The notes under the pieces were generated by a model. That model did not search any database. It worked only from the letters and a program-made list of their open reading frames with translations, and was not told the origin of the DNA. From contig CP091718.1 of assembly GCA_022009675.1 (NCBI GenBank), forward strand, positions 1,609,225-1,673,224: a stretch of 64,000 nt of DNA, given 5' to 3'. This document shows, in pieces, positions 1 to 64,000 of this stretch. The DNA is from Oscillospiraceae bacterium. GTDB taxonomy: Bacteria > Bacillota > Clostridia > Oscillospirales > CAG-272. The translations under genes and the position numbers were made by a program. The stretch's first letter is position 1; every line of letters begins with the position of its first letter.

Positions 1-18
1 ATTGAGCCGACGCTTGAA

Positions 19-321
19 ATGATACCGGAGATTTATTTTTCAAAACTCGAACTGATGGCATCTCTCCTTGACGGCGAGGACAGTTACGAAGCGGCACAGA
101 AACAGAAAAACATATCCGCCGAAGATCTGATTGACATGTTGATGATTGCAGGCAAGTATCTGAAAAGCCGCGGAGAAAATGAAAAAGCGAGTTCACAATT
201 TCGAATTGCAAAAAAGATCATGGACGCTTTTTCTGAGGATTTTGTTGAAAGAAAATGGTTCAATTCGACTGTATATGAACGCACAAGTGACAGACGCGCC
301 GAAATTGAAAAAGCTTTTTGA
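19..321 (+). CDS. hypothetical protein
   Basis: Uninterrupted 100-aa ORF with ATG at 19; no motif I recognise. Confidence 0.3.
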   Translation: MIPEIYFSKLELMASLLDGEDSYEAAQKQKNISAEDLIDMLMIAGKYLKSRGENEKASSQFRIAKKIMDAFSEDFVERKWFNSTVYERTSDRRAEIEKAF

Positions 322-570
322 ATGAATGATTTTATCGGGGCTATAAAAAGCCCCTCAAAGGAACGGGGACGAAAGTCGAAAAGGCGGACGTCTCTGTTCG
401 TTTTGTATTTCCAGACCGTTGGCAAAAGGAAAAATGAGTATCGGAAGATTCCTCTCCGATACTCACTCCTGACGCCCGGTTTCACCGACGGGAGGATGGC
501 TCACTTTCGATTAAAAATGTTGCGCCTGTAACGGGAATGGCGACATATCCCCGCGCTACTTTTGGCTTTT

Positions 571-785
571 TCAATCACCGCAAGCATGGTTTTTGCACCG
601 CGGGCACAGCATCGTTTTACCTTGGTAGTCCGGCTTGGCAACGCTGATCGTCACCGTGTTTTTTTCTCTTTCGGATCCGTGCTGTACAGAAGCGTTCTTC
701 CGCAACCGTCCACCGGACAACGCGCAATGGGAATGCGCTTTATTTCTTCGCCTTGTGCTCTCTGTGTCGTTTTAGAGATTTCCAT
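571..785 (-). pseudogene. small zinc-ribbon protein (two CxxC-type knuckles), one frameshift
   Basis: The minus strand reads MEISKTTQRAQGEEIKRIPIARCPVDGCGRTLLYSTDPKEK. After a shift in the T7 run 659-665 it continues NTVTISVAKPDYQGKTMLCPRCKNHACGD-stop. Each piece is below the 60-aa ORF-track cutoff. Confidence 0.3.
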
Positions 786-795
786 ACCGCTTTCC

Positions 796-1338
796 TCACA
801 TGCTCCCATAGTATTTGTCAATCCCGCCGAAACCGGGAATCATCTTGCCCGCCCGCGTTCTTATGATGAAGTTGTTCAGGCGTTTCTTAAACTCAGCAGG
901 TCGTTTCCGTGCTGCATCGATATAGGCAATGCGAATGCGTTTGTAGCCCTCCGGGAACGACTGATAATTTTCCCACGCGGCTAAGTCGGCTTGTATCGCA
1001 TTCGAAATATCTTCCGGAAAGACATACGGCGCACGGATGAGGTCGATCACGCTTTTCCGAATCTTCGGATGAATCAACCCCTGCCCGTCAAGCCAGATGA
1101 GGCGTTCGATATTCGGGCGCGAGTATGGACTGCCCGGCTTTCTCGGCGTAAAATGCTGTGCGCGGTGCAGCGCGTCAATATGTCGGATCGTGCTGTCGAT
1201 CCAACCGAAGCAAAGCGCCTCCTCGACCGCATCGTTATAGGAAAGGCTCGCCTCGCCCGACTCTTTCATCGGAAACACAAACCATATTTCTTTTTCGGTT
1301 TCAAAAATGCTCCTCAAGCCACGCCCGCCATTCGGCAC
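796..1338 (-). CDS. YdeI/OmpD-associated family protein
   Basis: 180-aa ORF. The CFGWIDS core and the basic C-terminal helix (IAYIDAARKRPAEFKKRLNNFI) match my recollection of the YdeI/OmdA family. Confidence 0.6.
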   Translation of the reverse strand: MPNGGRGLRSIFETEKEIWFVFPMKESGEASLSYNDAVEEALCFGWIDSTIRHIDALHRAQHFTPRKPGSPYSRPNIERLIWLDGQGLIHPKIRKSVIDLIRAPYVFPEDISNAIQADLAAWENYQSFPEGYKRIRIAYIDAARKRPAEFKKRLNNFIIRTRAGKMIPGFGGIDKYYGSM

Positions 1339-1381
1339 GGTCGGCGGTGTAAAAAAATGCTATCAATCATAGGATTTCCTT

Positions 1382-2251
1382 TCAGCCAAACAAACTGAGC
1401 TGCCCGTTTTTCACGGGATACTCACGCAGATAAGCAAAAATTTCATCCGGCGAGGTCATCACCCCGGCTTTACGACAGCGGTCGGTGAACAGTTTCCAAA
1501 GCGACGCAGAATTCTCCGATGCACACTCGTATGAATCCCCGAAACGGCGGATATATCGCTCCTTCATTCCCGGAAAATGCTCGTCCAATTTGCGGTAAAA
1601 AAATATTCCCGATTGCCCGCACGCAGAGTCACGCCAAACCCAAAATTGATGATGCCTTTCACACCCGCGTCAAAAACAGTAGTCAAGAATCCCATTTAAA
1701 TTTTCCACGGTGTCATTGATATATGGCAGAATCGGACAGAGCCACACAACCGTCGGAATCCCGCGCTTTCGAAATTCTTTCAACACCTCATAGCGCCTGT
1801 GCGTGGTGCAGACATTCGGCTCTATGATGCGGCAAAGATTCTCGTCCGCCGTGGTCAATGTCATCTGTATGACCGCCTTGGAATGGCGGTTGATCTGTTC
1901 GTAAAGGTCGATGTCACGCAGGATGCGGTCGGATTTCGTGATGACCGTCACACCGCAGCTGTATTTGTCGATGACCTCCAGCGCACGGCGGGTCAACTCA
2001 AGTTTTTCCTCGCAATGCATATACGGATCGCACATCGAGCCCGTGCCGATCATGCAGGGCTTGCGCTTGCGGCGAAGCGCGTCCTCCAGCAGTTCAATCG
2101 CATTGCTTTTGACCGCGATATCTTTAAATTCGTGATCCATCCCGTAGCAATCCGAGCGGCTGTCGCAGTAAATGCAACCGTGCGTGCACCCGCGGTAGAG
2201 ATTCATGCCGTTTTTCGCGGACAGGATGGTTTTCGCTTCTATGTTGTGCAT
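1382..2251 (-). pseudogene. radical SAM protein (SPL/DNA-repair-photolyase-like), two frameshifts
   Basis: The 193-aa N-terminal ORF has the CTHGCIYC (CxxxCxxC) cluster. The reading continues as DAGVKGIINFGFGV... and then LDEHFPGMKERYIRRFG... after shifts at A5 1672-1676 and A7 1597-1603. Its start overlaps the lexA stop. Confidence 0.75.
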
Positions 2252-2862
2252 CAGACAATATCTTTGATAACCTTCAGCGCCACGCCCTGAATCGTCAGCT
2301 CTTTCGGGTGGATGACGCGTTGCTTTTCGGTGTAGTTGCTGTTTTCGGCATACAGCACAGGCTTGCCGTTCTCGTAGTGCAGGCGTTTGAGCGTGTTTCC
2401 TTCTTCGGTAAGTGCAACAATCACCTGCCCGTCATTTGCGACATTTGTTTTCTTGACCAGCACAAGGTCGCCCGCATGAACGCCGATGTCCGCCATGGAA
2501 TCGCCGTATGCTTCCAGCAGAAAACATTCACCGTCGAGCCATTCTTCCGGAACGGCAAGGTATCTTGAAATATGCTCCTCCTGCTCGTCGGGCGTGCCAC
2601 ACACGATCATTCCGACCACGGGAATGCGGCGGGACATCACGTGCATTTTCTTCTGCAAGGGTGTTTCCAGCGTATTTTTCCCCGAATAGGAAATGATGCC
2701 GCGCTTTTCAAGCTCTAAGATATGCCGATACGCTGTCGACTTGACCATGCCCATATATTCCATGATATCTGCAAGGCTCGGGGACTCCCCATTGTTGTCC
2801 CGCGCATACTGCTTGATAAACTCCGCGAGCTTTTGCAGTTTTTCTTCACTCATGACTCTCAT
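2251..2862 (-). CDS. lexA: LexA repressor (S24 peptidase)
   Basis: 203 aa. It has an N-terminal wHTH and a C-terminal S24 domain with the GDSM (Ser) and LKRL (Lys) dyad. It is translationally coupled to the radical SAM gene. Confidence 0.85.
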   Translation of the reverse strand: MRVMSEEKLQKLAEFIKQYARDNNGESPSLADIMEYMGMVKSTAYRHILELEKRGIISYSGKNTLETPLQKKMHVMSRRIPVVGMIVCGTPDEQEEHISRYLAVPEEWLDGECFLLEAYGDSMADIGVHAGDLVLVKKTNVANDGQVIVALTEEGNTLKRLHYENGKPVLYAENSNYTEKQRVIHPKELTIQGVALKVIKDIV

Positions 2863-2882
2863 AAGTACACCTCAAACAATTT

Positions 2883-2899
2883 CAGAACTCATTGTTCTG
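2883..2899. promoter_or_regulatory. candidate LexA operator (CAGAAC-N5-GTTCTG)
   Basis: A perfect 6-bp inverted repeat with GAAC/GTTC cores lies about 20 nt upstream of lexA. The spacer is 5 nt, not the canonical 4. Confidence 0.4.
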
Positions 2900-2938
2900 T
2901 TATTATATCATAGCAAAGACGCTTTGTCAATAGGTTTT

Positions 2939-2954
2939 CAGAACTTTTTGTTTC
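2939..2954. promoter_or_regulatory. second candidate LexA-type site (CAGAAC-N5-GTTTC)
   Basis: Same half-site and same N5 spacing as 2883-2899, located in the lexA / HTH-TPR divergent intergenic region. Confidence 0.3.
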
Positions 2955-2963
2955 GCTATGGTT

Positions 2964-2998
2964 TTTTCTTTGTTTTCTGCGGCGCAGATTCTGATGGC
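2964..2998 (+). repeat. partial copy of intergenic repeat R
   Basis: TTTCTTTGTTTTCTGCGGCGCAGATTCTGATGG matches the 5' part of the repeats at 4263-4389 and 62477-62602. Confidence 0.5.
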
Positions 2999-3119
2999 TT
3001 GCATACGATGTCAATCAAGTTATACTTGTTCGCTAAACAACAAATTGATAATTGACGACGAACGGCTTTCATGATAAAATATAATCACACCGGTGATAAC
3101 GATAACAGGAGATTAATAT

Positions 3120-4257
3120 ATGTATATTAAAATCGGCGAAAAAAATACGACAGCTCCGTCAACGCGATGGAAGAAAGCAGGAGGACTTGGCGGGAGTGCT
3201 TGGCGTAAGCCCGCAGGCGGTTTCCCGCTGGGAAGCAAACGGCGGATATCCCGACATGGAGCTGATACCCGCGATTGCAAACTATTTCAATGTCAGTATC
3301 GACGAGCTTTTTCGGGTACAGTAAAGACAGACAGGAAAAGCTGAAAAAAACATATTGAATGAGGCAGAAATTGCGTTAAACAGTCAGGAAGACATGACAG
3401 AATGCATCCGAATGCTTCGCTCGGCGGCAGATGAGTTTCCGTCAGAGCCGCAGGTGCTTATCAAGCTCGGATATGCGCTCAATCTCCACGGTTGGAAGAA
3501 ATACGGTGCGCGAAGCTATACCACAACCGACTCCGATTATGCATATGAAGACACCGAATATAACTCAAATAATGTATACTGGCAGGAAGAACTCCGCGTA
3601 TTTGAAAAAGCTTTGGGTATGGACATCTCGCCCGAAGACCGTGATGCAGTCACTATGATGATGATAACCGGATATGCAAAGATGGGCTATCATGATAAAG
3701 CAAAAGCCTTGGCTTCGGGACAAAACTCCATTGTCATGTGCCGTGAAATCGCCATGCCAAAGGCCACCGAAGCAGAAGAGCGGGACAAATATCAAGGAGA
3801 AGCGATTATTTCCCTGTTGAACGAATTGAAAAATGTTCTCGCGAATTCCGTGTGTACAAAAATATCTCTCTTTACAACAGCTGAAGGAATCAAGCTTTTG
3901 ATGGATCTTGCCCGGTTGTATGAATCGGTTTTCAGTGATGGGCGGTGCGGTGTTGCACACAGCCATATAGGAAGGCTCTATTTGTACGCGGCAGTATTTG
4001 ATGCTCGTCAAAATCACACCGAGACAGCACTTGAATATTTCAAAAAAGGCTTTGAGCATATAAAACTTTATCAGTCCATACGTTGTACCGGTGAATATCA
4101 ATATTCTTCTCCGCTCGTAGCTAAAGTTACAGTCCCAAGCGAAAAATTTCCGTCGCTTTCTCAGACATTTTGGAAAGGCTGGATTGAGATTTTGCCAGAT
4201 GAATTCAAGAAACGCATAAAAGAAAATCCGCAATACGTGGAATGCTTCACTTGCTGA
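3120..4257 (+). pseudogene. XRE-family HTH regulator with TPR-like C-terminal domain, disrupted
   Basis: MYIKIGEK is followed, after one extra A in the A7 run 3139-3145, by IRQLRQRDGRKQEDLAGVLGVSPQAVSRWEANGGYPDMELIPAIANYFNVSIDELF (a classic XRE HTH). That frame is the same as the 300-aa ORF 3355-4257. Only one in-frame TAA (3322-3324) separates them. Confidence 0.7.
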
Positions 4258-4262
4258 CGTCT

Positions 4263-4389
4263 GCCCCGCTCCTGCGGGGCTTTCTTTGTTTCCCGCGGCG
4301 CAGTTTCTGATGCCCCACATTGCCGTCAAAACGGTCGCACGCGCGATTTATATGTTTGCTTGTAATTACCCTTCTTTTGCATTCAAATG
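4263..4389 (+). repeat. intergenic repeat R, copy 1 (starts with a terminator hairpin)
   Basis: GCCCCGC-TCCT-GCGGGGC followed by CTTTCTTTGTTTCCCGCGGCGCAG...TTGCATTCAAATG. It aligns almost end to end with 62477-62602. Confidence 0.7.
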
Positions 4390-4429
4390 CGAAAGCGAGG
4401 CTGACAGTCCCGTTCGCGCCTTTCCTTAT

Positions 4430-4771
4430 TCAGCTATGCCGCATGGCTTTCTTGACTTCTTCGAGAATGCGAAGAATGCTCAACATTTCGTCATTCGTGC
4501 AATCGGCAAGCAACTCTCCGATTTTCTCGTTTGCCACGGCGTATGTACCGGGTGTGTTTGCCCGCAGAATCCAGTCGGTTGCCACATCGAGCGCCTCTGC
4601 AATGCGGATGAGTGTAGACAATCCCGGCGTTTTCTTGCCGAGCTCAATGTTTGACAGATGCACCACCGAAATATCCGCTTTTTCCGCCAGCTCTCCTTGT
4701 GTAAGCCCGACTTCGCGGCGCAAGTCGGCAATGCGCCTGCCGATGGCGGAAGGACTGCAGTTTCTATTCAT
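4430..4771 (-). CDS. XRE-family HTH transcriptional regulator
   Basis: 113 aa with IGRRIADLRREVGLTQGELAEKADISVVHLSNIELGKKTPGLSTLIRIAEAL, a typical Cro/C1 HTH. Confidence 0.8.
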   Translation of the reverse strand: MNRNCSPSAIGRRIADLRREVGLTQGELAEKADISVVHLSNIELGKKTPGLSTLIRIAEALDVATDWILRANTPGTYAVANEKIGELLADCTNDEMLSILRILEEVKKAMRHS

Positions 4772-4998
4772 TGCTTTTCACCCCTTCGCCGGTAACACAA
4801 ACGGAGACTGCACCTCCGGGTTTGTCCCCGGGAATACAGTCTCCGTTCTTTTTCATTTGCCTTGCCGCAACATATTTTTTTGCCGTAATCCGTGCCATTG
4901 TGCGCACCTCCTTTGTAAGCACACACAATACCACAACGGCGGCGGGAAGTCCAGCGAAAGCGGGAAAGTTAGCAATTAAGTATCAATCGTATTGCAGA

Positions 4999-5127
4999 CT
5001 ATATCAAAACCCCGTTACAATGATCCACCTCGTGCTGAATGATCTGCGCCGTCCAGCCGGTATAGGTTTTCACTCTTGTCTGCATATTCACGGTCTGATA
5101 CTGCACCTTGATAGTTTTTATATCACG
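4999..5127 (-). pseudogene. def: peptide deformylase, 3' fragment
   Basis: RDIKTIKVQYQTVNMQTRVKTYTGWTAQIIQHEVDHCNGVLI carries deformylase motif 3 (QHExDH). It is fused in frame to unrelated upstream sequence in ORF 4999-5271. Confidence 0.7.
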
Positions 5128-5271
5128 CCCGTCTGAAGGACATAATCCGCCATCCCGATGAGGCAAATAAGTCACAAATCCATGGTTTTGCAGCAAATCA
5201 TCAATTTTTTCCCAAAAAAACCACCTATCCCCCTTGAGTGAATAATGGACCTGCAATGTATACTTTATCAT
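5128..5271 (-). pseudogene. 5' fragment of a nucleoside 2-deoxyribosyltransferase-like gene
   Basis: ...DRWFFWEKIDDLLQNHGFVTYLPHRDGG resembles the NDT-like N-terminus. YIAGPLF appears in a neighbouring frame. The fragment is cut off by the def 3' fragment. Confidence 0.35.
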
Positions 5272-5505
5272 TCATATTAATTCTCCTTTTTTTATTCTTT
5301 ACATACTTTACTGCTGAGTGCATAAGCATACGTATTTATTGTTTATTATTAAATAATTTAAACGGCAATAAATGCATATTGGGTTCGTGCGTCCTAATGA
5401 TTTAATATATTATTCAACCCTAAATTATCAAGATATTTTTATAATATATGCAATATCCCCATCGCCGGCAAAAGCAGTTTAAATCGCTAAAATCCTTCGA
5501 AATTT

Positions 5506-5832
5506 CTACCCAAAATAAAGGGATTTTTCTTCCTCTATCAGCTTTACTTGCCTATTTAACTTACCGACATATAGTTCAACGCTACAATTGGTTATATGAA
5601 AGACAAAATCCATCACATGAATTAATTTAATATCATCACTCGTAATAGATGTTTCCTCATATAATTCGCGATAAGCCGCTTGTAAATGAATCTCACCATT
5701 TTCAATTTTTCCACCAATGAAATTAAATTTACCCTTATAAGGTTCTTTGCTACGCATACACATAAGTACATGACGGGCTTCGTGGTCAAAAACGACAATA
5801 ACATTATATTGCTTCAAGTGCATTTCCTCCAT
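5506..5832 (-). CDS. NUDIX hydrolase
   Basis: 108 aa with a Nudix box GGKIENGEIHLQAAYRELYEETS. There is an RBS-like AGAGGAAA before the ATG. It sits in an AT-rich block. Confidence 0.75.
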   Translation of the reverse strand: MEEMHLKQYNVIVVFDHEARHVLMCMRSKEPYKGKFNFIGGKIENGEIHLQAAYRELYEETSITSDDIKLIHVMDFVFHITNCSVELYVGKLNRQVKLIEEEKSLYFG

Positions 5833-5883
5833 TTTCCTCTGTTTTTATTTGTAAATTTTATCCGTTTCTTAATTAGCAGTATG

Positions 5884-6189
5884 TTACCGTTTGCGCTTGC
5901 GGGGACCTCCGAGAAGCGACAGACAGCCTTCTTCGGTGTCATACGCATCATCCTTTTTGATGATTTCGGGATTGAGCATCACGGTGTATACCGGAGTTCG
6001 TCCGCTCTCATCAAGAAACGCGATGATGCGTTTTTTCACGCCAATCATATTCGCCGCCATACCGACACAGGTTTCTTTGTGTGCCATCAATGTGTCGAGC
6101 AGGTCCTGTGCGACAGGTAAATCTTCTTTCGTCGCAATCTCCGACTTCCCGGCGAGGAAAATCGGATCGTGCATCAGTTCTTTAATCAT
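5884..6189 (-). pseudogene. def: peptide deformylase, 5' fragment
   Basis: It carries CVGMAANMIG (motif 1) and EEGCLSL (motif 2), then stops at ...GGPRKRKR-stop where motif 3 should follow. The start overlaps the stop of the mutT-like gene (ATGA). Confidence 0.8.
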
Positions 6190-6573
6190 TTGCAGACCTC
6201 AATGATTTCCTTCAATATCTCCTCATCCGCCGGGCAGAAGGTATAGTTCGGAATTTCGCTCGGCGTGATCCACCGGATATCGTTATGCTCCAGCTTTTTG
6301 CGGAATGCCATCGGCGATGATGGCATTGAACAGTGTCAGATGTACGGTGATGTCAGGATATTTGTGGACAACATCCATAAACACATCGCCGACAGAGAGA
6401 GTGACGGCAAGCTCCTCTTTGCATTCCCGAATGAGCGCCTGTTCCTTTGTTTCGCCGGGCTCCACCTTACCGCCAACAAACTCCCAAAGAAGTCCTCTTG
6501 CCTTGTGCGCCGGGCGCTGACAGATCATAAACTTTTCGCCCTCCCAGATGAGAGCCGCTACTACTTCGGTCAT
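6186..6573 (-). pseudogene. NUDIX (MutT-like) pyrophosphohydrolase, one frameshift
   Basis: The Nudix box is GGKVEPGETKEQALIRECKEEL. After the A5 run near 6296 the reading continues as LEHNDIRWITPSEIPNYTFCPADEEILKEIIEVCK-stop. Confidence 0.75.
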
Positions 6574-6588
6574 AAAAATCGCCTCTTT

Positions 6589-7053
6589 TCATTGCTTGTC
6601 CTGTTTCAGAATGGCATCAAGAAGTGCTGTGCAGCCCTCATAAATATCCCGATATGCCACATCGAAGCGCTCGGAATACCACGGATCTGCCACATCGCCG
6701 CCGCGGGTGGTGTAATCCATCAGTTTATGCACCTTTCCCGCAGGATCGCCGCCGAAAATGCGGAGCATATTACGGATGTTTGCACTGTCCATGCCGATGA
6801 ACAGATCGTATTTGTCATAGTCGCTCTTTTGCAACTGCACCGCGCGCTTGCCGCCACAAGACAGCCCATGTCTTTCAAGCTCGGCTTTCGCCGGAGGATA
6901 GACCGGATTGCCGATTCCGTTCCAAATTTCTTCCGTGCTTGTAGCGGAAGAAGCGACTAAAAAGCGATCCGCCACGCCTTGCTTTTTTGCAAGGTCTTTG
7001 AAGATAAACTCTGCCATCGGACTGCGGCAAATGTTGCCGTGGCAGACGAACAT
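6589..7053 (-). CDS. low-molecular-weight protein-tyrosine phosphatase
   Basis: 154 aa with the N-terminal CHGNICRSP (CX5R-S) P-loop and a DP acid loop (DVADPWY). Confidence 0.9.
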   Translation of the reverse strand: MFVCHGNICRSPMAEFIFKDLAKKQGVADRFLVASSATSTEEIWNGIGNPVYPPAKAELERHGLSCGGKRAVQLQKSDYDKYDLFIGMDSANIRNMLRIFGGDPAGKVHKLMDYTTRGGDVADPWYSERFDVAYRDIYEGCTALLDAILKQDKQ

Positions 7054-7059
7054 GATTTT
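6797..7059. repeat. 263-bp direct repeat, left copy (5' part of the PTP gene)
   Basis: It aligns base for base with 62600-62862 with about ten mismatches. The two encoded 86-aa segments are identical. Confidence 0.85.
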
Positions 7060-7130
7060 ACAGTTTTTTTGCCCACTTTCATTTCGTTATGTTGCAAATC
7101 TTCCCTAGTTCATTATTTTTGAGCAATATA

Positions 7131-7665
7131 TCACGAATGATCTTTTTGATTATCAGCAGAATAAGCATGACAATCATAAAAGATATAGATAATGTTCCAC
7201 ACCAAAAAAACTTTTTTTACCATATCGACAGAAACTACTGTAATGCAAATTGACATAATCGTAGCGATCAGAGAAAGTACCGTCGCAGATATAATAGAGA
7301 CAAAGGTTTCTTCTATGATTTTTCCTTTTCGATACGGTTTGCACTCTCACTTTTTTTCCCATCAATATTGTTGCAAATCCAAACAGAATTGTGAATATCA
7401 GAGAAAAAAACTGTTGTCAATGTTTCGGCAACTGTATCTTGCAAATTAATCCGAAGAGCAAAAAAATTAAAAATTGCTGATAAGATAATTGGAAAAAAAG
7501 TAAAAAAAAGCACAATAAGTCCCAGAAAGAAATTTTTTTGCTTTTGTCATTTGTAAAAACCTTAAATTGCTGTCGGATCAATGATCCAAGTCTTACTTTG
7601 CGATTGCAAAAAAACATTATAAATACTATAAGTGCCGATATGATAGCCCATATTAAATCGGTCAT
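7131..7665 (-). pseudogene. multi-pass membrane protein, fragmented at homopolymers
   Basis: A GGAGGTGG RBS precedes MTDLIWAIISALIVFIMFF.... Hydrophobic segments continue in all three frames across T7/A7/T8 runs (ORFs 7417-7665, 7313-7513, 7174-7365). The end coordinate is approximate. Confidence 0.35.
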
Positions 7666-7683
7666 TCAATCGCCACCTCCATC

Positions 7684-8636
7684 TCAGATTTTTATCATTC
7701 GATAATATTTATCCGATTCTTCCGATAACACTTCAACAAAAGGTCGTTTTCGATTTTCCGAAGAATTTACAGATACAGTAATATCATAGCTGCCGATCGC
7801 GCTATCAATTTCATTCCACCGTACAGTCTTCCTTCTTCCGCCAATGCGAACTTGGATCTCGGCGTCATTATATTCTTCACTTCCGTTGCTTTCTGTTTTG
7901 ATTAAAGCAAAAGCCTCATCCTTTTCAATTTTTCCAAGCTGCAAACTTCGCACAATATCTCTTATTGAGCTATTCTCGCTCGCTTCCAAATTAAGCCCCA
8001 GTTCTCTGATAACTGTTTTTCTTCTTTCTTCTTTTTAGATTATCTGCAATATCGGAAGTTTTTTTGCCCTGAACCACCTGCAGCGTGATTTTTGGATGGG
8101 CAAAAAAATTTATTTGCATTTGCTGATTTGGAACATATAAATCCATATTCATTACATACCCTTTTTGTTTTTTTAGCATGTTATTAGCCGTTTCCATAAA
8201 AACGCTTTTGCAACCAGATCCGTTTTCGCGATGAAAAATTGCAATAATAAAACTATGACAATCGTATATGTAAACATGATGATCATAAAGTGCCGCGCTG
8301 TCGGAGTTGAAATTGTATTCTTTTTGAAAGTGATGGTTTATATACAGTGAGGGGTTTCCCTTGCTTACCCGCGCGAGGAACCAAATGCCATCTTTTAACA
8401 CCTTCGGACAAGTCTATAGAATGTGCATTATCCCCGGACAATATAATTCCTCTATCCGAGTTTTCGCCAACTGCCATTTTGCTTGTGCTATCAATATAGT
8501 CGGCAATAAACTGTTGAAAGGAATATTTCGGTGTCTCTCCCGCATGTATATTATCTTTTTGTTCTTCATAGTGTGGATTATTTCGCTCCATATACCGAAA
8601 GCTCAAAACATACGCTGTAAGTGTTTCAGATCTCAT
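7684..8636 (-). pseudogene. unknown ~315-aa protein, fragmented
   Basis: An AGGAAAGGA RBS precedes MRSETLTAYVLSFRYMERNN.... ORFs 8283-8636, 7991-8401 and 7684-7989 abut or overlap in different frames and read as one product. I recognise no motif. Confidence 0.4.
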
Positions 8637-8701
8637 TTTTATTCCTTTCCTAACTGTTAATCATTAACGGTCATTTAAATTATCATTGGTGGTAAATCAT
8701 T

Positions 8702-9430
8702 TTATTCGATATTCACAAACTTTCGTCCCTGTGTTGTAAATACCACATCTCTGTGATACTCGAGGTTGTGTTTTAAATCGTCCGATACTTTCAAATCAAA
8801 TGTATCTGTGACGCAAATGTGCAATTTGCTAATCACTTCCGCCGATAGCTGTGATGAAATCAATATCTTTCCGATATTCGTGAAAGAGATTAACCCACAG
8901 TCAAACAACTTATCAAATGTCGGACTCAGTAATAATCCGTTCTCAACACTCAAGCGTTCTGCATTTGAACATACCACCCACGGCTTAATGTGACTAGCAA
9001 TAAGGAGTTTCTTTTCATTGATACCGGTAACAACACAACGTCCGTGATATTTGTCAATAAGTGATTTTCTGAATATTCCTTGTCCGATTCGGGACTTCAC
9101 CAATGCACTGCGTTCCGTCTCCTTGAGCTCTGCATAATTTTCAATGGCACCCATAACTTCGCTTTGATTGGCAACATCGAAGTTTTCGACATTTCTGAAC
9201 AACCTATACTGTTTCAGAGCATTGCTGTACATATTGTTTCCGGTTCGGTTTTTTATCGTGAAATCCGGATCATTTAAAATCAAAGGTATAAAAATGTCAA
9301 GTTGCAAAGTAGACATTACAAGAAGGTTGCTCGCAATCACTCCCTTTTCCTGCAGTTCATTTGAGATCGTATTTACAGCCCGCGTGTATTTATAGATTGA
9401 ACTGTCGGACAATTCGGTATTCTCTTTCAT
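8702..9430 (-). CDS. HNH endonuclease (probable type II restriction enzyme)
   Basis: 242 aa. RIGQGIFRKSLIDKYHGRCVVTGI...LLIASHIKPW...ENGLLLSPTFDKLFDCGLISF is the HNH_2-type pattern. It lies directly downstream of a C5 MTase. Confidence 0.7.
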   Translation of the reverse strand: MKENTELSDSSIYKYTRAVNTISNELQEKGVIASNLLVMSTLQLDIFIPLILNDPDFTIKNRTGNNMYSNALKQYRLFRNVENFDVANQSEVMGAIENYAELKETERSALVKSRIGQGIFRKSLIDKYHGRCVVTGINEKKLLIASHIKPWVVCSNAERLSVENGLLLSPTFDKLFDCGLISFTNIGKILISSQLSAEVISKLHICVTDTFDLKVSDDLKHNLEYHRDVVFTTQGRKFVNIE

Positions 9431-9480
9431 CCACTCTGAAAAAAATCACTCAATGATACCACACTATCACCTCCAAACTA

Positions 9481-10434
9481 CTATCGCATTATTTTTATAA
9501 TTCTTTCAGCTACCCTTTTGACTACGGGAACGCAAACCGTATTTCCGCATTGCTTATAAGCATCTTCAATTGTAATCGTATTGGGAAAATAAAAGTCTTT
9601 AGGGAATCCCTGAAAATCAAGGCATTCACGAAGCGTTAACTTTCGAATCCCGTAATTATCAATTACAAGTGGGACTTGATCCCTTTGCGTCCCCATTGAA
9701 GCAGTCAATGTTGGACACATGTGGTTTTGTGTAATTTTTATACTTTCATGATACACACGATATATAGATGATTGATCTGTTACAATTTCTCGCACCTTTG
9801 CGAAAAAAGGATCATTTTTCTGATAATAGTAGACCCGGTTCTTTTCCTCATGCCTATTAATTATATTGTCAATTGAAACTGTTAGTGGAATTGTATCGGG
9901 AAATTTAAATACATCACAATCAACAATATCCTTAAATGCCACAATATAAATACGGTCGCGGATCTGCGGGACATTGCCATACTCAGAAGCTCTCATAACG
10001 CGGTATCTGATATAATACCCGTTTTCAACCAACGCATTATGAATCGTGATAAATGTTCTGCCGTTGTCATGCTCTTGTAGGTTCTGAACATTTTCAAGAA
10101 AAATAACTCGTGGCTGAATAGCTTGTACAAAACGGATCACTTCATAAAACAGATTGCCGCGGTTATCACAAAAGCCACGCTGCCGACCAGCAATCGAAAA
10201 TGGCTGACAAGGAAATCCGGCGGCTATAACATCGACCGTAGAAAGAGAATGAGGATCTACATTGCGAATATCTGCCTCAAGCAGCGGGATTTCTTTATGG
10301 TTATGCCGATATGTAAGGCAACATTTGTGATCCTTTTCTATCGCCCATAGAATTTGAAATCCTGCTTGAGCGAAACCCAGTTCAATGCCGCCTATTCCCG
10401 CAAACAGGCTCGCAACCTTTAGTGCCATTTGCAC
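9481..10434 (-). CDS. DNA (cytosine-5)-methyltransferase
   Basis: FAGIGGIELGF (motif I), GFPCQPFS (motif IV), LENVQNL (motif VI), RKLTLRECLDFQGFP and GNTVCVPV (motif X). Confidence 0.9.
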   Translation of the reverse strand: MQMALKVASLFAGIGGIELGFAQAGFQILWAIEKDHKCCLTYRHNHKEIPLLEADIRNVDPHSLSTVDVIAAGFPCQPFSIAGRQRGFCDNRGNLFYEVIRFVQAIQPRVIFLENVQNLQEHDNGRTFITIHNALVENGYYIRYRVMRASEYGNVPQIRDRIYIVAFKDIVDCDVFKFPDTIPLTVSIDNIINRHEEKNRVYYYQKNDPFFAKVREIVTDQSSIYRVYHESIKITQNHMCPTLTASMGTQRDQVPLVIDNYGIRKLTLRECLDFQGFPKDFYFPNTITIEDAYKQCGNTVCVPVVKRVAERIIKIMR

Positions 10435-11388
10435 TCAATATTCATTACAGAAACTGGCGTAGAAATAAATTGGACATCGAACTTTAAACTCGGTTGGACT
10501 ACAGTGCTTGCACTATGAATTCTAAAGCTGAACGCCCAACCGTTATCCATATAAATTTCCACTGTAGTATTACTGTTTTTTTCTTAAACCTCATAGCAAT
10601 AATTTCTGTAGGAATATCTGCTGTTAAGACTTCAAAAGCAGATACTTTTTACTGCGCTTGGTTGATTCAATGTGCCGTGAAGATTAAAATGTATGTATTA
10701 GGGTCATTTTTTGCTGTCGTGACTGACAATCTTGTGGTAATCTTTCACTCCAACCAAATACTCAAACATTTTTTTACAACTATATTAGGATTCTCTCTAT
10801 ATGCCCGGGTAACCTCGTTCAAAAAAGCCTGAAGTAACGGCACATAAACGGTTTCTTCTTTTTTATCCAAATCAGCCCATGCAGTTCCTCTGTCTTTCTC
10901 GCATTTCAATAATTCAAAAACCTGATTAATATCGTTCCAATAATCATGACTACAAGGAACGCCATACCACTCCTTACCGAAGTCTAATACATGACTCAAC
11001 CGGCTGTGTTTGACTGCATCGTGATTATGCTTTATGCTCAATCCAATTTCCCAATCAATATCATCTCTGTGGATAACTATGTCTCGAACATCGCCATTCT
11101 CTCCAGCCTCATCCTTTTGAAATTCAAGAAGCAATGTGTCTACCGAATTTTCATCCATCATTGGCTCTAACTCAACAATTGTATTCGCAGCCGCATTAGC
11201 CGAAGTAGTGTACAATTTCTGCTTTTCCTGACTTATTGCATTCCAAGCCCTTTCGTTTGCCTCATAGCTCGAATTATATACTACATCTGTTTTTTTCTTA
11301 ACGGTTTAAGAAGCTCAAGCAACGCAGTCATCCAAGCATATTCGTATGCTCGTCCCTGGTTATTACTATTAACACTCATGTATCCCAT
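10419..11388 (-). pseudogene. HaeIII-family restriction endonuclease, several frameshifts
   Basis: The central ORF carries GLSIKHNHDAVKHSRLSHVLDFGKEWYGVPCS, which I recall (not checked) as HaeIII/NgoPII-like. N- and C-terminal parts sit in other frames after A7 runs. It lies directly downstream of an M.HaeIII-like gene. Confidence 0.5.
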
Positions 11389-11397
11389 TCTCCTTCT

Positions 11398-12414
11398 TTA
11401 GTGATTATCGAAAAAAATAATTGTTTCCAAAGTATTCTTAATTGCAATCGCAATTTCGTATGCCAAATTAACGGGGACTGCATTTCCAATCATTTTATAA
11501 GCATCATCGGCATCCTGATAGATAAATTGAAAATCATCAGGAAATCCCTGCACCCGGGCAACCTCACGAATTGTCATGCGCCGATATAAGGATTCCTTTC
11601 CTTCAACAAATCGACAATCGTTTTTTTCCGACCTTAATCATTTTGGGTGCTTGCGGATGAAGCTGACACTGCCGTCCGGATGCTTGAACAGTAAACGCTT
11701 GCTCATCCCATGACTTAACGCGATTTCGACTCATAAATATTGGCGAGAATGCACCTGTAAAATATTCATTATTATTGATCGCATTAGGATTGTGTTTGTT
11801 ATGTGGGGATGTCGGGACTGCCGTATCCTGCAAGTCCCATATAATATCGCGCAAGGTAAGCTTTTTTTCATTATCGACCGTCGATCCCTCTGGAAATCTG
11901 AAATCTATATGCAAGTCTTTTCTGAACCCAATATAGAAAACACGCTTTCTCTCTTGTGCCACACCGTAATTTTTCGCATTTACCAATGTCAGTGTAACAT
12001 CATAACCGCAATCTTCAAACATTGCAAGAATATTTTTTTCACGGCTTCCGAATGGCGGTTTGCAAGCATGCCGCTAACATTCTCGGCAAGGAAGAACTTC
12101 GGCTGTTTTTTTCGCAGGATTCGTATATACTCATAGAACAGCTGACCTCTCGCGTCATCTATCCCTCGAAGTGAACCAGCTTCCGACCAACTTTGGCAAG
12201 GCGGTCCGCCAATAATGCCGTCGATTTCATCCGGAAAATCATCTTCCGCAATATTGCGAATATCGCCTTCTATCAGATGAGTATTTGGGTGATTCACCTT
12301 AAATGTTTCATATATCTTTTTATCGTATTCGTTTGCGATCGGTATCTCGAATCCGGCTTTTTCAAATCCGAGATCCAACCCGCCGCATCCGCTAAATAAG
12401 CTCAGTATAGTCAT
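11398..12414 (-). pseudogene. M.HaeIII-like DNA (cytosine-5)-methyltransferase, two frameshifts
   Basis: [84 protein letters not shown] and (third frame) [17 protein letters not shown] all closely track M.HaeIII as I remember it. Confidence 0.85.
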
Positions 12415-12426
12415 TGCTGTTTTTCC

Positions 12427-12702
12427 TCAGATTCTACTACCATTTTCAGATGGAACTATCTCTACTATATCATCCATCGTGCAACCGAGTGCCGTGCAGA
12501 TTTTCACGAGCACGTCGCTTGATACGGTTGCACCGTCTTTTTTCATTTTTTTGCGAGTGTTGCCGGGCTGATTCCCGCCTTTGCGGCGAGCTCCTTGCTT
12601 TTTCATCTCGCGGTCAATCAGCAGTTTGAATAATTTTTTTATAGCTTGCAGCCATTTTTCCACCTCATATATAGATAGATTTATACTTTTTACAGTATAC
12701 AA
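12427..12702 (-). pseudogene. small XRE-type HTH protein (possible R-M controller), frameshifted
   Basis: The C-terminal part SSDVLVKICTALGCTMDDIVEIV is typical of short Cro/C1 proteins. KELAAKAGISPATLAK is visible in a neighbouring frame. It sits just upstream of the M.HaeIII-like gene on the same strand. Confidence 0.5.
12682..12699. promoter_or_regulatory. palindrome TATACT-N6-AGTATA overlapping a -10 box
   Basis: On the minus strand TTGCAA-17 nt-TATACT precedes the HTH gene, and the -10 is half of an 18-bp palindrome. It is a C-box-like candidate. Confidence 0.3.
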
Positions 12703-12956
12703 TAATTTCCGGCAAATTGCAAGGGGAAAAACAGAATAAATTCAAAGAACATCGATTTTTTTGCGTGCTGATGCTCTGTTAAAGCAATATAAAGGTCCCA
12801 AAAATTCGGGAACAGAGCGTGCCGCCGATATTTATTTGTATAAACTCATCCCTCAGGTTATCTTCTTAACCTCCCGATTATTCACATTGCCGCGCATAAG
12901 GTGTATAATCCTCAAAATAACCACTCAACAAATCCGATTCACGGAGGATATCAATC

Positions 12957-13242
12957 ATGTGCAACCACGACACTTATCAGTGCAATTCCGCAAAGCCCGA
13001 AATCATACATAACCGCGTGCCGTTGCAAACTGTGCGGAGACATCATTGAATCGACCGACCGCCACGAGTTTGTCACCTGCCGATGCGGAGCTTGCTCGGT
13101 TGACGGAGGGCATGATTATCTCAGGCGGTGTCTTGCCTCGCCGGATTACTTTGAGGAATTGTCGGTTATAAAGCCCTGCGGCGACAGTTGCGAAAAATGC
13201 TTCGGACAACAATCCGAAATCCGATCCCGACGCGGTCATTGA
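12957..13242 (+). pseudogene. zinc-ribbon protein, frameshifted near the start
   Basis: ATG at 12957 (MCNHDTYQC...), then the frame of ORF 12901-13242 reads CRCKLCGDIIESTDRHEFVTCRCGACSVDGGHDYLRRC. TTCACA-17-TATAAT lies upstream. Confidence 0.35.
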
Positions 13243-13346
13243 CGCTGCCGCAAAACGGATTCTTGAGGAATACCGCGATGCTTTTTACGGAACTTACGAA
13301 AGGATCGGACGACTAACTGTCATTCCCGAAGTCATATCTTTGCAAA

Positions 13347-13409
13347 TATCACTTTGGTGATATTTTTTTCTTGTAATCGCTTGACAAATTATCGCTTTGG
13401 TGATACAAT
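13347..13409 (+). promoter_or_regulatory. promoter with two palindromic operators
   Basis: TATCACTTTGGTGATA is at 13347-13362 and TATCGCTTTGGTGATA at 13390-13405. TTGACA (13381-13386), 17 nt, TACAAT (13404-13409). GGAGG is 8 nt before the ATG at 13440. Confidence 0.55.
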
Positions 13410-13439
13410 GTAGGCGAAGATAATCGGAGGTAGCCTGAT

Positions 13440-14132
13440 ATGAACAAAATAATCACCTTATTTCACGGCTCGGAAAAGGTCATAGAAGCACCCTCTTTCG
13501 GTGAGGGCAAAAGAAATAATGATTTCGGGCTCGGATTTTACTGCACCGAAACCGAAAAGCTTGCGAAAGAGTGGGCGGTTTCTTCTTTAAGAGACGGCTT
13601 CTGCAATCGTTATACATTGGATACCGAATATATGAAGATCCTGAATCTGAACAGCCCCGATTACACCATTCTCAACTGGATTGCCGTTCTTGTCGAGCAT
13701 CGCCTGTTCTCCATCAGGACGCCTATTGCAAGAAGAGCGAAAAAATATCTGATTGACAATTTCGGCATAAATGTAAATGCTTTCGATATCGTTACCGGCT
13801 ACCGTGCGGATGACTCATATTTCGATTATGCGGAATCTTTTCTGAACAATGCAATCTCCGTTGAACAGCTTGCGGCTGCAATGAAGCTCGGAAAGCTTGG
13901 CGAACAGATTGTTCTCAAATCGCAATTCGCTTTTTCCCGCATTCGATTTGAGGGGTTCGACGTTGCCGAAAAAGAAGAGTTTTATGTTCTCCGCAAAGCA
14001 AGAGATGATGAGGCGAACCGACTGTATCTTGAGCTGCTTGAAGAAGAAAGCGACGGCTTGTATATACAGGATATTATAAGAGGAGGGATTACAAACGATG
14101 ACTCGCGCATACCAAGAAATATATCTGAATAA
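13440..14132 (+). CDS. DUF3990-like protein
   Basis: 230 aa. LFHGSEKVIEAPSFGEGKRNNDFGLGFYCTETEKLAKEWA matches my memory of DUF3990. Confidence 0.65.
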   Translation: MNKIITLFHGSEKVIEAPSFGEGKRNNDFGLGFYCTETEKLAKEWAVSSLRDGFCNRYTLDTEYMKILNLNSPDYTILNWIAVLVEHRLFSIRTPIARRAKKYLIDNFGINVNAFDIVTGYRADDSYFDYAESFLNNAISVEQLAAAMKLGKLGEQIVLKSQFAFSRIRFEGFDVAEKEEFYVLRKARDDEANRLYLELLEEESDGLYIQDIIRGGITNDDSRIPRNISE

Positions 14133-14737
14133 AGCACAGTCCGTATTGGGTGATGCCTTCGATTACGCCATCAATACCTGCGGGATTGCGGGCAACGATT
14201 TTATCAAACTATTTTCGGCGAGCACTGTCTCCGGTCGTATGGAAAACGGAGAGCCCGCTACCCTTGCGGGAATGAGCGGAATTGAGATTGCCTCCGAAAT
14301 CATATCGGAAACGACGGGAAAAGAGCTTTCCCAAAAACAAAAAGAACGGCTCGACCGTTCAAAAGAATACTGGATTGGTTGGGCTGTTGCCTACTATCAA
14401 TGGTTTTCGGGCAGAAAATACAGCGAAATTTTCAGGGTTTTCTCTTATGACGACCTGCTGCAAATGTATCATCCTCTTCACGAAGCAGACATTACAAAAA
14501 TTCGTTGATGTCGTTGACAAGCGGATACGCGAATACTACGCGGAAACCAATTTGAAACGTATTCGCACCGCATACGGATGCACACAAGCGGAGCTTGCAA
14601 AAAAAGCAGACGTCAGTCTTCGCTCTGTTCAAATGTATGAGCAGCGCAACAAGGACATCAATAAAGCAAGTGTCGAGACCGTGTATCGCCTTGCAAAATC
14701 TCTCGGCTGCACGGTGGAAGATCTGATTGAAAAATAG
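14098..14737 (+). pseudogene. protein with C-terminal XRE HTH (antitoxin-like partner), one frameshift
   Basis: ORF 14098-14508 overlaps the DUF3990-like gene. After the A6 run near 14495 the reading continues FVDVVDKRIREYY...YGCTQAELAKKADVSLRSVQMYEQRNKDINKASVETVYRLAKSLGCTVEDL. Confidence 0.6.
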
Positions 14738-14882
14738 GCAACATTGTTTTGGCTTTCGTGGCGTTGTAACCGATTATATACGCACGGGATTGCAAGTCGG
14801 ATTCAAAATTACAGCCGGAATTTTCAAATCCCTTTTCTTTGTCTACTGCGTCGCAAAAACCGGTTCTGCGGGCTATGATTTT

Positions 14883-15065
14883 GACCACAGTTTGTGTCAC
14901 AGACGGGTCTGAAACAGGCGGCATATACAATGAAGCGCGGGTGACCACAGGGCTGACCATTTACAGATTTTTGAGTGCAGCAGAAAAAAACCTATCCTTT
15001 TTTCTGCCGACAAAGCCCGCCCGGAATCCGCCCAAAAAGCGGTCTGACCACAGTTTTTACCACAG
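14883..15065 (+). repeat. dispersed GACCACAG / TACCACAG motifs in a noncoding tract
   Basis: GACCACAG occurs at 14883, 14943 and 15046, and TACCACAG at 15058. TGACCACAGTTT occurs twice. Confidence 0.4.
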
Positions 15066-15195
15066 ACAAACACGGAACACGCGGAAACAGTGGACAAAAA
15101 AAGCCCCAAGAGCAAGTGTCTTGGAGCGGAAACGGTATGAAAGCACGCAAAGCGCACGAGAGGACAGACCCATGTCAGTTGGGGTGGTAGAGGCC

Positions 15196-15223
15196 GCAAG
15201 TTCAAGTCTTGTCACTCAGACCA
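15196..15223 (+). other. tRNA 3'-end fragment (T-arm + acceptor 3' strand + CCA)
   Basis: GCAAG-TTCAAGT-CTTGT CACTCAG A CCA. No matching 5' acceptor, D-arm or anticodon arm lies upstream. Confidence 0.45.
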
Positions 15224-15231
15224 AAATTGAG

Positions 15232-15276
15232 AAATCCGAACTTATTCTCCATAGGAGATGGGTTCGGATTTTTTGT
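15232..15276 (+). terminator. rho-independent terminator
   Basis: AAATCCGAAC ... GTTCGGATTT with an inner TCTCC/GGAGA stem, followed by TTTTT. Confidence 0.6.
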
Positions 15277-15502
15277 ATTCTTCGACAGCACGGAGCGTTA
15301 TGTTCGGAATAAGCGCGCAGAGAGTGCAGATGAGCGCCCCGACAAAGAATATACCAATTCGATATCCGGCGAAAGCACACTACCTGATGATATAAAGACG
15401 GGCGATGGTGAAGTATGAAGATGATTCTATGTCAGCATCGCTCCCGCGCCCCACCGTTGATCCTTTTTCAGTTGTCACACAAAAACAAGAGAACGAAAGG
15501 AT

Positions 15503-15862
15503 ATGAATATGAAAAATGCTATCACATACAAAAATAGGAACGGTTACCTTTATCCCCTGCTGGCACTTCCCGAAGCAGAAGAAGCGCCGATCGGCAAATA
15601 CGGGTGGATGTATCTTGACTATCTCAAGAAACATCGGCGAGGTACATACATTTCTCTGCTGACAAGTGGCAATCTTGGTGAAGAACTCTCCAAATTTGAC
15701 GCAGAAGTGCGAAACGAAGTTGACATCATACTTGCCCGACTTATAGATGAACGAGGCATCACGGAAGCCCTGAAAGCCGCGAACCCGCTTCATTGGGTGC
15801 AGGAAATGAATACCGCAAAGCATGATGCAGAAGAAACTGTATTGCATGATTACCTGAAATAA
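15503..15862 (+). CDS. tnpV: TnpV-like transposon protein
   Basis: 119 aa. PIGKYGWMYLDYLKKHRRGTYISLLTSGNLGEELSKFD...GITEALKAANPLHWVQEMN...AEETVL follows the Tn4451-type TnpV pattern as I recall it. Confidence 0.7.
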   Translation: MNMKNAITYKNRNGYLYPLLALPEAEEAPIGKYGWMYLDYLKKHRRGTYISLLTSGNLGEELSKFDAEVRNEVDIILARLIDERGITEALKAANPLHWVQEMNTAKHDAEETVLHDYLK

Positions 15863-15871
15863 TGACAAAAA

Positions 15872-15905
15872 GCAGAGGGCGGATATTCTGCCCTCTGCTC
15901 TTTTA
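15872..15905 (+). terminator. rho-independent terminator
   Basis: GCAGAGGGC-9 nt-GCCCTCTGC followed by TCTTTT. Confidence 0.7.
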
Positions 15906-16187
15906 TTAGGTACTTGCTCCTTTATGATATGAAACGAAATTGAACTCTGAATCAAAAACGACACTATATGCAGACTTTTTCACTTTTTAAGAAAGGCTCC
16001 TGACCAACTTTGTTCGAAGCCTTGAAAATCATATTCCGCCGCCGGGGCTTTTTTTCTTTGCCTACAGCGAGGGAGATATGATGACTTGAAATAATTCTCT
16101 ATATAGTCATATTGCGTTCTTATCGAAGTTACGATATTTCATTAATTTTTGTGGAAAAATCTAAATTAATCGTCGCGATGTAGATCG

Positions 16188-17587
16188 TCAAACATGGCTT
16201 TTTACAGTTGGAGCATTTTTTGTGAGCCTTTTGATGCTTAGTTCGTCCGCCTTGTTATTTGCAAGGCGGAGATTATTTTCTGAAGAAAGCAATGCAGCCT
16301 TTGTTTTTTGCAAATGATCTATAGTCTTATCTATTTCTTCAATTGCTGCTGTGAATTTTTTTCACTGGCTAAACGGTAATTGCGAGCAAAAACCTTCTTT
16401 GAACGCATTCATATTGTCCTCAAAATGAAGAATATCCACTTGTTGGTTGCGCACCATTTGAAGTTCCTGGCGATAATGTAAAGAGTTTTTGAGCGGCATT
16501 TCGAAGCAATGTAATTATTGGGATGAAGAACTGAGGACGAATGACATACATTTTTTTGGATACTTGTATGAAACATCAACAATTCCGTTATTATATAACT
16601 CATTATCAACTTCCAGCAATGAAACAAGAATTGCGTACTCGCACGCTTTTTTTCTTTGCGGTCCTTATCTAATTCCTTAAAAAAATCCTCGTTTTTTTGT
16701 GCTTTGTAGCAGTTGTGTCAGCTTCGTTTTTTTCATCTCGAACATAATTGAAATAAACTCTGTGCCATCTTCGCCACATTCACGGTAAATAAAGTCTCCT
16801 TTACTACCGGTTTTTGGCGTCATTATCTTTTTCAAAAATAAGCATTTGGAAAAGCTGTCATGCGTATAGAATTGAATTGCGTCAGACAGTGCTGTTCCAG
16901 GCTTTCTCCAATCATTTTTTTGTAGATTGGCGAGCCTTGAAATCTTTGTAATATTCAATCTGTTCATCCTTAAGCCTAAGTCTATCTTCGTATTGTTCTT
17001 TTAGCGACTTTTCATTCAACTGATTTTCTGTTTCTTTGCTTTTTGAGTTCTCCTTTGAGATCAGCAATCTCTGAAGTCTTTTGGGATAATTCTTCGTTTT
17101 TCTTTTCTACCGCCTCAGCAACAGCAAGCTTTATTGTAGTCTCACCAGCATCCAATTTCGCCTGCAACTCTATTATTTTTTGATCTCTCGCAGAGATTTC
17201 GGCATCTTTCTTCATAAGATTTTCGGAATGTTCTCTCACTCCATTGGAAATCTCTTGATTCTTCTTCTCGATGGCTTCGGAAATGGCAAGATTTTTTGCT
17301 GTTTCACTTGCATCTAACTTGGCCAGCAATTCTGCAATCAGCTGATCTTTGGCAGAAATTTCAGCATCTTTTTTGTTAATGCCTGCAGTGTATTCTTTTT
17401 CCTCTTGTAAACGAATCAATTCAAGTTCCTTTTCTTGCCTGGCTTCTAATTCTCTTTCTCTGCGTTCAATTTCTTTTAACAAATTCTTTATCACGAACTT
17501 GTTGCGCAATTTGACTCTACCCTGTTTCATCAACTTGAAATACCTCACCGCATTTTTGGACATTTTATTTCTTGCATAAAATATCAC
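16188..17587 (-). pseudogene. DUF2130-like protein, several frameshifts
   Basis: A long coiled-coil N-terminal ORF (17012-17587) is followed by GSKGDFIYRECGEDGTEFISIMFEMK (16677-16967). The tail reads ...VSLLEVDNELYNNGIVDVSYKYPKMYVIR... in other frames. The end coordinate is approximate. Confidence 0.6.
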
Positions 17588-17730
17588 TCCTTCCGTAACG
17601 TAATTTAGTTATACTTGAGTCTTCTTAAATCAAATGCAGGCATTTATTGCTTTCATTATTCAGGTAGCATGGGCTATCTGATTTTTCGTTGACATGGTGT
17701 TACCACGAAACGCAAGAACTACGAGAGATT

Positions 17731-19538
17731 TCATGTCACTCCCATCATCATTTTATAATGAGCGTCGTGCCCCATTTTGATAAATACTTCTTTGAATATT
17801 TGCTTATAACGTTCTATCGAATCTGTATAACTATCAATATACAAATCATCAGGGATTGTATGCGATCCGTCATTTATCCAGCTCAGCAAAGAACGGCAGA
17901 TCATCTTTTTCTTCTATTGTAGGGAAAAGAGTCCACAATTGTGTCATCCTTTGCTTTTCCGAGAATACTAAAGTAATTTTCCAAAATTCTTCGCATGATA
18001 TTTTGCGTTGTAATAAGCGAAGCATTTGTGTTGCTTTTTAATTCTTCCCACAGCAGTTCATATGACGTTTTAATTGGATTATTTCTTTCGTATGCCCTGA
18101 TAGAGGATATGTTATTGTCCTTGCTAATAATCCAGAAATGAATATCATTGCAAACTTCAGTCCTGCGATCAATAAAAGCGGTTTCCTTATGAAAAAACAC
18201 ATTGTGAGTGAGAATAAAAATCTGCTCCACATCAGAATTACCCTCACGAACATCTTTTATTAGCCCTTTAACCATAGAACTTACTATGTATAAAACCGTA
18301 CTGTCTAGACTACAGATCGGATCATCCAATACCAAAAACCTTACGACTAGAAACTTTGGACACATCAACTTGTGCTATTGCACTTGTCGTTACAGCGGTT
18401 TCTGTTAGCGTAATGATTCTGCCAGGTTCTTTTTTCTTTAATAAGCATTTCGGCTTTATTCTTAGAAAAAAATATCCATTAAGCAGATCTATCAATCCAT
18501 TAAGTTTATTCGTGTCAATTCTAGCAGCAGGGTAAGCCCCAAGGTTTGTCCGGAGTGCGTTTATGCGTCCCAACAATTCAACAGTATATACGCTATACTG
18601 GCTAATGAACTGTTTTATTTGGTTGACATCTTGCTCGTATTCTCCGCTAAAGAAAGCGTCAAGCTGACTTTTTTCAGTTCCTCTGTAATTGTGGGTTGTT
18701 GACAGAACGGACAAATCCTACCCTCTCTCAAATGCTTTCTTCCTTGGTTTACCCAGTCTGCATTATCCAAAACATCTATAAGCCGTCCGATAGGAAGATC
18801 TTTATTTCCAACAATTACTTTGCTCCAAATCGTTGAAGCTTCAATTTCAGCAAGCCGATCGACGGCGTCGTCAATGGAAAACGAGATAACTGAACATTTT
18901 TCCGGCTTTTGTGCGAACAAAGTTTTAGCACGCAAAAGCAGACTATCTCTTGCTTCACAGGAAGTATGCGAGATTTTGTACCGTCTAAGAACTTCGTCCC
19001 GGAAGCGTTCCTTATTGTTTCTGAAGCCGCTGAAAGCCTCTTGGAAATCTACTTCATTGGGTTTTAGTATCCGTTCCCATACAACCTCTCTAAATGAGGC
19101 TTTGAATTCGGATTCTCCTTGACGCTTCTTTTTGAGGGCGTTATCCCGTGTTGTATAGTCTTCGTTCTGCTTTGCGCGTTGCTCTTTCATTTTTTCAAGA
19201 GCTTGTATGTCTTCAATTGTTGCTTGACCAAGTGTAAAAACACCTGCAATGTTTTCTTTCAAGTTTTTTACACGAAATTCACGATTATATACAGCAACAT
19301 CTGCCGCAATGTCATTTTCCCACTTAATTTCACACTCATTATATTGAGAATCCGTCGGATTTCGCAAGAAATTACTAATAGTGGATTTTCCGCTGCCGTT
19401 AGGACCATAAAAGAAATTGATCTTTTGGCAGTTTTCGATCGAAACACCCGTCGAAGGATAAGTGGCGCAATTTTTGAGTTTAATTGATTTTATCACAGTG
19501 AACACCTCCGTTCCAAATTCTACAACAGCCATGAGCAA
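17731..19538 (-). pseudogene. AAA_13-type ATPase (RloC/PrrC-like), frameshifted
   Basis: IKSIKLKNCATY...INFFYGPNGSGKSTISNFL (Walker A), ...VLDDPICSLD... (Walker B region), and the C-terminal ...LSWINDGSHTIPDDLYI... in a further frame. The gene is split over ORFs 18615-19538, 18322-18714, 17901-18368 and a tail. Confidence 0.7.
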
Positions 19539-19832
19539 AATTCAAAAAGAGTAGTGAATGCTAGGGATTCCGACCACAGCTAAAGCTTGGAATCAAACAT
19601 ATGACATAGAAAGCGGAGTCTCTTTGAGGAAAAAAATTAATTTGCGAAGAAAAATCCAACCAGAAAGAGACTGCCCGCTATCTACAGACAAGAAATCACT
19701 CAGGTCGTCACATTGTTCACATCCCAAAGAGCAGCAACCTTATAGTGCCGAAGAAAAAGTACATCATTGATATAATCGCCAACTTCTTTAGTATGTTTGA
19801 ATTTCTCATACGCCTTTAAGTAATCTGTCATT

Positions 19833-20392
19833 CTATCGCCTCCAGCACCCGATCCACCGTCTTGCCGTCCCAGCCGGTGCCGAGCATTTGTTTGGTGATG
19901 ATGGTTTATAGAGCGGGTTTTGCTCGATGATGCTCCAGAGATGGCGGAGGATGCGGATATAGTCGTCAAAGTTTTCCTGCACTTTGGAAGCCACGGTTTT
20001 TGCGCCATTCCTCGGCGGGTTCTTTGCCGGCGTAAATGTCGTTGAGCTGCTTGCAGATATAGTTGATAGCAGCGCCAATACCGGGAAGTTCGTTTTCATT
20101 GGCGTCCTGGTTTCTCGGCTCTTCCGAAATCTTTACATGGAGTATCAGATGTTCGAACGGATTGCAATAGACAAGCCGATTCTTTTTCTAATACTCAAAC
20201 GGATTCCGCGCGGCATACTCATCATTACTGAGCATGATTGCCTTATCTTCATCGATATGATGACAGAAGAGACCTTCGGCAGTACGGGAAACCAACTTGT
20301 TCTTGATGGTACATTCTCTGTCGGTGAAATAATCGTGCTTTGCGGCACCGTATTTTTTTCAGGAGCGCTTTTACCAAATCATCATATTTCAT
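19833..20392 (-). pseudogene. HNH-like nuclease, frameshift plus in-frame TAG
   Basis: After the A7 shift the reading is YGAAKHDYFTDRECTIKNKLVSRTAEGLFCHHIDEDKAIMLSNDEYAARNPFEY-TAG(20188-20190)-KKNRLVYCNPFEHLILHVKI. Confidence 0.45.
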
Positions 20393-21457
20393 CAAAAGAT
20401 CGGCTTCATACTCTGTTTTAACTGCCGGATCCATGGATTTTACATTTAACTCAATAAACTCAATTTCATCAGCAGAAAGGTGATATTTTTTATAAAGTTG
20501 GCGGTCAATCTCGGAGATGGATTTTGTCCAATCAATATCGGAATTAGGCTTAAAGTTTTTGTACTGGGATGGTTTCCCATACAATAGGCGGACAATGATG
20601 GGGGGTCTTTTTTATCCCTAACAAAGCTCTAAAGAACTTTGTTTTGAAATACTTTGCAAAATTCTCTGGCTCAATTCTCAAATCAAACATTCCGCCACAA
20701 AGAAATGTGTCGGCAGAACATTCATTTGGCTCACCAACAATCGGTTCCGTTAATGTTTCACCAAACATACCACTATTGTTAGCCTCCGGAATAAATAGTT
20801 TGAAATAATCGAGTTGATCAACACGCAATAAATAATCTTTTGATATATATCGCACGGATCGTTTATTGTTAATCCTTCCCAAAATCTTAACATAATCGCC
20901 CATATCAGGTGCTGTTTCAAGAAAAAAACATCGGGCATTTTTCTCAACTACATTAGAAACAATTTTTATTTCCTGTACCTTCTCCAATTATCCCCTTAGC
21001 TTCGGGGTGATCACAAAAAAAGTTTTCGGAAAAACGAAAAAGTCCTTGTGATGCAATAATTGTATTTAACCCCGGGGCACCGGATGCTTTAACCTTTTCC
21101 AAAATAGAGTTAAGTTCCGGATATTGTACAAATGTATTTATCGGTCCAAAGTCAATACGCGCATCTCGGTATGCAATCACAACCCCACCTTTTATTTCGA
21201 CGCTTGGGAAAAACTTCTTTTGAATCCTCAAAATACTTAATTACCTTAAAAGTGTGTGTCTGAAAGCATTTTTGTCATTCCAAACTTTCGGGGTTTGACC
21301 AGCATTGAACAAAAAAAGCGTGCCGGAGTAATTAATGTAACTATATTTGCAAGGGAAAATGAAACATCATAAAAAAATAGTTATAAACCGGAGGTTTTCT
21401 AGTGTTTCCGCTTTCCTCCTGATACGGCGGATTCCCGACGATTGCATCGAACTTCAT
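20393..21457 (-). pseudogene. N6-adenine DNA methyltransferase (Eco57I-like, NPPY), several frameshifts
   Basis: It starts MKFDAIVGNPPYQ. Later pieces are SVEIKGGVVIAYRD..., IPEANNSGMFGETL... and YHLSADEIEFIELNVKSMD, spread over three frames. Confidence 0.7.
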
Positions 21458-21462
21458 TTCTT

Positions 21463-24400
21463 TCACCTCTTTTTCCCCAATAGCTGCCTTTGAGGATCTT
21501 CTTTTTGAACTGCTCCGGCTTGCTTTTTCAGCATATTGACAAGGTCATCAAAATAGTGGGCATTGACGACATTATCGTGATAACCGGTCAGCGTGCGTTT
21601 TGTGATATACTTTGCCATCGGGGTTTTGCAGATGACATAAATATTGTCGCGGAGAACTTCTTCCCACATGGCTTGCAGCTCGGCGGGCTCCCAGTCGTCA
21701 TCGGTGGTGTCCTCCAGCTTCTGACGGTAAACGCTGTAAGCGACATAGAGCGGATACAATCCGGTCTTGGAATTGATCTCCAGAATATGTGTGTCCTCGC
21801 GGAACACTTCTTTTGTCACCTCTCCCTGATCCACAAAGCGCGGCTCGTCCAGGCGGTGCTTTTCCTCCTGCGTGTCGTCCTCAAACTGTTCATTGAAGAA
21901 GCACCAACCGCCCAGCGTATCGCTCATATGCATATTGACAACACGCCACGGTGTCAGGACAGTTTCCTTGTCAGGATTTTTGAAATGGCGGAAGATCTCG
22001 GCAATCAGTTTTACGCGTCTTGTGGGCGTTTCTTTGTCCGCCGCTGCCGCCAGTTTACGAATGCGTTTGCCTGCCGCGATGAACACATCTCGGTCGTAAT
22101 ATTTTGTGAAATCCGCAAACAGCGGCTTGGTCACGCCTTTGGGCATAAATTCCGCCCATGAGGTATCGTCCACAAGTTCCACAAAGCGGTCAATGTCGAT
22201 GTCCTCGTCAATCGGCACATTGGCGCCGTAAATCATCAGCGGCATACGGATAGAAATACCGCGGAGAATATCAATGGCTTTTTTGCGGGCTTCCTTTGCC
22301 TGTTTCTTTTTCAGGCGATCCGCGATTTCTTCCGGTGTTGGCGGTGTGGGAGGTGTGACGGGCTCATCATCACCGTCGTCGATATGGGCGATCTGTTCAT
22401 CGGTCAGTCCCTGACCGTTGACAACGACGCTGTCTTTTTTCTTCTGCGCTTGGGAGGCGCCGATAATGTCCTTCAACGCATTGAATTTGGAAGCATCGAT
22501 ATCGTCAAGCTTCAGAAGCTCATCGTTATAGATGGATTCGTCTTCAAATCCGCTGTTGACGGCTCTCTCGGCGTAAATCTGCTTGACCTGCTCCATCATG
22601 GAGCTGACGCTGTATTTGGTCATTCTCGATCCGGCAATCGCAATGACGGGGCAATAGTTCAGAAATTCTGTCATTACCTCGCGGCGCTTTTTCTGATTTT
22701 TGCCGGGTTTACGGGAAAGATGTACGGTTTCGGTCAGCACTTTCAGGGTTCTGTCAGGTGCAAAGTCAAAAACATAGCAATCGGTTTTCTGCTTGCCGTC
22801 AATACATCCGGCAGACTGCACACGGAAAATGGTCTGCATATACTGAGAAGCAGCTGTGGAATAGGAGCCGGAAAGCATCAGCACCGCCGTCCACTCCGGA
22901 ACGGTCACGCCAGTGGTCAGTTTTTTCCGCAGGAAAGTGTGATGGAATACTTATTTTCGCGGATGGTTTTGCGAACAAGCTCCAGCGCGTCCTTTGCGTG
23001 GTCTTCCTCGTAAGTATCACCCTCTCCGGCAACATTGGCAATGCCGAAATGCATAAACACCGGGTGATGGCGGAGCATTTCGCTGAGCGCCTTTGCCTCT
23101 TTTGACGCCGGGCACCATCCACAGCGTATGGCGGAACATATTACGGTAGGCATCGGTAGAGAAGGGATAGATGCTGTCCTTGTCCTCTTTTGCCATCAGA
23201 TCCAGGAAAGAACGGACGTCCGCTTCGTGTACGAAGTTGCCCTCAACGGCACCTTGTGGGATCTCACGCCTGCCATGCGGGCCTCTTGACCATACACGGA
23301 AGAATTCGCGGAAGTTGAATGCCTTGGTATCGTATTCGTCCGAGACATATTTTTTTCAGTTTTTCGCCGAGATCGTAGGTATAGATATGCATCTGCGGCA
23401 GATCGGCATAGGGGTTGTGGTCACCATAATGCTCCGCGTCCCACTCTGCCTTTTTCTTCTGCTCCATGACATAGTCCCAGGTATAGACATTGTCTTCGCC
23501 GAACTTATCAAGCAGATTGAACGGCGTGCCGGACAAAGCCAGCACTTTGGTGCTCGCTTTGCGCAGTTGTTTTATGACATGATCGCCCAGTTCGGTCTGT
23601 GTGCCTTCGTGGGCTTCGTCAACGATGATAAGATCCCCAATCCAGGTCAAATACCGCGTTGTTTTTATTGAATTTTCCGCCGACACGTTTGGAGCCGCGC
23701 AGATCCTGAATCGACGCAAAAATAGAGGAAATAGGCGCCGTCTTTATCAAGCCGTTTGATTTTCAGATCGTTTTCAAGGTCAATCTTCTCATCGTAGGTA
23801 TAGGCGGAGTCGTTGGTTTTCAGTTCAAAAGAATAGTCATGCTCGGATGAACCCGGATAAAAGATTTTTGCAAAATCCGTGCTCCATCCGTCGCTGACGA
23901 CCGGACGATGCGTGACAATGATCACGCGGCGATACTGCGAACGGCGCACGACTTCAAGGGCTGTCAGTGTTTTGCCAAAACGCATTTTGGCATACCACAG
24001 CATTTCGTTCTCTTTTTTTGAACGCTTTGATGGTCTGTTCGATCGCTGCCTTCTGCTCATCACGGAAATCTATTTTTGCAACCGTCTGCCCGTCAGAGGT
24101 TTTCTCGGTCGAGGAAAGCGCGGACTTGCCTTGTTTTACGGCAAGGATCGCGCGAATTGCCACATCTACCGTCGTGGCAAACCATTCCTCGCCCGTTGCA
24201 CCGTTTGGCTGAACCTTATGAATGCCGGAATTCATCAGAACCTTGTGGACATCTTTGTCCTTAAAGGTGAATGAATATCCGTCATTTTGCAGGACAGCCA
24301 GCTCGGTATATTCCAACTTAAAGTTCACGCTTGCGGTTGCTGTGTAGCCTTTGATACGGGCAATAGCCGCCTGATTCAGTTCGCGGCAATTCGGTGTCAG

Positions 24401-24526
24401 GTATTCGGGTTTCGTATCCGTGGTCAATGTCGCCTCACCGATTTTCAGAAGCCCCTTATGGGTATCGTAGGGCATGCTGAAAACATATATGAGTTTGTAT
24501 TTATAGGTGCAATCAAACCTTTCCAT
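21463..24526 (-). pseudogene. GIY-YIG (T5orf172-like) + SF2 DEAD/DEAH helicase restriction-type enzyme, several frameshifts
   Basis: N-terminus KYKLIYVFSMPYDTHKGLLKIGEAT, helicase motif I AKMRFGKT, motif II IIVDEAHEG, and a long intact C-terminal ORF 21463-22908. Confidence 0.75.
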
Positions 24527-25505
24527 GTTTTTCGCTCCTCTCAAACAAGTCAATAAATCTTACGGAATGTTCGCGGCTCCAATCCATGATTCGGCAGTAG
24601 GTGCCGGTATGGAGAGCGTTATCGTTTTTCAAGCAGCCGGGGCACGGCTCGTTTTTTGTCCTATCATCGAACAAGGACAACTGAAAATTTTCAATCGGTT
24701 TGCAGGAATTCGGAATCACATATTTTAACCCGTCCATCTGCCAAAGATTCCATGAAAGGATTTTTGCGATTTTTACCAGGTATTCCTTAATCGGCGGTAC
24801 GGTGAACCGATCCGTATAGTAGTCGATGAAGGAAAACAACAGATTCTCGCGGGCAATAAGCAGGCTGTCGCCTTGCCATTCAAAGCCATACACCGATTGA
24901 AAGGCTTTGGTTACCCACTTCATCCAATCCTGTTCGGTCTCTGTGTTTTCGTTGACAATGCGTATTTTGCGATCCAGGATGCCGATCCTGTCGCGCACTT
25001 CAATCCATTTTCCGGTCACGGTGTCATAACGGCTCGCAAGGTATGGTGCTTCGCCGCAGGAAATCTCCATGCGATTGGCTTTTACATAGTCCTGCCATGT
25101 CCTGCCTTCGGGAAAAGTAATTTTTTCTACCGATGTGATCCATGTCTGACTGTTCTCGGTGTTAAACACATTTTTCTCTGCCGAACCATGCGTTGTCCAC
25201 AAGGTTATTTTGGTTGTTACATACCCACGACGGAGTGAAAACCTCCGCCTTGTCACGAACGCGAATTGCCTGTTCCTTTTTTGATTTTGTCGTTCGTGGT
25301 TTGATAACGCTTCCGTTACGGTGCGTAATGCTATCTACCATGATCTGATCGCTGCTTTGATATCCAAACCCGCGCTCGGCATAGTTATCGGTCGCCCAAA
25401 TAATATTTTTTTGCCGGAGCTCTTATCGAGAAGCAAAATTGCAAGCAGATTCGCATCCAGCTGATAGATATAATTTTTCTTTTTATATCAATATTTTTGT
25501 TCCAT
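24513..25505 (-). pseudogene. R-M-associated conserved protein of uncertain function, frameshifted at its 5' end
   Basis: NIIWATDNYAERGFGYQ...KAEVFTPSWVCNNQNN...EISCGEAPYLASRYD...RIGILDRKIRIV. I have seen this pattern annotated next to Eco57I-type methylases but cannot name the family. Confidence 0.4.
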
Positions 25506-25608
25506 TTTCATCTCACGATAAAAATCATTTTATACGACCTCGGACAATTTCAAATTGTCAATTTTTTATGAGGGAGCTGTTGAATTTTTATCACAATACA
25601 AAGCATTT

Positions 25609-25811
25609 TTAATTATCGTAGTATATTTTGTGTTTTAAGGGCATACATGCGTTCGTATGCGCGGTACACAGGGATCTATCATTAGCACGCTCAAATGCTG
25701 TCCGCACCAATGATTCAATCGCTTGATCCATCTCGCTCCAATATGCCCACACCACATAGTTTTTGTTATCCCATAGCTTGGGCGAAATAGTGCTCAATTC
25801 CAATTGACTTA
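25609..25811 (-). pseudogene. ThsB-like TIR gene, 3' fragment (left of the IS)
   Basis: SQLELSTISPKLWDNKNYVVWAYWSEMDQAIESL... joins in frame to 26629-26938 once the IS and one TA are removed. Confidence 0.65.
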
Positions 25812-26626
25812 GAGCCTGTTGACACTATTTTAGCCACATGAAGACGCACGCGATTTGAACGAACGACAGGAAGATAACATCGAGTTTATCATATCTTGTA
25901 CACACTCTGCGAAACGCTTTTAGCCATCGAAACAGTCTTTCGATAATATTCCTTCGCTTATATAGTTCATGGTCATATTCCCACGGATTTATGCGATTTT
26001 TCTTTGGTGGGACAACCGGTTTGTGTCCGAAAGACTGGCAGAGTTCTCTTGTTTTATCACCCTCATAGGCTCTATCCATTAAGTACGGAATTCCCGAATA
26101 GCTATCTCCTATGTTTTCAATTGAGATTCTTCCTTGTGGGGCGTCGTGACAGTTTCCACCGGATAAGTGCATTCCGACAATGACCTTGTCATTTGCGGAT
26201 ACCACGTGAAGCTTGGTATTCCATCCGCCCTTTGATTTCCCGATACATTGTTGTCCGTGTTTTTTAAAGCGCCATGTGCGTCAGGGTGCAATTTACAAGA
26301 GGTACTGTCCAAAGCCAGCACTTGTACTTTGATCGCGATAATTTTTTCCTGCTGCAGTGCATTAAAAATACGCTGTATTACGCCATTTTCACACCATCTT
26401 TTTAAATCTTTGGTAAATGCTATTCCATTTGCCGTATTTCTCTGGAAGTGCCCTCCACTTGCACCCATTTTTCGGTAATATACAAGATAGCGTTGATAAA
26501 TGTGTAATTGTCGATTTTTACATTCCCACGCTGAACCGGAAAATACTTTTCGATTCTTGCGTACTGCGCTTTTGTGATATTCATGTATTTATTATATCAT
26601 ATTTTGACCTTAGTGTCAACATGCTC
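25812..26626 (-). mobile_element. IS5-family insertion sequence (IS427/IS1031-like size), 815 bp
   Basis: The terminal inverted repeats are GAGCCTGTTGACACTA and GAGCATGTTGACACTA (15/16). TA is present on both flanks (25810-25811, 26627-26628). The transposase stop lies inside the left IR. Confidence 0.85.
25825..26584 (-). pseudogene. IS5-family DDE transposase, frame changes at A-runs
   Basis: MNITKAQYARIEKYFPVQRGN...GCKWRALPEKYGKWNSIYQRF...LDSTSCKLHPDAHGALK then ...LSGGNCHDAPQGR...YLMDRAYEGDKTR...RNIIERLFRWLKAFRRVCTRYDK. One shift, at an A6 run, could be programmed. Confidence 0.8.
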
Positions 26627-26628
26627 TA

Positions 26629-26938
26629 GTGAATCGCTTCTGGAAGGTAAATGAACAGCTATAATCCCAAGTCGTTGACCCACTATGCCACGAAGCGCTG
26701 TGTGTATTTCTCTATCAACATGAGGTCTACTGTATGTTTCTTTACCAATCAAACATAGCAACACTTGGCATTTCTTAACATGTCTACATGTAAAATCTCG
26801 AATCGTTTCATTGCTTTTTCCATTAAAATCTGCATTTTCCGGAACCGCGTAATATTCGATTTGATGTGCTTTTAAAATAGTCTCAAGCTTTTTTCGATAT
26901 TTAGCATCGGCTCGGTGATAACTGATAAACACTTTCAT
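26629..26938 (-). pseudogene. ThsB-like (DUF1863-type) TIR gene, 5' fragment
   Basis: MKVFISYHRADAKYRKKLETIL...CQVLLCLIGKETYSRPHVDREIHTAL.... The ATG overlaps the stop of the upstream gene (ATGA). The reading runs into the IS right end after ...SRSDSL. Confidence 0.7.
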
Positions 26939-27360
26939 CTTGCTATCCCCCAAACAGTCAATCCAATAATCAAAGCTCCGTATAAAGGAACTGTTGATGC
27001 CGATCCTATAAAAGCTCTCCAAAAAGAATAGTGCCATCCCGTAAATTTGTTCAAAGGCATTTCGTACTCACGAATTACAATATGGTTTTCAAGTCCGGCG
27101 ACATTATTATAAATACCAATAAATTTGTATTCTTTTGATAGATAGAAAGCGTCCAAAAACCCAAAAATTAAAACCACAGGTGCAAGCGCTATCCAAAGGT
27201 ACATCTTATTTCCCGTATTTGTTTCTGATATTGTTGAAACATACACAGCAATCAACGCTGAAACGGCGGCAATTGCCCATCCTTTCATTTGAAAAGAACA
27301 TTGATTCATGCGTGAAATACTATTTTGGATGAATTCCAAATGCTGCTCGTTCGGTTTCAT
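26935..27360 (-). CDS. small 3-TM membrane protein (SLATT/DUF4231-like topology)
   Basis: 141 aa. An N-terminal helix LEFIQNSISRMNQCSFQMKGW is followed by hydrophobic helices at about 28-45, 56-75 and 120-140. It sits between and is coupled to its neighbours. Confidence 0.6.
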   Translation of the reverse strand: MKPNEQHLEFIQNSISRMNQCSFQMKGWAIAAVSALIAVYVSTISETNTGNKMYLWIALAPVVLIFGFLDAFYLSKEYKFIGIYNNVAGLENHIVIREYEMPLNKFTGWHYSFWRAFIGSASTVPLYGALIIGLTVWGIAR

Positions 27361-27371
27361 AATGCTACTCC

Positions 27372-28709
27372 TTATTTTACTGAATCATCAGAAATTGAAA
27401 GACTATACGAAACATTCTTTCTCGTCCCGCTCGCCGTAATCTTTCCGTCCTCCATCATTTTTTGCAGAATTCTGCGTGTGGTGGAGGTGGAAACGCCGAG
27501 TGCTTTCTCGATTTCCGTGCGGGGATGTGGCGCATGATCGGAGAGAACAGTGAGGACGATCTGTTCCCGTTCGGTGAAAACAGGCGGCTCTTTGACTATA
27601 TTTGTAGTCGTTTTCAAAGATATGCTCTGATTCGGCAAGACAAATTTGAATGCCCCGGAAGTTACAGTCACCTCCGGTTTTCTCGGAGAATTCTGATAGG
27701 AGGACATGATCTTGTTCATGCCGGTTCCGTATGCCTCGATGAGTCCCATGCGATAGAAAATGTCGGCAAGTTTTTTGTTACGGCAATAGGAAATACCAAG
27801 CATCATATCGTCATAGGAAATGCCCCCGGCAAGACCGCCGATGGAAATCAGCTCAATACGGTCCGAATACACGCTGAGAAGCGTACTTGCCGAAACGGCA
27901 TAGTCCCGGTGAACAATGGCGTTGAGGAGCGCCTCGCGAATGGCGGTATCGGGATAATCTCTGTGGTCAATGCGCTGTAACCCCTCAAAGGTCGCCGCAT
28001 TCCGGTTGCGCATATCAAGGTAAGCATACGCATCCTCCAACTGCTTTAAGAGCGAACCGGTGAACTCCCGACGGTCCTGGAAGTTGTCCTGATTGACGCC
28101 GGCAAAGGTAGCGGCTTTGATGATATGCGGGCACTGATCTGAAAGGAGCAAGGCAAGGTTGGAATACAACCCGTCGCGGTCGATAAGTCCGAGCGTTTTC
28201 ATCTGCGTTTCGCCGAGGGAGAGATTCCGCTTGGCAAACTCCGCCGTCACCTTTTCAAAAGTCAATTCCTGTTCCAGCGAACGCATATCCTCGTAATTAT
28301 CGCCATCGGTTTCCTTGATCATTTGGCGGATAGCGGTATCGGATGCAGGGACAGAGGATGTGCCCTGACGGACAAATACACCTTCCGGACGGAGTCCTTT
28401 GGCGGCAAGGTAATACGGACGATGTGCCCCGCATTGTACCTGCACGGCAACAATGCTTTTTCCCTCATCCGCAGGTAATGCCTCGATGTGCATAAACAGC
28501 GTAACATCGGGCTTTATAGCGTCTCTTGCCGCATTCATTACCTGCTGCATCACGGCATCGGCATTTCCCACGCCGCAAACACTTCCGTTATCTTCTACGC
28601 CAATATAAATCGTGCCTCCGCGCGTATTGGCAAAGGCGATGATCTCTTTCTTGATGTCCTCTACATAGACGGACTTCAATTCCACCGTTTCACTTTCGGC
28701 AAACAGCAT
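27372..28709 (-). CDS. AlbA_2/Schlafen-like + HATPase_c_4-like + wHTH protein (COG2865 type)
   Basis: 445 aa. ESETVELK..IAFANTRGGTIYIGVEDNGSVCGV, AIREALLNAIVHRDY, and a C-terminal TSTTRRILQKMMEDGKI. Confidence 0.75.
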   Translation of the reverse strand: MLFAESETVELKSVYVEDIKKEIIAFANTRGGTIYIGVEDNGSVCGVGNADAVMQQVMNAARDAIKPDVTLFMHIEALPADEGKSIVAVQVQCGAHRPYYLAAKGLRPEGVFVRQGTSSVPASDTAIRQMIKETDGDNYEDMRSLEQELTFEKVTAEFAKRNLSLGETQMKTLGLIDRDGLYSNLALLLSDQCPHIIKAATFAGVNQDNFQDRREFTGSLLKQLEDAYAYLDMRNRNAATFEGLQRIDHRDYPDTAIREALLNAIVHRDYAVSASTLLSVYSDRIELISIGGLAGGISYDDMMLGISYCRNKKLADIFYRMGLIEAYGTGMNKIMSSYQNSPRKPEVTVTSGAFKFVLPNQSISLKTTTNIVKEPPVFTEREQIVLTVLSDHAPHPRTEIEKALGVSTSTTRRILQKMMEDGKITASGTRKNVSYSLSISDDSVK

Positions 28710-28746
28710 AGCAACCTCCGAGCAAAAAGTCTTTCTTTCAATGTAT

Positions 28747-28792
28747 AGTATACCACAATTTGTTCATCGCGTCAAGTCATATGAACAAATTG
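28747..28792 (-). promoter_or_regulatory. promoter with 12-bp inverted-repeat operator
   Basis: On the minus strand: TTGACG (28775-28770), 17 nt, TATACT (28752-28747). CAATTTGTTCAT (28756-28767) and ATGAACAAATTG (28781-28792) flank the -35. Confidence 0.5.
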
Positions 28793-28820
28793 GTGAATAA
28801 TAAATTGAATAAATTTCTGC

Positions 28821-28883
28821 TGTCGGGGTATGGGGATACCCCATCTTCGAATTATGGGGACATAATTCATTGCTCGTTCAGAA
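28821..28883. repeat. inverted repeat, left arm
   Basis: It contains GGGGTATGGGGA (28825-28836) and AATTCATTGCTCGTTCAGAA (28864-28883). Both are present as exact reverse complements at 29760-29771 and 29714-29733. Confidence 0.7.
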
Positions 28884-28991
28884 GGAAAGACACATAAAAA
28901 CACACATGAAATGTAGTCCCATCGCTTCTGATTGCAGAGTTTCTGCGTTCCGGTTTGCCGGAATTTTCGCTTGGAAATTTTCCGAAACGCC

Positions 28992-29020
28992 TTGACAAAT
29001 CCCTGAGATCATGGTATTAT
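28992..29020 (+). promoter_or_regulatory. sigma-70-like promoter
   Basis: TTGACA (28992-28997), 17 nt, TATTAT (29015-29020), just upstream of the LexA-like gene. Confidence 0.5.
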
Positions 29021-29034
29021 ATTAGTGAGCCAAT

Positions 29035-29682
29035 ATGGGCAATTATATTTTCGGAGGCATTATGCGCAAACGAAACGAAGGCAATTTTGCCGTGATTCGA
29101 GAGTTTGTCGACCGATATTTTTTAGAGAATCAACGCTCTCCAAGCACACGGGAGATTGAAGCCGGGACGGGTATACCCCGCGCAACGGCGCAACGATGTC
29201 TGCGTCTGATGAGTGAAAGCGGAGAGATTTCATACGGTAAACGGCGTGGAATTGAAACTGATTTGTCCCGCAAAATCGGCGACTCCGTATCGGTTACGCT
29301 CTATGAAAGCACCGTTTCCTGTGGTACGCCGAACGAGCCGTATGCAGATATCTGCGAGGTGATTTCGCTCCCGCGTTCATGGGTTGGTGAAGGTGAATTC
29401 TTCGGAGTTTACGCCAAAGGAAACTCTATGGTGGACATCGGCGTTGAAGAAGGCGATCTTCTGATCGCAAGAAAACAGAATACTTTCGATGACGGAGATC
29501 TTGTAATTGCCCTTGTCAACGGAACGGAAACCGCTTTCAAACGGTTGTACCGGGGCAAGGAAAACGGCGGCTTTATTCTTCACGCAGAGAATAAAACCTA
29601 CCGAGGAGAAGAACTTGATCGGCATGTAAAAAATGTTTCGGTGCAAGGAATCGTCCTTCGCGTTCTCAAAGAATTGAAGTGA
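29035..29682 (+). CDS. LexA-like / phage-repressor-type S24 peptidase
   Basis: 215 aa. N-terminal wHTH (STREIEAGTGIPRATAQRCLRLM) and an S24 domain with GNSM and FKRL. Confidence 0.8.
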   Translation: MGNYIFGGIMRKRNEGNFAVIREFVDRYFLENQRSPSTREIEAGTGIPRATAQRCLRLMSESGEISYGKRRGIETDLSRKIGDSVSVTLYESTVSCGTPNEPYADICEVISLPRSWVGEGEFFGVYAKGNSMVDIGVEEGDLLIARKQNTFDDGDLVIALVNGTETAFKRLYRGKENGGFILHAENKTYRGEELDRHVKNVSVQGIVLRVLKELK

Positions 29683-29713
29683 TTCTATGAAAAAGAGAAA
29701 AACTCGTCCTTTA

Positions 29714-29777
29714 TTCTGAACGAGCAATGAATTTTTGCAATCAAAATTCGGTGGGGGAGTCCCCATACCCCTATGCA
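29714..29777. repeat. inverted repeat, right arm
   Basis: TTCTGAACGAGCAATGAATT (29714-29733) and TCCCCATACCCC (29760-29771) are exact reverse complements of blocks in 28821-28883. Confidence 0.7.
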
Positions 29778-30086
29778 AGGAAAGGAAGAATGCTATGGCA
29801 AAATCGGAATGGTTGGAAAAAAATAAAACGACTTCTATGTAGCAAGCAATCCGGTTTGATTCTCGATCTGAGCGATGCCAATGCCGTACTGGCACGCATC
29901 GTTGAAATTCTCAAAGAGAATCGCGGGGAGATCAATCTGCCCGACATCGAGTTGGAAGCACTCGCACGAGCCTTTCTCCCCGATATTCTCGCATTCTTTT
30001 CCTCACCGGAAGGGAAAGCGGAATACGAAGCGTGGCAGAAAGAAGTGTCATTGAAAACAGAGAGCGATAGAAAGGAGACGGCATGA
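29727..30086 (+). pseudogene. small recombinase-associated protein, frameshifted near the start
   Basis: MAKSEWLEKNK (ATG about 29794) shifts at an A7 run into ...GLILDLSDANAVLARIVEILKENRGEINLPDIE.... Its stop overlaps the recombinase start. Confidence 0.3.
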
Positions 30087-31531
30087 AAGGGGTCATTTAT
30101 GCCCGCTATTCCTGTGACAATCAACGGGAAGAATCGATTGAAGGTCAATTACGGGACTGCAAGGAATATGCCAAGCGGCATGATATTTTGGTCGTTGACA
30201 CCTACATTGACCGCGCCTTTTCGGCAAAGACCGATCGGCGCCCTGCCTTTCAACAAATGATCAAAGACAGTACCAAGCGCGGGTTTGAAGCTATCATTGT
30301 TTGGAAACTCGACCGCTTTGCCCGTAATCGCTACGACAGCGCAACCTACAAGGCAAAACTTCGTAAAAACGGTGTTCGTGTCATCTCCGCCAACGAAAAC
30401 ATCTCCGAAGGATCCGAGGGCATTCTGCTGGAATCAGTACTGGAGGGCATGGCGGAATACTGCTCCGCCGACCTCTCGGAAAAAGGTACTTCGGGGACAC
30501 ATGGAGAACGCCCTCAAATGCAAGAGCAACGGCGGCGGGATACCCATCGGTTTCTATGTGGATGAAGAAAAGCATTATCAGATTGATCCTTTGACCGCAC
30601 CCCTTGTGCGGGAGGCGTTTGAAAGTTGTGCTGATGGCAAGAAAGTCATCGACATTGCCGAAGACCTCAACCGTCACGGCGCAATTCCCCATCGAGGAAA
30701 GAAATGCACCATCAGCACTGTCATTCTGATGCTGAAAAATCGCAAATACCTCGGAGAGTATAAGTACAGAGATATGGTCGTGCCGGGCGGAATTCCGAGG
30801 ATTGTCTCCGATGAACTGTTTGAACGGGTACAGAAGCAGCTTGTAAAGAACAAAAAAGCCCCGGCAAGACACAAAGCCGAGGACGATTACCTCCTGACAA
30901 CCAAACTGTTTTGCGGTGACTGCGGTTCAATGATGTTTGGGGAAAGCGGAACCAGTAGTTCGGGGACCGTATACCACTACTACAAATGCTCCAATGCCAA
31001 ACGGCATGGCGGATGCCGGAAGAAATCTGTGAGAAAGACATGGATTGAAGATATTGTGGTGGGAAGTGTTCACGAGCTTCTTTGCGATAAAGAACTGATT
31101 CGTGATTGGAGTAACAAAATCCTCGCGATTTTGAGCAAGGAAAAACACCACGCTGCCTCTGTTGAAGCGGGATCTCGCGGAGGTCAAACATAGAATCGAT
31201 AACCTGTTAAATGCCTTGCAGGCGGGCATCATCACCGACTCCACCAAGGAGCGTCTGAATGAACTGGAAGAACGCCGAAAAATGCTGGAAGAACAAATCG
31301 AAGAGGAAAAACTTCAAATGTCCGCAACTGACAAGAGAGCAATTGACCTTTTGGTTTGAAAGAATGGCAAAGTACGACATCACGAAAAAGGAACATCGCC
31401 AGCGGCTCATTGATACTTTCATCAACACTGTGTTTCTCTATGATGACCGTATCCTCATTACCTTCAATCATAAGAACGGACAAAAAGACCATTTCTATGG
31501 AAGAAGCGAACGGTTCGGATTTCAAAAATAG
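30083..31531 (+). pseudogene. large serine recombinase, several frameshifts
   Basis: VIYARYSCDNQREESIEGQ (catalytic Ser), the recombinase domain (ORF 30285-31193), the zinc ribbon CGDCGSMM...YYKCSNAKRHGGC, a coiled coil and a C-terminal tail in further frames (31162-31359, 31259-31531). Confidence 0.8.
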
Positions 31532-31545
31532 ACTGAGACCCAAAA

Positions 31546-31572
31546 ACGGAGATCGTACGATCTCCGTTTTTC
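31546..31572 (+). terminator. rho-independent terminator
   Basis: The palindrome ACGGAGATCGTACGATCTCCGT is followed by TTTTT. Confidence 0.6.
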
Positions 31573-31580
31573 TTGTATAG

Positions 31581-31897
31581 AGAACTCCGACGAAGGAGGA
31601 GTTCTCTCGAAAACTCACCCGCTAAGCGGGTGGTTCCAAAGAGGCTTTTGCCGTTGAACAAAAACAAATGTTAAATATGCAATCACATGAAAACTCAACA
31701 TTGTGAGTGTTGTTTTACCTTGAAATACAACTATGCCCGAAAGGGCATATCGTAAGATGGTAATATCATTAAAACGCAATTCCACATTTGTGGAAGTAGC
31801 GCAATTTTGCAACTGTTGTATTTTATTCAGTGGGCTTTCAGCCCCGCCAGTAACATGCCCTTATAGGGCTGAGCAAGCCACCGGCTTAGCCGGTGGT
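31581..31897. other. cluster of short perfect GC-rich hairpins in noncoding DNA
   Basis: GAGAACTCC/GGAGTTCTC, CACCCGC-TAA-GCGGGTG, CAACA/TGTTG, ATGCCC-GAAA-GGGCAT, TTCCACA-TT-TGTGGAA, GGGCT-TTC-AGCCC, GCCCT-TAT-AGGGC, CCACCGGC-TTA-GCCGGTGG. Confidence 0.4.
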
Positions 31898-32200
31898 TAT
31901 GACTATCAGCCAACGGATTTTATAATCCGTCATAACGCTCCCGGGATCAGTAGCCTTTATTTCCTTCAGTGCGCCTTTAATAGTACGCAGTTTTGGCATA
32001 GCTGCAGATTCCAATTCAAACAGACACGCCAATTCCTTAAACAGAATAGCGATGTTGAGGCACACCCGGGAACCGCATATTTCGTAAGACACGTCGCCGT
32101 TTTCAATCAGCAATCGTAAAAAGCCTTCTGTCATAGCGGTTCCGGGGTCGGATGCTCTGATATCATTCACCGCCTGACAGATGGATCGGAGTTTCACCAT
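31886..32200 (-). CDS. small protein with two internal repeats (possible DNA-binding/excision accessory)
   Basis: LRSICQAVNDIRASDPGTAMTEGFLRLL and LRTIKGALKEIKATDPGSVMTDYKIRWL. It overlaps the 3' end of the integrase gene. Confidence 0.35.
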   Translation of the reverse strand: MVKLRSICQAVNDIRASDPGTAMTEGFLRLLIENGDVSYEICGSRVCLNIAILFKELACLFELESAAMPKLRTIKGALKEIKATDPGSVMTDYKIRWLIVITTG

Positions 32201-33416
32201 CTGCTTTACCTCGAATTATTCTTTCCATTTTCTCTGATGCGTCCTTCATGCTCTCCGCGTAAGGATGCAAATATCTGTTTGTTGTTTTGAGGCTCTCGTG
32301 ACCAAGCACGGTTTTAACCGTTTCGGGATCCACTCCATGCTCCACCATCAGCGAACCGCAGGTATGACGTAAGCCATGCAGTTTCAAATGCCTTAACCCG
32401 TATTTGGCCTGTACTTCAGCGCAGATTCGCGTTGGCGCATACAGGCTGATATTCTTGCCGTACTTGTCCGTAAAGACAAAACCGGAGTCCAGCCACACCC
32501 CTTGCGAGTGTCGCTTGTCGCTGGCCTTGTTGGATTTTGAGTTCGTATAGGATGCGGGAACAGCTTTCGGGGATATACACCGTCCGGTTACTGCTAACGG
32601 ATTTGGTGGTTTTGATTCTTTGCTCTTCTCCCTTGGGCTTATAAACGCTCCGGGAAATGGTGATGATTTGCTTGTCGAAATCAATATCATCCCACATAAG
32701 CCCTACCAGTTCTCCGCGGCGCATACCCGTGGTAACCGCAAGCGTCAGCAACGCCCTTGTGCGAATGTCTTCGTTCTCCAGTGCCTCCATCAGTTGTTCA
32801 ACTTCTTCATCGCTATAGGCTTCCAACTTTGGCTGAACGATTTTCGGATAATGGATATAATTCTTTCCGATTGGATTGGTTTCAATAAACTTCTGTTTCC
32901 ATGCCTCAGTAATAATAGAGGAAAACACGGTTGAATACCGTTTGACCGATGCCGGAGACAGACCATGCTCTCCCTTGGCACTTGCTTCGGGTGTGGACAA
33001 AAAATCGACAAAACTCTGAATGTGAGTCGAATCCACATCCTCAAGCTCCACTCTTCCAAAGGAAGGCAGAATGAGCGAGTCAATGATCAGTTCATAGGTT
33101 CTACAGGTCGTGGGAGAGAGATGCTTCTGAATGGAAGGATAATAATAATCCTGTACGAACTGCTCGATGGTCATTCTTCTGCGTGCCCTGATCTCCCGGC
33201 TGACCGCCTGTTTTCTTTTCATAGCCACCGCTATGTACAAGTTCCTCAAAGAGAACAGCATACTTTTCAGCAGCCTTCCTCGCCATGGCTGACGTTGATC
33301 CAACCGGAGGCTTATAGATAGTGGAAACAAGGTCTTGCTTCCCGTTTTCTTCATTCCATTGGAGACACGAATCAAAAAAATGTGCCGTTTGGCTTTTTCG
33401 TAATATTTGCCATCAT
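32163..33416 (-). pseudogene. tyrosine-type site-specific integrase, several frameshifts
   Basis: MANITKKPNGTFF..., ARKAAEKYAVLFEEL, the core-binding region in ORF 32416-33375, and the catalytic HGLRHTCGSLM and LGHESLKTTNRYLH in ORF 32163-32690. Confidence 0.8.
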
Positions 33417-33686
33417 TATACGCGAGTCCTTGCGATCATAGTTGCGACAGGGCCGCGTATGCGGCAGATACGAATAGTGCCTGTAGTCGGCGGCATTATA
33501 AACCGCGACTTGTCCGCAACGATTGCAGAAAGCAGAAAAATGTCCTTGCAGATCTTCGTATTTATCTATCGTCCTGAGCTTGCAGAACTTACACGGGATT
33601 TTCTTCTGTTCCATTGTTGCAACGGTAGCCATTAAAGGCGCATTATCTTTTTTTGACACGGGCAATGTATTCCCGGTCGAGAACAA
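33372..33686 (-). CDS. zinc-ribbon-containing ORF running into the integrase start
   Basis: CKFCK...CNRCG. There is no stop before the MANITKK integrase start, so its status as a separate gene is unclear. Confidence 0.25.
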   Translation of the reverse strand: MFSTGNTLPVSKKDNAPLMATVATMEQKKIPCKFCKLRTIDKYEDLQGHFSAFCNRCGQVAVYNAADYRHYSYLPHTRPCRNYDRKDSRIMMANITKKPNGTFF

Positions 33687-33704
33687 TTCTTTTTGGCACT
33701 GCTA

Positions 33705-34349
33705 TCACCTCCATGTAAAGAACGATGCCGTCAGCAGGTCATATTCTTTAAATGGTTTGTGATCAACCATGTTCAACCGATCAAGGCGATATAAAAGGCA
33801 GGTTTGAGATACTCCGAGATAACACGCCATCATCCGTAGTCGATAGCGGTCTTCCGGATACAAATAATGTTCGTCAAACACAGTCACTTTATCTTTGCGC
33901 ATAAAGGTGAACATAGACCAGCCGACAAGATTCGGACGGAGCAGAAGACAGGAGGCTACCACATTTGCTTGCCATTCCTTGAAATCATCTTCCGTCACAA
34001 GGCTTTTGCCTGAATTTTTGATGCGGTAATTCACAACCGTTTGCGGAGAATAGGACGGATCCTGCCAATTGATCAGATCGTGACCACACTCGTGAGCAAT
34101 CGTGAAGTTCCGCTCGCCGGCTTTCTTGTCATCGATCAGTCTGTCGTCGAGAATGATCTGATTTCCTGTCCGCATTCCTTCGATTCCTGTGTCAGGGTCA
34201 AAGGCAAAATAAGAGATATCGAGTTTTAAGTAGTCTTTGGCGAAGGCTTGAATGTCAAGTGGATCATAGCCGTCATAGGTATTTCCGAGATAATCCCGGA
34301 GAATGAAGTCGGCGAGTTGTTCAAACTCGGCTTTTGTACCTATGATCAT
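33705..34349 (-). CDS. ImmA/IrrE-family metallopeptidase
   Basis: HExxH in FTIAHECGHDLINW. The likely start is MIIGTKAEF, overlapping the upstream ORF. Confidence 0.75.
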   Translation of the reverse strand: MIIGTKAEFEQLADFILRDYLGNTYDGYDPLDIQAFAKDYLKLDISYFAFDPDTGIEGMRTGNQIILDDRLIDDKKAGERNFTIAHECGHDLINWQDPSYSPQTVVNYRIKNSGKSLVTEDDFKEWQANVVASCLLLRPNLVGWSMFTFMRKDKVTVFDEHYLYPEDRYRLRMMACYLGVSQTCLLYRLDRLNMVDHKPFKEYDLLTASFFTWR

Positions 34350-34616
34350 GTATCTACCTCGATTACAACCTCGTCTTCCATAAACCATTTACCTTCCTCA
34401 TCGTACAGGTAGCGAGGCAGTCCTTCCACCAATACGGTGTAGCGGATACCGCATCCTCCGACCTTGGTCGAAGCTGCTCTTTCGACTCTCATTACTCGGT
34501 CAATTTTATAGGTGTGACCATCCTTCCATAAAAACTTCTTCGGGAAAACGCGCCCGTCCTTCTCAACGATAACGCTGACAGCGACCGGTTGCTTGACAAA
34601 TTTGGTCGTTTGCATA
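34346..34616 (-). CDS. hypothetical protein
   Basis: MQTTKFVKQPVAVSVIVEKDGRVFPKKFLWKDGHTYKIDRV.... It is intact and sits between dinB and immA. Confidence 0.35.
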
Positions 34617-34705
34617 TTGAACCTCCTACATAGGTATTCCTGTCGGCATGATAATATCGGGATTATCATGCGGCGACATTTTTAGGATTATTGAGCAGGC
34701 AGGCA

Positions 34706-35545
34706 TTACGGATAATTTTTCTTTCCGAAGCGGTAGCGCAAGTTTTCAATGGTTTTGTCCAGAGATTCTGCTTTCGCAACTTTGATTGGATCGGAAAACA
34801 GGTCGAGCTGACATGGGGTGTCCAGCGATGTGAGATTGATGGCTCTGACCGTAATCGAACGAATCGGATGTGTCCAGTCATAGTTGTGTAAAAACAGGGA
34901 GAAGGCTTCCTTCGCAATAACCGATGGACTTTGTGTGGAAACGGGGAGTCCACACTGCCACTGCTTTGTAAAAAGGTTTTTATCTCGAATCGCAATTGCG
35001 ATGCCTGTTGCTTTCTTGTTGAAGACATAGAGCCGGTGTCCTATGTCTTGGCAGAGTTCGAGGATGAATTTCCAGACCTCTGCCGGATTTTCAAGGTCCT
35101 GAATTGCCGTCATACCATGTCCGACGGTTTTGTCCGGGGCTTCAATATCCCTGACTGTGACGGGCGATGTATCAAGACCGTTGGCGAAACGCCATATATC
35201 AACACCGCATTTTCCGAGTCTTCTCTGAAAAAATTCGACCAAAAACTGCGCGAGCTGTCCGATTGTGTAGATGCCAACTGACGATAATTTCTTTTCAGTT
35301 GCCCGACCGATGCCGAGCATATCCGATGCGGGGAGATCCCACACAATCTCTTTAAAAGATTCTTTCGGAATCACGATGACGGCATCGGGCTTTTTCATAT
35401 CCGAACCGAGTTTGGCAAATATCTTATTAAAGGAAACTCCGATGGAGACCGTTAATCCAAGTTCATACTTGATGGTTTCCTTTATCTTTTCTGCAATATG
35501 CAAAGGAGTGCCGATATAACGCTGACATCCGGTGCTGCCAGTACA
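34706..35545 (-). pseudogene. dinB: Y-family DNA polymerase IV, 5'-truncated
   Basis: LTVSIGVSFNKIFAKLGSDMKKPDAVIVI plus little-finger region sequence. The catalytic N-terminus is missing. Homology ends near 35545, where the RHS reading starts on the other strand. Confidence 0.8.
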
Positions 35546-35547
35546 AC

Positions 35548-38023
35548 ATGTATGACAGCAGCACACGGGTTTTGCTCGAAACCTGGGACTCGGACGGAAA
35601 CGGTACAGCCAATGAATATACAAATCGTGTACTGAAATCACAGACCACCTTCAGGTATGATGCAGAGAGCAATGACCTGTTGTCTTGGTATCTGTTTACC
35701 CGATTTGAATCCGAAACTTCCACATGGAATCCGGCCACCACAGCTATTTCAAAAACAGAATACAGCATCAATGCATTTGGTCTGAACACAGGTACCGTCA
35801 GCTATGCGGCGACTGGCACGAAGGATGACGCTACACAGGACAGTAACTCTCTTCAGCTCCGTAGCTATACCACCTATAACCTGACCACAGGCTCCGCCCT
35901 GTTCGGCAGGGTGCTTTCTGCCGCCGACACCTCCGGTTATACCACCAGCTACACCTACGGGCCCAACGGACAACTGCTTTATGAGAAGTACCACGACGGA
36001 AGCGGCCTGTACTATATGTACGATGCCCTGGGGCGCATGACCAATGTGTACCCACTGGCATATTCCCCCTCCGTCAATGCATACTATGCCGATACAGCCG
36101 GCGAGAAGGCGGTATATACGTATAACAGCAACCGACAGATGGAGTCTGTCACCACCGCCAGTACGGTATATACCTTCACCTATGACGATTTCGGCAACGT
36201 CACCGCCGTCTATGCGGACGGAAACCCGGCTTGGCCACCTACACCTACGGGAGCAACAACGGCAAGCTGACCACGCTGACCTACGGAAGCGGAAAAAAAC
36301 TATGCATTATTCATATGATGCGCTTGACAGAGTGAGTGAAATATGTTATAATGACAATGAGAGTGTACAGCATAAGTATATTTATACCTACACAGCCTCC
36401 GGCGCTGTCCATTCCTTGGAATGCACCGAGAGCGGGCGGAAGTATCAGTACAGCTACAACAGCCGCGGTCAGCTGATCGGGTACACGGAGCTGGCTGTCA
36501 GAGAGAACGCCTACACCGACCTTTCCCAGAGTTTCTTCTGGTATGACGACCTGAACCGGTTAGACTATGCCCAGACCACCTTCCGTTATGCCGTAGGCGA
36601 TACGAACTACCTAAGCGAAGCGGACTACTATGATGCTGTGGGCTACGAGTATACGTATGACAACAGCGCTTCCGGCAGAGACGGAAGCGGCGTCGGTGCG
36701 CTGACCGAGCTGGAGATTTTCGGTGGCGGTCTGCACCATGGGGCGACCATATCTTACGGGTACGACAGCATGTACCGCCTGACGGAGAAAACCACCACGG
36801 CGAATGAAAATGCCGGCTTCTCCCAGACGGTGAGCTACGGGTACAGGCAGCTCGGCAGCGGGCGCACCACCGGGCAGGTCAGCTCGTACCGGTCGGAGGT
36901 GAACGGCACCGCGACCGCATACACGTATACCTACGATTCCAACGGCAATATCACACGGATCACCGACCAGAGCGGCAAGGTGACGCGGTATACCTACGAT
37001 AAGCTGGGACAGCTGACGCGGGAGGATAACCCGTACCTGAACAAGACCTACGTGTACACCTACGACAACGCAGGCAATCGGCTTAGTAAGAAAAAATATG
37101 CGTATACGACGGGCACACCGGGTAACGAAACCGCGACCGAGTCTTACAATTATACCGGCGACCGGTTGACACAGGTCGGTTCGATAGTATATCAGTATGA
37201 CGCCATCGGCAACCCCACCACCTACAACGGGTATACGCTGGAGTGGAACGGTCGCAAACTCATGGAGATGTCCATGAACGGGGGACAGTTCCTGTATACC
37301 TTCGCGTATAACGCCGATGGCATCCGAACCGCCAAGACAAACGGCAGTACGATCCACCACTACACGCTGAACGGCTCCCAAATCGTCACCGAGACATGGA
37401 CGACGAAGAGCAGTAGTGGCGCGGAGACCCCGAACCACTTCCTGGTATACCTCTATGATGAGAACGGCGCTCCCGTCGGGTTGCAGTACCGAAACAAGAC
37501 CTATGGAACGTATACGTTTGACACCTACTACTTCGAGAAGAATCTGCAAGGGGACATTATCGCCATCTACACGGAAAACGGAACCAAGATAGGCTCCCAT
37601 ACCTATGACGCATGGGGCAACTGCACGGTTTCCACCGAGTCTGGTACGACAACGATTCAGAAGCGGATTGTCCGCACGCTTAATCCCTTCCGGTATCGGG
37701 GGTATTACTACGATACGGACACGGGGCTGTACTATCTGCAAAGCCGGTACTATAACCCCCAGTGGGGACGGTTTCTCAATGCGGATGGGTATGTGAATGC
37801 CAACGGGGATTTGATTGGCTTCAATATGTATGCGTATTGTAGCAATAATCCGGTTAATAATGTTGACCTAACGGGTCATATGGCAACGGAAGCAGCGATT
37901 GCCGCAACAAACTGGTGGAATCCGGCTGGTTGGATAGCGGTTGCAGTTTTGGTTATCGAAGTAGTTGCCGTAGTCACTATTGTATGTGTTGCGAATGAGT
38001 CGGAAAAACCAACGAGGAAGTAG
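35548..38023 (+). pseudogene. RHS/YD-repeat protein, 5'-truncated, frameshifts near 36230-36300
   Basis: Many YD repeats (YTYDxxGN, YxYDxLGQL). The core tail reads FRYRGYYYDTDTGLYYLQSRYYNPQWGRFLNADGYV...YCSNNPVNNVDLTGH, then a TM segment. There is no N-terminal secretion domain. Confidence 0.85.
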
Positions 38024-38418
38024 CGTCAAATGTAAAAGAGAAAGTTGAAGCAATTCCGAATATTCCTGACACAAAAGATCAAAGTGTATATTTGTTAATA
38101 GGCAATGATGACAAAAAGGTTAAATATATCGGAAGGAGTAACGATCCGGTGAGAAGAATGAGCGAACATAAACGAGATCCTCTGCATCCGGAAAGAATAG
38201 GTTATACTATGGTTGTTGTGGCAACAGGCCTTAGTACTAAAGAAGCTAAAGTTGCCGAGCAGGTTCTAATATCTGCTTATACATTAAGCTATTTGGATAA
38301 TGCTAGAAGAGAAATTGCAGTTGGTAATTTGCCAGGATACTGGGACTATATGAGTTCTATTGCACAAATAATCGGAAGTGTGACAGAAGATGAGTTGATG
38401 AATTTAATAGGGGGATAA
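37999..38418 (+). pseudogene. GIY-YIG nuclease-like toxin domain, out of frame with the RHS body
   Basis: VYLLIGNDDKKVKYIGRSNDPVRRMSEHKRD. This frame is open from 37999. One extra A in the A5 run 38004-38008 would fuse it to the RHS ORF. Confidence 0.55.
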
Positions 38419-38419
38419 A

Positions 38420-39323
38420 ATGAGTGCATGGGGAACAGCAATATTTTCTGATGACTTAGCCATGGATATTCGAAGAGACTATGGTATCCTGTTAGCCACA
38501 GGAAAGGAAAACAGCGAAGCAGAAGACATGCTAATAAAGTATTATTCCAGTATTTTGAATAGTCACGGCCCGGATGAAGAAGTTTTTTGGTATGCACTGG
38601 CTCTTTCTGAATGGAAGAAGGGGCGGCTGAGTGATTTTGTGAAAGCGAAAGCTTTGAGAGCTTTAGATGCTGGGAAGGACTTGGAACGCTGGAATGTAGC
38701 GGGTAACGAAAAAGAATTATGAAAAGCGGAAACAGGTGCTGAAGGAATTCCGCAATGTTATACTGCAACCAATGCCGGCTTTGAAAAATCAAAAAAAGCC
38801 AACCGTACATCACTGCCCATGGAAAGAGGGAGACTTACTTGCATATCGGATCGTTTCCAACAAGCGGAATCTGGAAAATCATCCGTGCTTCATGAAGTAT
38901 GTATTGTTGCGGGTTGTCAGAGTTGAAAAGCATCCTGTTACGAAGATTTATGATTCCGGATATTATGATGAAACCATGTTGGTTGCTCTTTACAACTGGA
39001 TGGGGAGCGCCATGCCCAGCTCCGAAATTGTGAATGAACTGAACTATACGCCTGTCATGGATATACCGAAAGACTTAAAGCCATTATTGGGCGGAAAGGC
39101 TGAAAAATTTGCGTGGCTGGATTGGTTGCCAACCAAAGATGCGCCTGGGGATATAAAAACATTGGACCAGAACAAAAATTATAGAAATGCTTATCCAGAT
39201 TATTTTAAGAATCCGCTATGTTCACGTGTGCTCACTCATTTGCTATCATTCGATCTGATTCTTTCAGATAAATTTGAACCGTACTGGGGGAATGATTTCA
39301 GTTCAGAATATATGTTCATTTAA
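38420..39323 (+). pseudogene. DUF4259-like immunity candidate, one frameshift
   Basis: MSAWGTAIFSDDLAMDIRRDY has the DUF4259-type start. The shift at the A5 run near 38708 joins ORFs 38420-38722 and 38736-39323. Confidence 0.6.
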
Positions 39324-39436
39324 TCCAATAGTCTCAATGACACCAAGAAGGCATCATTTCTATCACGATAGCTAAATAATCCAGTAGTTGGAACTATTGA
39401 CTAAAATATAGCCAATCCCTTTGTGCAGATGGACAC

Positions 39437-41004
39437 GTCAGCACCGGGCGCACCTCCGGGCAGGTGAAGGTCTACCAGTCTGAGACGGGGGACAGCACCA
39501 CCCGGTACACGTACACCTATGATGCCAACGGGAACATCACCAAAAGCACCAACCAGGACGGCCTTGTGACCCGGTACACCTATGATACGCTGGGACAGCT
39601 GACGCGGGAGGATAACCCGTACCTGAACAAGACCTACGTGTACACCTACGACAACGCAGGCAATCGGCTTAGTAAGAAAAATATGCGTATACGACGGGCA
39701 CACCGGGTAACGAAACCGCGACCGAGTCTTACAATTATACCGGCGACCGGTTGACACAGGTGGGGTCCGTCACCTATGCGTATGACGCCGTGGGCAACCC
39801 TACCACCTACAACGGGTATACGCTGGAGTGGAACGGTCGCAAACTCATGGAGATGTCCATGAACGTGGGACAGTTCCTGTATACCTTCGCGTATAACGCC
39901 GAGGGCATCCGAACCGTCAAGACAAACGGCAGTACGATCCACCACTACACGCTGAACGGCTCCCAAATCGTCACCGAGACATGGACGACGAAGAGCAGTA
40001 GTGGCGCGGAGACCCCGAACCACTTCCTTGTATACCTCTATGATGAGAACGGCGCTCCCGTCGGGTTGCAGTACCGAAACAAGACCTATGGAACGTATAC
40101 GTTTGACACCTACTACTTCGAGAAGAATCTGCAAGGGGACATCATCGCCATCTACACGGAAAACGGAACCAAGATAGGCTCGTATACCTATGACGCATGT
40201 GGCAACTGCACTTTTTCCACCGAGTCGGGCACGACAACGATTCAGAAGCGGATTGTCCGCACGCTCAATCCGTTCCGGTATCGGGGGTATTATTACGACT
40301 ATGATACGGGGCTGTACTATTTGCAGAGCCGGTACTATGTGCCGCAGTGGGGACGGTTCCTGAATGCGGATGGGTATGTCAGCACAGGGACGGGATTGCT
40401 GGGTTACAATATGTATGCGTATTGGAATAATAATCCGGTCATGTACATGGATTTGACAGGGCACTCGTGGGAATCCTTCTGGGATGATGTTAAGTTTGTC
40501 GGAGAAGCACTGTTGGGAACAGCTGTTGCGACAGCTTGTATTGGCTTAGCTGTGCTTTCAATAGCTGGTTCAATTGGGCTTACAGGCATAAGCGGCAGGG
40601 GCTGGTGCAGTATCAATTCCTGCTGCTGTTGCTGTAACTGCCGAATGCTTGGCAGTTGCTTCTGTTGCTCTTGCCGGGGTTGGGGCGATTGCTCTTGCCG
40701 CAGAAGGCATTGCCACAGGTTCCCCGATTCAACGGGGGGCGGTGGAAAAGGATGGCGTGGGGATAAGAACTGGAGATATAATGTAGAAACAGTGCGAGGG
40801 GGTGGGGATATTACTTCTTTAAAAGGCGGAATACCCACCGAGCAAGAAGCATTAGATTTAATCCGAGAGGCAGGTGGAGAGGTCATCCGGATTGACCCTG
40901 CCCACCCTGCAAATGGAATCAGCACGCATACCTATCCGCACATTCACTACAGTATCAATGGGAGCGAAAAAAACATAATCAAGATTATCGAGGTATTACC
41001 ATGA
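39437..41004 (+). pseudogene. orphan RHS core fragment + C-terminal toxin, frameshifted
   Basis: It is near-identical to 36850-37790 but has A5 (39677-39681) where the other copies have A6. The tail reads YWNNNPVMYMDLTGH. The CT region needs two further shifts, one of them at the G6 run 40734-40739. Confidence 0.8.
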
Positions 41005-41627
41005 AAATGATAGAGGCTTTGCTGTGGAAAAATCAGTGCAGAGAGTCTATTATAATTCGGGATGATTCAGACACTATAAAGGAAAAGTTTATAAACCAGT
41101 ATATTGATAAACATGTGCCCGGGTATCACGAGCACATTGAAATCATTCATCATTATGGATACAGAGGGTATCTTTGGGAGTTTTGCAAGAAGGAAGGTCG
41201 CAAGATTATCGGCGAAAAAGAGGCATTCTTGTGGATTGAAGAGCAGGGGACTACGCTGTTCTTCTTTGACAATTCAAATTACATGGGAGAGGAAACAGTC
41301 GCATCTATACCTGATATAGAATGGACAAACCATGTATATCAATGTAAAGGAGATACAGTTTGCCGCCTTTCAAAGGCGTACAATCCCTATGATTCTCGAA
41401 GCGCAGCCTACATGAAGTCTAACCGAATCAATCCATTCCCCCAGTCATTCTATATTTGTACACCAGATCTATCCCAATGTATTATGTTGACCGGGAGTAT
41501 GAGCGTATATCCGGCAAAGAGCAAGATCGTATATGCGTACTGTACGAGAACGGATAGGCATTCGCAACAGGTTGACGCTACAGTCCTTCGGATTCTACGG
41601 ACTATAACTGTTATGCGTATGCACTAG
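41001..41627 (+). CDS. immunity candidate
   Basis: Its ATG overlaps the upstream stop (ATGA). No motif recognised. The 3' end is probably over-extended. Confidence 0.35.
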   Translation: MKMIEALLWKNQCRESIIIRDDSDTIKEKFINQYIDKHVPGYHEHIEIIHHYGYRGYLWEFCKKEGRKIIGEKEAFLWIEEQGTTLFFFDNSNYMGEETVASIPDIEWTNHVYQCKGDTVCRLSKAYNPYDSRSAAYMKSNRINPFPQSFYICTPDLSQCIMLTGSMSVYPAKSKIVYAYCTRTDRHSQQVDATVLRILRTITVMRMH

Positions 41628-42031
41628 GGGAAAATCAGTGGAAATATGTCGGAGGAAGTCCGGATGCGGTAAAAGACTTTAGCGTCGACAAAGTCGCGGA
41701 AATGGTTTTGATGGATGCTCAAAAGGATGGCAGAAAGATGCGAATCATTGATTCTTATGATTCGCCAATTGAAAGCAATGAGTACAGGATAGCATTGCGT
41801 ACTGGCGAAGATGATTACCATTTCATGATCCAACATAGTGACGGATCTTGGTCACATAAACCGGGGTTCTGTAGTACAAGATTAATTGATGGAGATAATC
41901 CAAGTGTAATTTCGTGGGATGCTCCTCAAGTCAATACCTTTCTTTTATACAATTTCGGCATAGTGAAAGAGATAGGCTATGTGCCCAATTACTATGACAG
42001 TAGGACGGTCTACTTTGCAGTATCTAAATAA
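41576..42031 (+). pseudogene. orphan toxin-like domain without start (Cys-His type?)
   Basis: The open frame from 41576 reads ...DYNCYAYALGENQWKYVGG...YHFMIQHSDGSWSHKPG.... The NCYxYA + H pattern suggests a papain-like fold. This is a weak call. Confidence 0.3.
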
Positions 42032-42045
42032 GGAGGCAGCAAGCA

Positions 42046-42408
42046 ATGAAAAGAATTATGAATTGGATTATTTTTGTATCTATTTGTCTCGTATGTATGG
42101 CTTTCGTTTTCGGATGCCGATTAATATCAAGCACGAACGATGGTAGGGAGGCATCTATGAAAGATTATTACACAAGGGAGGATTTCCAATCCATTGTAAT
42201 AGGAAAATCCACGTATCAAGATGTATATGTTATTGCGCCCATAGAGACTTTGCAGATTACATCTTATGGAGGATTTTGCGATTACCCTATGCAAAACGGG
42301 GGATATGTCCGTATAAAGTTTTACGAAAAAAATCTGATCGTAGGTGATATTGAAGAGATCTCTCTGCCTCCGGAAACGAAACCTAATGAGGAAACGTTGC
42401 ATCAATAA
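42046..42408 (+). CDS. lipoprotein, immunity candidate
   Basis: Signal peptide with lipobox (MAFVFGC); 120 aa. Confidence 0.55.
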   Translation: MKRIMNWIIFVSICLVCMAFVFGCRLISSTNDGREASMKDYYTREDFQSIVIGKSTYQDVYVIAPIETLQITSYGGFCDYPMQNGGYVRIKFYEKNLIVGDIEEISLPPETKPNEETLHQ

Positions 42409-42430
42409 GGAACGATAGAAATCATTTCTT

Positions 42431-42832
42431 TTGATATGGGAACCCACTTCCTGTTGTATTTGTATGACGAGAACGGCGCTCCCGTCGGGTTGCAGTACCG
42501 AAACAAGACCTATGGAACGTATACGTTTGACACCTACTACTTCGAGAAGAACCTGCAAGGGGACATTATCGCCATCTACACGGAAAAACGGAACCAAGAT
42601 AGGCTCGTACACCTATGACGCATGGGGCAACTGCACGGTTTCCACCGAGTCGGGCGCGACAACGATTCAGAAGCGGATTGTCCGCACGCTCAATCCGTTC
42701 CGGTATCGGGGGTATTACTACGATACCGAGACCGGGCTGTACTATCTGCAAAGCCGGTATCGAGAGGGTGCTGAGGAAGCAGGGTGGAGATACTATTGGG
42801 ATGTTATAAGACCGCCAATGATTGTTTGTTAA
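42431..42832 (+). pseudogene. short orphan RHS core fragment, truncated after LQSRY
   Basis: LYDENGAPVGLQYRNKTYGTYTFDTYYFEKNLQGDIIAIYTE, a shift at an A-run, then GTKIGSYTYDAWGNCTV...FRYRGYYYDTETGLYYLQSRY followed by unrelated sequence. Confidence 0.75.
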
Positions 42833-42844
42833 AGGGAGGGGCTA

Positions 42845-43558
42845 ATGATTACAAGGAATATGGCTTTGCGCATGGCTGTTTTTATCGTTTGTCTGTCTAT
42901 CATTTTTCCACTGTGTGCTTGCGAACCTCATGGTTACAGTGGCTCGGATATGGATCTCATACAGCGTGACCCACAACTCCTTTCCTATGACAGATTACTA
43001 TGAAACCATCACGCCGATGGACACCGATGCTTATGGAAGGGTGCTGTTCGAATATCGCACAAGTATGGCTTTGTTTTATGATACTGAGGACGGATTCGTA
43101 TACGCGTATATGGTCATGCAAAGAAGTGACGAGGACACTTGCTCCTATTATAATTTGGAATGCTGCATGCTTTCAAAAATCTCAACTATCCGGAAATGAG
43201 GAGAATTTGGCCAGTTTGAAGGAAAAGAATGATTGGGGGAAACCCTTGCAGGAAGCACTTATAACAACATCACCAGTGAAAAGAAAATATTTGAGCATCG
43301 ACGAAAGCGAACTGGACAAAATTGCCCGGATGATGGGAATTCGTGATAAGTATCAGTGTGGAAGTTTTTCATCTGATCCTCTGGGGGGGAGAAGTAATTC
43401 TTTTCCGGGAATATGATGACGCGGACGGATTGGTGTATCATGATGCATATGCAGCTATACTGCCTTACGGATATGCAGGCGAAGCTGTACAGTATGTGAA
43501 GCTGGTCGATATTTATAACTATCCGGAAGAACTTGCTGTGTGGCTAAGGAAACACTGA
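42845..43558 (+). pseudogene. lipoprotein immunity candidate, multiple frameshifts
   Basis: AAGGGAGGGG RBS, then MITRNMALRMAVFIVCLSIIFPLCAC. The reading continues through ORFs 42915-43199, 43000-43416 and 43343-43558. Confidence 0.4.
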
Positions 43559-43688
43559 TTATAGCAACTTCCAAAATAGCAGTCACCCTTGACAATTGCA
43601 GCAAAGAGTGGTACAATATGTCACAGGGAGATGAGAAAAATGGGCAAAATGCTGCACGTGCGGGGCAGAAAGCGGCTGTTGAACGGCG

Positions 43689-43916
43689 ATGACAAACAAC
43701 ACATATCACGCCGCAGGCATAGAGCTGCGGTATCTGCCGCCGTACAGCCCCGATATGAATCCGATTGGGATGCTGTGGTCGAAGATAAAGGCGCTTTTGC
43801 GCAAATGGGAGTGCCAGACTGCCGAACTCTTGCTTAAAACTGTCTCCTGTGCGCTTTTGTGCGTCAGTCAACGGGATTGCGTTGGCTGGTTTAAAGCCGA
43901 TGGATATTGCCTGTAA
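43689..43916 (+). mobile_element. IS630/Tc1-mariner-type transposase, C-terminal fragment
   Basis: IELRYLPPYSPDMNPIGMLWSKIKALLRK. Confidence 0.7.
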
Positions 43917-44043
43917 TTTTGGGAATTGCTATAATAGTACTGGGATGTATCAGGCATTTAAGAATACGTGGGGCGGAGATTCGCGGTGGTCATTCTATGA
44001 CTATCTTAACTTAGCCATTCTCCAAAATTTTGATAATGAGGTT

Positions 44044-44579
44044 ATGAATATGAAAAAGATGTGTTTTCTATTTATTGTGCTAATACTTTTTACATCGTGT
44101 TCGCTTGGAGATGAATATATGAATGCTTTTTAAGAAAAAAATGATGAAAGTATCGCTAATAATACTTTTTGAAAAAGTGATCAATACGATAAAGTTTAAA
44201 GACAATACCGAACTTGAAGCGCTGTTTTCAAAAAGTCGCACAAAGTGAGGCAAGTAATCTTGGAGAAAATTCCATAAAATTATTTGAATTCATTCAAGGA
44301 GATATTGTTTCATTTTTCTGATGCGTCAGAAGCGGGAGTAGGAGTTGATTATAAAAACAGAACAAGCAAAAAAAGCAAAAGATAGTACAGTCTGCCTTTT
44401 ATCTTGAAACAAGTGCGCAAAAATATTATATAGCTATTAGAGAATGTACAAAGGATGATTTTGACAATAATAATGTCGGTGTGATATCTATCTACATTAT
44501 CAAATCAGAGGATTGGGATGAGGACTATATATATCGTGGCGATGGGAAATGGACACCGGGAATAAATATCATGGAATGA
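44044..44579 (+). pseudogene. lipoprotein immunity candidate (DUF5104-like?), multiple frameshifts
   Basis: MNMKKMCFLFIVLILFTSCS, then ...FEKVINTIKFKDNTELEALFSK... and ...GDGKWTPGINIME-stop in shifting frames. Confidence 0.35.
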
Positions 44580-44589
44580 TCTTGAGGTT

Positions 44590-44706
44590 GGACGGTTTAT
44601 AAGCGCGGATTCACAATTAAACACTTCTTTTGGGATCTTGGATTCAATCAGTTTTCTTACTGTCTAAACAACCCAGTCAATATGAATGTGGAATTAAGGT
44701 ATTAAG
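44590..44706 (+). pseudogene. scrap of an RHS core tail
   Basis: GRFISADSQLN...SYCLNNPVNMNVE with one frameshift. Confidence 0.5.
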
Positions 44707-44911
44707 AATGTTTGAAGTAAAAAAATATGATGACGGATTATAAGGAATTATGTCTTCTGCATTGTGCAAATTTAAGTGATTGCACTACTAAAGAAGATGT
44801 TAACGGCATAATGCTGCAATGAAGCAACTTGGCAAATTGTTTTATCAGATTCAAGACGAACTAGACAAATCATTTCTTTTGGAATTATTATCGAATGAAA
44901 ATGATCGTACG

Positions 44912-45049
44912 TATCACAACGGCGATGCTTGCTGGTACCTGGTACAGAGCAGTCACATTCGCTTTTTTTCGGCAGGTACCGCCCGAAAGAGCAGGTCACG
45001 GGAGGGTGAAAACCTCTCCTGGGCACATAGCAGAATCCAGCCGAGACCC
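44912..45049 (+). repeat. conserved noncoding element, copy A, abutting an RHS core tail
   Basis: It shares TATCACAAYGGCGATGCTTGCYGGTA, CAGGTAMC-CCCGAAA and GGG-ACATARCAGAAYCCARCCGA with 50303-50423. Confidence 0.6.
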
Positions 45050-45051
45050 AG

Positions 45052-45246
45052 TTGTACTACTTGCAGAGCAGATACTATAATCCCGCGACGGGTAGATTCA
45101 TCAATGCGGATGGATATGTGAATGCCAACGGAACCCTTACCGGATATAACATGTATGCTTATTGTGATAATAATCCTGTGAATGGATATGATCCAGCAGG
45201 CAAATGGACAATTTCAACTGGTTACAATATATCAGCATTTTTTTAA
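45052..45246 (+). pseudogene. orphan RHS core tail
   Basis: YYLQSRYYNPATGRFINADGYVNANG...YCDNNPVNGYDPAGK, ending at an in-frame TAA (45244-45246). Confidence 0.75.
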
Positions 45247-46110
45247 TTGGATGGTTTTACATGGTCTGTTAACATATCATTTGATTCGTCAGGTAACATC
45301 GCAATACAAACAACGAAAGCGAATGTCTTTGAAAAACAAAGCGGTGCCATTATCGGACCAGCTTCAGCAGGTGTGTCAAGAATATTTTCTATTACAAACT
45401 GTGATACAGTTGATGATCTTGAAGGTATCTTTCATAATTATGGTGCTTCTGCAAATGTATATGGTCCTGTTTCAGCAGGTTTAGAAGCAAATTTCACCCC
45501 TGATGATGAATGGGGAGGTATTACGGTTTCTGGTGGCGTTGGAGCTGGCGTAGATATACACGCTTCTGCAACTAACACAGAAACTGTGGTTAAGTTTAAC
45601 CCTGCGGAATGGATTAAAGGAGCATGGAAAAAAATAAAGGGGGGTGTTTGCTTAATGAAAAAATATGCAGCTTCCGGAATAATAAGGTATATTTTTATAG
45701 CGCCATTGATCCCGTGCTTATTGGTACTAATATTTTCCCTTATGTATATTAGACAAGGTCAATTCGGTTTCCTTTGTTTCTGTGTTTTGTTCTTTTTATT
45801 TGTTTTTTTCATTACCATTGAACTCATACTTTTTCATAATGCGTTCCTTCGCATTTTTTTATTGATGATAAAGGAATTGCAAATAAATATTTTTCGGTTA
45901 TATTGGGATGATGCACTTGCATTCCGAATTATTGAAGTGAATTTTTGGGGGTTTTACCCAAAAAAATACTCGGTCGATATTCTGTGCATAGGAGATGTCT
46001 CCGCGAATTCTTTCCCTGCACTTGATCCTCGTAAGACAATTTTTATATCTCTCAACAAAAGAACAAAAGAAATTATACGCGCGGTGGCAGGAGATAAATT
46101 CCCTTTATAG
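45247..46110 (+). CDS. toxin-like segment continuous with a polytopic membrane (immunity-like) segment
   Basis: It is in the same frame as 45052-45246. The first ~135 aa are Gly/Ser/Ala-rich. From MKKYAASGIIRYIFIAPL (45656) the sequence is strongly hydrophobic. Confidence 0.4.
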   Translation: MDGFTWSVNISFDSSGNIAIQTTKANVFEKQSGAIIGPASAGVSRIFSITNCDTVDDLEGIFHNYGASANVYGPVSAGLEANFTPDDEWGGITVSGGVGAGVDIHASATNTETVVKFNPAEWIKGAWKKIKGGVCLMKKYAASGIIRYIFIAPLIPCLLVLIFSLMYIRQGQFGFLCFCVLFFLFVFFITIELILFHNAFLRIFLLMIKELQINIFRLYWDDALAFRIIEVNFWGFYPKKYSVDILCIGDVSANSFPALDPRKTIFISLNKRTKEIIRAVAGDKFPL

Positions 46111-46162
46111 TGTTTTATTGCTGTTTTGGACAGATTGCATCAAAAAAATTTCTTTATAATCC

Positions 46163-47167
46163 GTGCTGCAGTCTGACTACCGGTTTGCCTACAATGCAGA
46201 CGGGATCCGGACCTCCGAGACGATTGGCGGTCAAGAGCACCGCTACCTGCTGAACGGGAGCCAGATCGTGGCGGAGGAGTTCGGCATATACTGTCTTGTA
46301 TACCTGTACGACGAGAACGGCGCGCCCATCGGGATGCAGTACCGGACGCAGAGCATGGCGGCCGGGGAGTTCCAGGACTACTTCTTTGAGAAGAACCTGC
46401 AGGGGGACATTGTTGCTATCTATAACGCCGCCGGAAAGAAAAATCGGTACGTATACGTATGACGCCTGGGGAAATTTTACCTTCAGCACGGCATCCGATG
46501 CGACGACGGTGGAGAAGCGCATCGTGCGGACATATAACCCCTTCCGCTACCGCGGGTACTACTACGATACTGAGACCAAACTGTACTATTTGCAGAGTCG
46601 GTATTATAATCCTGAAACGGGACGGTTCCTCAATGTAGACTCCTGCCTGTACAGTCATATACTGGGCTACAACCTTTACCTGTACTGCCACAATAATCCG
46701 GTAAACTACTATGACCCCAAAGGGGATGACGCGATTGCACTGCTTGCGGGATGGGCTTCGTCCGCATGGGGATTGGCTGCTGCCGACGGACCGTTGCCAA
46801 TTGGGGACATCATATATGGCGCGGGGTGCCTTGTGCTCGGGAGTGTCGTCATAATAGAGGCTATAACTGTTTCAGACGAGGCTGCTGCTTTTCCAGTGGA
46901 CAATTCATTTCCAACAGTTGATGTTTTGCCGTATGATACGGCGGTGATTGACGCCGCTATTGACGCCGCTACGGTTAGTATTCGTATTGGAGTGACTGTG
47001 GCGAAGGAAAAACATGATCCAGATCCCTTTGCTCGACCGGGACAAAAGAAGCAAGGGCGAGAGAGAAAAGAAAAAAGAAAGGAGCAGATAATTGGAATCC
47101 AAATCCCAATAAGCGTCCCAAACCTCTTCCTCACCATACACCGGGACGTGATCATCAAAAGTATTAA
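46163..47167 (+). pseudogene. orphan RHS core fragment + C-terminal toxin, frameshifted
   Basis: A divergent core (LYDENGAPIGMQYRTQSMAAGEFQDYFFEKNLQGDIVAIYN), then YCHNNPVNYYDPKGD. The CT ends ...ARPGQKKQGRERKEK, shift, ...NKRPKPLPHHTPGRDHQKY-stop. Confidence 0.75.
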
Positions 47168-47168
47168 T

Positions 47169-47658
47169 ATGAAAATGTGGAAAAATAGATACCAAAGAGA
47201 ATGAATACTACCGTGAGCACCAAGTCCGCAGGGGGCTTCGTCTCCGGTTCAATCAACAGGTAAACTCCGAAGTCCGGAGAGCCTGTGTTGAATTCGGAGC
47301 GTGGCTTCGTAAAAACTATGAGTTTCCTATCCGTGTGGTGGTTTATATAAGGTCAACGGAAAAGATAAGAGCCAAGGATGGAGAACAGGTAAGCGCAACT
47401 TTCTGGGAGCCAATTGATCCGCTGGAGGAGCCGTATATCAGGATTTCCACAGGTGAATATTTATCAGAGGCGGGGAGCTTTGGACAGGATAATGCATTGG
47501 CGGGGATCCTTCATTCCATCTCACATGAGTTGACTCACTATTATCAGTGGATACACAGAATGGATAACAGTAACAGCGACAGACTTACTGAGTGGCAAGC
47601 CAGTTACTATGCGACTATGGTGATACGCCAGTACGCGTCAACGAGAGAGCATCCATAA
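47169..47658 (+). pseudogene. immunity candidate with HExxH, one frameshift
   Basis: MKMWK, a shift in the A5 run 47181-47185, then IDTKENEYYREHQ...ILHSISHELTHYYQW. Confidence 0.4.
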
Positions 47659-47667
47659 AAAGAACCG

Positions 47668-47928
47668 GTGGACAAGCCCAAGCCACCAGACCGAAGCCTT
47701 CCGATAGAGGGTGAACCAAACTCCGACTTAGATTTAAATGACAGCGAAGGAACTAAGCAACGAAGGCACTATGGCCCGGACGGAAAAGCACAAAACGATA
47801 TAGATTATCGGCATGCTGATCCTAAGAATACACATGAATTTCCTCACAAGCATAAGTGGGATTGGAATGATCCTAGCAATCCTATACGTTCAAAACCCAT
47901 CCCAATCGAAAAGGAGATTTTCCCATGA
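47668..47928 (+). CDS. orphan toxin-like C-terminal domain
   Basis: RRHYGPDGKAQNDIDYRHADPKNTHEFPHKHKWDW resembles tails I have seen on polymorphic toxins. The family is not identified. Confidence 0.3.
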   Translation: MDKPKPPDRSLPIEGEPNSDLDLNDSEGTKQRRHYGPDGKAQNDIDYRHADPKNTHEFPHKHKWDWNDPSNPIRSKPIPIEKEIFP

Positions 47929-48192
47929 CACTTGAATATTTTCAGGACGCTCTTCGGCAGAGAAGAGAAATTCTTTTACATTTAGATGGTAAAGAATATT
48001 TCCTGCAGCCAAACTATGATTATGATCCATCTCAATACGTTTTTGTACCAAGCACGCTATATTTCAAATGGTAGTCAGATTTGGGATGTGCTTTACACGG
48101 GAGCAGTCTGTGATATCCTCAATTATCAAATTCAAAAACAATACTCTCTTAGCGCGCAATTTGAACAGTTTACTGTGGATTGTATTTTGTAA
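47925..48192 (+). pseudogene. immunity candidate, one frameshift
   Basis: The ATG overlaps the upstream stop (ATGA). MTLEYFQDALRQRREILLHLDGKEYFLQPNYDYDP... continues in ORF 47986-48192. Confidence 0.3.
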
Positions 48193-48242
48193 TTTCATTA
48201 GATTTTTTTCTTTAAAGGCAGGCAGGCGGCTTCAGCGGGACA

Positions 48243-49292
48243 GTGAGCTACGGGTACAGGCAGCTCGGCAGCGGGCGCACCACCGGGCAGGTCAGCTCGT
48301 ACCGGTCGGAGGTGAACGGCGCCGCGACCGCATACACGTATACCTACGACTCCAACGGCAATATCATACGGATCACCGACCAGAGCGGCAAGGTGACGCG
48401 GTATACCTACGATAAGCTGGGACAGCTGACGCGGGAGGATAACCCGTACCTGAACAAGACCTACGTGTACACCTACGACAACGCAGGCAATCGGCTTAGT
48501 AAGAAAAAATATGCGTATACGACGGGCACACCGGGTAACGAAACCGCGACCGAGTCTTACAATTATACCGGCGACCGGTTGACACAGGTCGGTTCGACGG
48601 TATATCAGTATGACGCCATCGGCAACCCCACCACCTACAACGGGTATACGCTGGAGTGGAACGGTCGCAAACTCATGGAGATGTCCATGAACGTGGGACA
48701 GTTCCTGTATACCTTCGCGTATAACGCCGAGGGCATCCGAACCGTCAAGACAAACGGCAGTACGATCCACCACTACACGCTGAACGGCTCCCAAATCGTC
48801 ACCGAGACATGGACGACGAAGAGCAGTAGTGGCGCGGAGACCCCGAACCACTTCCTGGTATACCTCTATGATGAGAACGGCGCTCCCATCGGGTTGCAGT
48901 ACCGAAACAAGAGTGATGCCAAAAATGTATTCTACACCTACTACTTCGAGAAGAACCTGCAGGGGGACGTCATCGCCATCTACACCGAGGACGGGACAAA
49001 AATCGGCTCCTACACCTATGATGCCTGGGGCAACTTCACCTATGCGTATGCCACCGGGGCCACCACGGCGCAGAAGCAAATTGTCCGCACGTTGAACCCC
49101 TTCCGGTACCGGGGATACTACTACGATACCGATACGGGGCTGTACTATCTTCAGAGCCGGTACTATAACCCCCAGTGGGGACGGTTTCTCAATGCGGATG
49201 GGCAGTTAAATGGTGGCTTGCTGGGCTACAATATGTTCGCCTATTGTGGAAATAATCCTGTTATGCGAGCAGATCCGGATGGGGAATCCTAG
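48243..49292 (+). pseudogene. orphan RHS core fragment
   Basis: 349-aa open frame, near-identical to 36830-37500 and then diverging. The tail reads YCGNNPVMRADPDGES followed by an in-frame TAG (49290-49292). Confidence 0.85.
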
Positions 49293-49313
49293 ATTCTCAT
49301 AGGGCTAATAACA

Positions 49314-49724
49314 GTGTGTGTGTGTTTGTTATCCGGTTGTTCCTCAAATTCTGAGCCGGCACCTGGACCAGAACAGCCCAAGCCTAGTGTAGAGCCATAT
49401 TCGTCATATGGCGGAGGTATAGGTAATGTATATATTGTTACTGAAGATAAAATAGCCGAAATAGAGAGTAACATAAGTGACACCGATGTTATTATTTTTG
49501 ATTATAGGACTAATGATGACCCCAACATGCAGATTAAGCAATCTTATAAAATAGGGAAGAAAAAGCATCAGAAAGAAATAGCTCAGATAATGATTGATTA
49601 TAATTCTGAAAATCCGGTGGATCCGGCATGGAATCGATCGGTCAATTCTCTTGTAGATGAATGGCGTTTTCATAATTTTGCTTATTCAATAGGATATAAG
49701 AGGGAAAAGAACGGCCGATACTGA
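49314..49724 (+). CDS. lipoprotein-like protein in frame with the preceding RHS fragment
   Basis: ...LIGLITVCVCLLSGCSSNSEPAP (lipobox). It is in the same frame as 48243-49292, separated only by the TAG. Confidence 0.4.
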   Translation: MCVCLLSGCSSNSEPAPGPEQPKPSVEPYSSYGGGIGNVYIVTEDKIAEIESNISDTDVIIFDYRTNDDPNMQIKQSYKIGKKKHQKEIAQIMIDYNSENPVDPAWNRSVNSLVDEWRFHNFAYSIGYKREKNGRY

Positions 49725-49853
49725 TTTTTAACAATAACGATGAGGGGAAGGGCTTTTTGGGATTTTTGTGTGGAGGTGATAAGAGGATATGTATATTAAA
49801 AATTCTACAATGGGTGATGTTATTGTCCGGAGGAATCTCCGCCTGTAATTTAC

Positions 49854-50236
49854 TTGCATTTTTATTTTTTTGCCTTTAATGTTTCCAATGGCAAATGTCT
49901 CAATTATCAAGTTAACCTTTATAGCTATAGCAGAAAAAAAGGTACGGTTATATTTTTAATTAGTTGTATGTTGACTATATTGATTATAATAGGTGCGGCA
50001 TCGATTAAACGAAATCACATATTGTTGCCGATTTTTTTAGTTTGGCTGTATATTTAGGTGACTTGATGTATGTTGGGTGTTTATTTGTTAAGGATTTAAT
50101 AAGTGGCTTTATCAATACGGTTGTTATTTGGTCAGGCATTGTTGATATTATAGCTATAGTCCTGTTTGCCCTATATTTTTACGGGGCGAATCAAGAGTAT
50201 AAAACAAAATATACACTAATAGAGCTTTACTTTTAG
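49854..50236 (+). pseudogene. small membrane protein(s), frameshifted
   Basis: Hydrophobic ORFs 49854-50057 and 50042-50236 in an AT-rich tract. Confidence 0.3.
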
Positions 50237-50302
50237 CGACAAAGCTATATCGAGCCATTAAAAAGGTTTCAGGAGTACACCTGACAAGTTTTGCTTTTGT
50301 GG

Positions 50303-50423
50303 TATCACAATGGCGATGCTTGCCGGTAGACAACATTTTGTTTCATCAGGTAACCACCCGAAAAGTCACAGTCCCGGAGGGGGATGACCCCTCTGGGTAC
50401 ATAACAGAACCCAACCGACACCG
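50303..50423 (+). repeat. conserved noncoding element, copy B, abutting an RHS core tail
   Basis: See 44912-45049. It contains the hairpin CCCGGAGGGG-GATGA-CCCCTCTGGG. Confidence 0.6.
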
Positions 50424-50689
50424 GGCTGTACTATCTGCAAAGCCGGTACTATAACCCGCAGTGGGGACGGTTCTTGAATGCGGATGGGTATGTCAGCACC
50501 GGAACAGGACTGCTGGGCTACAATATGTATGCGTATTGTAATAATAATCGTGTTATGGGATATGGCTCAAATGGAAATATGATAATTCATAATCCTCGAA
50601 TGTTTTTCAACTATGGATTTATTCATGAAGCTTTTTATATGGTGAAAGGAGTTTGTATGCAATTAATATCTTATATAAGAAAAATGTAA
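50424..50689 (+). pseudogene. orphan RHS core tail with short C-terminal extension
   Basis: GLYYLQSRYYNPQWGRFLNADGYVSTGTGLLGYNMYAYCNNNRVMGYGSNGN... Confidence 0.6.
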
Positions 50690-50759
50690 TGTACTGTTCA
50701 AAGGCATAGTTTTGTATATAGTTCTGTTTTTCGGTATTAACTTCATGCAATACTAATTG

Positions 50760-51162
50760 GAATATTTTTCGGTGAATGGGATTATAAATTGCCAAATGGA
50801 TATCAAATTTCTCGTCTTAGTGGTGATATAATAATTTTACACACTAATCGTTATATTCCAGTAGAAGGCAAGCCGGATGAATTGACAAATGTTATGATAA
50901 ATAGTCGTATTTTTATCTTTTTAGTTATGATGAAAGATATATTGGTATTCAATGGATTGACCCATTAGAGATAGGTGAGGAAGACATTAATACTATTGAA
51001 ACTCAAAATGTTTTATATTATCTTGTTGACAGTGAACTTGATATCAAATATGGAGCATTTGAAACAGAAGAAGAATTTAATGAGTTTTGTCGAAGTAAAT
51101 CAATTGAAAATATTTTCGATTGGATAAAAACGAGTCCTGCCCCAAAAGGCGCGACGTATTAA
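50760..51162 (+). pseudogene. immunity candidate, frameshifted
   Basis: ...WDYKLPNGYQISRLSGDIIILHTNRYIPVEGKPDE... then ...YDERYIGIQWIDPLEIGEEDINTIETQNVLYYLVD... Confidence 0.3.
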
Positions 51163-51201
51163 AGGCAAGTAGTAAAATTATGATTCGTAAATGATATAGA
51201 G

Positions 51202-51435
51202 ATGTCATATTCATATACATATGGTGTCAACGGAAACATTACTTCAATCACATGGAAGGAATCACATGGAAGGGAAATAGATGAATATCGTAGCGAAGTA
51301 CATAGCTATGAAGATAAATCAAATGTCATCGCCCAAGATTTACCGTCATATTTGTTTACACCTTCGAATCATTTAGTCGTTTATTATCCAAATGGACTGG
51401 AGGGGTCGGTTTATGAATGGGATAAAGGTCAATAG
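51202..51435 (+). pseudogene. YD-repeat scrap
   Basis: MSYSYTYGVNGNITSITWKE... Confidence 0.4.
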
Positions 51436-51843
51436 AAAAATCAAACGAGTGCTCATCTTTTTCGGTTGCATCATGATGATCTCGCTGTTAGCCATCTGTG
51501 CGGTATATGCCTTTTGGTACAGGGAGCAGGTAAAAAAATCACAGAATTTGATGTCTCTCTCATTCAATATGAATTGGACTATTTTCCATATGACGGTGGA
51601 ATGTATCGACCAATAGAAGATGGGAAAGAGGCAAGACAGGTTGTTGCAATGGTATTAAAAAATAAATTTGACGATTTCAAAAGCTTTGGATACAGATCGG
51701 AAATTTATTATGATACCACCCACGATATATGGTGGGTCAGATATTATCAACATCACTATAAAGTGGGAGAGCATACTGGCGGTGTATACGATGTGGCTAT
51801 GAAAAGCGATGGGACATTGATCGCATATTGGGGAGAAAAGTAA
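51413..51843 (+). pseudogene. membrane-anchored immunity candidate (NTF2-like?), one frameshift
   Basis: MNGIKVNRKIKRVLIFFGCIMMISLLAICAVYAFW then ...EARQVVAMVLKNKFDDF...DIWWVRYYQ...GGVYDVAMKSDGTLIAYWGEK. Confidence 0.4.
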
Positions 51844-52101
51844 TATAGCAGCCTCATGTAACACAGCGAAGCGGACTACTATGATGCTGTGGGCTAACCG
51901 TCCTGGCTCGAATGGGGAAACGAGGCGAGTTATTACGATAGACCTTGGGAGGTTACGGCTGATTATTATGGGAGCGTTCAATCACGATCGCATTCACAAG
52001 TAGCAATTAATGAAGGTTTTTATTATCTGTGGTTGAGTAAGAAGGTCGGTCCATTTGCCCATCGGACAATTCGGTAAAAATATTTATTTGGAGGAACAGC
52101 G

Positions 52102-52537
52102 GTGAAGAAATTTATTTCTTTATGCGTTTTCATCCCGTTGCTTTGTGCGGGGGCGTGTTTATTGTAATACTGCGGATCCAAAATTGGTAGCGTACTATAG
52201 GGATGAGTCGAATTATATTCAAGTTGTTGGCGAAGTAACCGAGATATATGATGACCCCAAGTACGGCATTACATTTGCTCTTTCTAACATGAATACAAAG
52301 CTTGACGATATATGCTTTAGAATCAGAGGGAAAAATGCAGACATTGTCCGAAAAAATGATTATGAGAACAAGATTGCTGTTGGAGATATGATAACCATTA
52401 TGACGTGCCCCAGGTACTTTTACGATGGCTATGAATATCCTGTAGTGGCGCTGTCTGTAGATGATGTGGATTTGCTGCTGTTTGATGATGGTTTCCCTAA
52501 TTGGAATGAGTTTTATGTCAAAAACAGAAAAAGGTAA
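52102..52537 (+). pseudogene. lipoprotein immunity candidate, one frameshift
   Basis: GGAGG + GTG, VKKFISLCVFIPLLCAGAC, then ORF 52145-52537. Confidence 0.4.
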
Positions 52538-52653
52538 CTATTGGTGTTTATGCAGACTTTAGAATGAACGGTGTTAAGGTCTCAATGTTCCAATAGTTGT
52601 AGATTGTTCGCAAACAACTACACCTATCATTCTACACCTTCACATGGAAGAGG

Positions 52654-62856: not shown

Positions 62857-62862
62857 GATTTT
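62600..62862. repeat. 263-bp direct repeat, right copy
   Basis: See 6797-7059. Confidence 0.85.
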
Positions 62863-62872
62863 TATCCTCTCA

Positions 62873-63239
62873 TCAATCTTTTTTAAAATGCAGGTTGGGG
62901 AGTAAACCTGCCGTTTCTTCTATGTCACTTTCGCCTTTCCATGCTACAACAAACCGCACTTCACCACCGCACGGACGGTATCCTTTTGCCGACAGATTCT
63001 CAAGTTCCAACATGCGTGCCTTTGACAATTTTGCAACTTTAACAGTACGTCCGTCAAGTTCCGCATAGCAAAGCTATTCTGATTCCGACAACTCCGTATT
63101 TCTGCTGATTATCTTTTGAATAGTACACGTTCATATCGTCGGGCGAGGCAGTTTCAATATCAGCTTCAGTGTAACCGCACTCCAGAAGTGACAGCTCTTT
63201 ATACAACGACTCAAAAAGAATCAAAGACATATTGCGCAC
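62873..63239 (-). pseudogene. hypothetical protein upstream of the truncated PTP copy, one frameshift
   Basis: MSLILFESLYKELSLLECGYTEADIE... then ...ELDGRTVKVAKLSKARMLELENLSAKGYRPCGGEVRFVVAWKGE.... It ends 17 nt before the PTP ATG with GAGAGGA between them. Confidence 0.3.
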
Positions 63240-63270
63240 TTACTTTTTGCGCCGATTTTTTTCGCCGGTC

Positions 63271-63627
63271 TCAGTATTTGAAAAATTCAATTATGTCTCC
63301 GATCTGGATTTTTTTCTTCTTTTCTCGTCGAACAGCCGAAGCTCTATTGTTTTTTTGTACCTTCTTTATCGAAAAAGCCTTTGAATTCCGATTTGTCGTA
63401 CAAAAAGGCAACAATATATCTGTTTCACCAGATATAAAGGCATAGAAATCCCGTAAAGACGGCGAGTGAAAAGAAGAACGATCATCCTTTATCGCTCCCA
63501 GATCTTTTATTCTTTTGTCATCAATTCCGATTTCACTGTCAATATATACGATGGATTTTGCCCGCAGACCCGTAACCTTAGAGGTTCCCATAATTATCTG
63601 ATCTTCCGTCATTGAAAGTAAATGCAA
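63271..63627 (-). pseudogene. possible DnaQ-like exonuclease N-terminus, frameshifted
   Basis: SIVYIDSEIGIDDKRIKDLGAI could be an Exo I motif (DxE). The downstream part is out of frame. This is a weak call. Confidence 0.25.
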
Positions 63628-63646
63628 TAACTTTCATAAGCTTCTC

Positions 63647-63964
63647 CTACCGTTTTAATATCGTGAAAAAATTACAGGGAGAAGCAAGGAACGATTTCAA
63701 GGCATTTGATATAAATTTTACATAATTCTTGCGTCTCAATTCAGCATAAGCAATTACCGCGTAGTGTCGCATTTTTATATATCTAATATCACCTGCTTCT
63801 AACTGATCAAAAAAAGTTTTTTTGTACTCATAGAGCGCATTTTCGCCCTTAATTTTTCCATCTCCGCTTGACAAACCGCCGTCACCGGTATGAACGTACG
63901 CTTTGATATCACATCCCGGAAGGTATCCAAATTTTCCGCCCTCCTCGATGGCTCTCTGCATCAA
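63647..63964 (-). CDS. C-terminal part of a protein continuing beyond the window (glycosyltransferase-like?)
   Basis: The frame is open to the window edge; the listed M is probably internal. Confidence 0.25.
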   Translation of the reverse strand: MMQRAIEEGGKFGYLPGCDIKAYVHTGDGGLSSGDGKIKGENALYEYKKTFFDQLEAGDIRYIKMRHYAVIAYAELRRKNYVKFISNALKSFLASPCNFFTILKR

Positions 63965-64000
63965 ATAAAATTCATCACCTACATCTATTGACGCAAAACC

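Follow-up and report, generated by a model that had tools for sequence, protein, structure and literature searches.

A predicted type V Thoeris cassette, split by an insertion sequence, nested between a prokaryotic Schlafen gene and a restriction-modification module in an Oscillospiraceae mobile element

Within a 64,000-nucleotide stretch of the Oscillospiraceae bacterium contig CP091718.1 (hereafter the window), the second and third genes of a compact operon very probably constitute a two-gene type V Thoeris system, presumably inactivated by an insertion sequence (IS), that is embedded between an independent prokaryotic Schlafen (pSlfn) gene and a methyltransferase/type IIG restriction module. 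This reading draws on homology, synteny, cassette boundaries and the anatomy of the IS, each observed directly in the comparisons below. The host of the cassette is a mobile element with serine recombinases, and the locus forms a defence island in which the gene for the Thoeris sensor has presumably been disabled.

Results

Layout of the locus and sequence quality

Open reading frames and sequence inspection bore out the layout proposed in a first-pass annotation of this DNA, namely three minus-strand genes (gene 1, thsF and thsB; Table 1) with two tight junctions. The stop codon of gene 1 lies within a TAAGGAG, with the start of thsF 11 nt further on, and the stop of thsF and the start of the co-oriented thsB overlap by 4 nt in an ATGA. 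No terminator-like site was seen between the three genes, and a single good promoter lies upstream. This promoter (TTGACG-17-TATACT with a TG extension) and the perfect 12-bp inverted repeat around its -35 box are likewise present as first described. Beyond its two arms, the window holds no further exact copy of the repeat arm, and the count of arm copies at two mismatches, sought as a hint of a regulon, was at chance level. A divergent gene with its own predicted promoter (TTGACA-17-TATTAT, 28992-29020) encodes a LexA/CI-like repressor, which is as plausible a binder of this putative operator as the winged helix-turn-helix (wHTH) domain of gene 1.

Table 1 Features of the Thoeris-bearing locus and its surroundings, in window coordinates.
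Feature	Coordinates	Strand	Basis
Type IIG restriction-methyltransferase gene, element backbone, several ORFs in window	19825..24526 (approximate)	minus	L014 orthologue, blastn mapping
Type II methyltransferase gene, element backbone, frameshifted in window at an A run	24513..25511	minus	L014 orthologue
Full extent of the insertion compared with cassette-free copies: replacement of the last ~9 gene 1 codons, RBS, thsF, thsB with IS, 3′ flank	25518..27399	minus	blastn
Second TA copy (25810-25811) and thsB 3′ part (25809-25609; codons 105-170 and stop)	25609..25811	minus	In-silico excision
IS5-family insertion sequence, 815 bp, interrupting thsB	25812..26626	minus	Terminal repeats, TA duplication, domain search
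thsB (gene 3) 5′ part, start at 26938, codons 1-104, TIR core and catalytic Glu77; last two bases are one TA target-duplication copy	26627..26938	minus	Pfam, alignment
thsF (gene 2), 141 aa, predicted type V Thoeris membrane effector with three helices	26935..27360	minus	PADLOC, hhalign, AlphaFold2
Gene 1, 445 aa, predicted pSlfn with histidine-kinase-like ATPase and C-terminal wHTH	27372..28709	minus	Pfam, motif, neighbourhoods
Promoter upstream of gene 1 (predicted)	28775-28747	minus	Sequence inspection
Perfect 12-bp inverted repeat around -35 box (two arms)	28756-28767 and 28781-28792	minus	Sequence
LexA/CI-like repressor gene, HTH and Peptidase_S24 (1.6e-21), divergent	29035-29682	plus	Domain search

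Set against four independent assemblies, the sequence of the window shows +1 insertions that fall systematically in A/T homopolymer runs. Relative to the related locus L001 there are 19 indels, all but two of them insertions in A/T (rarely G) runs of the window; because of this pattern we prefer sequencing error as the cause of the frameshifted neighbouring genes and reject their reading as real pseudogenes. One such +1 site turns the conserved LFWVLD of gene 2 into LIFGFLD, at a position where L026, L027 and L028 also have shorter runs, and thsF measures 141 aa in the window versus 140 aa in four other assemblies.

Gene 2 resembles the validated effector ThsF

Type V Thoeris, which comprises ThsB and ThsF (Yirmiya et al., bioRxiv 10.64898/2025.12.03.692087), has its PADLOC counterpart in the candidate system PDC-M50, and both gene 2 (1.3e-27) and the validated ThsF of Bacillus thuringiensis (1.8e-48) match the PDC-M50A model. 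The validated ThsB of B. thuringiensis DAR 81934, from the part of Table S1 of that study covered here (10.64898/2025.12.03.692087), is our protein P0390 at 100% identity, and the gene downstream of it encodes a three-helix protein of 141 aa. A family profile of gene 2 (A1) aligned with the B. thuringiensis ThsF end to end (hhalign probability 99.0%, E 2.2e-18, 126 columns), with the motifs LEFIQ..I.RM...SF..KGW and FW.LD..YL..E..F in common. The AlphaFold2 model of gene 2 (pLDDT 90.1) places helices at residues 3-42, 53-87 and 123-140, and the hydrophobic segments (27-45, 51-75, 116-134) are in register with those of ThsF. Together, the profile matches mark gene 2 as a homologue of the type V effector.

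The first-pass annotation had likened gene 2 to three-helix pore effectors of the SLATT/DUF4231 kind. The small three-helix membrane effector stands, whereas the family assignment is unsupported: in Pfam searches gene 2 matched neither SLATT_1-6 nor DUF4231, and 35 members of its family yielded a lone SLATT_1 match (E 0.19) and none to DUF4231. In the source paper, which annotated TIR clusters by hhsearch against an older Pfam, the type V effector is labelled PF10028 (DUF2270) (10.64898/2025.12.03.692087). By hmmscan, PF10028 was found neither in gene 2, nor in any of the 35 family members at E<=10, nor in the validated ThsF at E<=1; since the validated protein itself lacks the match, DUF2270 was dropped as a membership criterion in favour of profile comparison with that protein. 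ThsF family searches also gave a weak full-length Pfam match to 8xMP (PF24838, E about 0.01), a name for which the literature returned just unrelated uses of the string. Against PDB sequences the gene 2 family profile met chance matches alone (E>=0.5), and a Foldseek search of the PDB with the pLDDT-90 model gave nothing at E<=0.001. The PADLOC PDC models presumably derive from the study of Payne et al. The main text of that study does not name PDC-M50 (10.1101/2024.01.29.577857), and a full-text search of the literature for 'PDC-M50' was also empty.

An IS5-family element splits thsB

The element interrupting gene 3 has every detail ascribed to it in the first-pass annotation: its ends, GAGCATGTTGACACTA and GAGCCTGTTGACACTA, form 15/16 terminal inverted repeats, and TA flanks it on both sides. 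Its ORFs match DDE_Tnp_1 (1.5e-15) and, in the N-terminal region, DUF4096 (2.5e-4), which together with the short inverted repeats and short target duplication assigns it to the IS5 family. The window contains one copy, whose transposase frame is broken several times, probably by homopolymer errors. In-silico removal of 817 bp (the IS plus one TA), as had been proposed, rejoined the frame into a 170-aa ORF, linking ...SRSDSL to SQLELST.... An uninterrupted thsB in the metagenome contig L026 is 100% identical to this repaired product over all 170 aa, and the same junction is found in L001 (97.6% identity) and L027 (98.8%). The IS is absent from 105/105 related loci; with intact thsB alleles in four other assemblies, the insertion is strain-specific.

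The repaired product matches Pfam ThsB_TIR (2.4e-12, residues 4-101) and TIR_2 (1.3e-9), and aligning it with validated ThsBs showed no variation at E77. Gene 3 would thus encode, once repaired, a ThsB-type TIR protein of 170 aa, in agreement with its initial classification. Among the validated ThsBs of a 13-sequence comparison, its best match was a type VI ThsB (34% identity, E 1e-12), while it was barely alignable with the type V ThsB of B. thuringiensis. A motif search for this ThsB subtype gave no match in the part of Table S1 of the Thoeris paper that was covered. Type VI Thoeris has been linked to 2′cADPR (10.64898/2025.12.03.692087).

The thsF-TIR pair recurs across lineages

A metagenome scan with the ThsF family alignment returned the 80 related loci used for the neighbourhood statistics; a genome-contig scan with a single protein returned 5 loci alone. 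In 69/80 loci the ThsF homologue has a TIR gene beside it in the same orientation, six loci have the two flanking TIR genes typical of Thoeris, and 16 carry the ThsB subtype of the window. The pairing also occurs in records from Bacteroidetes, Bacillota, Klebsiella, Priestia and Rhodococcus. These neighbourhoods show a pair that is kept in different lineages and does not depend on other genes, and the earlier view of TIR plus membrane effector as a real, conserved anti-phage module is upheld by this survey and by the validation of a homologous system.

The ThsB partners of ThsF homologues belong to many unrelated subtypes, some loci having two of them, and single-chain TIR-ThsF fusion proteins exist. 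The three-helix module is also found fused to HIT domains. This range of ThsB partners and of TIR and HIT fusions supports the view of the ThsF-type module as a modular, signal-gated membrane effector. A different division of labour, in which the TIR protein is an NAD+-depleting effector rather than a signal maker and the membrane protein its sensor or anchor, can draw on the fact that NADase effectors are known among bacterial TIR proteins (10.64898/2025.12.03.692087), and the TIR-ThsF fusions would also suit a membrane-anchored NADase. Yet the association of ThsF with so many unrelated ThsBs is what one expects of sensors that can be exchanged around a common effector, and the validated effector by itself reacts to externally added 3′cADPR, while a 3′cADPR sponge protein blocks defence (10.64898/2025.12.03.692087). 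We regard the NADase-effector assignment as very improbable.

Gene 1 is a predicted pSlfn of the element backbone

Pfam matches of gene 1 to SLFN_AlbA_2 (7.7e-20) and HATPase_c_4 (1.3e-13) agree with its first-pass description as an AlbA_2/Schlafen protein with an ATPase core and a wHTH. The latter is represented by matches of residues 380-427 to HTH_24, MarR and IclR (1.7e-4 to 1e-3), all below Pfam gathering scores; several close homologues have precomputed MarR or HTH annotations. Residues 5-12 (ESETVELK) form an Ex4ExK motif kept in 119/120 close homologues. With an N-terminal Schlafen motif, a GHKL ATPase, a C-terminal HTH and a defence-island setting, gene 1 has the features of the HisKinase-HTH class of pSlfns, to which we assign it on domain content. 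We take this architecture to be COG2865, a group reportedly listed in the defence-island literature by Makarova et al. in 2011. The combination of Schlafen, histidine-kinase-like ATPase and HTH domains was described in Nat Microbiol in 2026 and makes up 19.2% of catalogued pSlfns (PMC13056530). The two pSlfns shown there to defend carry DUF262 or Ig-like fusions, in contrast to the HATPase_c_4 of gene 1; HisKinase fusions were among the architectures tested, and neither confirmed defender is one (PMC13056530). By analogy, gene 1 may act in defence. With the architecture of gene 1 on record and gene 2 a ThsF homologue matching PDC-M50A, the label 'uncharacterised' given to the module no longer applies.

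In the cassette-free copies of the element (L014-L017), gene 1 (98% identical) joins directly to the methyltransferase and type IIG restriction enzyme genes. By blastn, window positions 31540 to 27400 correspond to L014 3666-7800 and 25517 to 24443 to L014 7837-8905; between them, 36 bp of L014 give way to 1883 bp in the window, or 1066 bp once the IS and one TA are subtracted. The 3′ flank of the inserted segment carries a promoter-like TTGACA and a palindrome, and the GC content of thsF is 37%, versus 50% for gene 1. Downstream, the L014 orthologues identify a type II methyltransferase (334 aa; PADLOC MTase_II, 4.8e-126) and a type IIG enzyme (1550 aa; ResIII, Eco57I, PADLOC REase_MTase_IIG 3.5e-58).

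These boundaries bear on the original proposal of a syntenic module, that is, one new three-gene abortive-infection system with the Schlafen-ATPase-HTH protein as an obligate third part (sensor, regulator or second effector). Such a system would suit the tight junctions and the terminator-free layout behind one promoter, and the arrangement recurs in L001, L026, L027 and L028. These four loci, however, are 96-98% identical copies of one element and amount to one observation, and L014-L017 are copies of the same element lacking the cassette. A gene 1 homologue is adjacent in just 3/80 ThsF-family loci, all three of them copies of this element, and in none of the other 77. Close gene 1 homologues adjoin restriction-modification or housekeeping genes, and the homologous two-gene system is sufficient for defence (10.64898/2025.12.03.692087). 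Synteny of the three genes as a module does not hold, and an obligate three-gene system is highly unlikely. Because cassette-free copies exist and gene 1 homologues adjoin ThsF in those three loci alone, gene 1 is placed outside the Thoeris pair, as part of the element backbone.

Some room is left for gene 1 as a regulator of the downstream restriction-modification genes and, here, of the Thoeris cassette, its wHTH acting on the putative 12-bp operator. The sub-threshold C-terminal wHTH, the unique perfect inverted repeat over the -35 box of its own promoter and its position as first operon gene in cassette-free and cassette-bearing variants alike are consistent with this role. The near-invariant Ex4ExK nuclease motif, on the other hand, points to an enzymatic effector rather than a pure regulator, and the LexA-like repressor encoded divergently from the same intergenic region could be the operator's binder. 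On balance we consider regulation by gene 1 possible but doubtful.

Discussion

The most probable picture remains that of a Thoeris pair inserted into a pre-existing operon and then disabled. Signalling and membrane killing are carried over here from the homologous validated system, for which a 3′cADPR signal and phage defence have been reported and whose three-helix effector has been modelled as forming a heptameric channel; in one type V system the effector was unresponsive to 3′cADPR (10.64898/2025.12.03.692087). When intact, ThsB would sense phage infection and its TIR domain would turn NAD+ into a cyclic ADP-ribose isomer. This isomer would bind the small ThsF, a predicted ring-shaped membrane oligomer, and the ensuing membrane disruption would stop phage replication by cell death or arrest. 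The IS cuts thsB after codon 104 and leaves thsF intact; because ThsB is thereby deprived of its 66 conserved C-terminal residues, signal production should fail and the system should be switched off. The Pfam TIR core is fully preserved in the truncated ThsB, which may retain residual activity. The gene 1 promoter probably also drives the inserted cassette by co-transcription.

As in type V Thoeris, the locus couples a gene for a ThsB-type TIR protein with one for a three-helix membrane protein of ~140 aa in a two-gene operon, set in a defence island. It differs from the B. thuringiensis system in gene order (thsF then thsB here, thsB then thsF there, both orders occurring in the family), in its short ThsB subtype (closest, of the validated ThsBs compared, to type VI; 250 aa in B. 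thuringiensis) and in the split thsB. Types II (Macro-TM effector) and VII (SLATT effector) likewise use a TIR-made signal to activate a membrane-disrupting effector, but gene 2 has no Macro domain and no significant SLATT match.

In this element thsF starts only 11 nt after gene 1, its RBS lying across the gene 1 stop codon, an arrangement that would allow a degree of functional coupling. A functional link from the Schlafen-ATPase-HTH protein to the cassette, with the protein as an autoregulator of thsF-thsB or a second effector responding to the TIR-made nucleotide, nevertheless strikes us as quite unlikely; if true, it would make the locus a hybrid pSlfn-Thoeris system born from cassette insertion into the 3′ end of a pSlfn gene.

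The value of the analysis is mostly corrective: an apparently new three-gene system resolves into parts of known kinds, namely a pSlfn gene, the type V Thoeris cassette embedded next to it and a restriction-modification module. As a member of known defence families the locus is unremarkable. Like the embedded defence genes of Payne et al., the cassette sits inside a pre-existing operon, with that operon's first gene on one side and its restriction-modification genes on the other, and cassette-free and cassette-bearing alleles of one element both occur. Their base-pair-resolved junctions provide a clean natural case of a defence cassette nested in another operon. Finally, the IS represents a natural knock-out that strikes the sensor gene thsB and spares the toxic effector gene thsF, in keeping with the burden or the danger of autoimmunity that abortive-infection systems bring, although the loss may simply be neutral.

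Insertion sequence and repair of the thsB frame

All sequence features described in the first-pass annotation were found, namely the open reading frames and their junctions, the insertion sequence (IS), the repaired frame of the gene that it splits and the promoter with its inverted repeat (see table). The gene 1 stop codon is contained in a TAAGGAG, with the ATG of gene 2 (thsF) 11 nt further on, and the gene 2 stop overlaps the start of gene 3 (thsB) as ATGA. The open reading frames of the IS match DDE_Tnp_1 (1.5e-15) and DUF4096, assigning it to the IS5 family; it is present as a single copy in the window and in none of the 105 related loci that were fetched. In silico excision of the element together with one TA (817 bp) generated a 170-aa reading frame in which SRSDSL is directly followed by SQLELST. 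The same uninterrupted junction was present in independent assemblies of the same mobile element, whose products are 100% (L026, over all 170 residues), 98.8% (L027) and 97.6% (L001) identical to the repaired protein, and these natural genes bear out the repaired frame proposed for the split TIR gene. The IS insertion is a genuine structural difference, with a proper target duplication. The left end of the element carries, within and beside the terminal inverted repeat, a perfect TTGACA-17-TATAAT with a TG extension (26591-26619, minus strand), presumably the transposase promoter.

Over 5.9 kb of alignment with L001, the window showed 19 gap openings, which with two exceptions are extra window bases in A/T (rarely G) runs. 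Given this placement in homopolymer runs, frameshifts in the methyltransferase gene, the type IIG gene, a serine recombinase gene and the IS transposase most likely reflect sequencing errors and not decay. Within thsF (27159-27168), three extra bases of this kind convert the LFWVLD conserved in L001, L026, L027 and a fourth intact copy, L028, into LIFGFLD.

Features of the locus and occurrence of TIR/gene 2 homologue pairs
Feature	Location	Strand	Description
Gene 1 (pSlfn)	28709-27372	minus	ORF, 445 aa
Gene 2 (thsF)	27360-26935	minus	ORF, 141 aa
Gene 3 (thsB)	from 26938 onward	minus	ORF, IS-interrupted
IS element	25812-26626		815 bp; ends GAGCATGTTGACACTA and GAGCCTGTTGACACTA matching 15/16; TA flanking both sides
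Promoter inverted repeat	28756-28767 and 28781-28792		perfect, 12 bp; promoter TTGACG-17-TATACT (28775-28747) with TG extension
Systematic +1 homopolymer insertions	19825-25511, 27159-27168, 30083-31193, 25812-26626		relative to independent assemblies of the same element
TIR + gene 2 homologue pair	Bacteroidetes MAG L002		pair present alone
TIR + gene 2 homologue pair	Christensenellales and Bacillota MAGs
TIR + gene 2 homologue pair	Ruminococcaceae and gut contigs		beside AbiE, ToxN, Shedu and type III restriction genes
TIR + gene 2 homologue pair	Klebsiella, Priestia and Rhodococcus plasmids

Gene 2 and gene 3 resemble a validated type V Thoeris system

Type V Thoeris consists of the TIR protein ThsB and of ThsF, an effector with three membrane-spanning helices; in the published model, seven ThsF protomers form a channel, with positively charged pockets between them (Yirmiya et al., bioRxiv 10.64898/2025.12.03.692087). 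In that study, the system of B. thuringiensis DAR 81934 defended B. subtilis, made 3'cADPR on infection, conferred toxicity when 3'cADPR was added and was blocked by the sponge protein Tad1. For gene 2, we found no Pfam family and no significant PDB match by sequence or fold. It matched the PDC-M50A model of the PADLOC candidate system PDC-M50 at 1.3e-27, and its AlphaFold2 model (pLDDT 90.1) comprises long helices at residues 3-42, 53-87 and 123-140. R17, K26, D70, Y73, E77, Y84 and N85 are conserved polar residues of this protein.

Protein P0390 is 100% identical to the B. thuringiensis ThsB listed in Table S1 of 10.64898/2025.12.03.692087. The following gene on the P0390 contig lies 14 bp downstream, and its 141-aa product has three hydrophobic segments positioned as in gene 2; the 271-aa upstream neighbour contains none. 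Over its whole length, this validated ThsF could be aligned to the profile of the gene 2 family (hhalign probability 99.0%, E 2.2e-18, 31% identity, 126 columns), and it matched PDC-M50A at 1.8e-48. The alignment and the shared model match together show that gene 2 is a ThsF homologue and that PDC-M50 corresponds to type V Thoeris, with genes 2 and 3 as a predicted system of this type. The DUF2270 label used by the same authors was not reproduced by hmmscan, even for the validated ThsF, and the missing match is therefore no argument against membership. Weak, near full-length matches of the validated ThsF and four relatives to Pfam PF24838 (8xMP, an octameric membrane protein family; E about 0.01; L024 4773-5195, gene 2 family alignment A1) may indicate remote kinship to a second family of membrane proteins that form rings.

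The repaired gene 3 product matched ThsB_TIR (2.4e-12) and TIR_2 (1.3e-9) and, weakly, the PADLOC ThsB and PDC-M50B models, and its Glu77, within HVDREI, falls at the position of the catalytic glutamate that is invariant in validated ThsB proteins. Of the validated ThsB proteins compared, the nearest is of type VI (34% identity), a type linked to 2'cADPR (10.64898/2025.12.03.692087). The similarity to the B. thuringiensis type V ThsB is very remote.

The gene 2 family numbered 4089 proteins at E<=0.001 in a search of a 50%-identity representative library. A TIR gene was adjacent to and co-oriented with the gene 2 homologue in 69 of 80 metagenome loci, three of the remaining 11 merely being short of flanking sequence; in six loci, TIR genes stood in tandem or on both sides. 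Single-chain fusions also occur, with one or two TIR_2 domains and a C-terminal ThsF-type membrane domain (P0305, 490 aa; P0309, 375 aa). On the Klebsiella plasmid NZ_AP022022.1 (L020 3232-4411), a 250-aa ThsB resembling the B. thuringiensis type V protein is paired with a ThsF-like protein, in the vicinity of a DNA methylase and of genes for plasmid maintenance; the pair is common in Klebsiella, recurring on 38 further plasmids, and the plasmids carrying it are mostly conjugative. A Rhodococcus ruber plasmid (NZ_CP129903.1; L022 2051-3423) encodes a 296-aa 'HIT family protein' adjoining a ThsB gene and DISARM drmD. Its HIT domain is N-terminal, and tblastn matched its C-terminal region to the membrane module of the ThsF type; HIT-type (type XI-like) Thoeris effectors may therefore have this membrane domain in common with ThsF.

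Gene 1 belongs to the backbone of the mobile element

Gene 1 contains SLFN_AlbA_2 (7.7e-20) and HATPase_c_4 (1.3e-13) domains and a below-threshold wHTH, the architecture of the 'HisKinase-HTH' class, which accounts for 19.2% of catalogued prokaryotic Schlafens (pSlfn); those confirmed as defenders in that study carry other fusion partners (PMC13056530). Its family is very large, with all but one of 8000 candidates scoring significant, and the Ex4ExK Schlafen catalytic motif (ESETVELK, residues 5-12) is kept in 119 of 120 homologues.

Four further copies of the same mobile element (L014-L017), with a LexA-like repressor, two large serine recombinases, ParB and a NikA-like protein, lack the thsF-thsB cassette. 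In these copies, gene 1 is 98% identical, and immediately downstream of it lie genes for a 334-aa type II methyltransferase (PADLOC MTase_II, 4.8e-126) and a 1550-aa type IIG restriction-methyltransferase (ResIII, Eco57I). By blastn against this allele, the cassette boundaries fall at window 27400 and 25517. In place of 36 bp, the window has 1883 bp, or 1066 bp once the IS and one TA are subtracted; the final ~9 codons of gene 1 are exchanged, and GC content is 37% in the cassette versus 50% in gene 1. The gene 1 promoter probably drives transcription of the cassette. At the 3' flank (about 25524-25570, minus strand), a TTGACA overlapping the palindrome ACAATTTGAAATTGT is followed by TATAAA, with the methyltransferase start just downstream; this candidate cassette-borne promoter or operator, of non-canonical spacing, may restore expression of the displaced downstream genes.

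The first-pass annotation had read the locus as a candidate uncharacterised three-gene abortive-infection module. What stands is an abortive-infection pair of TIR protein and membrane effector, interrupted by an IS; the third gene and the novelty do not. Gene 1 homologues adjoined only 3 of the 80 ThsF-family loci, all three being 97-98%-identical copies of the same element, and the cassette-free copies are decisive in placing gene 1 outside the thsF-thsB module. That the pSlfn protein is functionally wired to the inserted cassette is very improbable. As to novelty, gene 2 has its homologue in the validated ThsF and gene 1 falls in a described pSlfn class.

The backbone operon of pSlfn, type II methyltransferase and type IIG genes (window 19825-25511 and 27372-28709; L014 6491-13474) adjoins the divergent LexA-like repressor and the two serine recombinases. 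Other close gene 1 homologues lie upstream of an MmeI-like methyltransferase, a specificity subunit and a HEPN gene, the arrangement seen for the 79%-identical pSlfn of L018, or among housekeeping genes. The backbone operon together with the L018 arrangement suggests that the association of pSlfn with restriction-modification is recurrent.

The locus is thus a type V Thoeris (PDC-M50) system embedded beside a pSlfn gene and a restriction-modification module, all of known kinds. Homology and synteny show thsF and thsB to be a predicted sensor-effector pair. By extension from the validated homologue, ThsB would detect infection and make an ADP-ribose-derived cyclic nucleotide, and ThsF, as an oligomeric membrane ring, would bind this nucleotide and breach the membrane, aborting the infection. 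By cutting thsB after codon 104, the IS takes away a C-terminal part that orthologues conserve; the expected outcome is a loss of sensing or signalling, with the effector left unactivated.
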